A stretch of DNA of 64,000 nucleotides, from contig OZ251233.1 of assembly GCA_965240325.2 (NCBI GenBank), positions 1,736,001-1,800,000 of the forward strand, in the 5' to 3' direction. The position numbers and the translations under genes were made by a program. Under the pieces are notes generated by a model. It was not told the origin of the DNA, searched no databases, and was given only the letters and a program-made list of their open reading frames with translations. Origin of the DNA: Rebecca billardiae RCC1528. Taxonomy: Eukaryota; Protista; Haptophyta. Positions 1 through 64,000 of the stretch are shown here, one piece after another (the stretch's first letter is position 1; each line of letters opens with the position of its first letter).

Positions 1-2829
<2,829 letters not shown>

Positions 2830-3026
2830 TCTCGCACTCGCATGAATGATGACGACGCGCCTGTATACTGACGCGCGACAAAATAATATAGGCCGAACTC
2901 GATCCGGTAGTAGCAGCAGCAGATGACACTTCATCAGGTATGGCGCGACACTATCGAGTATCGGGGCCCACGACATACGGGTAGCGCACGCTGGTTGGCC
3001 CCTGCGCATCGTCGCACCGCGATTGC

Positions 3027-4508
3027 TCAGTGGAGCGCGGCTGAAAGGGGCGGCAGCTGCACCACGCGCTGCGGCGCCGGCTGTATCGCGCCCGGGTCGT
3101 GCACGCCGAGCCCGAGCGCGGCCGACTGCTTGCCGCACGCGTACGCAGCGCCGTCCGCCGTCACAAACAGCGAGTGTGTGGCGCACAGCGAGCACTGGAG
3201 CACACGCGCATGGGCGAGGGTACCCACTTGTAGGGGGGACGCCGACAAGGTGGTCGTGTCAAACCCGAGCTGGCCGTCCCCATTCTTCCCAAACGTGTGC
3301 ACGCTGCCGTCCGCGCACACCACCGCGCTGCCGAAGACAGCGCCGCTGGCGCGCACTGCGCGGACGCCTGCAAGGGCCACAACGGGCGTGGGCACGAGCT
3401 GGGTGGCATAGTCGCCGTGCCCAAGCTCGCCACTATTCCCTGATCCGAACGAGTGCACCCCGCCCGCCGCGTCCACCACCAGGCTGTGGTTAGGGCCCGC
3501 GCTCATGTGCACGGCGCGCACGCCCGCCAGCGCCTCGATGCGCCTCGGCGTGCGCTGAGCCCGTCCGTCGCCGTGGCCGAGCTGGTCCCCGTGGCCGTGG
3601 CCGCAGGAGTACACATCACCACGCGACGAGAGCAGCAGCGTGTGCTGTTGTCCCGCGAATAGCCCACCCACGCGCACGCCGTCCAGCGCCTCGATGCGCG
3701 TCGGCTCGCACCGGTCCTTCGTGTCGCCGTGGCCGAGCTGGCCGCACCAGTTGAAGCCCCAGCTGTACGCACAGCCGGCGGCGGTGAGCGCGAGGCTGTG
3801 CTTGAAGCCGGCCGAAATGCTCACAACGGCAGCACCGCGTAGGTGAGTGACCGGCGCGAACGACTGCCGCTCATCCGTGTCCCCCGTTCCGAGCTGGCCG
3901 AAGCCGTTGTCGCCGCAGCCATACACTGACCCAGCATCGCTCAGAGCGAGCAGGTGGGCCCAGCCCGCCGCCACCGCGACCACGCGCACCGCGGACAGCG
4001 AGGCCACGCGCGTCGGCACACGCACTGCCTGCATGCCTGGGCAGCTGGTAGCCACGTGCGACCGGTACTCACCCGTTGGCGCCCCGGTGGCCTCATCTGT
4101 CACCACCTCCTCGCCGCATGTGTGCAGCCCTCCCTCCGCGTCCACAAACGCGCTGAAGCAGTTCTCCTCGTCTTGCCCGCCGGCGGCCACGACATCCACG
4201 TGCGCGAGCGCGAGCTCGAGCACGTGCTCGCGCGCAAAGAGCTCCTCCGTCCACGTGCTGACGCCCACGGGTAGCGTCGGCGGCAGCGCGCAATCATGCC
4301 CCCGCGCACGCGCGCGCTCGCGCAGAGCGTACTCAATCGGCGAGCGCTCGCTGGGCGCGCCGCGGAAGATGCGCGCCGTGGCGTTGGCGGCGGCGAGGTC
4401 ACGCGCACCGCCGAGGAGCAGGGTGATGCGCGAGATCATCTCGGGCGGCAGGTCGATCAGCAGCCGCGCTCCCGCGTGCGCCTCGTCATGCTCGGGCAAG
4501 GACGCCAT
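3027..4508 (-). CDS. F-box-like plus RCC1-repeat protein
   Basis: N-terminal LIDLPPEMISRI resembles an F-box. Several RCC1 repeats follow (AGxxHSLAL...YSWG.N..GQLGHG). Confidence 0.88.
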   Translation of the reverse strand: MASLPEHDEAHAGARLLIDLPPEMISRITLLLGGARDLAAANATARIFRGAPSERSPIEYALRERARARGHDCALPPTLPVGVSTWTEELFAREHVLELALAHVDVVAAGGQDEENCFSAFVDAEGGLHTCGEEVVTDEATGAPTGEYRSHVATSCPGMQAVRVPTRVASLSAVRVVAVAAGWAHLLALSDAGSVYGCGDNGFGQLGTGDTDERQSFAPVTHLRGAAVVSISAGFKHSLALTAAGCAYSWGFNWCGQLGHGDTKDRCEPTRIEALDGVRVGGLFAGQQHTLLLSSRGDVYSCGHGHGDQLGHGDGRAQRTPRRIEALAGVRAVHMSAGPNHSLVVDAAGGVHSFGSGNSGELGHGDYATQLVPTPVVALAGVRAVRASGAVFGSAVVCADGSVHTFGKNGDGQLGFDTTTLSASPLQVGTLAHARVLQCSLCATHSLFVTADGAAYACGKQSAALGLGVHDPGAIQPAPQRVVQLPPLSAALH

Positions 4509-4844
4509 CGTCTCACCTTGAGCAGTGAAGAGTCAACGATCGTACTACTGTAAAGTATTGTACTGTAGCTCCTACAGTACAGTACAAACACGTACAGTAA
4601 CATGTTGAATCGCGCGCGGTGTTCGTCATCAACGGCATTATTGTCATCCACGAGCAGCTGCAAGGTCACGCGACATGCAGTACGTGAAGTGATCATCGGT
4701 GACAGTGCCGACGGCGCTCCAAGCGCAACGCGGAATGCCAGGCGTGCGCAGTCGCGGTCGTCGGTGACATGATGTCATCGTCGCGCCATTCGTCATCATG
4801 GCCACGCGAGTCACACATCTGTATCTGGTTTGCGCGCCTGTTGC

Positions 4845-6524
4845 TCAGGCTGCCGCCCCGGCCGACGTCGGCCCGTGGTCGAGCGAGCCGCGCACCTGGT
4901 GCTTGCTGAGCTTGGCGGCGATCGGGCGCACGCGCACGCGCAGCCCGGAGCGCTTGGGCCCGAGCGTGACATCGGTGAACTCCTCCGGAGAGAGGTCCTC
5001 GCCCGCGGCGCCGGGCAGCGGCGGCGCCAGCTCGTACTCTCGGAGCACGGTGGCGAGGAAGGTGACCGCCTCGAGCTCGGCGAGCCGGAAGCCGAGGCAC
5101 ATGCGCGGGCCGCCGCCGAACGGGCACCACTGCGCGCGCGCCGGCCCCGCGCGCGCTTGCGCGTGCCGGGCGGGGCAGAACTCCTCCGCGTCACTGAAGA
5201 GGCTTGGGTCGCGCGCGGCGACAGCGACTGAGAGCATGCACACGGCGCCGCGCGGCACGTGCACGCCGCCCACCGTGGTCGCGCGCGTGCACAGCCGGCC
5301 GACCGAGGGCACGGTCGGGTACAGGCGGAGCGCCTCGTAGAAGACATCGCGGAGCGCTGAGAGCTGCGCCACGTGCTCGTACGCCAGGGGCCCGTCGCCG
5401 AGCGTGGCCAGCAGCACGGCGCGCAGCCGCGCCTGCTCAGCTGGGTCGTGCGCGAGGAGGTGCAGCGCCCAGGAGAGCGTGTTGGCCGTGGTCTCGTGGC
5501 CCGCGATGAGCAGGGCGATGATGTGGTCGCGCGCGTCCTCGAACGGTAGCTCGGCGCGGGCGAGCGCCTTCAGCAGAGATCCCTCGGCGGCAGCCCCGCC
5601 GCCCTCCTGAGGCCGGTCTGCATTCGTGGCGCAGGGCGAGCGAGGCGCGCCCGCGCGGTCGTACAGCTTGCGCGCGATCTCGGCGTACAGCCGGATGGCC
5701 TCGAGCATGCGCGACTGGCTTGCAGGTTGCAGCGCCTTCGGCAGCGCGCGGACCAGCCGCGCGAGCGCGCACGGCACCGCGAACATGGCCATGCCCCCGG
5801 CCAAGATGTGCGAGCCAGCATCGATGTAAGGCGAGCGCGAGTGCGCCATGCTGGCCTCGAGCGCGCCAAAGTCGACGCCGAAGCCGATGTCGCCGATCAC
5901 GTCGAGAGTCGACGCGACGAGCGGGTCCGAGACCTCCGCTTGCGCCCACCCCGCCTCCTCGCCGTCCCCGCCGTGCGGAGGCGGCGCCTGCGCGCGCAGC
6001 GATGCGCTCATCTGCTGCGCGCGCGCGGCGACGGACTCAAAGTAGGAGCGAAGCGCCCCGGATGAGAGGGCGGGGAGGAGCGCGTGGCGGTGCGCGCGCC
6101 ACACGTCGTTCGTTGGCTGCTGGAGGATGCCGCGCGGGAGCGCGCCGTTGCCGCCGGGCCGCACGTTGAAGCTTGCGGAGTCCTTCAAGATGGATTGCTC
6201 GGCGGTCGCCGCGTTGGAGAAGCACAGCGTGGCGCCGCGACCGAAGGGGAGGACGAGCTTGACGACCGGGCCGTACTTGGCATGGAGCTGACGCAGGTAC
6301 AGATGGCGCTGCGTGTAGAAGCTTGGGCGGCCCTCGCCGCCGGCCATGTGCGCGATGGCGCCGAGCCAAAACGAGTACGCCGGCCCCGGCACGTTGCGGA
6401 TGGTGCGCAGGAAGCGGAGACGCTCGGCCAGCGCGTACGCGGCGATGATCGCGAGGAAAGTCAGCGCAGTCTTGATCGTGGCGAGGTGCGTCAGCTCGCC
6501 AGTCACCACCGTGAGCATTGACAT
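4845..6524 (-). CDS. Cytochrome P450 with N-terminal membrane anchor
   Basis: I-helix AGHETTA, EALR (ExxR) and heme motif PFGGGPRMCLG. The likely ATG is at 6524. Confidence 0.95.
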   Translation of the reverse strand: MSMLTVVTGELTHLATIKTALTFLAIIAAYALAERLRFLRTIRNVPGPAYSFWLGAIAHMAGGEGRPSFYTQRHLYLRQLHAKYGPVVKLVLPFGRGATLCFSNAATAEQSILKDSASFNVRPGGNGALPRGILQQPTNDVWRAHRHALLPALSSGALRSYFESVAARAQQMSASLRAQAPPPHGGDGEEAGWAQAEVSDPLVASTLDVIGDIGFGVDFGALEASMAHSRSPYIDAGSHILAGGMAMFAVPCALARLVRALPKALQPASQSRMLEAIRLYAEIARKLYDRAGAPRSPCATNADRPQEGGGAAAEGSLLKALARAELPFEDARDHIIALLIAGHETTANTLSWALHLLAHDPAEQARLRAVLLATLGDGPLAYEHVAQLSALRDVFYEALRLYPTVPSVGRLCTRATTVGGVHVPRGAVCMLSVAVAARDPSLFSDAEEFCPARHAQARAGPARAQWCPFGGGPRMCLGFRLAELEAVTFLATVLREYELAPPLPGAAGEDLSPEEFTDVTLGPKRSGLRVRVRPIAAKLSKHQVRGSLDHGPTSAGAAA

Positions 6525-6783
6525 CGTGGCTGGATGCGGAGGGTGCCGGCGAGCGTGTCTCAGCGTGGAGTTCGCAGTGGACGGCCAGTGGTGGTCGCGC
6601 CTTGGCGCGCACTTTCGGCTCGGCCAATTTCGGAGCCCTGCCGTCGGGCATTTTTTCGGGGGCATCGACCCCCCCCTTTATTTTTCCGCCCGCCGGACGC
6701 GTCCGGGCCGGGCCGTGCGTCCGCGGCGGGCGTGAAACGGGCGGGCTGGGCTGCTTTTGAGCTCGCCGAGACGACGCCCCAAG

Positions 6784-9609
6784 ATGCGGACCAAGGCGCA
6801 GCACGCGAACGCGAACGCGGACGGCCCGCTCCAGCTGATCCGGGCGGAGAGCGACGGGCGGCTGAGTGTCTGCGAGGATGCTGCCGCGCGCATCCAGGCG
6901 CTACCCGGCGAGTTCGGCGTGTGCGTCGTCGGCGGCGCATATCGCACCGGCAAGTCCTTCCTGCTCAACCAGCTGACGGAGCGCGGCGGCGCGAGCGGCT
7001 TTCGCGTGGGCTCGAGCGTGAACGCGTGCACGAAGGGCATCTGGATGTGGGGTTCGCCCGTGCAGCTCACGCCGAACGCGCCGCCCGTCCTCTTCCTCGA
7101 CACCGAAGGCCTCTCGTCCACGGTCGCGGACGAGCAGCACGATGCGAAAATCTTTTCCCTCGCGGTGCTCCTTGGCTCCATGTTCGTGTACAACGGGGAG
7201 AAGGTGGTGAACAACGCGGCGATCGACTCGCTCTCACTCGTCGCCAACCTCACCGAGCGCATCCGTACCGCCGCCTCCTCGGACGGCGAGCCGACGCGCG
7301 CGGACGACTCGCAGGGCGGTGGCTCGGACGACACGGCCGCGGCCTCGCTCGCCGCGGAGCTGCCGGACTTCGTGTGGCTCCTTCGCGACGCGTTCCTCGC
7401 GTTCGAGGACGACAGCGGCCGTCCAATCAGCCCGCCCGAGTACCTCGAGCGCTCGCTGCAGCCGCAGCCCGGTAAGGGCGCGGCGGCCGCGGAGCGCAAC
7501 GCGACCCGTGCCGCCATCGCGCGCCTCTTCCGCAGCCGCACTCTGCACGCTCTGCCGCACCCGACGGTGGGCACCGCGGTGGCGGAGGGCGAGCTCTCGA
7601 CGCTGCCCGACCTGTCGCGCGTCAACCCGGCCTTCCGTGACGCGCTTGGCGCCTTGCGCACCCACATCGCCGGCGCGATCCGCCCCAAGGCCGTGTGCGG
7701 CACGACGCTGACTGGAGGCGCCTACGTGCAGCTCGCGCGCGCGTACGTGTCCGCGATCAACGATGGCGCCGTGCCCACGATCCGCTCGGCGTGGGCGGCG
7801 GTCGCGTCGGCGGAGTGCGAGACGGCGGCACGCGCGGCCGTCGAGGCGTACGCCGCCTCGCTGCGCGCCGCCCTCGACGCCGACCCGTCCGCCTCCGAGG
7901 CGAGCGTCGAGCGTGCGCACGCAAGCGCTCTGTCTGTGGCCGTTGCCGCATTCCGCGCGCGCGCAGTCGGAGCGCCCGGACTGGTCGCCGAGCACGAGGG
8001 TCGCGTGCGCGAGGCGGCAGAGACAGAGAAGGGGCGGCAGCTCGAGCTGCTGAGCGCGCGCTCGAGTGCAGCGTGCGAGCTCGCGCTCTCGCGCGCGCGC
8101 GAGGCCCTGCGCGCCGCGGCCGCAACCGTGAGCAGCGTGCCATCGGCCGCGGACGGCGCGCGCGCGTGCGCGCACGAGGCGCAGACGGTCGCGGCCGCGC
8201 TCGCCACGGGCGCGCGCGGCCCGGCGCGCGACGGCGCGCTCGTCGCGTTCGCGTGCGACGTGCTCCCCGGCTGGGCCTCCGAGCTCGTCGGCGCCGCCGG
8301 TGCGCGCACCGAGGCGGCACAAGCTGAGCTCGCGGCCGCGCGCTCACAGGCCGAGAAGGCGCGCGCGCGCGCGGACGAGGCCACTGCGCGCGCCACGGCC
8401 GCCGCCAAGGAGTCCGCGGACGCACTCGCCGAGGCGCGCGCTCGCGCGAGCGGCGCGCAGGCGCGCGCCGAGGCGTCCAGCGCGGAGCTCGCGGCCGCGC
8501 GCACGCAGGCCGACGCTGCGCGCGCGCGCGCGGACGAGGCCGCGGCGCGCGCCACCGCGGCAGACAAGGAAACGGCTGTGGCTCTTGCTGAGGCGAGCGC
8601 TCGCGCGAGCGGCGCGGAGGCACGCGCGGAGCAGCTGCAGCGGCGCGTGGCGGATGCCGAGGCCGCCGCCGAGCGCGCGCGCACGAGCGGTCGCGAGGAT
8701 GAGGCGCGGGCGCACGCCTCGGCCGTCTCAGCGCAGCGCGCCGCCGACGCCGCGCGCGCAGAGGTAGCCGCCATCGCTGAGCGCGCGGCCAGCGCGGAGG
8801 CGCGCATGGCAGCGGCCGACGCCGACGCGCGCGCGGCGAACGAGTCGCTGGGCGCGCAGGCAGCCGAGCTCACGCGCGTCCGCGCCGACGCGGCGGCCTC
8901 CTCCGCCGAGTGCGCCACGCTGCGCGCGCAACTGGCTGCCCTGTCCGAAGTGCGCGCGCGACATGCGCGGCCGCACGGCGTCGCACCACCGCGCCGCGCG
9001 GCGCGCTGCGCGTGCGCACGCGCGTGAGTGAGGCGTGGGTACGAGCGCGCGCTGACGCGTCGAGCGCGACGCCCGCCCCGTCCCTGCGCTTCGCAGGAGC
9101 TCACGCGAGCGCGCCAGGCGCGCGCAGCCGCCCCGGCCGCGCCGGCGATTCCCTCGCCGCTGCGCGAGCTGGCCGCCGATCAGCCGGGCGCGGCCGCTCC
9201 GGCCGCGGGCACCAAGCGGCGCCGCACGGAGACCTCGGCAGGCGCGCTGGTTGAGCCGGCGTATGAGCCCGAGCTGCCGCCGCTGCCGCCGGCGGAGGGC
9301 GAGGCCGAGGCGAGCACCACGGCGTGCGCGCCGCTCCCATCGGTGCGCACGCAGCCGCAGCCCACCTACGCCCCGCGCGCGCCGTGGCGCGCAACCCCAC
9401 CCCGCGTCGGTGCCGCGCGCGCTGCTTGCGCGCGGCGCGACCGCCGGCCACGCGCTCAGCAGCAGCCCCTGACCACGCCGCGCGTCACCGCCCACGCTCC
9501 GCAGGCGGCTGTGATGCAGGCGCGCCTGAAGAAGGCCGGGCTGACCGCAAAGGCAATCCCCCGCAAGCGCGCCGAGCTCGAGGTGCTCTACCGGCAGCAC
9601 TGCCACTGA
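6784..9609 (+). CDS. Guanylate-binding protein-like (GBP/atlastin family) GTPase with long coiled coil and C-terminal LEM/HeH-like module (introns 8950-9096, 9343-9504)
   Basis: GAYRTGKSFLLN, CTKGIWMWG, LDTEG and WLLRD motifs, an Ala-rich coiled coil and a KRRR motif. The GT-AG introns keep the frame to the TGA at 9609. Confidence 0.88.
8326..8631 (+). repeat. Internal tandem duplication (159-bp period, 53 aa) in the GBP coiled coil
   Basis: ELAAARSQAEKARARADEATARATAA... is repeated as ELAAARTQADAARARADEAAARATAA... Confidence 0.85.
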
Positions 9610-10132
9610 GCTCACTGAGGAAGGCGTGAGCTATGATCAAGATGCGCTGAAGATACTACTATACGACGAGGGACGACATCCTTGGATCCTTGGTGAGGCC
9701 CCAGCGGATGACCCACCGCGCGAGAGGGGGCGTCCTCCGGCTTGATGTCAAGACGACTGATGACGAGAGTCACGAGAGTAGGCTGCGCTACGGAGTTCGG
9801 GGCCGGGGGTGAGTGTCACCGCTACCGGGTGGCGGGTCGAGCCAGACGCGGCAGACGCCAGACGGTGAGTGAGAGAGTCTGTCACAGAGAGAGAGAGGGT
9901 CGTGAGAGAGTTCTGCAGTACCCGAGTACGCCGTCGTACGCAGTATCATACGGCAGTTTGCCAGTGCCAGCCAGTACGGCGGAGTAGACGTCGTAGTATA
10001 TGCATATGCATATATACCTGATATACGACGCGTAGTAGGCGTAGTTAGAACAGCACTGCCTCGCCCTCCGGCCGCCCGCCGCCACCGCGCCCGACGATAG
10101 CTTCTCCTGCTTCACGTCCGGTCAGGGCGTCG

Positions 10133-11296
10133 TCAGGCGGCCACCGCCCCAGTCCACGGCCAAGCGTCATTGAACAGGGTGAGGGCATCGACTGCCGCGT
10201 TGGCGGCGTCGGGGCTGCGAGCGCCGAAGACGAGCGCCGCGTCATCGATGCCGCGAGCCATCGTCTCCACCGCGAAGCTGGGCTCCAGGTGGTAGGCCAG
10301 CGCCAGGTGGAAGCCGGGCGCCTTCAAGAGGTTGCACACGAGCTGCGCGCGAGCCGGGGGCGGCGGCGGCTGCGCCTGCGGCTCAGCGCGCGCGGCGCTG
10401 GCGGCGAGGTGCGCGTCAAAGTCGACGAATGCGTTGCACGGCATCGCCACGCCTCCATCCACGCACCACCGCCCCTCGCACTGCTCCAGGAACGTGCCTG
10501 TTGCAGTGAACGCCTCGCGCACGGCGCGCCGCGTCCCGAGCCTCGCGATCAGCCGCCCGCGCGGCCGGGCGAACGGCGTGGTGACGGCGACGAAGACGCG
10601 GCCGTCGAGCGCGCGGGCAAGGGCAGCGTCCTCGCCTTCCTCCCCCGACCCGTCGCTCGCCTTGTCGGCGCCGTGCGCAGGACCAGGAGCCCCGGACTCG
10701 GGCGCAGGACCAGGAGCCCCGGACTCGGGAGAAGCCGCCGGCGCATCGGCCGCACCCCACGTGCGCGCTATCCAGTCCGCCAGCCAGCGCTGCTGGTGGT
10801 CGACCGTGGCCGGGCCGATGCCGCCGTTCGCTGCATGTAGATCCGCCATCGCGAGGTAGTGCGCCACCGCGTGCGCCTCGCTCGGCGCGAGGTTGAGCAC
10901 CACAGCCGCCTTGGCACCTGACGAGGCGCCTGCATACCGCCGGAGCGCGAGCGGCGCGCCCGCGCGGATCAGCGCGGTGAGCAGCATGTGCACGCCGACG
11001 AAGTAGACGGCATGAAACCCAGCACCCGAGCACGCGAGGTCGAGCTCGGGGGGCCACCACGACGCCGCCTCGCCACCGGCCGCGCGTGCGCGCATGAGGC
11101 GCGCCGCCGCGGCATCCGCACGCGCGAGCAGCGCAACCACGCGCTCGTCGTCGGCGGGCGGGCGCGAAAGCAGCCGAAAGAGCTCGGCATCAAGCTCCGC
11201 CAGGCTCTTCCGGTAGATAGGACGGCGCAGCGTGGCTAGCGCACGCGGGATCCATCCTGTAGTGCCCGCCCACTGCGCCGATTGTGGGGCCGCCAT
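10133..11296 (-). CDS. Patatin-like phospholipase (PNPLA family)
   Basis: SGAGFHAVYFVGV oxyanion loop, GASSG nucleophile motif and DGG motif. Confidence 0.85.
   Translation of the reverse strand: MAAPQSAQWAGTTGWIPRALATLRRPIYRKSLAELDAELFRLLSRPPADDERVVALLARADAAAARLMRARAAGGEAASWWPPELDLACSGAGFHAVYFVGVHMLLTALIRAGAPLALRRYAGASSGAKAAVVLNLAPSEAHAVAHYLAMADLHAANGGIGPATVDHQQRWLADWIARTWGAADAPAASPESGAPGPAPESGAPGPAHGADKASDGSGEEGEDAALARALDGRVFVAVTTPFARPRGRLIARLGTRRAVREAFTATGTFLEQCEGRWCVDGGVAMPCNAFVDFDAHLAASAARAEPQAQPPPPPARAQLVCNLLKAPGFHLALAYHLEPSFAVETMARGIDDAALVFGARSPDAANAAVDALTLFNDAWPWTGAVAA
10675..10728. repeat. Perfect 27-bp tandem duplication inside the patatin CDS
   Basis: gcgcaggaccaggagccccggactcgg x2, encoding PESGAPGPA x2. 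Confidence 0.9.
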
Positions 11297-12031
11297 CGTA
11301 CTATCATTATCATAAGACTACTATAACAGTTTGAAACAAATATTACCACTACCCCCATAGGCCCATACAGTAAGAATAAGAGACGCCTATGACACACAGT
11401 AGTAGTAGCTCAGGCAGCAGGCGAGATTGATGACGCCAGCAGTGACTGATGTCACCGCCCATGAAGCCGTCGCCGATGATAGCGCGCAGTCGTGAGTCGG
11501 AATAATATAAGCAGCAGATGATTCATGAAATATCTTATTCAGCCGTCCGCCGCCTGCGAGTGCGAAGTGCCGGAAGTGCGAGGGCCTGGCGGCGACCCGA
11601 GCGGTCGTGCAGCTGCTGGATGAAGGCTGCGCGCAAAATAGTAACATTGAATACGAAATGATGTATACGACTATAATCGGCCCATCACCGCCCATGATGC
11701 AAACGAGCCCCGCGCCCGCTGCCGCTGTCGCCAACCTGCAACCACCCTGCGGCGTGCGTCGCGCGCGCACGCCGCGACAGTCACGGTCTTAGGCGGGCTG
11801 CGCGGCACGAGCGCACGCGCGCCGACGCGTCGCGGGCGCGTGCGACGCGCGACGCGTCGCGGAGCGTCTCGGCGCGGTGCGCGCGCGTACGGTATGCATA
11901 ATAAGTAGGTCACAAGCCAAGGCAGCCGGCGCCGAGCCCCCCGAGCCCCCCGGCCCGCGCGTTGGCGGCATCCTGGCTCCTGCCGGACCACTGACCGGCC
12001 GCCAGCACGGTGGCATCCGGATGGTGCGCGC

Positions 12032-12888
12032 TCACTCATCGACGCCAGCGGCATATCCACCCAGGGCCTCAGCCACCGCCCCCTCCCCGCGTGCGCTGCT
12101 GCTGATGGCGTTGGCACCATGCCTCGCATGTAGCAGCGCGCGCAGCAGATACGCAATGGCGCACACGAGCAGCGCGATCACCGCGCTCTGGACGCGCAGC
12201 GCGCCCGGCAGGGGCGCGTCAGGCGTGGGCGCCAAGTCACGCACGTCGCCGTACGGCACGTCGCGCCGCAGGCCCTCGCACGAGTCCGGATGCCCCGCGC
12301 CGATCATGCGCGCTGCATAGTCCTGGCGTAGGTAGCTCGCCGCGCGCTTGCGAGCTTCCGGCTCGGAGTGCGCATCGACGCGTAGGCTGTCGAGCGCGTC
12401 CACGCCCTCGACGAGGACGAAGACGAGCGTGTTTAGCGCGTCAGTCGCCACGCGCAGCAGCGCGCCCGCGTCGATGCCGTCGAGCAGGTGCTGCGCATCC
12501 TCGTCCACGCACGCCTGTCCGAGCTGCATCAGCCGTTCTGCCGTGCGCTTCGTGAGCAGCTGCTCGGCGTGCGCGCCAAGCGTCTCGCGTATCTCGGGGA
12601 TGCGCTTGAGGTTGTTGGGGTGGATGCCGCGGTGCTGCACGGTGATGAATCTGGTCAGCACCGCCGTCGCCTCCGTGGAGATCTGCGCGCGACGCCGCGC
12701 AGGCGGTCAGCTTGCACGCTGGCGCGTGCGCGGGGCATGCGGTGTGCGCAGGGACGCGCGGCACTCACATCGGGATCGACGCGCTGCAAGAGCCTTGCCA
12801 CAGCGTCCATTGAGCGCATGTGCCGCTCGCGCGCGTCGTCGACCTCGTCCTCGTCCTCGATCGCGTCGAAGCGGCTGTAGTCCACCAT
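12032..12888 (-). CDS. Hypothetical protein with MVDYSRFDAI N-terminus (intron 12768-12683)
   Basis: The ATG at 12888, a GTGAGT donor and a CAG acceptor join in frame to the 12032..12661 ORF. The N-terminus resembles the Cdc37-like 'DYS.FD.I' motif. Confidence 0.65.
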
Positions 12889-13105
12889 GCTGCTCGCGCC
12901 GATCGCGCCCACGCGGAACGCCTGCTTTTGCCGCCAAGAACCGCGGTCCGGATTCGGCGATTTCAAGTTCCCGAAGACCCGGACGTGAAACTGTGCGCCG
13001 CCTGCACACCTCCACCGCCGCGCCACCGGCCCACCGCCAGACGCCGACGGTCAGACAGTAGAACGCGCGGACCAACTACGCCAGCTATTTAACAGTCTGA
13101 CATCG

Positions 13106-14864
13106 TCAGCGCTGCGCCTCCTTCGCTCGCAGCTCCTCCAGCTTGGCGAAGGTCCCCGTCGCGAGGATCTCGTCGATCTTGTCGGCCGTGCCCTTGCCGA
13201 CGCCGTCCACCTTGGTCGCCTTGGCGATGAGCGTCTTCCCCTCCTTGATCTCGTACTCGAGATTCATCAGCCCGGAGACGGCCTTGCGCGTGCTCGCGGC
13301 CGCGTGCCGCCCGTCCTCTGCGCGCGCGGCGGCGGAGGCGGCGGCGGTGGCGGTGGCGGTGGCAGCAGCATACCACGCACCCGCGCGCGCGACACGATCA
13401 GCGTCCGGCCGCGCTCCGCCGCGCTCCGCCGCGCTCCCCGGCGTGCGCGCACGCAGCGGCAGCCGTTTGTGTGATGGGCTGCGGGCGCGCGCGGGTGTGC
13501 GCGTGCGCGCGCACCGAGATTCTGCACCAGGTCGGCGTACTCCTTGAGCAGCGTGCAGATGGTGGCGTTCTTCTCGTTGCGGCACTTCAGCTCCTTCTGC
13601 ACCTTGCGCGGGAACTTGCGCTTGAGCTCCTTCAGCGCGGCCGCCGGGTCGACGTCACCGTCGTCACGGATGGTGGCCTGAAGCGCCGTGCCCGCCGCGA
13701 TCAGCGCGGACGGCTCGTCGTCCGGCAGGCTGAGCTCCTGCGCGCGCGCGAGCTCGACGAGGCGCGCGGCGGCGGCGCGGCGGTCGAGCCCTTCGAACTC
13801 GGACGCGTCGAGCTTCGCCTCGCCCTTCGCCTCGCCCTTGCCCTCGCCGCCCTCGCCGCCGTCCTCGCTCTCGCGCTTGCCCTCGTGGGGCTGTCGCCAC
13901 CGGTGCCGCTGCGAGCGCAGCTGCGCGCTCTGCGCTTTGTACCCGCACTGCGCGCGGGGCGGGCCGCCGCGTGGGGGCGCACGCGAGGCTCAGCGCGGCG
14001 CGGCGCGGACGCGCCCGCGCCGCGCGCCCGCGCCCGAGCGCGCCCCTCAGCGCGCGCACGTTCACCCACGCGCTCAGCGTCTCGGAGTAGTGGCCTCGGC
14101 ACTCGAATGAGCCCGCCTCCTTCTCGCAGCGGCGCAGCCTGCCCTTCTCGCACATGGGGCAGTCGGGGAGCGCGCCGTGGAGGTCGCCGTCGACGCAGAG
14201 CGAGACCAGCTCCGGCTTCGGCCCTGCACACGCGCGCCGCCCGCCGACGGGGCCGCGGCCGCTGAGCGCGCCGCGCGCGACCACGGCTCGCATGCGCAAG
14301 GCACAGGACCGCGCTGCCGCCTCGCGCGCACCCGTCTTGACCTGCCGGTTCACGTCGAGGAACTCCTTGAGCGCGGGGATCGGCATGCTCGCGTACTTGG
14401 TCCACGCCTCTGCGAAGCCCGGCTCGCCACAGTTCGGGTCGCTGCTCGGCGGATCGTCCGCCGACAGGCGCGGCTTCTTGGCGGCCGACTTGAGGCTGCC
14501 GCCGCACATCTCGTCGATGCTCGCCTTGTCCTTGGGCTCCAGTGTGTCGTACCCCTCGATGCTCTCCGCCTGCGCGTGCAACAACACGCGTCAACGTCCC
14601 CGCGCCGGCTCAGCGCGCGCCCGGAACGCGCGCGTGGCCGCGCGCGCGCGCGCGCGCACTCGCGTGCTTCGGTGCGCGCACCTCGAGCACCTCCTTCTTG
14701 GGCTGGGGCATGCACGCCGGGTGGTACCAGGAGGTCATCTCCGCGTCGCCCTTGGTGAAGACCACGCCGATGCGCAGCTCGCCCTTGTCGAGCTTCTGCT
14801 TGCACTTCTTGCACGCCGACCGGTTGGACTTGGCATATTCCGCGACGCGCTTGGAGCTCGACAT
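13106..14864 (-). CDS. zf-PARP + PADR1 (PARP Zn3) + Pol-beta-type HhH (HHH_8) fusion protein; exons 14864-14682, 14569-14332, 14223-14060, 13947-13515, 13317-13106
   Basis: AEYAKSNRSACKKC...WYHPAC matches zf-PARP. DGDLHGALPDCPMC...FECRGH...WVNC matches PADR1. KVDGVGKGTADKIDEILATG matches the Pol beta 8-kDa domain. All four introns are GT-AG and phase-compatible. Confidence 0.85.
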
Positions 14865-14978
14865 GGCGGTCGCGCCCTCCTCGGTCGGCCACCCGCTCAG
14901 CCTGCGCCACCCGCCACCCAAAGAGTTGAGAGTCCGGGCGCGATCATTTTTCGGTAATCTTTTTATTTGCGCCGATGA

Positions 14979-14990
14979 TTTTGGCGGGAA
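14979..14990. promoter_or_regulatory. Candidate E2F-binding site TTTTGGCGGGAA
   Basis: Matches the E2F consensus about 115 bp upstream of a DNA-repair-type gene. Confidence 0.35.
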
Positions 14991-15295
14991 CGCAGCAGCA
15001 CGAGGCGCGGCCAAGCCGCGCGCGCTTCCTTTGTGGTTCGGCGGCGCGCACGCGTGCGCCTGCTTGACCGTTTGCAAACGCAAACGAGGGCAAGGGTCGG
15101 TTGCCCGATTTCGTCGTATTGGTCCTAAATCGACGTGGTTCTTTCACTGTGTTGTGGTCGCGCCGAAAAGGAAGCGCCCTCAACGTTGAAGCGCTGGCCA
15201 GTCACGATTCAGCGGTTCAACCTGACCCAAACTGGCCGGTTTGAGACTGCCCGTCCGACGAGATACCCGCCGTTCACTCCGCCGCGCCAGCCGCC

Positions 15296-15889
15296 ATGCA
15301 GCCGCACATCGCCCTCACGTTTGCCGTGCTCGCGCTGGCCTCCACGCCAACGCGGGTTAAGGCACACCGTGCGCGCGCGCTTGTCACAACTCGCTCGCCC
15401 TCGCTCACCCGCGCGCGCGTCGTGTCGTACAAGGACGGCACTGAAGACGACGACCTGCCGACACCGGATGTCTTCCCGCCCACGCCGGAGGAGGACACGT
15501 ACGACGAGATGCACACGCTGCTGCGCCACGGACCGATCGCCTTCTTCCACCGAGTCATCAGCAAAGGCGAGTACGAGCGCGGTATCGAGATGTTCGCGCT
15601 GCGCACGGGCTGCTCCAAGAAGGTCGCACAAGGGAACATCGATGCGGCGCTGGCCGACCCCAACTCGTGGGTGTTCAACAAGCTGCACGCCGACGACACG
15701 AAGGAGCCGGACTACGCCAACGTCAACTCGAAGCCGCACCAGCTGGCCCTTACCGCGGCGTGGGGTCTTGGCGTGACTTCACTCATCGTCAAGGCTGCAT
15801 GCGGTGTGCCCATTTGGCTTGGGAACCACCCCGACTGGCAGGACTACTGCGCAAAGCTTATGAGCGGCATCCCCAACATCTTCCACTAA
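15296..15889 (+). CDS. Hypothetical protein with signal peptide and one TM helix, possibly plastid-targeted
   Basis: Hydrophobic N-terminus followed by a basic S/T-rich segment, coding-like codon usage, and a C-terminal hydrophobic helix. Confidence 0.75.
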   Translation: MQPHIALTFAVLALASTPTRVKAHRARALVTTRSPSLTRARVVSYKDGTEDDDLPTPDVFPPTPEEDTYDEMHTLLRHGPIAFFHRVISKGEYERGIEMFALRTGCSKKVAQGNIDAALADPNSWVFNKLHADDTKEPDYANVNSKPHQLALTAAWGLGVTSLIVKAACGVPIWLGNHPDWQDYCAKLMSGIPNIFH

Positions 15890-17114
15890 CGCGGGCGATG
15901 CTCGATGGGACGGCTACGAGAAGACGGCAGCCGAACACGGCCGCACACGGGGAAGACGCATGCAGTCGCGCACGGTGCACCCCCAATGCACATGTGGGCG
16001 ACGACGCGGCGCGCCGCACGGCGAATCGGCGAGGTCGCGAGGCCATCGAGAGCTAGTCTCCAACGGCCTGCTGGGTACACGGTCGGCGACATGGTCGATC
16101 GGTCAGGCTCGCCCTCGGCAAGCCTCCAACCAAGTCTCAAATTCAAGAGCTCGAATGCGCTTCGTAAATATATGCGCGTGCTGTCATCGCTCTGAGAGTC
16201 TCAGAGGCGGCTCTTCGTCGTGCAGCGCGGGCGGAAGGGCTCCCAGGCTGCCAGGAGTACCACGGTAGTCAGCACGGCTCCACTGTCAGCGTTACTCTAG
16301 AACCTCATCTGACAATAATGCAATAATGCATTTACCAATGCGATTAGATCGACAGTGCTGACTCAGACATCTGCGTCCGATACGGTTAAGCCGCTGATGA
16401 TTCCTGTAATGAACTAGCTGCGTGCTGATGCCGATTAAGTTACAAAGTAATAATTTCAAATAATTCATAAAATATACTAGCTGTGTCGGGCCTGAATAAT
16501 AAATCAGTGTATCAGCCGATATATACAGTAGCAACTTTCTCCATGCTGACTGACTCACTTAGGAATGTGCATGCACGGTCCGCAATGAGTTCGGCCGCAG
16601 CTGATTAGCAGGCTCCTCTTCTGTCTTTTGCAGCCGCTCGTTAGTCGGTACCGCACCTCGTGGCGTGTACGGTAGTGCCAGCTGACATCCGGACCTGCAC
16701 CATCGCCCTCGCTCGGGGCACAGCAGGGCCATGCGAGCCGCGCAGCGCAGGTGGATCGCGCTCCAGCAGCTCAAGGCCGCGCTCAAGCAATCCGATCGCG
16801 GTGCAAGCTATGCTCTGCCACCAACGCCGACTTCGTGTCGACGATCGGGCACTGCCGCCGACGAATCAGGAGACCCGCGTCGTCCTACCGGTGTCGTTAA
16901 ATCATAGAATGGGTATGATACCTACGGCGCTGTCCCGGACCGGCAGGTACTGAGCTGTAGCACTGCTTGTTTCAGCCACGGCCAGACTTGCTGAAAAAAC
17001 AGCGTCAGGAGAAATTCGCGACGATGATGCGGTTTTCGCCGCGGTGATCTCCAGATCATGAGGTCAACCCGCACGCGAAGATTCACGTCCGGAGCGGGAC
17101 TCGTCCTGGGCACG

Positions 17115-18185
17115 ATGTCCAGGCGCAGCCGGCCGTACCTGGTCGCCCTCGCGCGCGTGATGACGCTGGCGCTAGTGGAAGGGATGCGCATCCCCGAGCC
17201 GCCCCTGGCGCGTGTGTGCGCGTCGGCCCCCGCTACGCTCCTCCACCGCGCGCCGCTTCGCGTCGTCCTCTCCGCAAACTCTGCAAACGCTCGTGATCTG
17301 TCCACCCCTCCGAGCTCAGCGTCCGTCGCGAAGGGCGCGGACGCCGCCGCGCCGGCGAAGCTCGACCTCGCCGGGCTCAAGAAGGAGGCGGACCGCGTGC
17401 TCAAGCGTGCTGAGAAGAAGGTGCAGAAGGCGCGCGCGCGCAGCGAATCGTGCGACGAGCGCAAGGCCGAGCTGCTCGCGCAGGCCGAGCCCTCTCTCGA
17501 TGAGCTCGACAAGCTGCCCAACTGCGACGAGCTGCGCGCGGCGCTCGACGAAGAGCTCGCGCGGCGAGAGGAGCTCGGCTCGCTGGTCACGTTGCTCGCA
17601 GAGGTGGACGGGCCGGGCCACTCGCGCTACGCCGAGGCAGTCCAGCTGGCGCGGCGCCTCGAGGTGAACGACCACCCGCCGGCTCGGCCCCGGCCTGTGC
17701 CTAAGCGCCCAAAGGGCCCGCCGGCGGCGCGTGGGCCGCGGCTGCCCTACCGCACCTTCCTGAGTGCTGGCGACGCGCAGATTCGCGTCGGGCGGACCGC
17801 GTCGGACAACGACGAGCTCAGCTGCGACCCAGCCCATCGCGACAGCGACGACTGGTGGATGCACGCCGCGGGCTGCCCGGGCTCGCACGTCGTGATCCGC
17901 GTCGACACGCTGGGCGAGGCGGGCGGCGCGCTCCCGCCGGAGGTGGAGATGGACGCCGCCATCCTGGCCGCGCGGTACTCAAAGGCTCCGCAGTCTGGCA
18001 AGGCGCGCGTGACCCTGTGCAAAGCGCGGCAGGTCTCGAAGCCACGCGGGGCCAAGCCCGGCCTCGTGCAGCTCAGCGGCTCGGTGCGCACGGTGGTGGT
18101 AGATTTTCGCAAGGAGAGGCATCGGCTGGAGCGGCTCGAGGCGACGCTCAACACCGTGCCCGGGGCATCGCGGCAGGGGCAGTGA
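17115..18185 (+). CDS. Coiled-coil plus NFACT-R (DUF814) RNA-binding domain protein
   Basis: IRVGRTASDNDELS, WMHAAGCPGSHVVIR, AAILAARYSKA and VSKPRGAKPGLV motifs. The start is uncertain (17058, 17115 or 17160). Confidence 0.85.
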   Translation: MSRRSRPYLVALARVMTLALVEGMRIPEPPLARVCASAPATLLHRAPLRVVLSANSANARDLSTPPSSASVAKGADAAAPAKLDLAGLKKEADRVLKRAEKKVQKARARSESCDERKAELLAQAEPSLDELDKLPNCDELRAALDEELARREELGSLVTLLAEVDGPGHSRYAEAVQLARRLEVNDHPPARPRPVPKRPKGPPAARGPRLPYRTFLSAGDAQIRVGRTASDNDELSCDPAHRDSDDWWMHAAGCPGSHVVIRVDTLGEAGGALPPEVEMDAAILAARYSKAPQSGKARVTLCKARQVSKPRGAKPGLVQLSGSVRTVVVDFRKERHRLERLEATLNTVPGASRQGQ

Positions 18186-18474
18186 CGCGGCTGCGCGCAC
18201 TATGCGTTGGAGAGACGGGGGCGTCGCCGCGAGTAGAGCGATATGTTGCACGTGGGCGTTCGATTATCACGCGACTCGCATGCTGGTGTCACATAGTCGT
18301 GCATGGAGTGCTAGCGGCTTAGAGCACGTTTATTTACGACGACACCCTTTTAGGCATACAGTTTACTATATATATGTTTTAACGTGCACACTTGGTTAAG
18401 GCGTGTATGAATCAATTGCCAAGTGGTCCTGGCCTCCTGAGCACTGGCAGCCATTGCTCGGGCCTGGAGCGGGA

Positions 18475-19212
18475 ATGGCGGCCCGTCGCGACAGTCGTCA
18501 TCGCGACTACCTGCCCCGTGGGTCAGCCGACCGCCCTGGTCATGCCCATCTCGCACAGATCCACGAGTTCCTGCACGTGGGCAACGAAATCGCTGCCGCG
18601 CACGCACCCGACGGCTACTTCCGTTGTGTGGTCTCTACAGTCCCTCCGCGCGATCGGAATGGTCGCCGCGATGAGCGACTTGCGACCCACGCGCTGTTCT
18701 TTGAGGACGGGCTAGGTCGGGAAACGATCGCAGGCGAGGGCGTGGCAAAACGGCAGATTGTACGCGGCGCGGCCGTGGTCAAGGCGGCACTCGATAACGG
18801 CGAGCGCACGCTCGTGCACTGCGCGTACGGCCAGAATCGCTCGACCGCGATATGTATCGCGTACGCAGTGCTGCACAAAAAGTGGGAGGCTGGTGATGCC
18901 GCCGAGTACATCTGCGAGATGATCGTCACGCAGCGGCGGTATGCGCACCCGGCGCCGTGCTCGAATCCGGTCTTCCTCCGACTTGTGGCCGAGCTGGAGC
19001 CGCAGCCTCTTGATGAGACCGAGAACGCCCGGGCCAGCCGAGCTTCCGCCGGCGCTCCGACGAGCGAGGGTCTGACCGTGCAGCCTGCGCCAGCCGCAGC
19101 CGCCTTCAATGCGGCAACGGGCACGCGCACCGGCGAGAAGACTCGTGCGGGCTCGCGACCTACTACGACCAGCAAATTGGGGAAGATCACCGCATGGCTG
19201 CATCCACGCTGA
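18475..19212 (+). CDS. Dual-specificity protein phosphatase
   Basis: IHEFLHVG, FED acid loop, VHCAYGQNRS (CX5R) and NPVF motifs. Confidence 0.85.
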   Translation: MAARRDSRHRDYLPRGSADRPGHAHLAQIHEFLHVGNEIAAAHAPDGYFRCVVSTVPPRDRNGRRDERLATHALFFEDGLGRETIAGEGVAKRQIVRGAAVVKAALDNGERTLVHCAYGQNRSTAICIAYAVLHKKWEAGDAAEYICEMIVTQRRYAHPAPCSNPVFLRLVAELEPQPLDETENARASRASAGAPTSEGLTVQPAPAAAAFNAATGTRTGEKTRAGSRPTTTSKLGKITAWLHPR

Positions 19213-19474
19213 CGGCTCGGAGCAGCCAGAGTCAGGCTGCCGGCCCCGGGCCCGGGTCAGCTTGGCCAGACTTGATGTGTCAGCTAGCCCGAGTCTACTG
19301 TCATGCCTTACTTAGTTACTTTACTGTCTTGCGGGGGTACACACTTGACACTTGTAACCACCCGTTCCACGGGGTGTTGTTCCGCCTCCAGGCGCCCCGC
19401 ACCCGGCTCGTGGCGGCAGGATGGCGATCAAGTGGCGCGTGGCCGACGTGCGGCCCGAGAGAAACGTGACTTGG

Positions 19475-20456
19475 GCGCCGCGCGCCGCGCTGGCGGGGCG
19501 GCCGGGACCCATGCGCGCCTTCGAACCCCCGGCGCCCGCGTGCTCATCGGCTTCCTCCGCCTGCGAGTAGCCCACGACCGCGCCCGCCGCGCTCTTTGAG
19601 TGGGTTGACCGCGCCCGAGCCTGCTCGCCGCCGAGCGCAGGGATGAGTTGAGCACGGCGCGAGGCGGCGATGGCGGTCGGGCGATCGCATGAGCCCATTT
19701 GGGCCCCATCTGCCACGGCGCGACCGCTTCAGCATGCGTATGTGACCCCACATGTCATGGTTGTCTCATGTCGGGTAGCAGGTGAGCACTGTCGGCCAGC
19801 ATGTCCGCGCGCGCGCGCGCGCTCGCGCAAGGCTATACAGGTCGGATGCCGCTCCGTGGCGTCTCGTGATGTCTGCACTACGCAAACTGGCTGGCACGAT
19901 TGGTCCGCATCTGTAGTTATGCGACGCCTGCCGTGTTCGCGACGAGAAGTCAAGCAAGTTCTTCTGGCGACCAGAGTTGCCGTCAGCATTGACGCACGTT
20001 GCGAGCTGGCAGAGCAGTGAAGGTCATGCCCTTGCTGGCCCACGCTGGGCAATACACGGTAATCAGCATGTCCTGATGCCAACTGTGATGTGTTTCCGAC
20101 CCGTCTGGCCCTGCACAGGCGCGGCGCGCGCGGACACGCTGGCCAACAGTGCTCGCCCGCTACCCGACATCCATGACAAGTGGGGTCACATACGCATTCT
20201 GAAGCGGTCGCGCCGTGGCAGATGGGGCCCAAATGGGCTCATGCGATCGCCCGATCGCGATCGCCGCCTCGCGCCGTGCTCAACTCATCCCTGCGCTCGG
20301 CGGCGAGCAGGCTCGGGCGCGGTCAACCCACTCAAAGAGCGCGGCGGGCGCGGTCGTGGGCTACTCGCAGGCGGAGGAAGCCGATGAGCACGCGGGCGCC
20401 GGGGGTTCGAAGGCGCGCGTGGGTCCCGGCCACCCCGCCAGCGCGGCGCGCGGCGC
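19475..20456. repeat. Inverted repeat, arms ~19475-19812 and ~20124-20456
   Basis: The arms are reverse complements with a few substitutions and a 7-bp indel. They give near-identical ORF translations on opposite strands. Confidence 0.9.
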
Positions 20457-20561
20457 AAACAGCAACTCCTCGACAGCAGAGCGCGTGGATCGCCGCGACG
20501 TCGACGTCGCCCGCCCGCCCCCGCCCCCTCTCAACGGCCGCGGCCCCGCGTGCGCCCACTG

Positions 20562-20612
20562 TGGTCCGGGAGCTCATGAGGTCGTGTCACGACCTCATGA
20601 GCTCCCGGACCA
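20562..20612. repeat. Perfect palindrome, 25-bp arms with a 1-nt spacer
   Basis: tggtccgggagctcatgaggtcgtg-t-cacgacctcatgagctcccggacca. Confidence 0.95.
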
Positions 20613-20645
20613 TGTCCGAACTAATCGCCTTTCTGGAACGGGTGG

Positions 20646-23600
20646 AGGCCATTCCACCGAAATCAGCCGGCGGGTGGGGACCCCAGAAGCGCCTTCGGGT
20701 GGGGAGGTCCCCACCCGAGCGCGCACTCGGGTGGGGAGGGCGAGCTCCGCAGTGCGCGGCCGCCGGCGACGCGCACCGCGGTCGTCGCTCGAGTCTCCGC
20801 GGCGCGCGCGCGAGTCTGCGCGGCCCGCGCGCGCGTCCTACGGGCGCGCACGGCCAATCTGCCCTCGCGCGCCGCTGGCTGCGCGCCTCTCCGCCGCTCA
20901 CGCCGCTCGCCAATGGCCCGCGACTGCGCGTCGGCACGTTTGTCCGCTGCGGCCGACCGCGAACGCGCACAGGCGGGCACAAGGAAGTCGGACGATGATT
21001 TGCTGTCGTGTTGTGCGCGGACCATGTGTATGCGCTCCGCCCAGCCGCGCGCGTCGGTCGCGCACGCCGACCAAGGCGAGCTCGAGCGCGCGCGCAAGCT
21101 GGCGCTCGCGCGTTTTGGACCCATGAAGGTGCCAGCGACTCGAGCGCGCCCAAGCGTCGGTAGAGCGCGCGCCGCGCTCGCGCGAGGAGCTGTGTGGTCG
21201 CAGATCGCCCGCACGCTTGCGCCCTGGGCGATCCGCGCCCTCGCATGCGCCAGCCGCGCGAGGCAGCGGCGCGTCGCACATGCCGGCCGCGCGAGCGCGG
21301 CGCGCGCCAAGCCTGCGTGCAGCGGCCGCAGCTGGTGTGCCTCTGAGCCTCAGCTGTGTGCTAGCCTGCGCGAGGATGCGGACGGCGCGCAGGGCGTACA
21401 CTTGAACGGGTAGGTTGTGTACCAGCGCGGTGGCGCACCTAAGCCTCTTCTGATCCTCGCACGTGCTTCGTCTTTGGATAGCACATCAGCAGAATCGTCA
21501 CGACAGACTCCCAAGTCCGCGCTGCGTTGCTGTCGCCAGGCAGGTGAGGGCTGCGCAACCAGTCGCCACACGACACCACCATCGTCTCCGGCTGTCATGA
21601 CGAGGACGCGTACAGCCCGGTACTGACTCGGGCGTTCAGCGCCACGCGTACTCACCTCGAATGGAGTCGCTGCGCGCGCATTCGGAATCAACGCCAGTGA
21701 TAGCCCCGAAGGAGTGCTCTGCACAGCATCGATGCAGACGCGAGCGTGGGCGAGGAGCAACATGGGCGCTAGGCGGCAACGACTGCGTGTTGATTGATCG
21801 ACTCATGCTGCGATGAGGACTCAGTGGCAAGGGCCCTCAGCCGTTGATGTATGGCAGGCGCAGTGACGTCGGCTCAGCATGGAGCACGGGGCTTGACGTG
21901 TGACGCGTCTGAGCAGCTTTCTGTCGTGGTCGTGATTGAACCGCACTCGGTGCGGGCTGCACGGCGCATGCCGTCGCAGCGGACCGGCCTCGGCCGCGCG
22001 GCCGCCTGCCCTGGGATCGGTCGGCGGGCCCGTCGGCGCCCGCCCGCTGACTGCGGCGAGACTCTGGATGAGACCGAGTCCGATGGCCGCGGTGGCTCGC
22101 GGCGACGCGCGCGCGCGGCCCACTTGGCCTGTCGCCGCCGCGGCCTGCGGTGGCGCGCAAGGCTCAGGTCACACGGGCTGCGCTGGGCCGCGCAGCGCCG
22201 CCGCGCTTTTATCAGCAGCCTCGGCCGCGGCCGCCGCGGTGGCTGGCCGCCTGACGGCCGGTGCTCGCAGGCCGCAGCCCACGCATCCTCGTGGCAGTCT
22301 GCACGCAGAGGATGGCAGACCGGCTAACGGCGGCCTCGGCGGCCGCGAGCAGTCCCTTCATCTTCGGTTGACGGCGTGTCGGCGGCCAAGAGGTGGCACG
22401 GGCGGCCACGGTCGTGTCGACTCAGTGCCTCTGACGCCGCGCCTTTGTCGTCCCAGTCAGTGCCAGACTGCCGCCGTGGACGACTTGGATGCCAATGCGG
22501 TTGCCTTGACGAGCGCGTGCGGTCGTTGCGCCTGAAGTGTCTCTGACAGAGCTGATGGCTATGCCGGACGAACTTGCCGCCGCGGAGCCATCGGCGGTGC
22601 CTGACGCACCGCCATCGCCGCGCCGATGCGCATTCGCCGCGCCAGCGCCACGCAGTCCGGACTCCTGCGCCAACCCCCAGCTGATGCGGTCCGTGCTCGG
22701 GAACACGGCGCAGCTGGACACACTCTGCGCGCACAGCCTTCTTGCGCGCTTACCAGCCAGAGTGAGTGGCACAGCACGTGGCCAATTCGGGCGTGGCGTG
22801 CGTCTGAGGCGGCGCTGTGTGACAATGTGCTCGCTGTGAACGGCGCTGTCGACCACAGCGCAGGCGGCCACGATGCAACGAGGTGTGGCCGCGACGCGTG
22901 CGTACATTGTACTGCCGAAACTAGCGTACCTGCGCCACTATTCAAGTGACAATGCCCGCGTCTGACACGCTCTTGGTCCCGCGAGCATGCTGTCCCCTTG
23001 TCTCAGCCTATGACTCAGACTGACTAGCACCGTTGTCTAATGGCATCGAGTAGGCTACAGGTAGCAAGGCGCGCGCCGAGCTCGCGCGGCCGGCATGTGC
23101 GACGCGCCGCTGCCTCGCGCGGCTGGCGCATGCGAGGGCGCGGATCGCCCAGGGCGCAAGCGTGCGGGCGATCTGCGACCACACAGCTCCTCGCGCGAGC
23201 GCGGCGCGCGCTCTACCGACGCTTGGGCGCGCTCGAGTCGCTGGCACCTTCATGGGTCCAAAACGCGCGAGCGCCAGCTTGCGCGCGCGCTCGAGCTCGC
23301 CTTGGTCGGCGTGCGCGACCGACGCGCGCGGCTGGGCGGAGCGCATACACATGGTCCGCGCACAACACGACAGCAAATCATCGTCCGACTTCCTTGTGCC
23401 CGCCTGTGCGCGTTCGCGGTCGGCCGCAGCGGACAAACGTGCCGACGCGCAGTCGCGGGCCATTGGCGAGCGGCGTGAGCGGCGGAGAGGCGCGCAGCCA
23501 GCGGCGCGCGAGGGCAGATTGGCCGTGCGCGCCCGTAGGACGCGCGCGCGGGCCGCGCAGACTCGCGCGCGCGCCGCGGAGACTCGAGCGACGACCGCGG

Positions 23601-23730
23601 TGCGCGTCGCCGGCGGCCGCGCACTGCGGAGCTCGCCCTCCCCACCCGAGTGCGCGCTCGGGTGGGGACCTCCCCACCCGAAGGCGCTTCTGGGGTCCCC
23701 ACCCGCCGGCTGATTTCGGTGGAATGGCCT
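20646..23730. mobile_element. Non-autonomous foldback/TIR DNA element with ~663-bp TIRs (to 21308 and from 23068) and 7-bp TSD CGGGTGG
   Basis: The arms are near-identical reverse complements (one mismatch seen, near the inner end). CGGGTGG lies directly at 20639-20645 and 23731-23737. No transposase was recognised. Confidence 0.85.
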
Positions 23731-23817
23731 CGGGTGGTATGCAATACGGGAGAGGTCGCGGTGGGCAAAGGCGGAGCGCCGTCCGCGGCCTTGGTCGAGT
23801 CTCGCCGCGGCGAAAGC

Positions 23818-24841
23818 ATGCAGCTGCGCAGGCCCATACCGCCAGCCGAGCCGCCGCCCTGGCGGCCATGGCGAGCGCTCGACAACCTGTGGGAGCCGGT
23901 GTGGGACGACTCGCCGTCACATCGCTACTTGACCACGTACTATTTCATTCTCACCCTCTCAGGGCTGGCGGCCGTCGTCGTGATCAAGAACCTGAGACCT
24001 GCGGCGCTGCGCGGGCACGTGCGGTCGTGGGGGGTCGCGGTGCAGAGAGTGAAGCGCACGGTCATGGAGATCGAGCGAAAGACATTCCATCTGTGCGGGC
24101 TGCTCGTCCCGCTGATCTACCAGCTCCTGCTCGACCTCGGCTTTGCGCACTCGGACTGCGCCGAGCTGTGCTGGGCAATCACGATTGGCGGCTGGACTGC
24201 CGACTTGCTGCGGCTGCACGTCCCGATCGTGCGGCGTAACTTCCCGATGCAGTCGCTCCTGCGCGCGCACGAGATGGACCGGCTCTGCGGCGCGTGCTAC
24301 TTCTCGCTCGGCTGCACGCTCTCCATCACGCTCTTCCCGCCAGCGATCGCGCAGACCTCCATCATTTTCGTGGTGCTTGGCGACATGTCTGCCGCGCTGA
24401 TCGGCGTGTCCTTTGGGCGCGACATGTGCGTGGTCAAGCTCGGGCGTGAGGGTAAGAAGTCGCTCGAGGGCTCGGCGGCGATGTTTACCGTATGCTTCGT
24501 CGTCGGCTGCTCCATCTTCAGCGCAGTGCGCGCGTGCGCCCTCGGACCCACTCGTGCGCCCCGCACTGCCGAGCGCCCCGGCTGCGGTGCGCCCGGCTCA
24601 CACCTCGGCGCGACGATCGCGGCCACGGCGGCACGGCGCCCAGGTGCGGCTGTGCGAGTACGCGGTGTTCATGGGCGCGCTCGCGGCAACCTTGACGGAG
24701 CTGTACGAGCCCCTTGGCGTGAACGACAACCTGACCGTGCCGGTGATCTCGGCGCTGATGCTCACGTGGGGCTTTGTGCGCATCGAGAACTGCGACAGCG
24801 GTGAGGGGACGCCGCTCGTGTGGAAGACGCAGACGCCGTGA
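23818..24841 (+). CDS. CTP-dependent kinase/cytidylyltransferase-family membrane protein (Dgk1/phytol kinase-like; intron 24526-24643)
   Basis: EIERKTFHL, LLRAHE, LGDMSAALIG, KKSLEGS and NDNLTVP motifs with multiple TM helices. Confidence 0.88.
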
Positions 24842-25904
24842 TACGCGCACCGGCACCGCCGAGCGCCGAGGGCCGAAAGGTGGCGTCGGCTCGGCTTGTA
24901 CCGTGCTGTGCAGCCCGATCCCCGTCAGGCGATTGCCATCTCCCCGCCTGCCGGACATCGGTCACGGGACACTGTCGGTCCCGACAGCGATCTCGCCGAA
25001 TGGCGTCAAGTGGCAAGTCCCCGACTCGGATGGCGATGCAGGCGGGTGCCGCGACCCGCTTGCATCCGAGTGATGACGCGGTCGCGGGGGCCTCGCGGCC
25101 GCGTGGCCCGTCCCGGGCGTCCAGACGGCCAGCGGCAGGAGTGCGCAGGACGGCCGCGGCCGCAGATCGATCATCACTCAGTTCTAATTCATCAGCATTG
25201 TCAGCTGCTCCGCCATGCCCGGAATTCGTTACCAGCGCAGTCTCAGTCGAGCGCGCGCGCAGCAACTGAGCAAGGCGCAAGCCAGCTAGCATCGTCTGCC
25301 ACTTCTCTCGCCATCTGTCCGCGGCTAGCTCACACTCAGTGTCACACTCACGGTGACTCTCACTCAGCCTCTCAGCCCGCTGAGTCTCACCGGGGCGTTA
25401 CTCACTCCGTCTCCGAGTTAGTGCTGCCTGGGGCCCTGCCTGCTGGCGACGATATATCGTCTATATCTATCGTCGTCATCATCGGAAATAGTGTCTGATG
25501 CCGTGCGCGCGGCCGTCGTCATCGCCATATCGCCAGCAGCCAGGCCGGCCAGGAAGGCCATGTTGAGCGCGCATCACACTCACGCACAGAATACTGCGCG
25601 GACTGCTGGACACAGGACCTGAGTGACAGGACCTGTCGGACAGGACACGGCCACGGATGACCGCGTCGTCAACTCTGCGCACTCGGAGTCGGACCCTCTG
25701 CGTCTCCCGCAGTGCCGCAGCGGAAGCATCACATGCTTCCGCGTGCGCGAAGCATCAAACAAAGAAGAAGCCAAGCCCCTCGTCCCATGACTGATGAAGC
25801 AGCCACGTGATGGTTCGGCACAACGCGGGTGCGGCAGCAGCAGCAGCAGCTCGGTGCAGCAGCTGCTTTGCGTGCGGTGGCTTTGGCACCGCCGGCGCGA
25901 GACC

Positions 25905-26981
25905 TTATCGGCTGCGGCCAATGGTGTCCGCGACCAGGCTGAGCAGGTGCAGGTTGGAGCCACCCGACGACGTCGACGCGCCCGCGTCCGGCGACAGCGA
26001 CGACTTGGCGGCCACCGGCGCTGAACGGAGCACGCCCAGCGCGGGTGCGCTCGCGGGCGCGCCAGCCTCCGTTGACACCAGCTGCGACGGCGCCGAGTCG
26101 AAATCGCTCGGGGCCTCGGCGGAGAGCGGGGACGTGGTCTGCACGCTCGTGGGGATGGGGACAACGCGCACCGCCTGCCCGCTGTGCGTGTAGCTCAGGC
26201 AAAGCGGCGTGCCGTGCGTCGCGCTGCGCGCCGTCCTGAGCGCACCTGCGCTGCTGTGGCACTGTCCGCTGCTGCTCGACGGCGCCTGGGGCTGGTGCTC
26301 CGTGTTCTCGACGGCGGAGGGCGCGGGCACGTGCGCTTGCCAGCGCGAGCCCATGCGCAGCGGCGAGGACCGCGCGGCCAGCGCCACCGCGCGCTCGATG
26401 TCCGCCGGCCGCAGCGGCGACGAGCGCGGTGACGCCACCGCCGTCTGCTCGTCGCGCGCGAGCTCACCCAGCGGCGTGCGCGGCCGCGACGCGTGCCCGC
26501 CCTTCTCCGACACGGGCGAGGCTGGCTCGAGATCGGCGAGCTCGCCCGGGCGCGATGGCGTCTGCGAGCTCCCGCCACCGTCGCTGCCGTTCGTTGGCGA
26601 GCCGCCGGGCGTGTCCGCTCCCGTCGGCCGCCGAACGCCGCCAACTGCCGCGACAAAGGTGCCGTCTGGGCGCGGGAAGACCTCGGGTAGGATGAGGTTG
26701 GGGTTGATCAGCGTGCGACGCGACTGAGGTGGCGGGATGTACTCGCCCGAGCCCTCCTTGAGCACCTTGACGAAGTACTTCTGCGCGTGCGAGCGCAGCT
26801 GCGCCGCGTTGCGCGTGCCGACGTGCGCCTGGATGCGCTTCCAGTCGCGGCCGTACAGCTTGAGGCCCTCGACGAGCTTGCGGTGCTCCTCCTCGGTCCA
26901 GCGGCGGCGCTGCTTGCCTCGCGCGCCATCGTCGCCACCGCCGCCGCCCATCCGTGCAGGCACCTGGTAAACCGTCGTCAT
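25905..26981 (-). CDS. MYB-related transcription factor, SHAQKYF class
   Basis: RWTEEEHRKLVEGLKLYGRDWKRIQAHVGTRNAAQLRSHAQKYF. Confidence 0.92.
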   Translation of the reverse strand: MTTVYQVPARMGGGGGDDGARGKQRRRWTEEEHRKLVEGLKLYGRDWKRIQAHVGTRNAAQLRSHAQKYFVKVLKEGSGEYIPPPQSRRTLINPNLILPEVFPRPDGTFVAAVGGVRRPTGADTPGGSPTNGSDGGGSSQTPSRPGELADLEPASPVSEKGGHASRPRTPLGELARDEQTAVASPRSSPLRPADIERAVALAARSSPLRMGSRWQAHVPAPSAVENTEHQPQAPSSSSGQCHSSAGALRTARSATHGTPLCLSYTHSGQAVRVVPIPTSVQTTSPLSAEAPSDFDSAPSQLVSTEAGAPASAPALGVLRSAPVAAKSSLSPDAGASTSSGGSNLHLLSLVADTIGRSR

Positions 26982-27284
26982 CGGCGTCGCCGTCCGCGTT
27001 CGCAACCGTTAAGCGCACGATGCGCGTCGACTGCCTGAGGCTGTGCCGGCGGTTTGAGCAAGCCGGTGCGGCAGCCGCGAGCTGCCGAGCTCTGGCTCGC
27101 TCGCCACCGGCTGGACCAGTCTGAAGTCAGGGCTGTGCCGGTTCACGAAGGTGAGACTTGAAACGGGAAAACGGCCGCCCGCAAACAGAAAACGGCAGAG
27201 GCTACCGGGCCGGGGGGGCTTGCCTCTTCCAGACGCGGTTCGTCAACGCTCCACGCGCGCCCCATGCCGTCCGTGTCCGGAGCC

Positions 27285-28901
27285 ATGGGCGCTCTTCTCC
27301 TGGCTGTCACGGTGGTCCTCGGGGTAGAAGAAGCCCAGCACGGCGCAGCGCCGCCACCCCGGAGCGTCAGCATCGCACCCGAGGGCTCGTCCTTGGCCGA
27401 CCTGCCCGCGCTCGTCGCTCGCGCGCCGTGGGAGCCGCTCGTGCTGCGCGGCGCGTTCCAAGGCGTCGACACGGCTGCACTCGTCGAGGAGGCGGGCGAC
27501 GCGGCGCTCGGCGGCGTGATCGACATCGCGCGCGGCGAGCCACCCGCAATCTTCCACCACAACGCGCGCAAGCCGCTCGCGGGCATGCGCGGCATCGAGC
27601 CCGCGCACGAGCGCTCGGCCGCGAACGCGAGCGCGCGCGACGTCGTGTCAGCCATCAAGCGCGGTGAGCGTTGGCGGTACGCCGCCGCGGGCAACTCGTC
27701 GCTCGGACGCGCGCTGCGCGCGCTCATCGACGTGGACGCGCTCAGCGCCGCGCTGCTCGACGCCGGTCGGGCGCCCCCGCTCTCCCTCTCCCCCGAGCAC
27801 CACGCATCGACCTCGGTGTGGCTGGCGGGTACAGGCACGACTTCGCACTGTCACTACGACGCCTCGGCCAACGTGTACGCGCAGCTGGACGGCGCGCGGC
27901 GCTTCGAGCTCGCGCCGCCGTGCGCGCACGCGGCGCTGCGCGTGCACTCCTACCTGCACCCGCGCTTCCGCCGCGCGCAGGTCGACGATCCCGCCGCCGC
28001 ACTCGCGGCCAGCGCGGGCGGCGCGTGTGGTGCGCGCGCGGGCGGTGAGGGCGGATGCGCGCACGCGCCGTGCGCCGTCGAGCTCAGCGCGGGCGACGTG
28101 CTCTATCTGCCGCCGTTCCACTTCCACCACGTCACGCCCACCTCGACGCCATCCCTCTCCGCCAACGCGTGGATGGGCTCCGCCCCGGTCGCGCGCGCGC
28201 AGCACGCCGTGGCGCGCGGCGCGAGCTCTCTGCTCCCGACCCGTCCCGGCGAGGCGCCCAGATTGCAATCTCGGCGCGCGGCCATGGTGTCTGATGAGCC
28301 GAGGCCTGAGCCGTGGTCGGAAACGGCTGGTTGGAGCGCGCAGGAGCGCGCCGCGCTGCTCGAGCTGGCGCTGGCTGCGTTCGCGCGTAGCGCGCTCGGG
28401 CTCGACACGAGCCGCGCCGCGCGTGCCTGGCTCCACGCCACCATGCGCGCGCGCTGGGCGACCCTGGTCAGCGCCGAGCCCGCGATCGCGCGCAAGTTGG
28501 CGCGCTTCTGCGCGCCCGATGCGCGCGAGGGGCGCCGCGCGCTCGCGGCGGCGGCGCTCGAGGCGGCGGCGGTGGCTGGCGTGGGAGGGCTGGACGAGCT
28601 CGAGCGCGGCGCCGCGGCGGCGGGCGCGCCTTTCCGAGGGCTCCCCGCCGGCGCCGACGAGCTCGAGGCGGCCAACCTCGCAGAGCAGGCGGCGCACGCG
28701 CTGCTGCGCCGCCCGGCGGTCGTCGGCAGCTTCCTGTGGGGCTGCTTTGGCGACGCCGAGCTGGGCGGGGGCGGGGCCGCGGGGGCGTCGACGCCGCTCG
28801 GGACGAGGCGGCGCGGCCAGTCTCAGGAGCCCGACGCCGACGCGGGCGAGGGCGGCGGTGCAGCAGCAGCGGCGCACCAGTGCGTCGCCGAGTCGCTGTG
28901 A
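27285..28901 (+). CDS. JmjC/cupin-like 2OG-Fe(II) oxygenase with signal peptide
   Basis: SHCHYD (HxD) and GDVLYLPPFHFHHV motifs, plus a hydrophobic N-terminus. Confidence 0.85.
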   Translation: MGALLLAVTVVLGVEEAQHGAAPPPRSVSIAPEGSSLADLPALVARAPWEPLVLRGAFQGVDTAALVEEAGDAALGGVIDIARGEPPAIFHHNARKPLAGMRGIEPAHERSAANASARDVVSAIKRGERWRYAAAGNSSLGRALRALIDVDALSAALLDAGRAPPLSLSPEHHASTSVWLAGTGTTSHCHYDASANVYAQLDGARRFELAPPCAHAALRVHSYLHPRFRRAQVDDPAAALAASAGGACGARAGGEGGCAHAPCAVELSAGDVLYLPPFHFHHVTPTSTPSLSANAWMGSAPVARAQHAVARGASSLLPTRPGEAPRLQSRRAAMVSDEPRPEPWSETAGWSAQERAALLELALAAFARSALGLDTSRAARAWLHATMRARWATLVSAEPAIARKLARFCAPDAREGRRALAAAALEAAAVAGVGGLDELERGAAAAGAPFRGLPAGADELEAANLAEQAAHALLRRPAVVGSFLWGCFGDAELGGGGAAGASTPLGTRRRGQSQEPDADAGEGGGAAAAAHQCVAESL

Positions 28902-29134
28902 TGACCGTCTGTACAGTTTACTATAAGAATAAGAGACGCACACAGCTCAGGCAGGCGAGACAGTAGCGGTCGTCGTCATGACAATGGCAGACGACGGAGA
29001 GCTGACTGACGACGACGGTTACTACTACAGAGCACAACTACAAGCGCGTGCCGAAACCGGCGCGGTATTTGACGGCGAAACCGTGAATAAGGTGAAACCG
29101 CGGGTGCGAATTTTGGGCCGCCAGATCGAGCGGC

Positions 29135-32100
29135 ATGTCCACGTCCAGCGTCACAGGCCGCCCGCCCTCAGTGCCGCGCGTGCCGCTCGATCGGCTCATC
29201 GGCTCCAGCTGCTCGGCGTCTCCGCACGTGCCCTCCACGACGGCGGGTGCGGCGATGCCTGCAGCGGCGGCAGCGACCGCGCCGCCCCCGCAGCCAGACC
29301 CGCTGGCCGCATGGCTGGCGTCCGTCGAGCCGGTCGCGGCGGAGGTGCCGCCGAAGGTGGCGACGTCAGGCCCGTCGTCAACGCCCCCTGACCAAAGCGA
29401 GCCGCCCCAGACGCAGCCCGCCGAGCCAAAGCCCGCGCCGCACGGCCAGCTTCCTCTTCCGGGCGCCGGGCACTCGGCGGAGCGCGGCTTGCGCACGCCG
29501 CTGCACGGCGGCCTGGCGGAGAAGTCGCGCACGCCGACCGCGCGCCGCTCGTCGATCCCGTCGCTGCCGATGGAGATGGTCTCGCTCGAGCCCTCGCCCT
29601 CGGGCTCGAGCGCCAGCCCGGCGGCGAACGGAACGGCGGGCGTAAGCGCAAGCGCGGGCGGCAGCAGCGCTGCGCCGCCACTCTCTGCATCGCCGACGGC
29701 GGCGGCGGCCGGCTTCGCGGCGGGCGAGGCGGGGTCTGGATCGGCGGCCGAGTCGGAGCACGCCGAGCCGCACGCGCCCGCCCACCATCCGCACGCGTCG
29801 GGCACGGACAGCACTCGCGCGACGCACGGCTCGCCGCGCCGAGCGGCCGCCACTCGCGTCCAAGCTCACATTCGGGGACACGCGGCGCGCGCGCGCGCGC
29901 GCGACGGGCGGCGGCGGCAGCAGGAGGCGCGCGAGTCGCAGGCCGCGATCTCGGTGCAGGCGGCCGAGCGCGGCCGCCGCGAGCGTGCGCGGCAGCGCGA
30001 GCGCAGGCGCGCGCCCACGTCTGGCGGCGGCGCGCTGCGCGCGGGCGAGGCGACCGGGCTGAAGCCTGCATCGCGCGGCGCCCCTGTGGCGCCCAAAGGC
30101 GGTGCTGGCGGGCACAGGCCGCGTCAGGCCGCGCTGCTCGCTCGGCCCGACGCGGACGCCGACGCGCAGGCCGCTGCTCCCGAGTCCGGCGCGTCGCTCA
30201 TCCCGAGGCCCGGCGCGGCCGCTCGGCAGCCGAAGGGCGGCGGCGCTAGGCCAGCCGGCGGCGGGCCCGGCGCGCCCACGCGCGCGCGCGCCGCGGCCGC
30301 GCGCACGCCTCCGCGCACGCCTCCGCGGCCGCAGAGAAGCGGCGCGGGTCCTGGGCCTGGCGCCGGCACGGGCGGGCCAGCTGGCGGCGCGCGCGGTGCC
30401 GGCCGCTCACCGCCACGCCCGCGCACCGGCCCCGGTGGGAGCGGCGAGCGCCGGGCGGCGCCGGCCGCTGCTGTGGCCATCGGCACAGCGGAGCGCGCGC
30501 GCACGCCGCCGGCTCGGCCGCTGCAGTCGCGCGCGGGCGCGCGCGCGCCCTCGCCGCCTCAGCACGCGTCCAAGCCGTCGACCGCGGCCGCAGCCACGCA
30601 TGGCGCCGGGGGCGCGTCGCGCTCGCCACCGCCCGCGGGAGCGCTTCGCGGCAGTCACGGCCCCGGCGGCGCTCGCGCGACAACGGGCGGCACTGTCGCT
30701 CGGAGCCGCCCGGTGGGGGCCCCGCTCCGAGCACAGAGCAGAGCGCTTGGCGGCGGCGGCGTGGGCGGCGAGGGGTCTGCGGCTGCCCCGCCCTCTGCCC
30801 CGCCCTCTGCCCCGCCGAAGGCGGCCCCGCCGAAGGCGGAGGCGGCGTATGCCCATGCCCCGCCGCCGGCCGCTGGCGCGCGCGGGACGCCTCCGCGCGC
30901 GCGGCCCAAGCCCCCGGCCGATGAGAGCGACGCTCGCCCACGCGGCAGCAGCCCCGCGCGCAGCACGACTGCGCTCAGCGCGACACCGCACGCGCGCGCG
31001 CGCGCGGCTGGCGGCGGCGGCAGTGGCTCCCTGGCTGGCACGCCCGCATGTGTGGGCGCCGCGCGCGCGCACTCCGCGCCGCGCGCCCCAGTGCGCACGC
31101 CGCCGCCCGCGAGTGCCTCGCTGGCACAACCTCCGAGCAGCGCACCTCGGCATGCGGCGCGCGCGCGGCCGGGCGTGCGTGCCGCGCCGGCGGGCTCGGC
31201 CGCGGCCGCTGGCTCGCCGGCGCGCTACACGCCGCCAGCGCGCGCCGCGGGCAGCGCGATCCCGATGCTGGCGGCGGGTGCGGCGGCGGGTGCGAAGGGC
31301 GGCGTCCGCGCGCGCTCGCTCAGCCCCCGCCCGCACCGTTCCTCCCTGCCGCTGCCGCTCGCGACGTCGCCGGCGCGCGCCGAGCTCTCGCGCATCCCGA
31401 CGCCGGCGCACGGCTCGCGCCGCGTGTCCGCGGCGGATCTGCAATACCTCGCCGGGCGCCCTCGGCATGAGCACGCCGCGACGGTGGTGCAGGCGGCGGC
31501 GCGCGGGCGCGCCGTGCGACGGGAGAGCGCGAGGCGCGCCGCCGCCGGCGCACGCCGCCGCAGCTCGACCGCCAAGCCAGCCGCCGCCGCCGGGCCGCGG
31601 CGCGCCAGCGGCGCACGCTCACCTGGTCTTCGCGCCGGCCGGACTGGCGCGGCGGGCGCGGCGGGCGCGGCGCGCGCGCGCACGCCGGCGCCGGCGCGCC
31701 CTGCGCCGACGCCGTCGGGCGCGGCAGCTGCGTCGGCTGGCCGCCGCCCTGCGTCCGTCACGAACTCCACCTCCGCCTCGCCCGCCGCCGCCCACCGCCG
31801 CGCCTCCCCCGCCGCCCGCGCACCCGCCGGTTCGGCCGCCGCCACCGCGCGGCCCGCCAGGCTGAGACAGGCCGCGGTGGCCGCCCGGCCCGGCGCGGCG
31901 GGCGTGGGCGCGGTGGGCGGGAGGAGCGGCGCGGCGCGGCTCGGCGGCGGGCCGAGCGCGCACCATGCGCAGCGCAGCACGGGCAACGGCCGCGCCGCTG
32001 AGCCGCCCCGAGCCAGGAGCGCTGGTCCCGTCGCGCAGCGCGCGGCCGCGGCTGCGCGCTCGGCCGGCGGTGGTGGCGGCAGCGCAGCCGGCAGTCGGCG

Positions 32101-32815
32101 CAGCGCGGGCAGCCCTGCCGGTCGTGCCGCGCACGCGGCGTCGCCGCAGCGGCACCCACCTCTCCCGTTGCCAGCCGCCCACGCCGGCCAGCCCGCGGAC
32201 GTGGACGCAAGCGATGCCCCCCACAGCCGCGCGCCCCCAGCGCCTCCGCACGCGCCGGGCGCACGGCGGCTGTCAGCGGGTAGCGTGGCCGTGAGCGAGC
32301 CTGCTGGCGGCTCGGCGGCAGAGACACCGCGCTCCGTGCACATCCTGATGCACACGCTCTCGAGCTGCTCCATGCCATCCTCCCCCTCCGGCGGCGGCGG
32401 CGGCGGCGGCTTTGGCGCCGACCTCGCGCGGCGCGGGCGCACTTCCTTCGAGGTAGCCGGCGGCACCGCAGCGGCGCGCGCCGCCTCAGCGTCGCCGCCG
32501 CTGCCGCGAGGGCCGCCGCCCGCGCCCCCGCCGCGCAAGGCCAAGCCTGTACTGCCAGCGGCCGGCGGTACGGGGGGCACGCGCCCTGGCGCACAGGCCG
32601 GTGGCCCAGCGCCGGCGTCGCCGCCCCTCCTGCCCGAATCCGGCGACGACGGCGACCGGCTGCGGAGGGCACAGGCGCGCGCCATGGCAGAGGCGCCCTC
32701 TCACGGCTGGCTGCTCGGCGGCGCTCTGGGCGGCAGCGGCCTCTTCCACTCCCTCTTCTTCGGCCGACAGCCCGCCACCGAGCAGGCGGAGCAGGCTGCG
32801 ACCATACAAGAATAA
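29135..32815 (+). CDS. Large A/P/R-rich low-complexity protein with three IQ-like motifs
   Basis: AATRVQAHIRGHAAR, AAISVQAAERGRRER and AATVVQAAARGRAVR within a 1226-aa ORF. Confidence 0.65.
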   Translation: MSTSSVTGRPPSVPRVPLDRLIGSSCSASPHVPSTTAGAAMPAAAAATAPPPQPDPLAAWLASVEPVAAEVPPKVATSGPSSTPPDQSEPPQTQPAEPKPAPHGQLPLPGAGHSAERGLRTPLHGGLAEKSRTPTARRSSIPSLPMEMVSLEPSPSGSSASPAANGTAGVSASAGGSSAAPPLSASPTAAAAGFAAGEAGSGSAAESEHAEPHAPAHHPHASGTDSTRATHGSPRRAAATRVQAHIRGHAARARARDGRRRQQEARESQAAISVQAAERGRRERARQRERRRAPTSGGGALRAGEATGLKPASRGAPVAPKGGAGGHRPRQAALLARPDADADAQAAAPESGASLIPRPGAAARQPKGGGARPAGGGPGAPTRARAAAARTPPRTPPRPQRSGAGPGPGAGTGGPAGGARGAGRSPPRPRTGPGGSGERRAAPAAAVAIGTAERARTPPARPLQSRAGARAPSPPQHASKPSTAAAATHGAGGASRSPPPAGALRGSHGPGGARATTGGTVARSRPVGAPLRAQSRALGGGGVGGEGSAAAPPSAPPSAPPKAAPPKAEAAYAHAPPPAAGARGTPPRARPKPPADESDARPRGSSPARSTTALSATPHARARAAGGGGSGSLAGTPACVGAARAHSAPRAPVRTPPPASASLAQPPSSAPRHAARARPGVRAAPAGSAAAAGSPARYTPPARAAGSAIPMLAAGAAAGAKGGVRARSLSPRPHRSSLPLPLATSPARAELSRIPTPAHGSRRVSAADLQYLAGRPRHEHAATVVQAAARGRAVRRESARRAAAGARRRSSTAKPAAAAGPRRASGARSPGLRAGRTGAAGAAGAARARTPAPARPAPTPSGAAAASAGRRPASVTNSTSASPAAAHRRASPAARAPAGSAAATARPARLRQAAVAARPGAAGVGAVGGRSGAARLGGGPSAHHAQRSTGNGRAAEPPRARSAGPVAQRAAAAARSAGGGGGSAAGSRRSAGSPAGRAAHAASPQRHPPLPLPAAHAGQPADVDASDAPHSRAPPAPPHAPGARRLSAGSVAVSEPAGGSAAETPRSVHILMHTLSSCSMPSSPSGGGGGGGFGADLARRGRTSFEVAGGTAAARAASASPPLPRGPPPAPPPRKAKPVLPAAGGTGGTRPGAQAGGPAPASPPLLPESGDDGDRLRRAQARAMAEAPSHGWLLGGALGGSGLFHSLFFGRQPATEQAEQAATIQE

Positions 32816-32962
32816 GCGTGACGCGTGGCTGGCGGCTGTCGCGCTGCACGTCATCGCGTCAACAATAACGTGCGTCGGTACGACGTGCCGAACTACTCAA
32901 GCAGGTTATTGACTGCTATAGTTATTAATAGTGCACGACGGCCGCGCATATTCATGCTGTCG

Positions 32963-32964
<2 letters not shown>

Positions 32965-33036
<72 letters not shown>
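32965..33036. repeat. (AT)n microsatellite
   Basis: Pure AT dinucleotide run. Confidence 0.98.
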
Positions 33037-33038
<2 letters not shown>

Positions 33039-34351
33039 TAGCAGCTAGTAACTGCTGATGCTGCCATCAGCGCCTGATGAGTGATGCGCGCTCGTCATCC
33101 CGCGGCTGCTATCATAATCAGCAGCAGTCTCGTCAGCAGCATGCGCATGATGATGTGACCAATACCGCCCACCGGGACAAGGCCGCCAGGCCCCCGCTGT
33201 TTATGGCCCGCGGTGCAGGGCGGAGCGCGCAGCGTGGAGCCCGCACCAGCGGGCCCGAACAACGTTTCAAAAAGATCTTTGATCAAGAAAAAAGGGACGG
33301 GGGACGATTTTCATGGCTGGAGGAGACCGAGTTTCGAATTTTGAGACCCTCTCTAACATGCATCACGGCCGAAAAAGGTCGCGCCCACGGCAAGTTCATA
33401 GTAAAGCGTGGAGTGACGCCCGTCCAAAAAACTTCACGCCCTTTAGGATCCCTAACGTAACGAACCGTTACAAGCGATTTTTCCGGCCAATGAGATTGCA
33501 GCAAGGTCCAAGGAGCGATGACGTATCTAGATAGAGATTGCCGCGAACCGATGTGACCATGTACGTCCCTTGAATCAGTTGAATCAACTATTCAATCGCG
33601 CCGTGTCTGTATCAGGAGCCGACGAGGCAAGGGTCAGTAGCCGATGGGCCAACCTCGGCGAATCTCAATACTATCTGACACCGGAGCGGGAGCCGGGGCG
33701 CGCGGGCCCGCGTTTTCTACGCCACGGCTGCGGCGAGACCGCGAGAGGATGAGGCGAGCTGACGAGCGACCGACGGGTGAGGACGGCGATGGGCAGGTGC
33801 GCGCGGCGAATGGCGCCTGGAGCGCGCGGCTGCGGCGGGTCCCGACTGCCGTCGACATCGCGTTCGTCGTGCCCCCGCTCACTCCGCGCGCCCCCGCCGC
33901 CCCTGCCGCCCTGTCGATGCCTCGGCGCGGCCTTGCGCGGCCCCGGCGCAGTCCGCGAGCCGGCGCCGCAGCCGCCGCCCTGTGTTCGGGCTCTCGCAAG
34001 CTCGGGGGCAGCGGCGCCTGATGCCGGACTGATCGATCTCTGAGCCTTCGACTTCACCACGCGCCGCCCTTGCCATGCCTTTCCGGGGTCTCCCAGAACT
34101 CTTCTTGATTGAGAGAGAGCAGGCGCGCCGACGATCCGAGTCCATCGTCGGTCGACTCTGAGCGAGGGCTACGCCTCGGAACTGAACGGTACTCTACGAG
34201 GAGGACGAGCTGCGCGGGCGACGGTGGTGCGTGACGTCCCCAGAGCTGGCCGTGCCTCTGCAACGCGTGCCGAGCCTGATCGAGGTGTGTCAGCTGCCCG
34301 TGCACGCGCGGCGAGTGCGCGAACCGGATCACCGGTGCCCTCGCACCTCGT

Positions 34352-34644
34352 CACCGTGCTCCCTCGGGCTGTCAGCTCCGCGTGGCCTGGCGTGCACGTA
34401 GAGTTGCGCTCATGCGTCGATCACGCCTCGCGCCCGCCTGTCGGCCGTCGCGCAGGCGCTGGTCGAACCCTACTCGGACCAGTGCATCATCCCGGGCGCT
34501 GCCGGCGCGGGGGGTGACCCCGGGGACAGCGGTCAGCAGCAGCGGCCCGAACGAATCCGCGGCCCCGCACCGTGCTCCCTGGCTGTCAGCTCCGCGTGGC
34601 CTGGTGTGCACGTGGAGTCGCGCTCATGCGTCGATCACGCCTCG
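34352..34644. repeat. Diverged ~78-bp direct repeat (34352-34430 and 34568-34644)
   Basis: caccgtgctccct...gctgtcagctccgcgtggcctgg...gcgctcatgcgtcgatcacgcctcg occurs twice. Confidence 0.85.
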
Positions 34645-34829
34645 TCGCATCCGCCTGTACACAATCGGCGCCGCGCCGGCGGCTGCAATGGGCCCGCCCG
34701 GCGCGGCGGGCGGCGGCGCGCCGCTGGAGTCTAGTTGTACGGGCATATGCAACTGGTCTGTCAATAGACGACTGCGACGGAGGGTGCACCGCCACCGCGG
34801 GCCCTGAACTACGTTCGTTCTACGGAAAA

Positions 34830-34895
34830 GGACCGCGGAACGCGGTCATATATATATATATCGGACCGCGGAACGCGGTCATATATATATATATC
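34830..34895. repeat. 33-bp tandem duplication, each unit a GACCGCG-GAA-CGCGGTC hairpin followed by (AT)7
   Basis: ggaccgcggaacgcggtcatatatatatatatc x2. Confidence 0.9.
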
Positions 34896-34974
34896 GCGTC
34901 ATCAATAATGTGATGCTGATGGCGCACTGAGCGCTGACTGAGCAAGCTCGGAAGCTAGCGCTGAGCTCGCAGGG

Positions 34975-37395
34975 CTAAGCCGCGCCTGCACAGTGCCAGC
35001 TCGATTCGATCCACCAGTAGTTCTCCATGCCGAACAATCGGAGCGCGCCGGTCTCGTCGAGCAGATCTCTGGCGAGCTTCTTCACCAGCCCGCGCGTCGC
35101 GGCGGACTCCATTTGCCTGTTGAGCACTGCCCCCACGAGGCTCTGCGCGTGCGAGAAGGTGCGCTTCAGGTCGACGTGCTTCGGGGCCGTCGGGGCCGGG
35201 GTCGGGCGGCCGGCGCTGCCACCGCCTGGGACATGGGTGACGAGCAGCTGCCTGCCGAGCTCCTGCAGCAGGCCGTTGGTGAGATTGTGCTGCTCGCCAA
35301 ACACGCCCATCACCGGTAAACGACCATTTCTGGTCACGTGGACGAACGTTGCGTACGGCCCGCCGCGCTGGATCAGCTCGACCTCCGGCTTGCAGAGGTG
35401 CTCGGGGGGGAAGGCCTCGATGGCGCACGCGGACGGGTCCGCCAGCAGCCCGTCGCCCAGCGCGGCCTGGTCGTGCAGCCGCTCCTGGGGCTGCGCGCGT
35501 GCGGCGGCGATGAGCGACGCCTCCCACATGGCCAGGCACGGCTCCGAGACCCCGCGCCTCAGCATGAAGATGCCACCATGCCATGGTAAGCCCGATCTGC
35601 CGCCGATCTCTGGGAACATGAGCATCTGCGTCCGCAGATGCCCCCCCGCGCGCAGCCTCGGCGCGTGCTCGCGCAGGAAAGGCGCGAGCGGCCTGGCGAC
35701 GAGCACGTCGGCGTCGACGTACAGCACGACCTCCACGCTGGCGGGCAGCAGCTGCAGCAGTCGCATCTTGTGCCGCTTGAAGTCGACGTCGGCGTTGATC
35801 GGCCCGGGGAGCGGCGGCAGCGTGGGCACGTGCACGGCGCCCGGCGGCACACACTCGGCGCGCTCGGAGACGACGAAGACGGGTCCATCGAACTCGCCGC
35901 GGACGCGCGCGTTCGCGACGGAGTGCGCGAAGATCGCCTCGCTCGCGACCACGCCCATCGCGATGTACGCGAGGGCGGTGGTGCCGCTCGCGCGCGCGGG
36001 GCTCTCGCGCGCCGCCGCCGCCGCGAGCATGGGCGGCGGTGCGCTCGCCGAGAGCTCACAGCGCGCGCGTGCGCACACGTCGCGCCATGCGCACTGCGAG
36101 CCCTCGTCGCGCCCTGGCTTCGTGTGGCAGACAAACGTGGGCGCGCGCGGGTCGAGGATGTCCGCACGGAGCGCGGGCAGCGGCGGCGTGCCCGACGCGA
36201 CGCGCACCGACGTGGCGGGCAGCAGCAGGACTCGGCGCAGCTCGAGTGGCTCGAGGAGAGTGCCCGTCCGGCCGAAGCCGCGGCCGCCCTTCCATTGCGA
36301 GGAGGCGTTGACGACGGCGTCCAGGTGCGCCTGCAGGAAGGGCATGGCGGCCCGCCTGGCTTCGTCGTAGCTCGAGAACATCGCCGCCGGGAAGTCGAAG
36401 CGCTTGCCCTCCGCCTCCGCGTCCGAGCGCAGGCACACGAACAGCAGCCGCCAGAGAGGCAGCTGGTCCATGTGCCCGCACCGCAGCATCCACCACGTCC
36501 CCGCGAAGCCGCGGCCCCACGCCGTGTTGCGCACGAGCACCACGCCGCCGTTCAGCACGATGTTCTGCTGGACGCTGCCCATTAGGCCGCTCGGCCTCGG
36601 CCGGTTCTGGGTGCCGACGAGATGCGCACCTGGTGCGAGCGCGAGATAGCGCTCGGGCGTTGCCGCGGCCGGGCCCTCGCTGCCGGCGGAGAGCCACGCG
36701 TCGGCGTCGAGGTACAGCGCGCCCGCCGCGTGCGGCAGCGCACGGAACACGCCGAGAAGGCCGAGCGCCTTGTAGATGTGCATGGTGTTCACGCCCTTGT
36801 CGTAGCTCGCGCCGCACCGTAGGAGGGAGTCGGCCCAGCCGCCCGCAAGCTCGTCGCGCGCATTGAGCACGCGCTCCGGCAGCGCGCCGAGCCAGACGAA
36901 GCAGGGGCGGGCGGTGCGCTGGCAGTACGTCGCCTTGTTAGCAAACTCCTTCCACGTCCGCACGATCAGGTAGCGCGTGGAGTCCACGAGGGTGAGCACA
37001 GGCACCGCGCTCGGTGGAGGGATGGCCGATCCGTTCACCTGGCACAGCAGGGCACGCTTGCGCAGGCCGACGTCGAAGCGGTACTGACGGGCGGCGCGCG
37101 TGGACTCGTTGATGCCACTCGAGTCGTCGACGGCGAAGCAGTCGGAGAGCGCCGCACTGGATACGCACAGGCGCGTGGGCATGCCGAGGATGTGGATTGT
37201 GCACGTTTCATCGACAAACTCGTCGATGACAGCGTCAGCCGCCCGCCCTGATGCCGCGAAGAGCTGGGAAAGATCATCAGGTATGACGGCACCCGAAGTC
37301 GCAGGACCGGCCGCACAGGCCGTGAGGCTGATCACGAGCGCGGCAACGACAGGTGAGGCCGCCGCAGACCTGACGCGACTCGATGGCGTGGGCAT
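34975..37395 (-). CDS. Putative glycosyltransferase with two GT-A-like (DxD) domains and N-terminal signal/anchor
   Basis: LYLDADAW...LNGGVVLVRN...MDQ in the first domain and LYVDADVL...HGGIF...HDQAAL in the second. Hydrophobic N-terminal segment. Confidence 0.72.
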   Translation of the reverse strand: MPTPSSRVRSAAASPVVAALVISLTACAAGPATSGAVIPDDLSQLFAASGRAADAVIDEFVDETCTIHILGMPTRLCVSSAALSDCFAVDDSSGINESTRAARQYRFDVGLRKRALLCQVNGSAIPPPSAVPVLTLVDSTRYLIVRTWKEFANKATYCQRTARPCFVWLGALPERVLNARDELAGGWADSLLRCGASYDKGVNTMHIYKALGLLGVFRALPHAAGALYLDADAWLSAGSEGPAAATPERYLALAPGAHLVGTQNRPRPSGLMGSVQQNIVLNGGVVLVRNTAWGRGFAGTWWMLRCGHMDQLPLWRLLFVCLRSDAEAEGKRFDFPAAMFSSYDEARRAAMPFLQAHLDAVVNASSQWKGGRGFGRTGTLLEPLELRRVLLLPATSVRVASGTPPLPALRADILDPRAPTFVCHTKPGRDEGSQCAWRDVCARARCELSASAPPPMLAAAAARESPARASGTTALAYIAMGVVASEAIFAHSVANARVRGEFDGPVFVVSERAECVPPGAVHVPTLPPLPGPINADVDFKRHKMRLLQLLPASVEVVLYVDADVLVARPLAPFLREHAPRLRAGGHLRTQMLMFPEIGGRSGLPWHGGIFMLRRGVSEPCLAMWEASLIAAARAQPQERLHDQAALGDGLLADPSACAIEAFPPEHLCKPEVELIQRGGPYATFVHVTRNGRLPVMGVFGEQHNLTNGLLQELGRQLLVTHVPGGGSAGRPTPAPTAPKHVDLKRTFSHAQSLVGAVLNRQMESAATRGLVKKLARDLLDETGALRLFGMENYWWIESSWHCAGAA

Positions 37396-37522
37396 CCGGG
37401 GGTTGCGACGAAGGCGAGGTTCATGCATGAACTTAGGACGGGCACCGCAAGAGACGCATGCACAGTCGCACCAAGCGGAAGGGGGTGTCGCACACAGCTC
37501 AGGCAGGCGCGAGATCACAGTA

Positions 37523-38797
37523 ATGGCGGCGGAGCCAGGATGGTGGCACGCCGAGCCTGTGGACACCGGACGCTTCCCGCCCGCGTTCCGGCGCTTCCTG
37601 GCCGAGAATGGCATCTCGATTGACAACTACGCGCTCGACTCGGAGACCATCCCGAGGTATCTTCGGGCCAACCCGCGCTCGCCCCCGAGCGAGGCCGGCC
37701 TGAGCGCGCTGCGCGCTCAGCTCGGAGATGCGCTCGCGCCTGTCGAGTGGCTGCCGGGCTTCTATAGCCTGCCCGCGAGCACCAAGATCGCGGGCACGCG
37801 CGCGTACGCCGAGGGGCACGTGTACGGCATCGACGCGGCGTCGGGCGCCGCCGTCGCCGCGCTGGACCTGCGGCCAGGCCACGCCGTGCTCGACATGTGC
37901 TGCGCGCCAGGTGCTAAGCTCTGCATGGCCGCCGAGGCCGTCGGGCCGAGCGGCTCGGTGACCGGCGTCGACGTGCACCCCGAGCGGCTCGCAGCGACGC
38001 GGACGATGGTGCGCAAGTACGCGCTGGCCAACGTCCGCCTCTTCCTCGGCGACGCCCGCCAGTTTGCTGCGCCGGCCCCGCCTGCGGCCTCGCTGGAGGA
38101 GTCGCCGCCGTCAGTGCCGGCGCGACCGCGGCCGGGCAAGCGCAGGCGGCAGGCCTCCGCCCGCGGAGCACACGAGGCTCCGCCTCCGCCACAGCTCTTC
38201 TACCCGCTGCATGTCGACGAGCCTCCGCCGCCCGTGCCCGAGGCCGACGCGCACGACGACCCCGAGCCGTTCGAGTCCGGGCGCCGCCTGTACGAGCGAG
38301 TCCTGGTGGACGCGGAGTGCACGCACGACGGCTCGGTGCGCCACCTGAGCAAGTACGCCGCGTGGGGCTGGGAGACGTTCGAGCAGCGCTTCCTTGACCC
38401 GACGCGCCTGCGTGATCTGGAGGGCCTCCAGCGCGCGCTGCTGCGCCGCGGCTACGCCGCCCTCGCGCCCGGCGGCGTGCTCGTGTACAGCACATGCAGT
38501 TTCGCACGCCGCCAGAACGAGGAGGTCGTGGCGTGGCTTCTCGAGACAGAGCCGCACGCCGAGTGCGTGCCGATCGACACGCTCGACGCGCGCGCGCCGT
38601 GCAAGCCAGGGGGGCTCGCTCACACGCTGCGCTTTGAGCCGTGCGCGTCGGCGACGAGCGCCCTCTTCATCTCGCGCATCACCAAGCGCGCAATCAAGAC
38701 ATCAGCAACGACTACTCATCATCTATGTCCCCTAGCGTCCGCCGCTCCACCCGGCCGGAGTCTGGAACCGCAGGCGGAACCAACCGCTCAGGTGTAG
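37523..38797 (+). CDS. NOL1/NOP2/Sun (NSUN) RNA m5C methyltransferase
   Basis: VLDMCCAPGAK, RVLVDAECTHDG and LVYSTCS motifs. Confidence 0.92.
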   Translation: MAAEPGWWHAEPVDTGRFPPAFRRFLAENGISIDNYALDSETIPRYLRANPRSPPSEAGLSALRAQLGDALAPVEWLPGFYSLPASTKIAGTRAYAEGHVYGIDAASGAAVAALDLRPGHAVLDMCCAPGAKLCMAAEAVGPSGSVTGVDVHPERLAATRTMVRKYALANVRLFLGDARQFAAPAPPAASLEESPPSVPARPRPGKRRRQASARGAHEAPPPPQLFYPLHVDEPPPPVPEADAHDDPEPFESGRRLYERVLVDAECTHDGSVRHLSKYAAWGWETFEQRFLDPTRLRDLEGLQRALLRRGYAALAPGGVLVYSTCSFARRQNEEVVAWLLETEPHAECVPIDTLDARAPCKPGGLAHTLRFEPCASATSALFISRITKRAIKTSATTTHHLCPLASAAPPGRSLEPQAEPTAQV

Positions 38798-39071
38798 CAC
38801 TGGCGGGCGCCAGCCTTGGGCTTGGCCAGACGCGGGCGGGTTGACTCGAGTAGTAGTTACCGGGCGCCGAGTGCCCTGCCGCCCCGCTGGTCCCAGCCCA
38901 CACCGCTAGACGGCTAGTACGGTTATTACTGTTAAAGTTCTCCGTACTGCGAACTATAATACTACAGCCGTCTTTGAATAACAATAGTAGCAGTAGGCGC
39001 TGAATAAGATATATTATATATATATATTATCAGCATGTTGTCCGTCTGACGCTATACCCCCATAGTACTAG

Positions 39072-39378
<307 letters not shown>

Positions 39379-39441
39379 TAGCCTTATTATAGGCTAGTTA
39401 GGACCGTGCAGTCTGAATTACATAATACAGTAGTTACTGTA

Positions 39442-39953
39442 CAGGCAATTGCGGGCAATAAGGAGCTGTCACGTTAAGAAACTGGGGCTTGCTATCTGCG
39501 GATCTGGCCTAGAAACTGAGGCTAGCGATTGGCTGGTTCGCTATACGCATAGTCACACTAAGAAACCGGGACTACGTCGTCCCGGCTGACGAGTGTCGAG
39601 TGGTCCGCCGAGGGGCGAGGCGCAGTCGGCCCGTCGGGGACGCGGCGCGCGGCCCGACTACGAGTACAGGCCAAGTCCCGACTTCTCCTGATGACTGACT
39701 CCTGGCCAGTGCACCGCAGCATCCATGCAACATCATGCCAGATTTGCTCCAAAAAGGCCCAAAATTTTCGTTGGCCTCGCCGGCCGGGCCTAAAGACTCA
39801 GCGGGGGGCTCTGCCCCCCTGCGCCCCCCGCGCCTGCGCGGCGGGCGGACCTAGCTAAGAAACTGAGACTCCGTAGGCGCTCGGGCTACCGAACGGCTAA
39901 GAAACCGAGGCTAGCCGCGAGATCTCTGACTTCTTATTGCCCGCGATTGCCTG
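39442..39953. mobile_element. MITE copy 1 (512 bp), Tc1/mariner-like
   Basis: ~24-bp TIRs CAGGCAAT(T/C)GCGGGCAATAAG, flanked by TA on both sides. Confidence 0.88.
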
Positions 39954-39985
39954 TAGTGTTCTGACTACACGGCTGAATACTAATA

Positions 39986-40509
39986 CAGGCAATCGCGGGC
40001 AATAAGGAGCTGTCACGTTAAGAAACTGGGGCTTGCTATCTGCGGATCTGGCCTAGAAACTGAGACTAGCGATTGGCTGGTTCGCTATACGCATAGGCAC
40101 ACTAAGAAACCGGGAATACGTCGTCCCGGCTGACGACTACGAGTCGGGTCCGCCGAGGGCCTGGCCGAGGGCGAGGCGCAGTCGGCCAGTCGGCGACGCG
40201 GCGCGCGGCCCGACTACGAGTACAGGCCAAGTCCCGACTTCTCCTGATGACTGACTCCTGGCCAGTGCACCGCAGCATCCATGCAACATCATGCCAGATT
40301 TGCTCCAAAAAGGCCCAAAAATTTCTTCGGCCTCGCCGGCCGGGCCTAAAGACTCAGCGGGTGGCTCTGCCCCCCTGCGCCCCCCGCGCCTGCGCGGCGG
40401 GCGGACCTAGCTAAGAAACTGAGACTCCGTAGGCGCACGGGCTACCGAACGGCTAAGAAACCGAGGCTAGCCGCGAGATCTCTGACTTCTTATTGCCCGC
40501 GATTGCCTG
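39986..40509. mobile_element. MITE copy 2 (524 bp), same family and orientation
   Basis: Same TIRs and TA flanks. Highly similar to copy 1, with a small insertion. Confidence 0.88.
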
Positions 40510-41165
40510 TAGCCATAGCGGTTTGTCAGCCCGGTGCTGAGCTTCACTAATCTGTCTGTCTGATCGCCCGCTGCCATCGGAACCGGCCAGACTCGGCAGC
40601 TTGCTCCGAGTCCGACTGCCGGAGTCCGTGCCCGTGGACGGCGTGCCGAGTCACGCGGTGACCGGACCGGGACCGGACCTCGGGTCACTCTGACAATCGG
40701 TGCGGCCCGCGGCGCCCGCGGCCAGGTGCCAGGATGAATCGTCATGTACGCATACGATGTCGCGAGCAAGTACGTCGTTACGACATCATTGTCAGCTGTG
40801 CGCTGCGCAATACAGGAATCATCAGTGATCCCGCCTGGCGTCAAGGCTCGGAAGCGAATGCGAGCGCGCCGCCGCCGCTCATCTTCATCGACCGACTCGG
40901 CGTCGTCCAGTGACGAGCAAGGCAGCCGGAGCTCAGTGACGCTTTGGACGATTACGGCCCCCGTCGAGTTTGAGCTCATCGCATACGAGTCGTCCCGTCG
41001 TGCTGGCCACAGGCCTCACTGCTCCCGTCTCTGCTCGTTTCACGCTACGCAATGCTGCCTGCTGCTGCTCGGCATGCCGCGCGCGCTAGACCCCGAGGCG
41101 CGGACACGAGCACCCGACGCCAGGTCGATGGTGGAAGCCCGGAGTTGAGGCTTGCTCGATGCGAC

Positions 41166-41618
41166 TTACGGGCAGAAGTGGCCGAAGTGCGCGCAGAGTC
41201 CTGGAGCGATCTCCTGGCGGAAGTAGAGCTCGACCATCTGCAGGCGCATGGCGCGTCACGCACGGTGTGGGGGAGGAGCGCAACACATGAGCGCGGAAGT
41301 TTCAGGCCTGTGGCCGGGGGGTCGCGACGCATAGACATGCGACATCGTGCAAGCCGCAGCTGGCAGTCGCATCAATCCGTCGATCGAGCCCAGCGGCTGC
41401 GTTCCCTGGTGCAGGGGCGCGAGTGCTGGTGCAGACGCGCAGCTCACCGGCGGGAAGCAGAACCACTTGCCGCAGTCCTCAACGGCCTGCGGGTTCAGCA
41501 TTGGGCTTGGGACACCCTTCTGGAACGGCCTTGGAATCTCCGTGTTCAGCACCGGCATGGCCGATGCGCACATCGCCATCAGAAGCGCGAGCGCCAGAGC
41601 GAGGATGGTCTGCTTCAT
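41166..41618 (-). CDS. Small secreted Cys-containing peptide precursor, 80 aa (exons 41618-41448 and 41237-41166)
   Basis: Signal peptide MKQTILALALALLMAMCASA. A GTGAGC donor and TGCAG acceptor are both phase 0. Exon 2 encodes MVELYFRQEIAPGLCAHFGHFCP*. Confidence 0.7.
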
Positions 41619-43484
41619 GGTGACTGTCCTGCGGCGAGCGCCGGGCACACAGGGCGATGGGGCACGAGCGCTCGGCATGAGCGAGCGTCGAATGCACACG
41701 GCCCGAATGCAGGCACGCAGACGTCGGGCAGAGATGGACGGCCCCTAATCGTCGAGCCAATCACGCTTGCACCCATCCGCTCCGCGCCTCCGCCGCGGTG
41801 GGGCGCGTGGCCCGCGGTGGCCTGCGGGGGGCGCCGCACCTTGCCCCAACGAGGTGCGTTGCCCCTCTGAACCACAGCTGCTGTTTGGGGGGGCGGGCTC
41901 TGCGGGCGCGGCGCCGGCCCGCTGCGGCGCGTGCCCGTCTCTTATTGGGTGACCATGTTTTCATACCGGGGCAGGCGCGGGTCGTGCGAGGTCGTAACCG
42001 AGTGGGCTGGCTTGGGCTGTATTGGAGAGCTCTCCATAATTACCCACCCGATGTCAGTTGGCGCTGGACCACCTTTGGGTACGGCCCTTGCTTTGGGGTT
42101 TCGGCGCCGCATCACGAGTAGCAATCCGGGCGGTGCAGGCCGGACCAAGCTACTGCCACGTCCGGTACGGCGAGCGGTTTTTTTAAATTCCCCTTTATAA
42201 CGGGCTCCGGGTGATCAGACTGGCGGCCGAAGCCTCCAGCCCTACCCTGGCCGGTACCATTGCAATTCCTACTTAACATTTTATGATGAGCACTATTATA
42301 AACTGTACAATACCGCCCCCATATTAAGGTGTGATGGAGGGTAGCTGGGAGCTCAGATCAGATCAGCTGCGAGCGCAGCGAGCAGCATTAAGGTGGCTGG
42401 CGACGAACGACAATGATGAATGATGACGATCGAAATGTTTCGCGCGCTGTGGCGAGCGACATTGACACGACTTATTGAGCGTAGGAACGACGTTCTGACG
42501 TCGTCCAGGATGGCCGGCGGGCTTCCGCCGTTGCTCGGCTCGCCTCTCGCAGAAGCAGGGCTTGGCAGACCACCTGCGCAGGCACGCCTGCACGCCACCG
42601 AGTGAGCTAGTGCATGCGCCCAGCCATAACATCGTATTTGTTAGTAGTATTGCACTCAGCACTATTGGCAGCACCCTCGATCCATCGGCGAAGGCCGCGC
42701 TGCGAAATGCGCACTCGAACGATTTAAATGGAATATCCGCGTGCTGCGCCGGCGTGCACAGCGCCGAGCGAGACTGCTATAAACAGATGCGCGGCGACAT
42801 CAGCAGCGTCAGCGTCATCATCGGCGCGGCCTACTTCGGCCTGTCGGCCAGCGGCGCGCGGTTGGGTAGCAGTCGCGATAATCCGGAGCGCTCACACACC
42901 GCGGCAGCTAAGCCGTACTGCTCGCAGTAGCTATACCGTTGGCCGGTACTGCTAGACGATCATCGCGATCGCATCGCGTCCACAATCCGATCCTTGTATG
43001 CAACGCTTTAGTCGGCCGTGCTGGCGGTCACTTGTCCGATGCACGCCGATATTAGCTAAGTGATGATGATGACGACATCGTTCGGTCGTATCAGAATAAT
43101 ATATATGCTGCTATCAGGCGCAGCGTACTGGCGGCCCCGAGACCGCGTACCGTTTATTTGTTTTAACGTGCGTAAGGCTCATCAGGGTGGCAGGTTGCCG
43201 ACAGTAGCAGTGCGCATCAGCATCAATCGCGTCATCAGCATGATATCATATCACAACTCTGTCAACTGCCTGCGCGGCGCCTCGTCACGGGCCAGTCCGG
43301 TCCTGACCCTGGCTACCGGCTCACGGCCGGATCGGAACGTGATGACGTCATGAGTGCTGACATGATCGACGCATGAGTGACATGGCGATGCCAAACGATC
43401 AAGTCGTATATATCGATCGTCGCGGCTTGATTGCAACGCGCCACTCGTGATTATGACGCCAAATCCCCGTCCCGAATGAGCAGC

Positions 43485-44663
43485 TCAGACAGAGCAGTCA
43501 GACTCAGGAGGCGGCCACCTGGACCGTATACACCGCGCCAGCGCCTGCTCGAGGCAGCGCACATCCTCCTCACCGATGAACTCGCAGAACAACGGCGACG
43601 CTGGGACAGCTGCAACCTGCGGGGTCCCATGGGTGTCGGCGTGCCGAGAATCGACTCTTGCCGGTGGTGGCATACAAGTACTGTCCGCCGCCGTGCTGCC
43701 AAGATGGGCGCCTCCATCCGCCTGCGCGTCAAGGAGCACGCGGCCACCCCAGCGGCTTGGTCCCCATCTGCGCGCCTGCACGACGTCATCTCGAAGCCAC
43801 GTCGCGTGATGGCCCAGATAGCGCGCCCACGTGGCGCTCGCGGTGTGTGTGGCGCCACTGCCCAACAGGGCGTCCGCTGCGGTCAGTGTGACGCGGCCCT
43901 CGCCAGCACGCGCGGTCCGGCGGAAGGCCATGGAGCAGTAGAGGTTGCGGCCGAATTGCTCGACACATTCGTGCTCGCCCGAGAAGCCAGCGGCGTGTAG
44001 GAAGACGCGTAGCGCTCGTAGCGCCGTCGGCCGTGGGTTTGCGCCTGGCTGTAGCACGAGATGGCGCACGCCCAATCGCTCGAGAGCGTGTCCACATGCA
44101 TGCGCGGCGTCCTGCTGGGCATCGGAGCTGGGCACAGCGACGTTGCTGCCGCCAGGCAGAAGGCTGTCGTCATGGGCCAGGATTTGCAACGTGCTGCGCA
44201 CACCGACGCCGCTGATGGCCACGATGGATGCCTCGCCAGGGCAGAGGGCCGCGAACCCGTCGCCCACGCGCAGCTCAAGCCGTTGCTCGCCAAGCTCAAA
44301 CGCACGGCCAAGGCTGCCGGCCTTGGCGGAAGAGAGCTTCAATGCGTGCTGCGCATTGGCCCCTACTCCTGCTGCTGCCTCCTGAGCGTTGGCCACTGCT
44401 CCTGCCAGTGCGCGTGGAGCCAAATCGACGCCGAGAATTCTTGTGCGCTGCCGCCCGCGCCACAGCGCGATGGCCAGACCTCCGTGGTCGCATGCGATAT
44501 CCGCTGCGCAGAGCTGCTCATCCTCTTGCACGGCGCTGAGAACGAGGCTCTCGACGCGACGCAGCCGAGCCGGGAGCGGGCGGAGGAGCGCCCAGCCCGG
44601 CCGGCCGATCACGAGGAGCAGTGCTGCCGGGAGCACCGCCTGCGCACCTCGGCCGGGCGCCAT
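43485..44663 (-). CDS. TrmK-like tRNA (adenine22-N1) methyltransferase with N-terminal targeting peptide
   Basis: ADIACDHGGLAI, LRVGDGF, IVAISGVG and LVLQP motifs. Confidence 0.75.
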   Translation of the reverse strand: MAPGRGAQAVLPAALLLVIGRPGWALLRPLPARLRRVESLVLSAVQEDEQLCAADIACDHGGLAIALWRGRQRTRILGVDLAPRALAGAVANAQEAAAGVGANAQHALKLSSAKAGSLGRAFELGEQRLELRVGDGFAALCPGEASIVAISGVGVRSTLQILAHDDSLLPGGSNVAVPSSDAQQDAAHACGHALERLGVRHLVLQPGANPRPTALRALRVFLHAAGFSGEHECVEQFGRNLYCSMAFRRTARAGEGRVTLTAADALLGSGATHTASATWARYLGHHATWLRDDVVQARRWGPSRWGGRVLLDAQADGGAHLGSTAADSTCMPPPARVDSRHADTHGTPQVAAVPASPLFCEFIGEEDVRCLEQALARCIRSRWPPPESDCSV

Positions 44664-44732
44664 CGCTGCGCCAGTGCGCCACGGCTCTCGTCCGAGTCGA
44701 CCGGACGGTCGGAGCGTCCACGCGATTCGCCC

Positions 44733-45623
44733 ATGGGGCCCGCTGATGACGACGCTCTCGACGAGGCCGCGCCTTGCTCGCTGCTGCTGCCAGCGGCGGC
44801 GCTCCGGCCACGCGCGTCTTGGCTGCGCCCGACCGACCGGCGCAACGTGGTCCTCCTCCACGGCTGGCTCCAGGACCACGCGTGCTGGCTGCCGACCGCG
44901 CACGCGCTGCGCGCGCGTTACGGCCACGACGTGCTGCTGCTCGACTGGCCTGGCCACGGGTGCTCGGCGAGACCAGAGGACGCGGAGGACATGCACGTGG
45001 ACGCGCTTGTTTCCGAGCTACGCCGCATCCTCGTGCGCGTCGGCTGGGCCGGCGGCGCAGCCGCGCGGCGGCCGCTCACGATCGGCGGCTGCTCGCTCGG
45101 AGGCGCCGTGTCAATGAAATACGTGACGGCACACCCAGGCGAGGTGGAGCGGCTGGTGCTCGTGGCGCCCGCGGGCTTCGACGAGCCCTGGCACAGAGTA
45201 AGCGTGCACGCCGGCCGGCTCACCGCCGCGGCCATCACATCCGCCACGCGGCGCGTGCGCGCGCTGCGGCACGTCCTGCCACACGGCCTGCGCGCGCACG
45301 CGCGGCTCGTGAGCGAGACACCGCGCTACGGCAACCTCGTCGACTGGTTCGCGAGCGACGTCGCGCGGCGCACGCCCACGCTGCTCGTCTGCGCGACGTT
45401 CGACGGGCTCCACCACGCGGACGCGTGGGCAGCCCCACGCGAAGGCGACCCGAGCTTCAGGCTGATCAGACTGCCGCTCACGCACCCGATGCTGTGCGCT
45501 GCCATCCCGTGGCTGCGGCTCGAAGAGGATGCATTGGCGTGGCACGGCGGCACGGAGCGCGGCGCTCTGCCTGCTTCGCCGAGGCCCGGTGGCGGCTCCA
45601 CCACCCCGCGGGCACGGCTGTGA
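44733..45623 (+). CDS. Alpha/beta hydrolase fold protein
   Basis: VVLLHGW, LDWPGHGCS, GCSLGG nucleophile elbow and LVLVAPAG motifs. Confidence 0.88.
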   Translation: MGPADDDALDEAAPCSLLLPAAALRPRASWLRPTDRRNVVLLHGWLQDHACWLPTAHALRARYGHDVLLLDWPGHGCSARPEDAEDMHVDALVSELRRILVRVGWAGGAAARRPLTIGGCSLGGAVSMKYVTAHPGEVERLVLVAPAGFDEPWHRVSVHAGRLTAAAITSATRRVRALRHVLPHGLRAHARLVSETPRYGNLVDWFASDVARRTPTLLVCATFDGLHHADAWAAPREGDPSFRLIRLPLTHPMLCAAIPWLRLEEDALAWHGGTERGALPASPRPGGGSTTPRARL

Positions 45624-45759
45624 CGACTGATTCTGATGACTTAGCCACCGGACTCAGTAACGAGACCGAGTATTGTAGGGCCCGGAAATCCAATCCAGAT
45701 CACCGGATTCGAAATCGGGCTTGCTTGCGGGCCAGCGGCTTCCAAGCCCCGCTAGCAAC

Positions 45760-46757
45760 ATGGGGTCCTCGACGCAGCCACCGTCGATCCTGGGCGACCT
45801 GAAGGCGGTGGGCGTCGAGCCGCTGCACCTCGCGGTCGCCATCAGCGTTGTCGGCGCCACGCTGCTCATGTACTCGCTCTTCGCAAAGCCCAGGGGCCGC
45901 GCGGTCCTCACCTACTTTGAGGGCCATGGGCGCGCGGAGGAGATCAAAATGATGCTGAGCGTGTGCGGCGTGCCGTGGACAGACAGGGTGTACGGCGACG
46001 GCGACGGGGCGAAATACATCACGACGGAGGCGCAGATGCGCAAGATCATGGCCGCGGGCGTGCTCGCCATGGAGCAGCTACCCCTCCTCGAGCTCGACGG
46101 GCTTCACCTCGTGCAGCAGGCGGCCATCCTGCGCTACCTCGCGCGCCGGCACGGGCTGTACGGCCGGTGCCACGCAGACGCGGCGAAGATCGACATCCTC
46201 GCCGACTCGATCGCAGACTGGGCCCCTGTCGCCGCCGTCATCAAGGGCACCGACCCCGGCCACGCGAAATGTGCGCGTGCGCACGCCGTTGCAACCCGCG
46301 CCGAGCGCCCAAGGGGGCGACCACCAGCCGCGCGCGCCATCTCCTGCTGCGCGGTGCGCGTGAGCTCACGCGCGGCGCCTGCGCGTGCGCCGCGCGCTGG
46401 CCGCGCACAGACCTCGCCCGCTTCGACCGTGCGCTGCGCTCCAACGACGAGGGGCCGTTCCTCGTCGGCAGCGAGCTCTCGTTTGTGGACATCCAGCTCT
46501 TCCAAGCCCTCACGCAGCTGGCGAACGCGGGCGTGGTCGACCTCAAGGCGAAGTGGCCCGAGCTCGAGGCGTACAGGCAGCGCATCGCGCAGCTGCCACC
46601 TGTCGCGGAGTACTTGGCGTCTGGGCGGCAGCTGCCGTTCCCCGGGCGCGGCGGCAAGGCCAAGTTCATCGCCGACGTGGCGAAGGTGATCCCGTGGGTG
46701 TTTGGCAAGGGGGGGCAGCCCGAGCTGCTGTGCGACGTGTGGCACTTCAAAAAGTGA
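45760..46757 (+). CDS. Glutathione S-transferase (Tyr-type) with N-terminal TM segment (intron 46271-46410)
   Basis: LTYFEGHGRAEEIK, QLPLLELDG, QQAAILRYLAR and FLVGSELSFVDI motifs. Confidence 0.9.
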
Positions 46758-47405
46758 ATCGCGAGCGCCGCGGGCTTCGCAGCTTCCGCCTCGCCGGCTG
46801 GCACGCGGCCGCGGCTGCAACCCATTGGCTGAAAACGCCACCGAGGCTGCCAAGCAGAGGCTGCCCGTGGAGCTGCTTGGGGCTGCGCCCGCGCGCATGC
46901 TATGCCATACTATGGCAAGCCCACTGTGCACAGTGCGCCCCACTCAGACTTTGACAGGGGGTCCGCCCGTCGGTCGGCCTCGGTCTGAGTCTCGGAACAG
47001 AGTCGGAACTCACGACTTCTTCACTCGCGACTACTCACGAGTCACGGGCGCCGACGGCCGAGCGCCGCACGAGGCCGAGCGCCCGAGCGGGTCAGCAATG
47101 GCTGGCACGGAGCCTGGCAGCCTGCGTCTGCGACTCGCAAGTGCGACTCACGGCTGCCGGCCTGCATGCGCCGGGCTACCGACCGACACGGTCACGCTCA
47201 CGGCGGCGCCGACACAGACAGGCGGACACTCGCGGGAGTCGCGGGTCACAGCTCCCGGGCCAGGCGGCCCGGCTGCCGACGCCGCCGTGACTACTGACTA
47301 TAGCTAGTTGGCGAATGGCGGCGCAGATTCTCTGACAGCTACGATACGCGCCACGATATTATATGACTGATCATCAGCCCCAGCCATCATCAGCCCCAGG
47401 CAGCG

Positions 47406-49445
47406 CTACGTCTGGAACAGCCGCATCTCAAGAAGCTCGTGGCACGCATGCAGGGTGTCGACGGCCGGGGCCGCGCCCGCCGCGTGGCGCACCGCCTCGC
47501 ACAGCTGCTCATCGGACGGAAGAGCGCCTGTCCCCAGGCTGCCTGCGGGCACATGGAGATCGCGGCTGCTGCCACGCGCGGCCGCCGCCGCCTCCGCCGC
47601 CACCACGCCCTCCGCTGCGGCGGCGGCCAGCTGCTGCAGCACTGCGACGCTCTGCAACGGGCCAATCAGGTCGAGTCGGATGGCCGCCGAGATTGCATCT
47701 CGCGCGCCGGTGTAAGCGAAGGCATGGACGGCCGCGTCTCGAGGAAGTCCGAGCGCGGCGGCGAGCACGCCCACGACGGTGGCCGCGTGGCCGTCGCTCA
47801 GCCTGGCGAGCAGCGCCGCCGCCGCGCGGGCGCCGGGTGCGTGCAGCGCGTCGGCTTGGCCAGGTGCCCGCGCCCATGCGGCGCCGACGCGGGCGAGGGC
47901 GGCACCCTGCGACAGCGATGCGCGCGTGGCCGCTGGGCAGCCGGCAAGGAGCGCACCGAGCTCACGGTCGAGCACGCGCCACGCGCGCTCGAGCGGCTCC
48001 GCGTCCTCCGCGGAGTCCACCCCCGCGGCCACGCACACGAGCGCGTGCGCGGCGGAGACGAACGGCGCGTGCAGCCTGGCGTTGGAGCGCGCAGCCGCGG
48101 CGACCGCGCGCACGACCGCAGCGCCGCCGTCGTTGCGCGAGCGGAGCGCGAGCTGCGCGACCGCCTCCAGCCCGGCCGAATGCGCGAAGCCGCCGGTGGG
48201 GAGGCACGAGTCCGTCAGCATGCTCAGCCGCCACTGCGCCTCGGGCGCGAGCATCGTTGGCGCCGCGGCTTGGATCGGCCCAGCTGTGCCCTGCGCACCG
48301 GACGACTCGAAGCTCGAGGTGGCGCCCGCCGCGCGCGAAGCGCGCGAGGGGCCCTGAGGGGCGTCGGCATCTGAGTGCGCTGGCGCCGTGCTCGTGCTGT
48401 GGAGCCGGTCGGAGTACGGCACGCCGCCGAGCTGCTCGCGTAGACTGCCCAGGCAACCGTGCAGCACCCGGCACACGTCCTCGTTGTGCGCGCCGACTAG
48501 CCGGACGACGAGGGCTTGCTGTGCGGGCGCGAGCGCGTCTGCGCGGCCGCACTCAACGATGCCAATCCCGACGTGCACGTGCCCACTCAGGCCGGCGAGC
48601 GCGGCGAGGACACGCTCTTCGTCCGCCGCGGCGTGCGTGCACTTGGCCACGGGCGGCGCTGCCCGCGCGCGCGCGTGCTTCGCCGCGAGCGCGTGGGCCG
48701 CGCACGCGAATGCGCGCGCGACGCGCTCGGCGCGCGGGCCGGTCACGAGCACCGACGCACACGCGTCCAGCGGCGCGCGGCCAAAGCCGAAGCCGAAAGG
48801 GTCGGGGCCGCGCGCGTGGCGGCAGCCGTCGAGCGCGATTGCCTCGACAACATCGGCCGTCGACCCCGCGGCTGGCGGCGGCGGGAGCGAGAGCGTGCCG
48901 ATGCGCTCGCGCTCCGTGGCCTCGGCGGCCTCTGCGCGCGCGTTGAACGCTTGCGAGGAGAGCACGCGGAGCTCAGAGCGCGAGCTCAGGCTTCTGAACG
49001 CCCAGCGCTCGCCGTTGGCGGCACGCCCCGCGCTGAACCAGTCAATGAGCACCGCCGACGAGCCGTGCTCGAGCTCGAAGCACTGCGCCTGCGCATACGC
49101 CGCGTCCTCGAACGGAACAATCGGGTCTGGGGCGAGGACGAGCAGCGCGTCGCGTGCGACACGCGCGTGGAGGCGCTGCTCGCTCGGTGGGCCCCGCGTG
49201 CGATACACCTTGGTCGAGCTCTGCGTGAAGAGACAGAGCGACGCAGCCTCGCCGACCGCGACGTCCACATCGATCTTGTCGCCGCCAAGCAGGCCGCCGC
49301 CGAGCGAGCCGAGTGCGCACCACGCCGCACCCGCATCCTCGGCGGACGATGGCCGCATGGGCAGCAGCCGCATCGGGGCGCGATGCGCGATGCGCGTGAG
49401 GGCCGTGCGGCCGGCGCTGAGCTTTGCCGAGATCGCCGCCGCCAT
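47406..49445 (-). CDS. ureD-ureF: Urease accessory protein, UreD-UreF fusion
   Basis: UreD half: GGGLLGGD, TQSSTKVY, PDPIVPF, GRAANGERW. UreF half: DSCLPTGGFAHSAGLEA, ISAAIRL..IGP, C-terminal HELLEMRLFQT. One uninterrupted ORF. Confidence 0.9.
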   Translation of the reverse strand: MAAAISAKLSAGRTALTRIAHRAPMRLLPMRPSSAEDAGAAWCALGSLGGGLLGGDKIDVDVAVGEAASLCLFTQSSTKVYRTRGPPSEQRLHARVARDALLVLAPDPIVPFEDAAYAQAQCFELEHGSSAVLIDWFSAGRAANGERWAFRSLSSRSELRVLSSQAFNARAEAAEATERERIGTLSLPPPPAAGSTADVVEAIALDGCRHARGPDPFGFGFGRAPLDACASVLVTGPRAERVARAFACAAHALAAKHARARAAPPVAKCTHAAADEERVLAALAGLSGHVHVGIGIVECGRADALAPAQQALVVRLVGAHNEDVCRVLHGCLGSLREQLGGVPYSDRLHSTSTAPAHSDADAPQGPSRASRAAGATSSFESSGAQGTAGPIQAAAPTMLAPEAQWRLSMLTDSCLPTGGFAHSAGLEAVAQLALRSRNDGGAAVVRAVAAAARSNARLHAPFVSAAHALVCVAAGVDSAEDAEPLERAWRVLDRELGALLAGCPAATRASLSQGAALARVGAAWARAPGQADALHAPGARAAAALLARLSDGHAATVVGVLAAALGLPRDAAVHAFAYTGARDAISAAIRLDLIGPLQSVAVLQQLAAAAAEGVVAAEAAAAARGSSRDLHVPAGSLGTGALPSDEQLCEAVRHAAGAAPAVDTLHACHELLEMRLFQT

Positions 49446-49917
49446 CCCAACACCACGCGGTGGTCAGGTGCACCGCGCTGTCGAGCACGAGTTCACGATC
49501 CGCACGACGCACGCACCGTGGCACCGGCAGGCATGGCGAGAGCGGAGGTCGTCCGGCCGCCTGCCGAATCCGGTGCTCGTGGTCTGAGATCAGGCGTTTG
49601 AGCGGCGGTTGGTCGCAGGATATCTCTTGATCAGCCGAGCGACCGAGCGGGAGAGCCGACGACACTGGGCGCTGGAGGCTGCCTCCTCGAGCCGCATGCA
49701 GTCCGCCGCGGGCCCACGGCTGGGCAAGCGTCCGCGCGCCAAGCTGCCGAGCGGGCGCGATGCCGAGCGCTACAGGAAGATCGGCCTCTCCGTCAGCAAG
49801 CCGGTAAAGCAGACCCACGAGCTGGCCGCGCCGCGCATGTGCGCGCCGCTCGTCGCGCGCCGCCAGAAGCCATCTGCCAGGCGGTTCGGACAGCTGCCGT
49901 CATCCAGACCATCGGCG

Positions 49918-52602
49918 ATGGCCTCGCTGCAGGAGATCCAGAAGAGTTTGTGGATGCCTCTCTTCGACGCGCGCGCAAGCGCGCTGAACGCTCGTCTGCG
50001 CATGCCGAGCTTCCCCGCATGCGCCCAGCAGTTCACAGAGCTGCAACAGCTCGTCATCGAACCATCGTGCCAGCATCGCGACGAGTTCGAGCTGTGCAGC
50101 GATTGCTTCGTCCACGACGCACCACCAGCGCCTCGCCCACCTGTGCGCATCCGCGCACTTCCGCGCCTGCCGACGCTCGAGCTCAACGAGATTCGCTCAC
50201 AACTTGCCGCCGAGCGCTTGCCAAGCACGGCCGCTGCGGCCGTCAAAGCCACGTCGGCACGCTTCCCTGACGGCGACGAGACGCGCGAACTCGCCGTGGA
50301 CGTTGTGGACGAGTACATTCTTTCCAACCCGTCGATTGGAGCCGACGAGGCCTTCGAAAAGGGCCTGATGTCTATCTTCCCACTGCCGGCAAACTTTGCG
50401 CGACCCCCCTCCGCGCCGATCGCGCTGCCGCCGGTGAGTGTGCTCAGTCGGCACCTCTTCGTCCCGTTGACCGCGCTCGAGCGCAGCAAGGTCGCGCTCG
50501 CTCTCGGTGCGGCCGTTCCGTCGCGCTCGCCCGGCGCCTCGCTGAGCCCGGGCGACGATGCGCGCAGCGCGCTGCCCACGGGCCCAAGCAGCTGGCAGGG
50601 AGCCAACCTCTGGTGGCTGTCAGCCACGAAGGACCTCGACTCAGCCGCGCTCGCTCGCTCGGAGCGGGCGCTCGAGCCCGCGCCTCTCGTCGATGCATGC
50701 CCCAAAGCATCGCTGCGCCCCGCGACTTTGCTCATCGCCTCCAAGTGGGAGCTCGGCGCACTCTCAGCCCAGCTCGGCCCAGCCGCGCCGCCACCCCGCG
50801 CCGTCGCGCGGGCGCGCGAGCAGCTGGAGCTGATGATGAGCGAGGAGACGCGCTTGCCTTCAATCACGCGGCGCGGTGCGCTGCCCGAGCTCGTGCTCGA
50901 CGAGCTGCCGCGGCCCGCCCGGCTGCCCATGCCCAAGCGCATCGCCTACTCGCGCGAGGCGGAGCCGCGCTGCCTCGCAGAGGTGGCGTGCCTCGCAGCA
51001 GCACGTTCGCGCGTGCTCGACGTCGTCGTGCGCGGCGGCGAGCGGCGAGCGGCCCCCGCGCTCCCGCTGCCGCCTGCTGCCCCTCGCAGTGTGACGGGCA
51101 TCGCCGCAAGCACGCTGGATGGCTGGCCTGCCCTCGCGCTGGACCTGCTCCCCGACGCGGCCTGCGAATCCGCGAGCGCGCTCGCCATCGCCGCCGACAG
51201 CGGCGACGCGCTCTGCACGGTCTCACCGCTCGGGTCGCCATCGCGCATGTCCGCAGATGCACCCGCCAGCGGGCTGGGGGCGCCGGAGCCTTGGCCGAGC
51301 GCGCCGTACGTGGAGAGTGCGGGTCCTGCCGAGACGGGCGAGCTGGGGGCGCCGGAGTCGACGCCGCCACCACTGGGCTCGTCCAGCCGAAGGCCGGCGG
51401 AGCTTGTCTACCTCTCGTGGCCAGCTGCCGACCATCTCGACGCGGCGGTGGTCGATCTGACCGCGGACGACCCGCCGCCCACGCCGATGACCGACACACA
51501 AGTCCGCGAGGAGGGTGGCAGCACGGCGGATCGGCTGGCTGTGTCGGCGCGCGGCGTGCCTGCTACCACCGGCGGCGCGTGCGCGCGTGCGGCTCGAGCG
51601 CGAGGGCCATACTCGGGACACGCGTCTGTCCAGTCGCCTGCCACCACCCACGGCGCGCCGCCGGCAGCGCCGGAAGGTGGTGCGATGCCGCAGGAGGACA
51701 TGATTGCGCGCTTCATGCGAATGCGCGGTCTGGCAGCAGAGACGCCCACGCTTGGGGCAGTGGAGCCCGAGCCGATCGCCAAGTGCGACGCGGGCCCTGC
51801 CGAGCCAAGCGCGCCGCCCGAGCACGCACGCAGCCTCCTCGAGCCCGAGCAGCGCGCGCCGCCCGCTCCGCATCACGAAGCCATGGAAGTGCTCGAGCCT
51901 CCAAGCGCGGGCGAGCTTCGTTCGCTGTGCGTGGGCGACAGGGCGCTGCAGAGCGCGGCCACGATCCTCGTTGCGCTCCGTGCGCACTTCACGTTCGTCG
52001 AGCGCGACTTCCAGAGCCCCTGCCTCTGCGTGAGCACACACGCCGCTGCGATCATCATTCCATCTGGCTTCGTCACAGAGACGCAGCAGCGGTACAATCT
52101 CATGCTCGAGCTGAACGGGCTGCGCTCGTCATACGACCGCTGCTATCTGCTCGTGTGCGATACGGGCGTGGCCGGTGCCGCGCCCAACAGTGCGGAGCTC
52201 GCCCGTGCGCTCGCGCAGATCGCACTCGCTGCGCGTTCGCTGTCCTTCGCACTTGTCCCGCTCGTCGTCGACAGCGCGGACGCGGCCGTCGATGCGCTGC
52301 TCGGAGTGCATGCGCGCGAGCGCGAGCTCGGCGCCAAGTTCATGCCGGTGGTGCGCGAGACAGCTCTGGAGCGCGTACTCTGCACGTTCTTCAACCCAGC
52401 CGCGGCCGCATCACTGATGAGCCACGACTTCGCGCCCCTCGGCCAAGGCGCGCATGGCCAGGGCCAAGGCCTCGCCTGGTTTCTTCGTCTGAGCTTCAAG
52501 CGCCAGCGCGAGCTCTGCCCGTGGCTGCACCCTGCTGGCTTGCAGACACTCCAGCTCTGGGCGGCCTCGTTCTCGTTCACGTTGTCGGACGACGACGAGT
52601 GA
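49918..52602 (+). CDS. SHOC1/Zip2-like protein with C-terminal XPF/ERCC4-like and HhH region
   Basis: C-terminal FVERDF...HAAAIII...LRSSYDRCYLLV...ERVLCTFFNPAAAASLM...LAWFL...RELCPWL resembles the SHOC1 C-terminus as I recall it. The start is uncertain. Confidence 0.55.
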   Translation: MASLQEIQKSLWMPLFDARASALNARLRMPSFPACAQQFTELQQLVIEPSCQHRDEFELCSDCFVHDAPPAPRPPVRIRALPRLPTLELNEIRSQLAAERLPSTAAAAVKATSARFPDGDETRELAVDVVDEYILSNPSIGADEAFEKGLMSIFPLPANFARPPSAPIALPPVSVLSRHLFVPLTALERSKVALALGAAVPSRSPGASLSPGDDARSALPTGPSSWQGANLWWLSATKDLDSAALARSERALEPAPLVDACPKASLRPATLLIASKWELGALSAQLGPAAPPPRAVARAREQLELMMSEETRLPSITRRGALPELVLDELPRPARLPMPKRIAYSREAEPRCLAEVACLAAARSRVLDVVVRGGERRAAPALPLPPAAPRSVTGIAASTLDGWPALALDLLPDAACESASALAIAADSGDALCTVSPLGSPSRMSADAPASGLGAPEPWPSAPYVESAGPAETGELGAPESTPPPLGSSSRRPAELVYLSWPAADHLDAAVVDLTADDPPPTPMTDTQVREEGGSTADRLAVSARGVPATTGGACARAARARGPYSGHASVQSPATTHGAPPAAPEGGAMPQEDMIARFMRMRGLAAETPTLGAVEPEPIAKCDAGPAEPSAPPEHARSLLEPEQRAPPAPHHEAMEVLEPPSAGELRSLCVGDRALQSAATILVALRAHFTFVERDFQSPCLCVSTHAAAIIIPSGFVTETQQRYNLMLELNGLRSSYDRCYLLVCDTGVAGAAPNSAELARALAQIALAARSLSFALVPLVVDSADAAVDALLGVHARERELGAKFMPVVRETALERVLCTFFNPAAAASLMSHDFAPLGQGAHGQGQGLAWFLRLSFKRQRELCPWLHPAGLQTLQLWAASFSFTLSDDDE

Positions 52603-52983
52603 TCCATCAAGTCGTACTGTAGCAGCCGTATACAGCGGCGCGGCTGCTATCGACTACTGCGCTATCCATATATGTATCGTCGATCGTCCTGCTGCCTGCA
52701 AGTAGTACGCGACGACGCTGTCATGATGTCGGTCGTCGTCATCAGTCAACGGCTGCTGTCGAAATGGTCGTCGAAGTGTCGTCATCCCCGATTTCTCCGC
52801 CGGGGCGGCCCACGGGCCACAGCGGTCATCAGCACAAGTGCGACTGCGGAGAAGTAGTACTCCGCAGCAGCGGCGAGCATGGAACAAGCCCAATAGGCCA
52901 ATAGCCAATATGCCTGTGGCACGCGCCTCGCGCCCTGCAACTCCGCAGAGGCTGCGCAGCCCGGCGTAGCAGCCCTCCCACTG

Positions 52984-53583
52984 TCAGAGTAGCTTCACTC
53001 CCAGCTCCTCGTCCTCGTGCGGCAGCCGGCCGTCACCCGCACCGCCAAAGGTTTGCGCGCGCCCCTGCCGTACAAGCTCTTCCACGACCGCACCTACGAG
53101 CTCGGGGGCAAGCCCATCGAGAGCTGTCCCGCCGAGCGCGCCGCCTGCAGACAGCAGCTCGTGCATAGTGAAGACAGCAGCACCGCCGACAGCACCTGCA
53201 CGCAGCGCACCGTGTGCCTCGTCGGCCCACTGCGAGAGCGGCCGCCAGAGCACGAGGATGCGCGCGTCGTCCACGCCGGCGGCGCCCTTGCCCTTCACCC
53301 ACTGCGCGCGGCCCCCGCTCACAAGCGCATCCGCCACGGCACGCCGCCCTTCTGCGTCCAGCGCGCGGCCAATGGCCGGGTTGGCAAACGGCGTGCTTTT
53401 GCCTGATGGGCCGCCGAGCTCGAGGACAGCGGCACGCGCGCGCTCGCAGTGCGCGACGATCAGCTGCGACCAGAGCTCGAGCTGCGTCGCGCGCGTCGCC
53501 GCGACCGGCTGTAATGTGAAGAACGGCGGCAGGCCAAACTGAGGAGGGAAGCCCTCAGGCACGACGTCGCGCGCCGCCGCCAT
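52984..53583 (-). CDS. VPS25: ESCRT-II subunit VPS25
   Basis: FPPQFGLPPFFTLQP, QLELW, FANPAIGRAL, WRPLSQWA and terminal GVKLL motifs. Confidence 0.9.
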   Translation of the reverse strand: MAAARDVVPEGFPPQFGLPPFFTLQPVAATRATQLELWSQLIVAHCERARAAVLELGGPSGKSTPFANPAIGRALDAEGRRAVADALVSGGRAQWVKGKGAAGVDDARILVLWRPLSQWADEAHGALRAGAVGGAAVFTMHELLSAGGALGGTALDGLAPELVGAVVEELVRQGRAQTFGGAGDGRLPHEDEELGVKLL

Positions 53584-54264
53584 CGTCACGCTACTTGCAG
53601 GCAGAACAAAGTCAGCAGTCCGTTTTACGACCGCCATTTTTACTGCCGGCGGATTTTGCATTTTTTGCCAGCATCAGAGACAGAGTGAGGAGAGAGATCG
53701 CTGCGCGCGGTGCCAGTCGCCACGGTAGCAGTCGGCTGCGTGACTGCGTCGGCGTCTGGTCGTAGTCCAAAACACGTCATACTTGTAGTATCAACTGCTA
53801 CTACGACTACTGCTGATCATCATGACTATATATACTCAAGCGCGCGCGCGCGATGATCACCCGACCAGCGCCGTCGCCGACGACAAACAAACTTGTCCCC
53901 ATGTCAAAAACCTCGCATCAGTCACTCAGGCTCCCGCCTGCACCGGTCACGCTCGCCACGATCACTGGGCCTGGGGCCCACGGCCACGCGACGGAGCCAT
54001 CGCCCAGGCATCGGGCGGGCATCAGGCCCATCGGCGGCAGCCGCCAGCGCCGATATATGACTCCAAGTAGTCCGCCGCCAATGCACGCCAGCACGCATCC
54101 TGAGCGAGTGAGCGCAATCGCTGCTTTCGGCCTTTCGTCATCCTGGGAGCCCGCGTCGAGCGGCCACGCTTGGACGAGTTGCGCGGTGTCGTTGCCAATT
54201 CAGTCGGAGTAGGAGGACTGTCGACTCGTTCGTCCTCGATCGCCCTCCGCGCCTCGGCGGCTGC

Positions 54265-57200
54265 CTACTTGAACGGCGCGAGTCGCGAGCGGTGCGCATT
54301 CGCGACCTGCGCCCGGCCCGGCCCCTGGCGGCGCCGAGCGTCCTGGGCGCCAGGCAGCTTATGCAGCGCCAGGGGCGGCGGCTTGACAAGATTGATGTTG
54401 ACGGCACGGACGCCGCCACCGCTCACAGCTGTGCCCGCCGCGGGCTCGAAGGCCACCCCGGCGGCCCCGTGAGGCGTGTGCGCGCTGCTGCTGCGTGCGT
54501 GCTGCGCGGCCATCAGGTGCTCCGAGCTGCCGCGCCACGACGTGAGCTGCTGCCGCTCGCGCGCGCCCTCCGGTGCCGGCCTTGTCGGGGCGTGCTCCGC
54601 CGCCTGTGGCGCGGCGGCAGAGCGCGGGGCACGGGCACGGCGGCGCGTGAGCATGGCACATGCCGAGCGCGCGCGCGCGAGAGAGAGAGAGCGCGCGACG
54701 CGAGCGCAGACGCGCTGGGCGCGTACAGCGCTCCGGTGCAGCTGCGCTCGCTGCGCCATTCGGAACGAGGAGAAGGTCTCGATGCCGTCGAGGGGCGCGC
54801 CCGGTGCGGCGCCGGGCGCGCGGAGGCCGCCGGCCAACGCAGCGGCCGCGTCGCCGCCGTATGCGGCGCCACGGGGTTGGCGGTGCGGCACGGCGGACGC
54901 GGCAGCGGAGGAGGGGGGCAGAGGCTGCGGCGGCACCGCGCCGACCACAAAACCCGATGGCCCGACCGCCTGCACGCTGCCCGCGGCCGCTCGCACTGGG
55001 TCGGGGCCGTAGCGGGCGAGTGCAGCAGAGGTGCGCGCAGGCAGCGCGCGCGCCGCTCCGCCGCTGCCCGCCACCACTGCCGAGCGCGGGGGATCGGCAG
55101 AGCCGAGAGCGCTTCTCGGCGTCGTGCGCTTCTGCTGCGCGCGCGATGAGTCAAGCTCCGCGGCGCTCGGCTGCCGCGTGCCGCGGCGCTGGTGGTGTTC
55201 AGGAGTACACGAGGCCCAATGGGGAGAGGCCCAATGGGGAGAGGCCCAATGGGGAGGGAGGCACGCACCACGCGTGAGCGCGGCGCGCGGCGGGGCGGAA
55301 GAGCGCGGCGTGCGCGCGCGCGGTGTGAGTGAGCGCGCGGCGCACACCGGCTCGGACTGCGCGCCCGTCTCTGCGGCGTGGTGCGGGCGCGGAGTGCGCA
55401 TGGACGAGTTCACCTCCACGGCCAAGTCAGCGTGCTGAGTGTCGGCGTCCGTCGGGACGGTGAGTGGCGCGAGTGATGACACGAGGCGGTGCGGCGCGCG
55501 AGAGGCCGAGCCCTCAGCCTCGGCACCGCCGCCGCCGCGGCCGCTGCTGCTGCCGGCCTCCGCCGCCGGCGAAGCGGCGTCGTCGCCGGCGCGCGCTGGC
55601 GCCACGGGCTCGGCGGCACGGCCTTCGCCATCGGCCGAGTGCTGCCCATCAGCTGCGGCCGCGTCGTCACTCGGCGCGCCGCCGTCCGAGCCGCCCGGCC
55701 GCGCGGGCGAGTAGACGGTATCCAGAGGCGCACGCGGCGTGGGCAGGTGCGAGCCGCTCGCGCGGCGTGTCGCGTGCGCGGCCGCGCGCTGCGCGGCGGC
55801 GATCACCTGCGGCGCGGATGCGCCGCCCTTGGCCGCGGCCGCCGCCGCGTGCGCGGCGAGCGTGCGCGGCGTCGCGTCCGCGCGCTGCGGAGACGTCTGA
55901 CGCGTGGGCGCGCACGACTGCTCGGCAGAGGACGAGGAGGCGTGCCGCGCCGTGTCCGGGGGCGTGGCGTCGGGCGTCGGCGCGGCGTCCGCGGCGACGG
56001 CGGCCTCGGCGTGAGGGCTGGACGGCGTGCTCGCCGGCGCGAGCGCAGCGTGCGGCGCAGGCGACGCCGAGGGCAGAGACTTGCGACTGTGTGACGCCGG
56101 CGTCGCGCCCGCGCGCCCTCCTCCGGAGCGCCTCCCCGCGGTGGTGAGCGCGGGCGGACTGCCCGCCGCCGAGCCGTCGTCGAGGAACGAGCGCTCGGAG
56201 CGGCCGTCCTCGCTCTGCGCGTTCGGCACGTGCGCGCGCCAGCTCCCCGAGCCGAAGAGCCGCAGCCCGCCGCGCGCCTTGGCCACCGTCAGCTCGCGCT
56301 GCAGCGCCTCCGGGTCGAGAGTCGAGAGTGCGCTCACGAGGCCGTTGGGCAGCCGCGTGCTGAGGAGCAGCGTCGAGATGCGCTGCAGCTTGGAGTCCTG
56401 CTCGGCCTCGTGCGCGCGGAGGGCCTCGCGCGCGGCGGTGCGCTCGGCGTCGAGCTCGGCCGCGCGCGCCTTCGCGCCGTCGAGCTCCGCGCGCAGGCCG
56501 CGCTCGCGGATGCGCGCGCCCGCCGCCTCCTGCTTGAGGGTGTGCAGCTCCTGCGACAGCTCGCGCTTCTCAAGCACGCCGTTCACGTACTTGCTCTGCG
56601 CCTCGGCGAGCTGCGCGCTCGCGGCGGCGAGGGCCTCGTCGCGCTCGCCGATCGTCTGCCGCGCCTGCGCGAGCTCGGCGTTCTTCAGGTCGACCACCTT
56701 CGTGTGCCGCGTGTAGAGCATCTCGCGGCGTACGCGCTCGATGATCTCGTCAGCGTTTCGTCCGGAGAGCTCCTTCATGAACGCCTCCTTGCCCGACTCG
56801 AACTGCGCGACGAGGGCCTCGCGCTGCCGCTCGAGCTCGAGCGTGTGCTCCGACTGCAGCTTCGCCTGCTGCCGCTCGTACACCGCGCGCACGTCCGCAA
56901 CGGCGGACGCGCGCGCGCGGCGCGCGGTCTCCAGGCGCGCGTCCGCCTCTGCGCGCAGCTTGCGCACGAGATGGGCCTTCAGCCAGCGCTTGCCAGGCGA
57001 GAGCGGCGCGTGGGCGGCGCCCGGGCGGGGCGACGCGTCGAGCACGCCGCTCGACGCCCAGTCGTACACGGGCGACGGCGGGTCGACCTCGCCCGCCGCC
57101 ATCTTGCCCAGCAGCTCGCGCAGTAGGCCAGCCGCCTCCTTCCGCTGCTGCGACGGCATCGCGCCGTCGCGCTCGCCGAGCTCGCGCTGGAAGCGGGAGA

Positions 57201-57291
57201 AGAGGTCGTTGCCCTCGGGCTCGGGCTCCACGTGCTTGTGCTTGGACACGCGTATGATCAGCGGCGCCGGCCGGCTGGCTGCCGCGCTCAT
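54265..57291 (-). CDS. Hypothetical protein with N-terminal coiled coil and low-complexity tail (probable in-frame introns, e.g. 55347-55189)
   Basis: 1008-aa ORF with a strongly coding-like E/L/A/R heptad region. Confidence 0.65.
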   Translation of the reverse strand: MSAAASRPAPLIIRVSKHKHVEPEPEGNDLFSRFQRELGERDGAMPSQQRKEAAGLLRELLGKMAAGEVDPPSPVYDWASSGVLDASPRPGAAHAPLSPGKRWLKAHLVRKLRAEADARLETARRARASAVADVRAVYERQQAKLQSEHTLELERQREALVAQFESGKEAFMKELSGRNADEIIERVRREMLYTRHTKVVDLKNAELAQARQTIGERDEALAAASAQLAEAQSKYVNGVLEKRELSQELHTLKQEAAGARIRERGLRAELDGAKARAAELDAERTAAREALRAHEAEQDSKLQRISTLLLSTRLPNGLVSALSTLDPEALQRELTVAKARGGLRLFGSGSWRAHVPNAQSEDGRSERSFLDDGSAAGSPPALTTAGRRSGGGRAGATPASHSRKSLPSASPAPHAALAPASTPSSPHAEAAVAADAAPTPDATPPDTARHASSSSAEQSCAPTRQTSPQRADATPRTLAAHAAAAAAKGGASAPQVIAAAQRAAAHATRRASGSHLPTPRAPLDTVYSPARPGGSDGGAPSDDAAAADGQHSADGEGRAAEPVAPARAGDDAASPAAEAGSSSGRGGGGAEAEGSASRAPHRLVSSLAPLTVPTDADTQHADLAVEVNSSMRTPRPHHAAETGAQSEPVCAARSLTPRARTPRSSAPPRAALTRGACLPPHWASPHWASPHWASCTPEHHQRRGTRQPSAAELDSSRAQQKRTTPRSALGSADPPRSAVVAGSGGAARALPARTSAALARYGPDPVRAAAGSVQAVGPSGFVVGAVPPQPLPPSSAAASAVPHRQPRGAAYGGDAAAALAGGLRAPGAAPGAPLDGIETFSSFRMAQRAQLHRSAVRAQRVCARVARSLSLARARSACAMLTRRRARAPRSAAAPQAAEHAPTRPAPEGARERQQLTSWRGSSEHLMAAQHARSSSAHTPHGAAGVAFEPAAGTAVSGGGVRAVNINLVKPPPLALHKLPGAQDARRRQGPGRAQVANAHRSRLAPFK
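55211..55255. repeat. 15-bp tandem repeat x3 (gaggcccaatgggga), probably intronic
   Basis: Directly visible in the sequence. Confidence 0.9.
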
Positions 57292-57621
57292 GCTGCGCCG
57301 CGTGTGTGTGTGTGTGTGGTGCGCTTGCTTCTCACGCCCGGGCCGTTGAAAATGGAGATCGCCGCACGCGGCCGGGCCGCGGCTTGCAAGAGCGTTACGA
57401 GTTGAAAGCCTTGCTGCTTCTCTGGATCATATCAATGAAAGTTCTTGCGGGATCTCGAGATTCGAGATTCGATCTGACGTTCAACGTGACGAACCTAGCC
57501 GGACCGCTGCCGGTCCGGGCAAGGGGCTCAGTCAAGTCCGGACTCACGGGCGGAGCGCGCGCTGCCTTCGCGAAGGCTCTGGTTCATCCCGCGCGGCATC
57601 AGCGGCCGTGTCGCGAACTCG

Positions 57622-60600
57622 ATGTCGGTCGGGACCCGCGCGTTCTCGATGCTGCTGCTCGTCGGCGTCTCGTGCCGGGTGGGCGCGGTCCTGCCGCTCG
57701 GCCGCGCCTCCTCGCGTCTCCTCGCCGCCTCGCGCGCGCCCGTCGGCGCCGCCGGCGCGGCGGCCATCCGCGGCGGCGTGGCGCGCGCAGCGGTGCGGCT
57801 CTCGACCGCGGCCGCGCCCGAGGCGGCGACCAAGCTGGGCACGCACGCCGAGCACCCCAAGTACGATCTGGTGCGCGTGGACGAGGTGGAAGAGTACGGC
57901 GCGCGCTGCGCCCTCTACCGGCACAAGCGCACCGGCGCCGAGGTGCTCTCCGTGATCGCGGACGAGTCGAACAAGGTCTTTGGCATCACCTTCCGTACGC
58001 CGCCCGACGACTCGTGCGGCACGCCGCACATCCTGGAGCACTCGGTGCTCTGCGGCTCGCGCAAGTTCCCGACGAAGGACCCCTTCGTCGAGCTGCTCAA
58101 GGGCTCGCTGCAGACCTTCCTCAACGCCTTCACCTACCCCGACCGCACGTGCTACCCGGTCGCGTCGCAGAACCTGAAGGACTTCTACAACCTGATCAAC
58201 GTGTACCTCGACGCGGTGCTGCACCCGCGCGCGGTGAACGACCCGCTGGTGCTGCAGCAGGAGGGGTGGCACCTCGAGCTCGACGAGCCCTCCGCGCCGC
58301 TCACGTACAAGGGCGTCGTGTACAACGAGATGAAGGGCGTGTACTCGTCGCCCGACTCTCTCATGATGCGGCGCACGCAGCAGGAGCTGTTCCCAGACAA
58401 CACGTACGGCGTGGACTCGGGCGGCACGCCCGAGGTGATCCCGCGGCTCACGTTCGAGAACTTCCGCGGCTTCCACGGCCGCTTCTACCACCCGTCCAAC
58501 GCGCGCGTCTTCTTCTACGGCGACGACCCGCCCGCCGCGCGGCTCGAGCTGCTCGACCAGTACCTGTCTGAGTTTGAGGCGCAGCCGCCAGACTCGGAGA
58601 TCGGCTGGCAGAAGAAGCGCTCGGAGCCGTGGACGGTGAACGAGCGGTTCCCCGCGAGCGAGGAGACGGCAGACAAGCACATGATCTCGGTCAACTGGCT
58701 GCTCAACGACGAGCCGCTCTCGCTGCGCGACTCGCTCGCGTGGGGCATCCTCGACCACCTGCTGCTCGGCACGTCCGCGTCCAAGCTCGCAAAGGCGCTC
58801 ACCGAGTCCGGGCTCGGCGACGACCTCGTCGGCGGCGGGCTGTCGGACGAGCTGCTGCAGAGCACGTACGGCATCGGGCTGAAGGGGGTGAAGGCCGCCG
58901 ACATGGACAAGGTCGAGCCGCTCGTCCTCGACGTGCTCAAGCAGACGGTGAGCGACGGCTTCGACGAGCGCGCGGTCACGGCCTCGATCAACACGATCGA
59001 GTTCCAGCTGCGGGAGTTCAACACGGGCGGCTTCCCGCGCGGGCTGATGTTCATGATCGGCGCGCTCTCGGACTGGCTGTACGACCGCGACCCGCTGGGC
59101 GGGCTCCGCTTCGAGAAGCCCCTCGCCGAGCTCAAGGACGCCCTCGCCCGCGGCGAGCCCGTCTTCCAGAAGCTGATCGAGCGCGACCTGCTGAGCAACG
59201 GCCACCGCGTGACGGTCAAGATGACGCCCGACCTCGGCCTGGAGAAGGAGCAGCAGGTGCGCGCACGCGGCACGGCGCGCGCGGGGCCGAGGTGGCGAGG
59301 GGCGGGAGCGCGAAGCCCCGGCCGGCGCCACGCCCCGCCTGCACGCCCCGGCCGCCCACCTCGCTCGCTCACGCACGCCCTGCGACCCGCGCGACCCACC
59401 CGCCCCCGCCCCCGCCGCGTCCTCGCGCGCCGCGCCGTGGCGACCCCAGGCGGCGGAGGCGGCCGAGCTGGCCAAGATCAAGGCGAGCATGAAGCCCGAG
59501 GACCTGGAGGAGGTGGTGAAGGCGACGCAGGTGCTCAAGGAGCGGCAGGCCGCGGCGGACTCGCCCGAGGACGTGGCGAAGCTCCCCAAGCTCTCCCTCG
59601 ACGACCTCGAGCAGCAGGGCCGCGAGATTCCGATCGCCGTGGCCGACAAGTCTGGCGTCAAGTTCATCACGCACGCGGTGCCCTCGTCCGGCATCGTGTA
59701 CGCGGACGTGTGCTTCGACGCGTCGTCGGTCTCGCTGGAGGAGGCGCCGCTCGTGCCGCTGCTCACCGCGTGCCTGCTCGAGACCGGCACGTCGAAGCAG
59801 GACCGCGTCGCGCTCTCGCAGGAGATCGGCACGCACACGGGCGGCCTGCGCACGATGACGCTGCTCTCACAAAAGCCGACCGGCCCGGCGCTGGTGGCGC
59901 CCGCGGACGCGCTGCAGGCGTACGTGTGCGTGCGCGGCAAGGCGGTGGTGTCGAAGGCGGAGAAGCTCTTCGAGCTGATCTCGCAGATCTCCACTGACGC
60001 CAACCTCGACGACCAGAAGCGCGTGATCGAGATGCTGAAGGAGAGCGTCGCCGGCTACCGCGCGGGCATCCCCGCATCCGGCCACACCTTCGCCGACTCG
60101 CGGCTGCGCGCGCGCTACACGGCCGCTGCGTACGTGAACGAGCTGCAGGGCGGGATCGCCGCGTTCGAGCAGAGCAAAGCGCTGCTGCGCGAGGCGGAGA
60201 CCGACTGGGCGGGCCTGAGCGCGCGGCTCAAGGCGCTCCGCGCCAAGCTCGTCGCCTCCGACGGCCTAATCATCAACCTGACCGGCGACGAGGCGACGCT
60301 CAGCGCCGCCCTGCCACACGCAGAGGCGTTCGCGAGCGAGCTGCCGTCCACCGGCGGCCTGGCGTCGGTGGCCGAGTGGTCGCGCGCGCCGTTCGGCTCG
60401 AGCCCGAAGGACGAGGGGCTGACGGTGCCGACCCAGGTCAACTACGTCGCCAAGGGCGGCTACCTGTACCAGCCCGGGGAGAAGGTGCGCACGCCGCAGC
60501 GCACGCCGCAGCACGAGCCGCGGCGCACGCTGCGGCGCACGGACAGCCGCGCGCGGTGCACCGGGCGCGGGCGCCGCCCGAGACGCGCGCGCGCGCCACC

Positions 60601-61191
60601 GGCCGTGCGGCACTCACCGGCGCGCATCCGCGCGTGTGCCCCTTCGCCGCGCCCACGCCTCGCCGCGCCGCACCGCCGCAGGTGCCCGGCTCCGCCGACG
60701 TGGTCTCCCGATACCTGCGCACGGGATATCTTTGGGACACGGTGCGCGTGATGGGCGGCGCGTACGGCGGCTTCTGCCGCTTCTCCGCCGCGTCGGGCGT
60801 CTTCTCGTACCTGTCGTACCGCGACCCGAACGTGAAGGGCACGCTGGACAACTACGACAACGCGGCGCAGCACCTGCAGCAGCTCGAGCTCTCGCCGGCC
60901 GAGCTGTCGCAGGCGATCATCGGCGCGGTCGGAGATCTCGACCGGCCGATGCAGCCCGACCAGAAGGGCTTCGCCTCGCTGCAGCAGTTCCTGGCGGGCG
61001 AGACGGCGGAGGAGCGGCAGGCGCGCCGCTCCGAGCTGCTCGCGACGACCGCCGCGGACTTCCACGCGTTCGGCGAGCGGCTCGAGCAGCTCAAGGCGGA
61101 CGGCAGCGTGCACGTGATCGGCTCGGCGGCCGCCATCGAGGGCGCCAACGAGCAGCTGGAGAAGAAGCTCGACGTGAAGGAGCTGCTCTGA
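57622..61191 (+). CDS. PREP: Presequence protease (M16C, PreP) with organellar targeting peptide (introns 59257-59449, 60485-60681)
   Basis: HILEHSVLCGSRKF (HxxEH), NAFTYPDRTCYP, GVVYNEMKG, VRVMGGAYGG and SYRDPN motifs. Confidence 0.95.
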
Positions 61192-62487
61192 GCTGCACGC
61201 CTGACGCGGTCTGCTGTTGTCGGACTCTGAGCCTTCTCTCCGACTGCGTTGTCGAGGGAGTGTGCTCTCGCTGCCGGCGCCCCGGCGGCGTGTCCGCTTG
61301 TCGGCTGGCATGCGCGTCAACAGCTGCGGAGTGCGGACTGCGGTGCGGCGTTGTCGCTGGCAGCGCGAGTGCTCCGCGACGCTCATGCGCATGGTTGTGA
61401 CACGGCGCGTGAGACGTGACGAGTCTCAGTCCGATGCTGGCGGACATCAACGTCGTCGTCAGTCGTGATATATGCCGATTGCTGACTCATCCGATTATTC
61501 ATCACTCTCATCAGCTAAACGTCTGCTAAACTACTCCGTACTCGGGCTCGGCGCGGCGTCGCTACTCTGACGCACTCCGACGCTACTCCGGCTACTCGGG
61601 GCGGGGCTATCACCGCTATGGCGCGGTCGTATGCCACACGAATCAGTATAATTCATATATATATATATTATTAATATAATTCACTCGCTCGCGTGTAACT
61701 GATCGACTGACTCAGAGCGATCACCCTGTCTCCTAATTATTCGTAGCGGTATAATAATTTTCCGTTTAAGACTGCTCCTAATGACACTTGTGACATGGCG
61801 AGTGCTTGTCAGACTGAAGACAGATAGACAGTTTGAAGCGCATGCATACTGTTACGACTATACCGTATACGCTGACTGACGATCATCATGGCCGACTGAT
61901 CCGATCAGCCGTGCTCTGGTAGGTCTATGTTCCTCACTCCTCAGACTTCAGATGAGACAGAGTCAGATTAGTCAGAACGTGCAGGCGGTCGGCATCGGAG
62001 CGTTAGCAGGCGATATATGCGCGCCGAGACGGACTCGGCTGCATGCCCGCTGCCGCACTGTTATATCAGCTAGTATGCAGCATGCATGTATCACGTCACA
62101 GTACCACTTACATATGTTAACTACCCGCCGCCGCCGGATGTAATTTATAAGAATGCCGCCTCCGCGGACGATGCTAGTCGGCCTAGTGGTTGGCAAACTT
62201 TAATATAATAGTATCAGATTCGATGCAGCATGGCCGGATTCGAATGACGTAGAGTGGAATGTGACAGGCACACTAGCTTAAATGTGACGCCGCGGGCTGC
62301 GCAGACGCGGTGTCATCGCGGCGTCCGAGGCTCCGACGACTATATATTACGACTATATATATATATACATATCCGCCAGAAGCGTGATCGTCTTGGCACC
62401 CACGTGTCCTGATGACGCGGTACGGAGCAGTCGTTCTGCGTACGAGAGCGACTGTTCGGTACCGCATGAAGGCAGCGGCGTCTTGCC

Positions 62488-63150
62488 CTAAGAGCCCAGA
62501 GATCCCCTGCTGGCATCCTGCGACGAGTCGGCAACGAACTGTAGGCTCCGGGGGGTGTTGAGCTGCGAGTCGGCCGTCAGATGTGACCGTGACAACTCAC
62601 GGCCACGCGGTCCCTCGAACAGCTCGGCATGGGTCTCCGCTGAGGGCAGCCGCGATGCGTCGGGCGTGATCTCAGCCGTCTCGGCGCAACGGCCAACCAC
62701 GAGCTCCCTCGCGCGGGGACAATGCACCAGATGCGGCCCGAAGCCATGCCTGTCAAACTCACGCTTGCACCCAGGGCACACGATGGCGTCGGACAAACAA
62801 CTGGCCTGCTGCCGGAGCTCCTCGAGCTTGGAGCGGAGCATGGTCGCGGTGCGCGGTAGACGACGCGGCTTTGGATACGGCTGCCGAAGCTCCGCTTCCA
62901 GCCCGGGGTGCTCGTCGTGCAAGCGCACGTGGTGGTCAAGGGACTTCTTGTGCCTCAGGGCCTTGCCACACCCTGGGCGTGGGCAGATGTGGCGCGCGCC
63001 GCCGTGCACGACCCGCGCGTGCGACCGAGCGTTCGAAAGGCTCGAGAACGTCCTCGAGCAGCTGGTGTCTGGGCACGGGAAGCGCGAGCGCTCCGGCTGT
63101 GCGCTCAGACTCTGGCTGCTGTCTAGCACCTTGGCCGGGGGAGGGCCCAT
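62488..63150 (-). CDS. C2H2 zinc-finger protein
   Basis: CPDTSC...HARVVH and CPRPGC...HVRLH fingers, plus a CPGC...HLVHC C2HC finger. Confidence 0.8.
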   Translation of the reverse strand: MGPPPAKVLDSSQSLSAQPERSRFPCPDTSCSRTFSSLSNARSHARVVHGGARHICPRPGCGKALRHKKSLDHHVRLHDEHPGLEAELRQPYPKPRRLPRTATMLRSKLEELRQQASCLSDAIVCPGCKREFDRHGFGPHLVHCPRARELVVGRCAETAEITPDASRLPSAETHAELFEGPRGRELSRSHLTADSQLNTPRSLQFVADSSQDASRGSLGS

Positions 63151-63347
63151 CGTGGATTCGTGACCGACGATGACCTCGTCGCCCCAAGCCCGAAGACTGG
63201 AATCCGGGTGGAATCCGGGCCTGGGGAAAGAAAAGCCGTTGACCACGCCATCTTAAATATTGTGCCGCGGCCACTGGCCATCGGGCCGGCTCGGCTGCTG
63301 ACCAACGACCTGTCCTCCGAGGCTTGCCGCGCGCGCACACGAAAGCC

Positions 63348-64000
<653 letters not shown>

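What the first reader, a model, noticed from the sequence alone, without database searches (positions are those of the whole stretch)
13106..14864. PARP break-sensor fingers fused to a stand-alone Pol-beta dRP-lyase domain, with no PARP or polymerase catalytic domain
Seen: five exons give a ~410-aa protein with zf-PARP, PADR1/Zn3, a helical linker and a terminal HhH (KVDGVGKGTADKIDEILATGTFAKLEEL), followed directly by a stop. Known: Pol beta reads [26 protein letters not shown] and its Lys72 is the dRP-lyase nucleophile. The equivalent Lys is retained here, while the Tyr39-equivalent appears replaced. PARP Zn1 and Zn3 sense strand breaks. Inference: a nick-targeted 5'-dRP lyase or end-binding adaptor that joins two base-excision-repair modules in an architecture I do not know to be characterised.
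Basis: partly seen in the sequence, partly recalled or inferred. Interest (0 to 1): 0.75.

Follow-up and report, generated by a model that had tools for sequence, protein, structure and literature searches.

The report
PARP fingers fused to polymerase-less lyase domain

Summary
A five-exon minus-strand gene (14864..13106, 1230 nt, 409 aa plus TGA, all introns GTGCGCGC..CAG) encodes, in order:
- one zf-PARP finger;
- an NLS-like linker;
- a PADR1/Zn3 domain;
- a low-complexity linker;
- a small three-helix bundle;
- a complete Pol X 8-kDa (HHH_8) domain, followed by a stop.

A transcript-derived ortholog from Chrysoculter rhomboideus (409 aa) is colinear across all four junctions and ends at the same residues. 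No catalytic exon is therefore missing.

The gene is not a one-off. A profile search found 143 representatives at E<=1e-30. Named members come from haptophytes, diatoms, a labyrinthulomycete, a green alga and a choanoflagellate. None of 43 scanned members carries a PARP catalytic, WGR, BRCT or polymerase domain. I found no paper on this architecture, and databases call members "hypothetical" or, wrongly, "PARP".

The lyase reading is only partly supported.
- The Lys72 equivalent is kept here, but five of the seven Pol beta lyase-pocket residues are changed.
- Lys72 is Lys in only 63 of 109 family domains.

My best reading is a bipartite nick/gap-binding sensor or adaptor, with dRP-lyase activity possible in this lineage but untested.

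The spliced protein was not joined. Exons were searched by reference and the ortholog served as proxy.

The parts
14682..14864 (-). Exon 1 (61 aa). It starts at the ATG at 14864 and holds the zf-PARP finger core with all four CCHC zinc ligands and both phosphate-grip arginines.
   Evidence: Pfam zf-PARP 62.4 bits against a 39.3 cut-off. Family profile aligned to PARP1 Zn1/Zn2. tblastn with P0002 residues 2-54 gives 75% identity.
14332..14569 (-). Exon 2 (79 codons plus 1 base). [quoted passage not shown]
   Evidence: Colinear with P0002 63-137. The family profile aligns contiguously to PARP1 133-360. AKK is invariant in alignment A1.
14060..14223 (-). Exon 3 (2 bases plus 54 codons). It holds the PADR1 helical part and the zinc ribbon with Cys 1-3.
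   Evidence: Pfam Zn_ribbon_PADR1 21.3 bits, E 2.4e-4. Four Cys are invariant in 43 relatives. The profile hits the PARP1 Zn3 structure 2riq at E 2.7e-11.
13515..13947 (-). Exon 4 (144 codons plus 1 base). It holds the fourth zinc-ribbon Cys (first codon), a Gly/Glu/Lys low-complexity linker, a small three-helix bundle (exon residues about 45-115), and helix 1 of the 8-kDa domain.
   Evidence: Translation. The AF2 model of this exon, built with the family alignment, has pLDDT 95+ over residues 50-110. Fold searches give no significant match: best Z 5.6, UBA-like/EF-Ts-like.
13106..13317 (-). Exon 5 (2 bases plus 69 codons plus TGA at 13108-13106). It holds helices 2-4 of the Pol X 8-kDa domain, including the HhH.
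   Evidence: Pfam HHH_8 36.6 bits against a cut-off of 30. phmmer hits Pol beta residues 36-92 at E 3e-6. In the ortholog model, 82 residues superpose on Pol beta at 2.2 A with 34% identity.
13178..13180 (-). AAG codon for the Lys equivalent to Pol beta Lys72, the Schiff-base nucleophile.
   Evidence: HMMER alignment of exon 5 to Pol beta. This column is Lys in 63 of 109 family domains.
14570..14681 (-). Intron 1 (112 nt, GTGCGCGC..CAG).
14224..14331 (-). Intron 2 (108 nt, GTGCGCGC..CAG). It is open in frame, which explains the ORF-derived database entry P0001.
13948..14059 (-). Intron 3 (112 nt, GTGCGCGC..CAG).
   Evidence: The chosen donor gives W-x-x-C spacing, as in P0002 and PARP1.
13318..13514 (-). 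Intron 4 (197 nt, GTGCGCGC..CAG). It splits the 8-kDa domain.
   Evidence: The junction is colinear with P0002.

Best explanation
This is a real, intact gene for a nuclear DNA strand-break-binding protein. It belongs to a widespread, uncharacterised protist family. The N-terminal half is the PARP1-type break-recognition module: one CCHC zf-PARP finger, an NLS-like basic linker, and the Zn3/PADR1 domain. The C-terminal end is a polymerase-less Pol X 8-kDa domain. A flexible low-complexity linker and a small three-helix bundle lie between the two.

The most likely mechanism (inferred) is bipartite binding. The finger grips the backbone and exposed base step at a nick or end, as in PARP1 and DNA ligase III. 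The 8-kDa domain binds the 5'-phosphate (or 5'-dRP) downstream strand, as it does in Pol beta. The protein would thus recognise nicks or short gaps from both sides and act as a sensor, protector or adaptor, possibly recruiting partners through the helical bundle.

The function conserved across the family is DNA binding rather than catalysis. In this haptophyte lineage the Schiff-base lysine is kept, so some 5'-dRP/AP-lyase chemistry remains possible.
For: Shown:
- The gene model has canonical splice sites and an exact 409-codon frame.
- The transcript-derived ortholog is colinear and has the same C-terminus.
- Domains pass Pfam cut-offs exon by exon and in the ortholog.
- The family profile hits PARP1 residues 133-360 at E 1e-25 and Pol beta 11-91 at E 3e-15.
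- The AF2 model of the ortholog has pLDDT 89.6. Foldseek matches it to PARP1 Zn1/Zn3, Zn2, the Lig3 finger and the Pol beta 8-kDa domain.
- Of 43 relatives, 43 have HHH_8, 30 have zf-PARP (the rest are N-terminally truncated entries), and none has a PARP, WGR, BRCT or Pol X palm domain.
- The zinc ligands are invariant and the two phosphate-grip Arg are invariant in A1.
- In the 8-kDa domain the DNA-binding positions are well kept: Lys41 89/118 rows, Lys61 100, a Lys at position 67 in 82, Gly64/66/80 in 95-109, Lys/Arg84 in 87. The nucleophile Lys72 is Lys in only 63/109.
- In this protein five of the seven pocket residues are changed.
- The genome has its own zf-PARP+PARP gene on C1 and a canonical Pol X on C18, so this gene is an additional factor and not a broken copy.

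Inferred: the two-sided binding geometry and the adaptor role.
Against: No binding or activity data exist for any member. Lys72 is retained in this lineage, and Tyr39+Lys72 are retained in about 45 of roughly 100 family domains, including 12 with the full Lys35/Tyr39/Lys72 triad. An ancestral, and perhaps present, lyase activity is therefore not excluded. The middle bundle has no significant structural match (best Z 5.6), so the adaptor role is conjecture. Inter-domain geometry was not assessed.
Confidence: 0.5

Rival explanations
1. It is an active, nick-targeted 5'-dRP (or AP) lyase. The PARP-type fingers deliver a catalytically competent stand-alone 8-kDa domain to incised abasic sites. The conserved Lys forms a Schiff base and removes the 5'-dRP independently of any polymerase.
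For: The Lys72 equivalent (codon 13180-13178) and the His34 and Lys84 equivalents are kept. The whole four-helix domain is present and superposes on Pol beta at 2.2 A. In Pol beta the lyase activity resides in the 8-kDa domain (PMC8782244). Twelve family domains keep the full Lys35/Tyr39/Lys72 triad and 31 more keep Tyr39+Lys72, which suggests an ancestrally active pocket.
Against: In this protein Glu26->Val, Ser30->Glu, Lys35->Ala, Tyr39->Thr and Lys68->Gly. Lys35, Tyr39 and Lys72 are the residues called critical for lyase activity (PMC2241857). The nucleophile is replaced by Ile, Leu, Thr, Tyr, His or Arg in about 40% of family domains, including named diatom members. Catalysis is therefore not what selection holds constant.
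Confidence: 0.33
2. It is not primarily a repair factor. It would be a chromatin or transcription-associated DNA-binding protein that reuses the finger, the SAP-like PADR1 helices and the HhH as generic DNA-binding modules.
For: Six of 43 members match the Pfam SAP domain. Polymerase-less 8-kDa domains occur in other architectures: tandem repeats in P0096, and a 1377-aa ORF with a DnaJ-like region in this genome. This suggests the 8-kDa domain serves as a general module in these protists.
Against: Both terminal domains come from families whose characterised members recognise DNA breaks. The contiguous Zn-finger-to-Zn3 arrangement is otherwise specific to PARP1.
Confidence: 0.12
3. It is an artefact: a mis-modelled gene, a truncated PARP1 or Pol X pseudogene, or two adjacent genes read as one.
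For: The very high GC content produces many spurious ORFs. The database entry P0001 for this locus is an intron read-through ORF.
Against: Transcript-derived orthologs of 399-500 aa are colinear end to end in several phyla. Splice sites are canonical and the frame is exact. The next minus-strand ORF opens at an ATG at 12889, which leaves 13105-12890 (about 216 bp after the stop) without assigned coding sequence.
Confidence: 0.03

Closest known systems
PARP1 N-terminal DNA-break sensor (Zn1/Zn2 zf-PARP fingers plus Zn3/PADR1)
   Same: Same CCHC finger with both phosphate-grip arginines, a basic NLS-like linker in the same position, and the Zn3 helical part plus four-Cys ribbon. The family profile aligns contiguously to human PARP1 133-360 (E 1e-25). 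Foldseek finds PARP1 Zn1-Zn3 and Zn2 structures.
   Different: One finger instead of two. There are no BRCT, WGR, helical or ADP-ribosyl-transferase domains, so it cannot make poly(ADP-ribose). Database names such as 'poly ADP-ribose polymerase' for members are misnomers.
DNA polymerase beta / lambda 8-kDa dRP-lyase domain (Pfam HHH_8)
   Same: Complete four-helix domain with the HhH. 34% identity and 2.2 A rmsd over 82 residues for the ortholog. The Lys72, His34 and Lys84 equivalents are kept here.
   Different: No fingers, palm or thumb follow; the protein stops 12 residues after the Lys84 equivalent. Lys35, Tyr39, Lys68, Glu26 and Ser30 are replaced. There is a four-residue insertion before the HhH.
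Other zf-PARP-plus-effector repair proteins: DNA ligase III (finger + ligase) and plant ZDP (fingers + 3'-phosphatase)
   Same: Same logic: a PARP-type nick-sensing finger tethered to a DNA-end-processing module. The Lig3 finger is a 57-bit match. ZDP appears among the profile hits through its fingers.
   Different: The effector here is an 8-kDa domain, not a ligase or phosphatase. This family also carries Zn3/PADR1, which Lig3 and ZDP lack (the latter point is my own knowledge of those proteins).

Membership tests
zf-PARP finger (PF00645) | Pfam score above the gathering cut-off | tested here: met
   62.4 bits against 39.3 for exon 1 alone. 58.3 bits in ortholog P0002.
zf-PARP finger (PF00645) | CCHC zinc ligands and the two backbone-grip arginines | tested here: met
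   The C-x2-C ... H-x2-C motif is read directly in exon 1. Both Arg are invariant in A1 and align to the PARP1 Arg positions.
zf-PARP finger (PF00645) | Hydrophobic base-stacking loop | tested here: inconclusive
   The loop is shorter than in PARP1. An invariant Met precedes the Trp-x-His, but its equivalence to the PARP1 stacking residues was not established.
PADR1 / PARP1 Zn3 | Four-Cys zinc ribbon preceded by the helical subdomain | tested here: met
   Four Cys are invariant in 43 sequences. The profile hits the PARP1 Zn3 structure 2riq at E 2.7e-11. The Pfam score itself is below cut-off (21.3 against 25.1).
Poly(ADP-ribose) polymerase (enzyme) | WGR, regulatory and ADP-ribosyl-transferase catalytic domains | tested here: not met
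   Absent from all five exons, from P0002 and from 43 relatives. PARP catalytic hits in this genome lie on other contigs.
Family X DNA polymerase | Fingers, palm and thumb nucleotidyl-transferase core after the 8-kDa domain | tested here: not met
   A stop follows the 8-kDa domain, and the ortholog has the same end. No Pol X palm is found in relatives. The genome's two palm hits are on C1 and C18.
Pol beta-type dRP lyase | Schiff-base nucleophile Lys72 | tested here: met
   Lys at the aligned position. However, it is Lys in only 63/109 family domains.
Pol beta-type dRP lyase | Supporting pocket residues Lys35, Tyr39, Lys68, Glu26, Ser30 and His34 (listed in PMC2241857) | tested here: not met
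   They read Ala, Thr, Gly, Val, Glu and His respectively; only His34 is kept (plus the ungapped extension into exon 4). A Lys sits at position 67, next to the lost Lys68.
Pol beta-type dRP lyase | Measured dRP-lyase activity or borohydride trapping | not testable with these tools
   Needs biochemistry.

The most novel reading that the evidence does not exclude
The family is a polymerase-independent, break-targeted 5'-dRP/AP lyase. That would be a previously unrecognised stand-alone base-excision-repair enzyme, built from a PARP1-derived sensor and a Pol X-derived lyase domain. It would be ancient enough to occur in haptophytes, stramenopiles, green algae and choanoflagellates, with catalysis secondarily lost in many diatoms, where the protein persists as a pure break binder.
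Probability: 0.3. Interest if true: 0.75.

Novelty: new variant of a known kind. Interest (0 to 1): 0.58.

Why it matters
All well-studied systems keep the Pol X 8-kDa domain attached to a polymerase, and the PARP1 Zn3 domain attached to a PARP catalytic core. This family breaks both rules. It is also common in ecologically dominant marine protists.

If it binds nicks or gaps from both sides, it is a new type of single-strand-break sensor or adaptor. That matters in lineages where I detected no XRCC1 N-terminal domain and no ligase gene next to a zf-PARP hit (this genome; weak negative evidence).

If it is catalytically active, dRP removal is uncoupled from gap filling in these organisms. It also corrects database annotations that call members PARP1.

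Tried and rejected
1. Word-based protein search with the ortholog and with the 43-sequence profile returned only 3-4 hits, because low-complexity words saturated the candidate list. The exhaustive HMMER search was needed.
2. The search for related loci on viral contigs with A2 failed: no conserved 7-10-column stretch. Presence in giant viruses is untested.
3. PF08063 against the whole genome found nothing, not even this gene, so it is uninformative.
4. The middle three-helix bundle gave nothing usable. Foldseek had no hit at E<=0.001, VIA-align's best Z was 5.6 (UBA, EF-Ts N-terminal and clamp-loader lid folds), and the ESM Atlas gave no usable hit. I do not call it a UBA domain.
5. Neighbouring ORFs (12035-12661 minus, 12767-12889 minus, 15296-15886 plus) have no Pfam match, so they give no repair-gene context.
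6. The MMETSP header taxid 87120 for P0026 resolves to a fungus. I did not use that organism name.
7. The idea of a missing downstream polymerase exon was rejected, because the orthologs end at the same residues.
All searches used single exons by reference, one listed ORF that reads through the in-frame intron 2, or database orthologs.

Full report
**Gene model**

The region lies in a 64-84% GC window of a 72-Mb, 41-contig eukaryotic genome. On the minus strand an ATG at 14864 opens a gene of five exons:
- exon 1, 14864-14682
- exon 2, 14569-14332
- exon 3, 14223-14060
- exon 4, 13947-13515
- exon 5, 13317-13106

The exons sum to 1230 nt, which is 409 codons plus TGA. All four introns (112, 108, 112 and 197 nt) begin GTGCGCGC and end CAG.

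For intron 3 two in-frame donors were possible. I chose the GTGCGCGC one because it restores the Trp-x-x-Cys spacing seen in the ortholog and in PARP1 Zn3.

The next minus-strand ORF opens at an ATG at 12889, so 13105-12890 (about 216 bp after the stop) carries no assigned coding sequence. A plus-strand ORF starts at 15296. The gene is therefore bounded on both sides.

Each exon was searched by reference.

**Domains**

Exon-wise Pfam results:

| Exon | Pfam family | Score | Cut-off |
|---|---|---|---|
| 1 | zf-PARP | 62.4 bits | 39.3 |
| 3 | PADR1 zinc ribbon | 21.3 bits | 25.1 |
| 5 | HHH_8 | 36.6 bits | 30 |

The PADR1 score is sub-threshold because the fourth Cys is the first codon of exon 4. 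The quoted HhH peptide and the direct stop are there.

**Independent support for the splicing**

The listed ORF 13664-14587 reads through the in-frame intron 2. I searched with it, restricted to its real exon 2-3 part. This found P0002, a 409-aa protein from the MMETSP transcriptome of the haptophyte Chrysoculter rhomboideus, with precomputed zf-PARP and HHH_8 domains.

tblastn of P0002 against the window hits all five exons at 48-75% identity. It crosses each junction as modelled, and both proteins end with the same residues before the stop. The Chrysoculter ortholog and a neighbouring note of this scan (s1-332181) both point to a haptophyte alga.

**The family**

I aligned P0002, the Diacronema lutheri protein P0003 and the Thalassionema protein P0004, and used the profile in an exhaustive HMMER search of 1.84 billion representatives.
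- It returned 3715 hits at E<=0.001 and 143 at E<=1e-30.
- Among the 150 best listed, a large share are 400-500-aa proteins matching the profile end to end.

Named members:

| Group | Organisms |
|---|---|
| Haptophytes | Chrysoculter, Diacronema |
| Diatoms | Thalassionema, Odontella, Seminavis, Mayamaea |
| Labyrinthulomycete | Mucochytrium quahogii |
| Chlorophyte | Pyramimonas |
| Choanoflagellate | Salpingoeca macrocollata |

Source names are "hypothetical protein", "PARP-type domain-containing protein" or, wrongly, "poly ADP-ribose polymerase".

A Pfam census of 43 members gave:
- HHH_8 in 43;
- zf-PARP in 30 (the other 13 are N-terminally truncated entries that I had included);
- SAP in 6, PADR1 ribbon in 5, PADR1_N in 4;
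- no other family matched, so no PARP catalytic, WGR, BRCT or Pol X palm, thumb or fingers.

Four literature searches found nothing on this architecture.

**Relation to solved structures**

The 43-sequence profile gave these matches:
- human PARP1 residues 133-360 contiguously (Zn2, linker, Zn3; E 1e-25);
- Zn1 and the ligase III finger separately;
- Pol beta residues 11-91 (E 3e-15);
- the Pol lambda 8-kDa domain, more weakly.

An AlphaFold2 model of P0002 built with this alignment has mean pLDDT 89.6, with only two short disordered linkers. Foldseek recovers PARP1 Zn1-Zn3 constructs, Zn2 (TM 0.72 on the target) and Pol beta. For Pol beta, 82 residues superpose at 2.2 A with 34% identity.

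I modelled the window's own exon 4 with the family alignment. It contains a confident three-helix bundle (pLDDT about 96). Neither Foldseek nor the wide VIA-align search placed it: the best Z was 5.6, among UBA, EF-Ts N-terminal and clamp-loader lid folds. That is within the range the tool calls a common arrangement.

**The lyase question**

HMMER alignments to Pol beta, extended without gaps into the end of exon 4, give this map for the window protein:

| Pol beta residue | Window protein |
|---|---|
| Asn12 | kept (invariant in the family) |
| Glu26 | Val |
| Ser30 | Glu |
| His34 | kept |
| Lys35 | Ala |
| Tyr39 | Thr |
| Lys41 | kept |
| Lys60 | Thr (Lys at 61) |
| Lys68 | Gly (Lys at 67) |
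| Lys72 | kept (codon 13180-13178) |
| Lys84 | kept |

PMC2241857 names Lys72, Tyr39 and Lys35 as critical for lyase activity. It lists Glu26, Ser30, His34, Lys35, Tyr39, Lys68 and Lys72 as the pocket. PMC8782244 names Lys35, Lys68 and Lys72 as the active-site lysines and places the activity in the 8-kDa domain. Two of the seven pocket residues therefore survive here.

- Lys72 is Lys in 63 of 109 with a residue. Elsewhere it is Ile, Leu, Thr, Tyr, His or Arg, for example Leu in Seminavis and His in Mayamaea.
- The Lys35/Tyr39/Lys72 triad reads A-Y-K in 31 domains and K-Y-K in 12. It reads A-T-K in P0002 and, per the map above, in the window protein, and G-T-K in P0003.
- DNA-contact positions are more constant: Lys61 100, Lys41 89, Lys at position 67 in 82, Gly66 109.

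I read this as an ancestrally lyase-competent domain whose constant, selected property in the family is DNA binding. The haptophyte copy keeps the nucleophile in a remodelled pocket.

**Genomic context**

The same genome has 11 PARP-catalytic hits. One lies 2.3 kb downstream of a zf-PARP hit on contig 1, on the same strand, which looks like a canonical PARP1-like gene. There are also two Pol X palm hits; one lies directly next to an HHH_8 hit on contig 18, which looks like a canonical Pol X. The gene studied here is therefore an extra, single-copy factor and not a remnant.

No XRCC1 N-terminal domain was detected, and no ligase hit lies beside a zf-PARP hit. Because the genome search works exon by exon, this is weak negative evidence.

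**Verdict**

- Observation: confirmed.
- Interpretation: partly supported. The architecture is right and uncharacterised, but it is widespread rather than unique, and the lyase claim rests on one retained lysine.
- Best explanation (confidence 0.5): a bipartite nick/gap binder, with the finger plus Zn3 on one side of the break and the 8-kDa domain on the 5'-phosphate side, acting as a sensor or adaptor.
- Main rival (0.33): a true break-targeted dRP/AP lyase.
- Novelty: a new variant of the known "PARP-type finger plus end-processing module" kind.
- Interest: moderate to fairly high for DNA-repair and protist biology.

Noticed in passing
G000:C13, locus L021:2871-7004 (minus strand): An uninterrupted 1377-aa ORF carries another polymerase-less HHH_8 8-kDa domain (38 bits, residues 542-608) just after a weak DnaJ-like match (20 bits, below cut-off). 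This is a second unusual use of the Pol X 8-kDa domain in the same genome. The high GC content makes long ORFs unreliable, so the gene model is unverified.
   Followed up: partly
Proteins P0096, P0104, P0113 (marine metagenome/Tara representatives): These are proteins of about 350-410 aa made of tandem repeats of the 8-kDa domain with no polymerase core. In P0096 the Lys72 position is Ile in both scored repeats. This suggests the domain serves as a general DNA-binding repeat in some protists.
   Followed up: partly
window 13664-14587 (minus strand): Database protein P0001 (281 aa) is an ORF call on this very locus. It reads through the in-frame intron 2 and then runs out of frame after intron 3. 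It is an example of prokaryote-style gene calling on eukaryotic DNA polluting protein collections.
   Followed up: yes
window 13318-14681, introns of this gene: All four introns share the donor GTGCGCGC and the acceptor CAG, and are 79-90% GC. They are richer in GC than the exons, which is a strikingly uniform splice signal for this genome.
   Followed up: partly
window 12035-12889 (minus strand) and 15296-15886 (plus strand): The flanking ORFs have no Pfam match. The downstream one starts with an acidic Asp/Glu-rich stretch, and the upstream divergent one has a signal-peptide-like N-terminus. The 430-bp divergent spacer 14865-15295 is the only AT-richer stretch nearby.
   Followed up: partly
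G000 zf-PARP hits at C23:772429, C33:670981, C18:1029202, C19:1540093 and C15:1362253: Five further zf-PARP finger loci lie next to neither a PARP catalytic hit nor a ligase hit. Their architectures were not examined.
   Followed up: no
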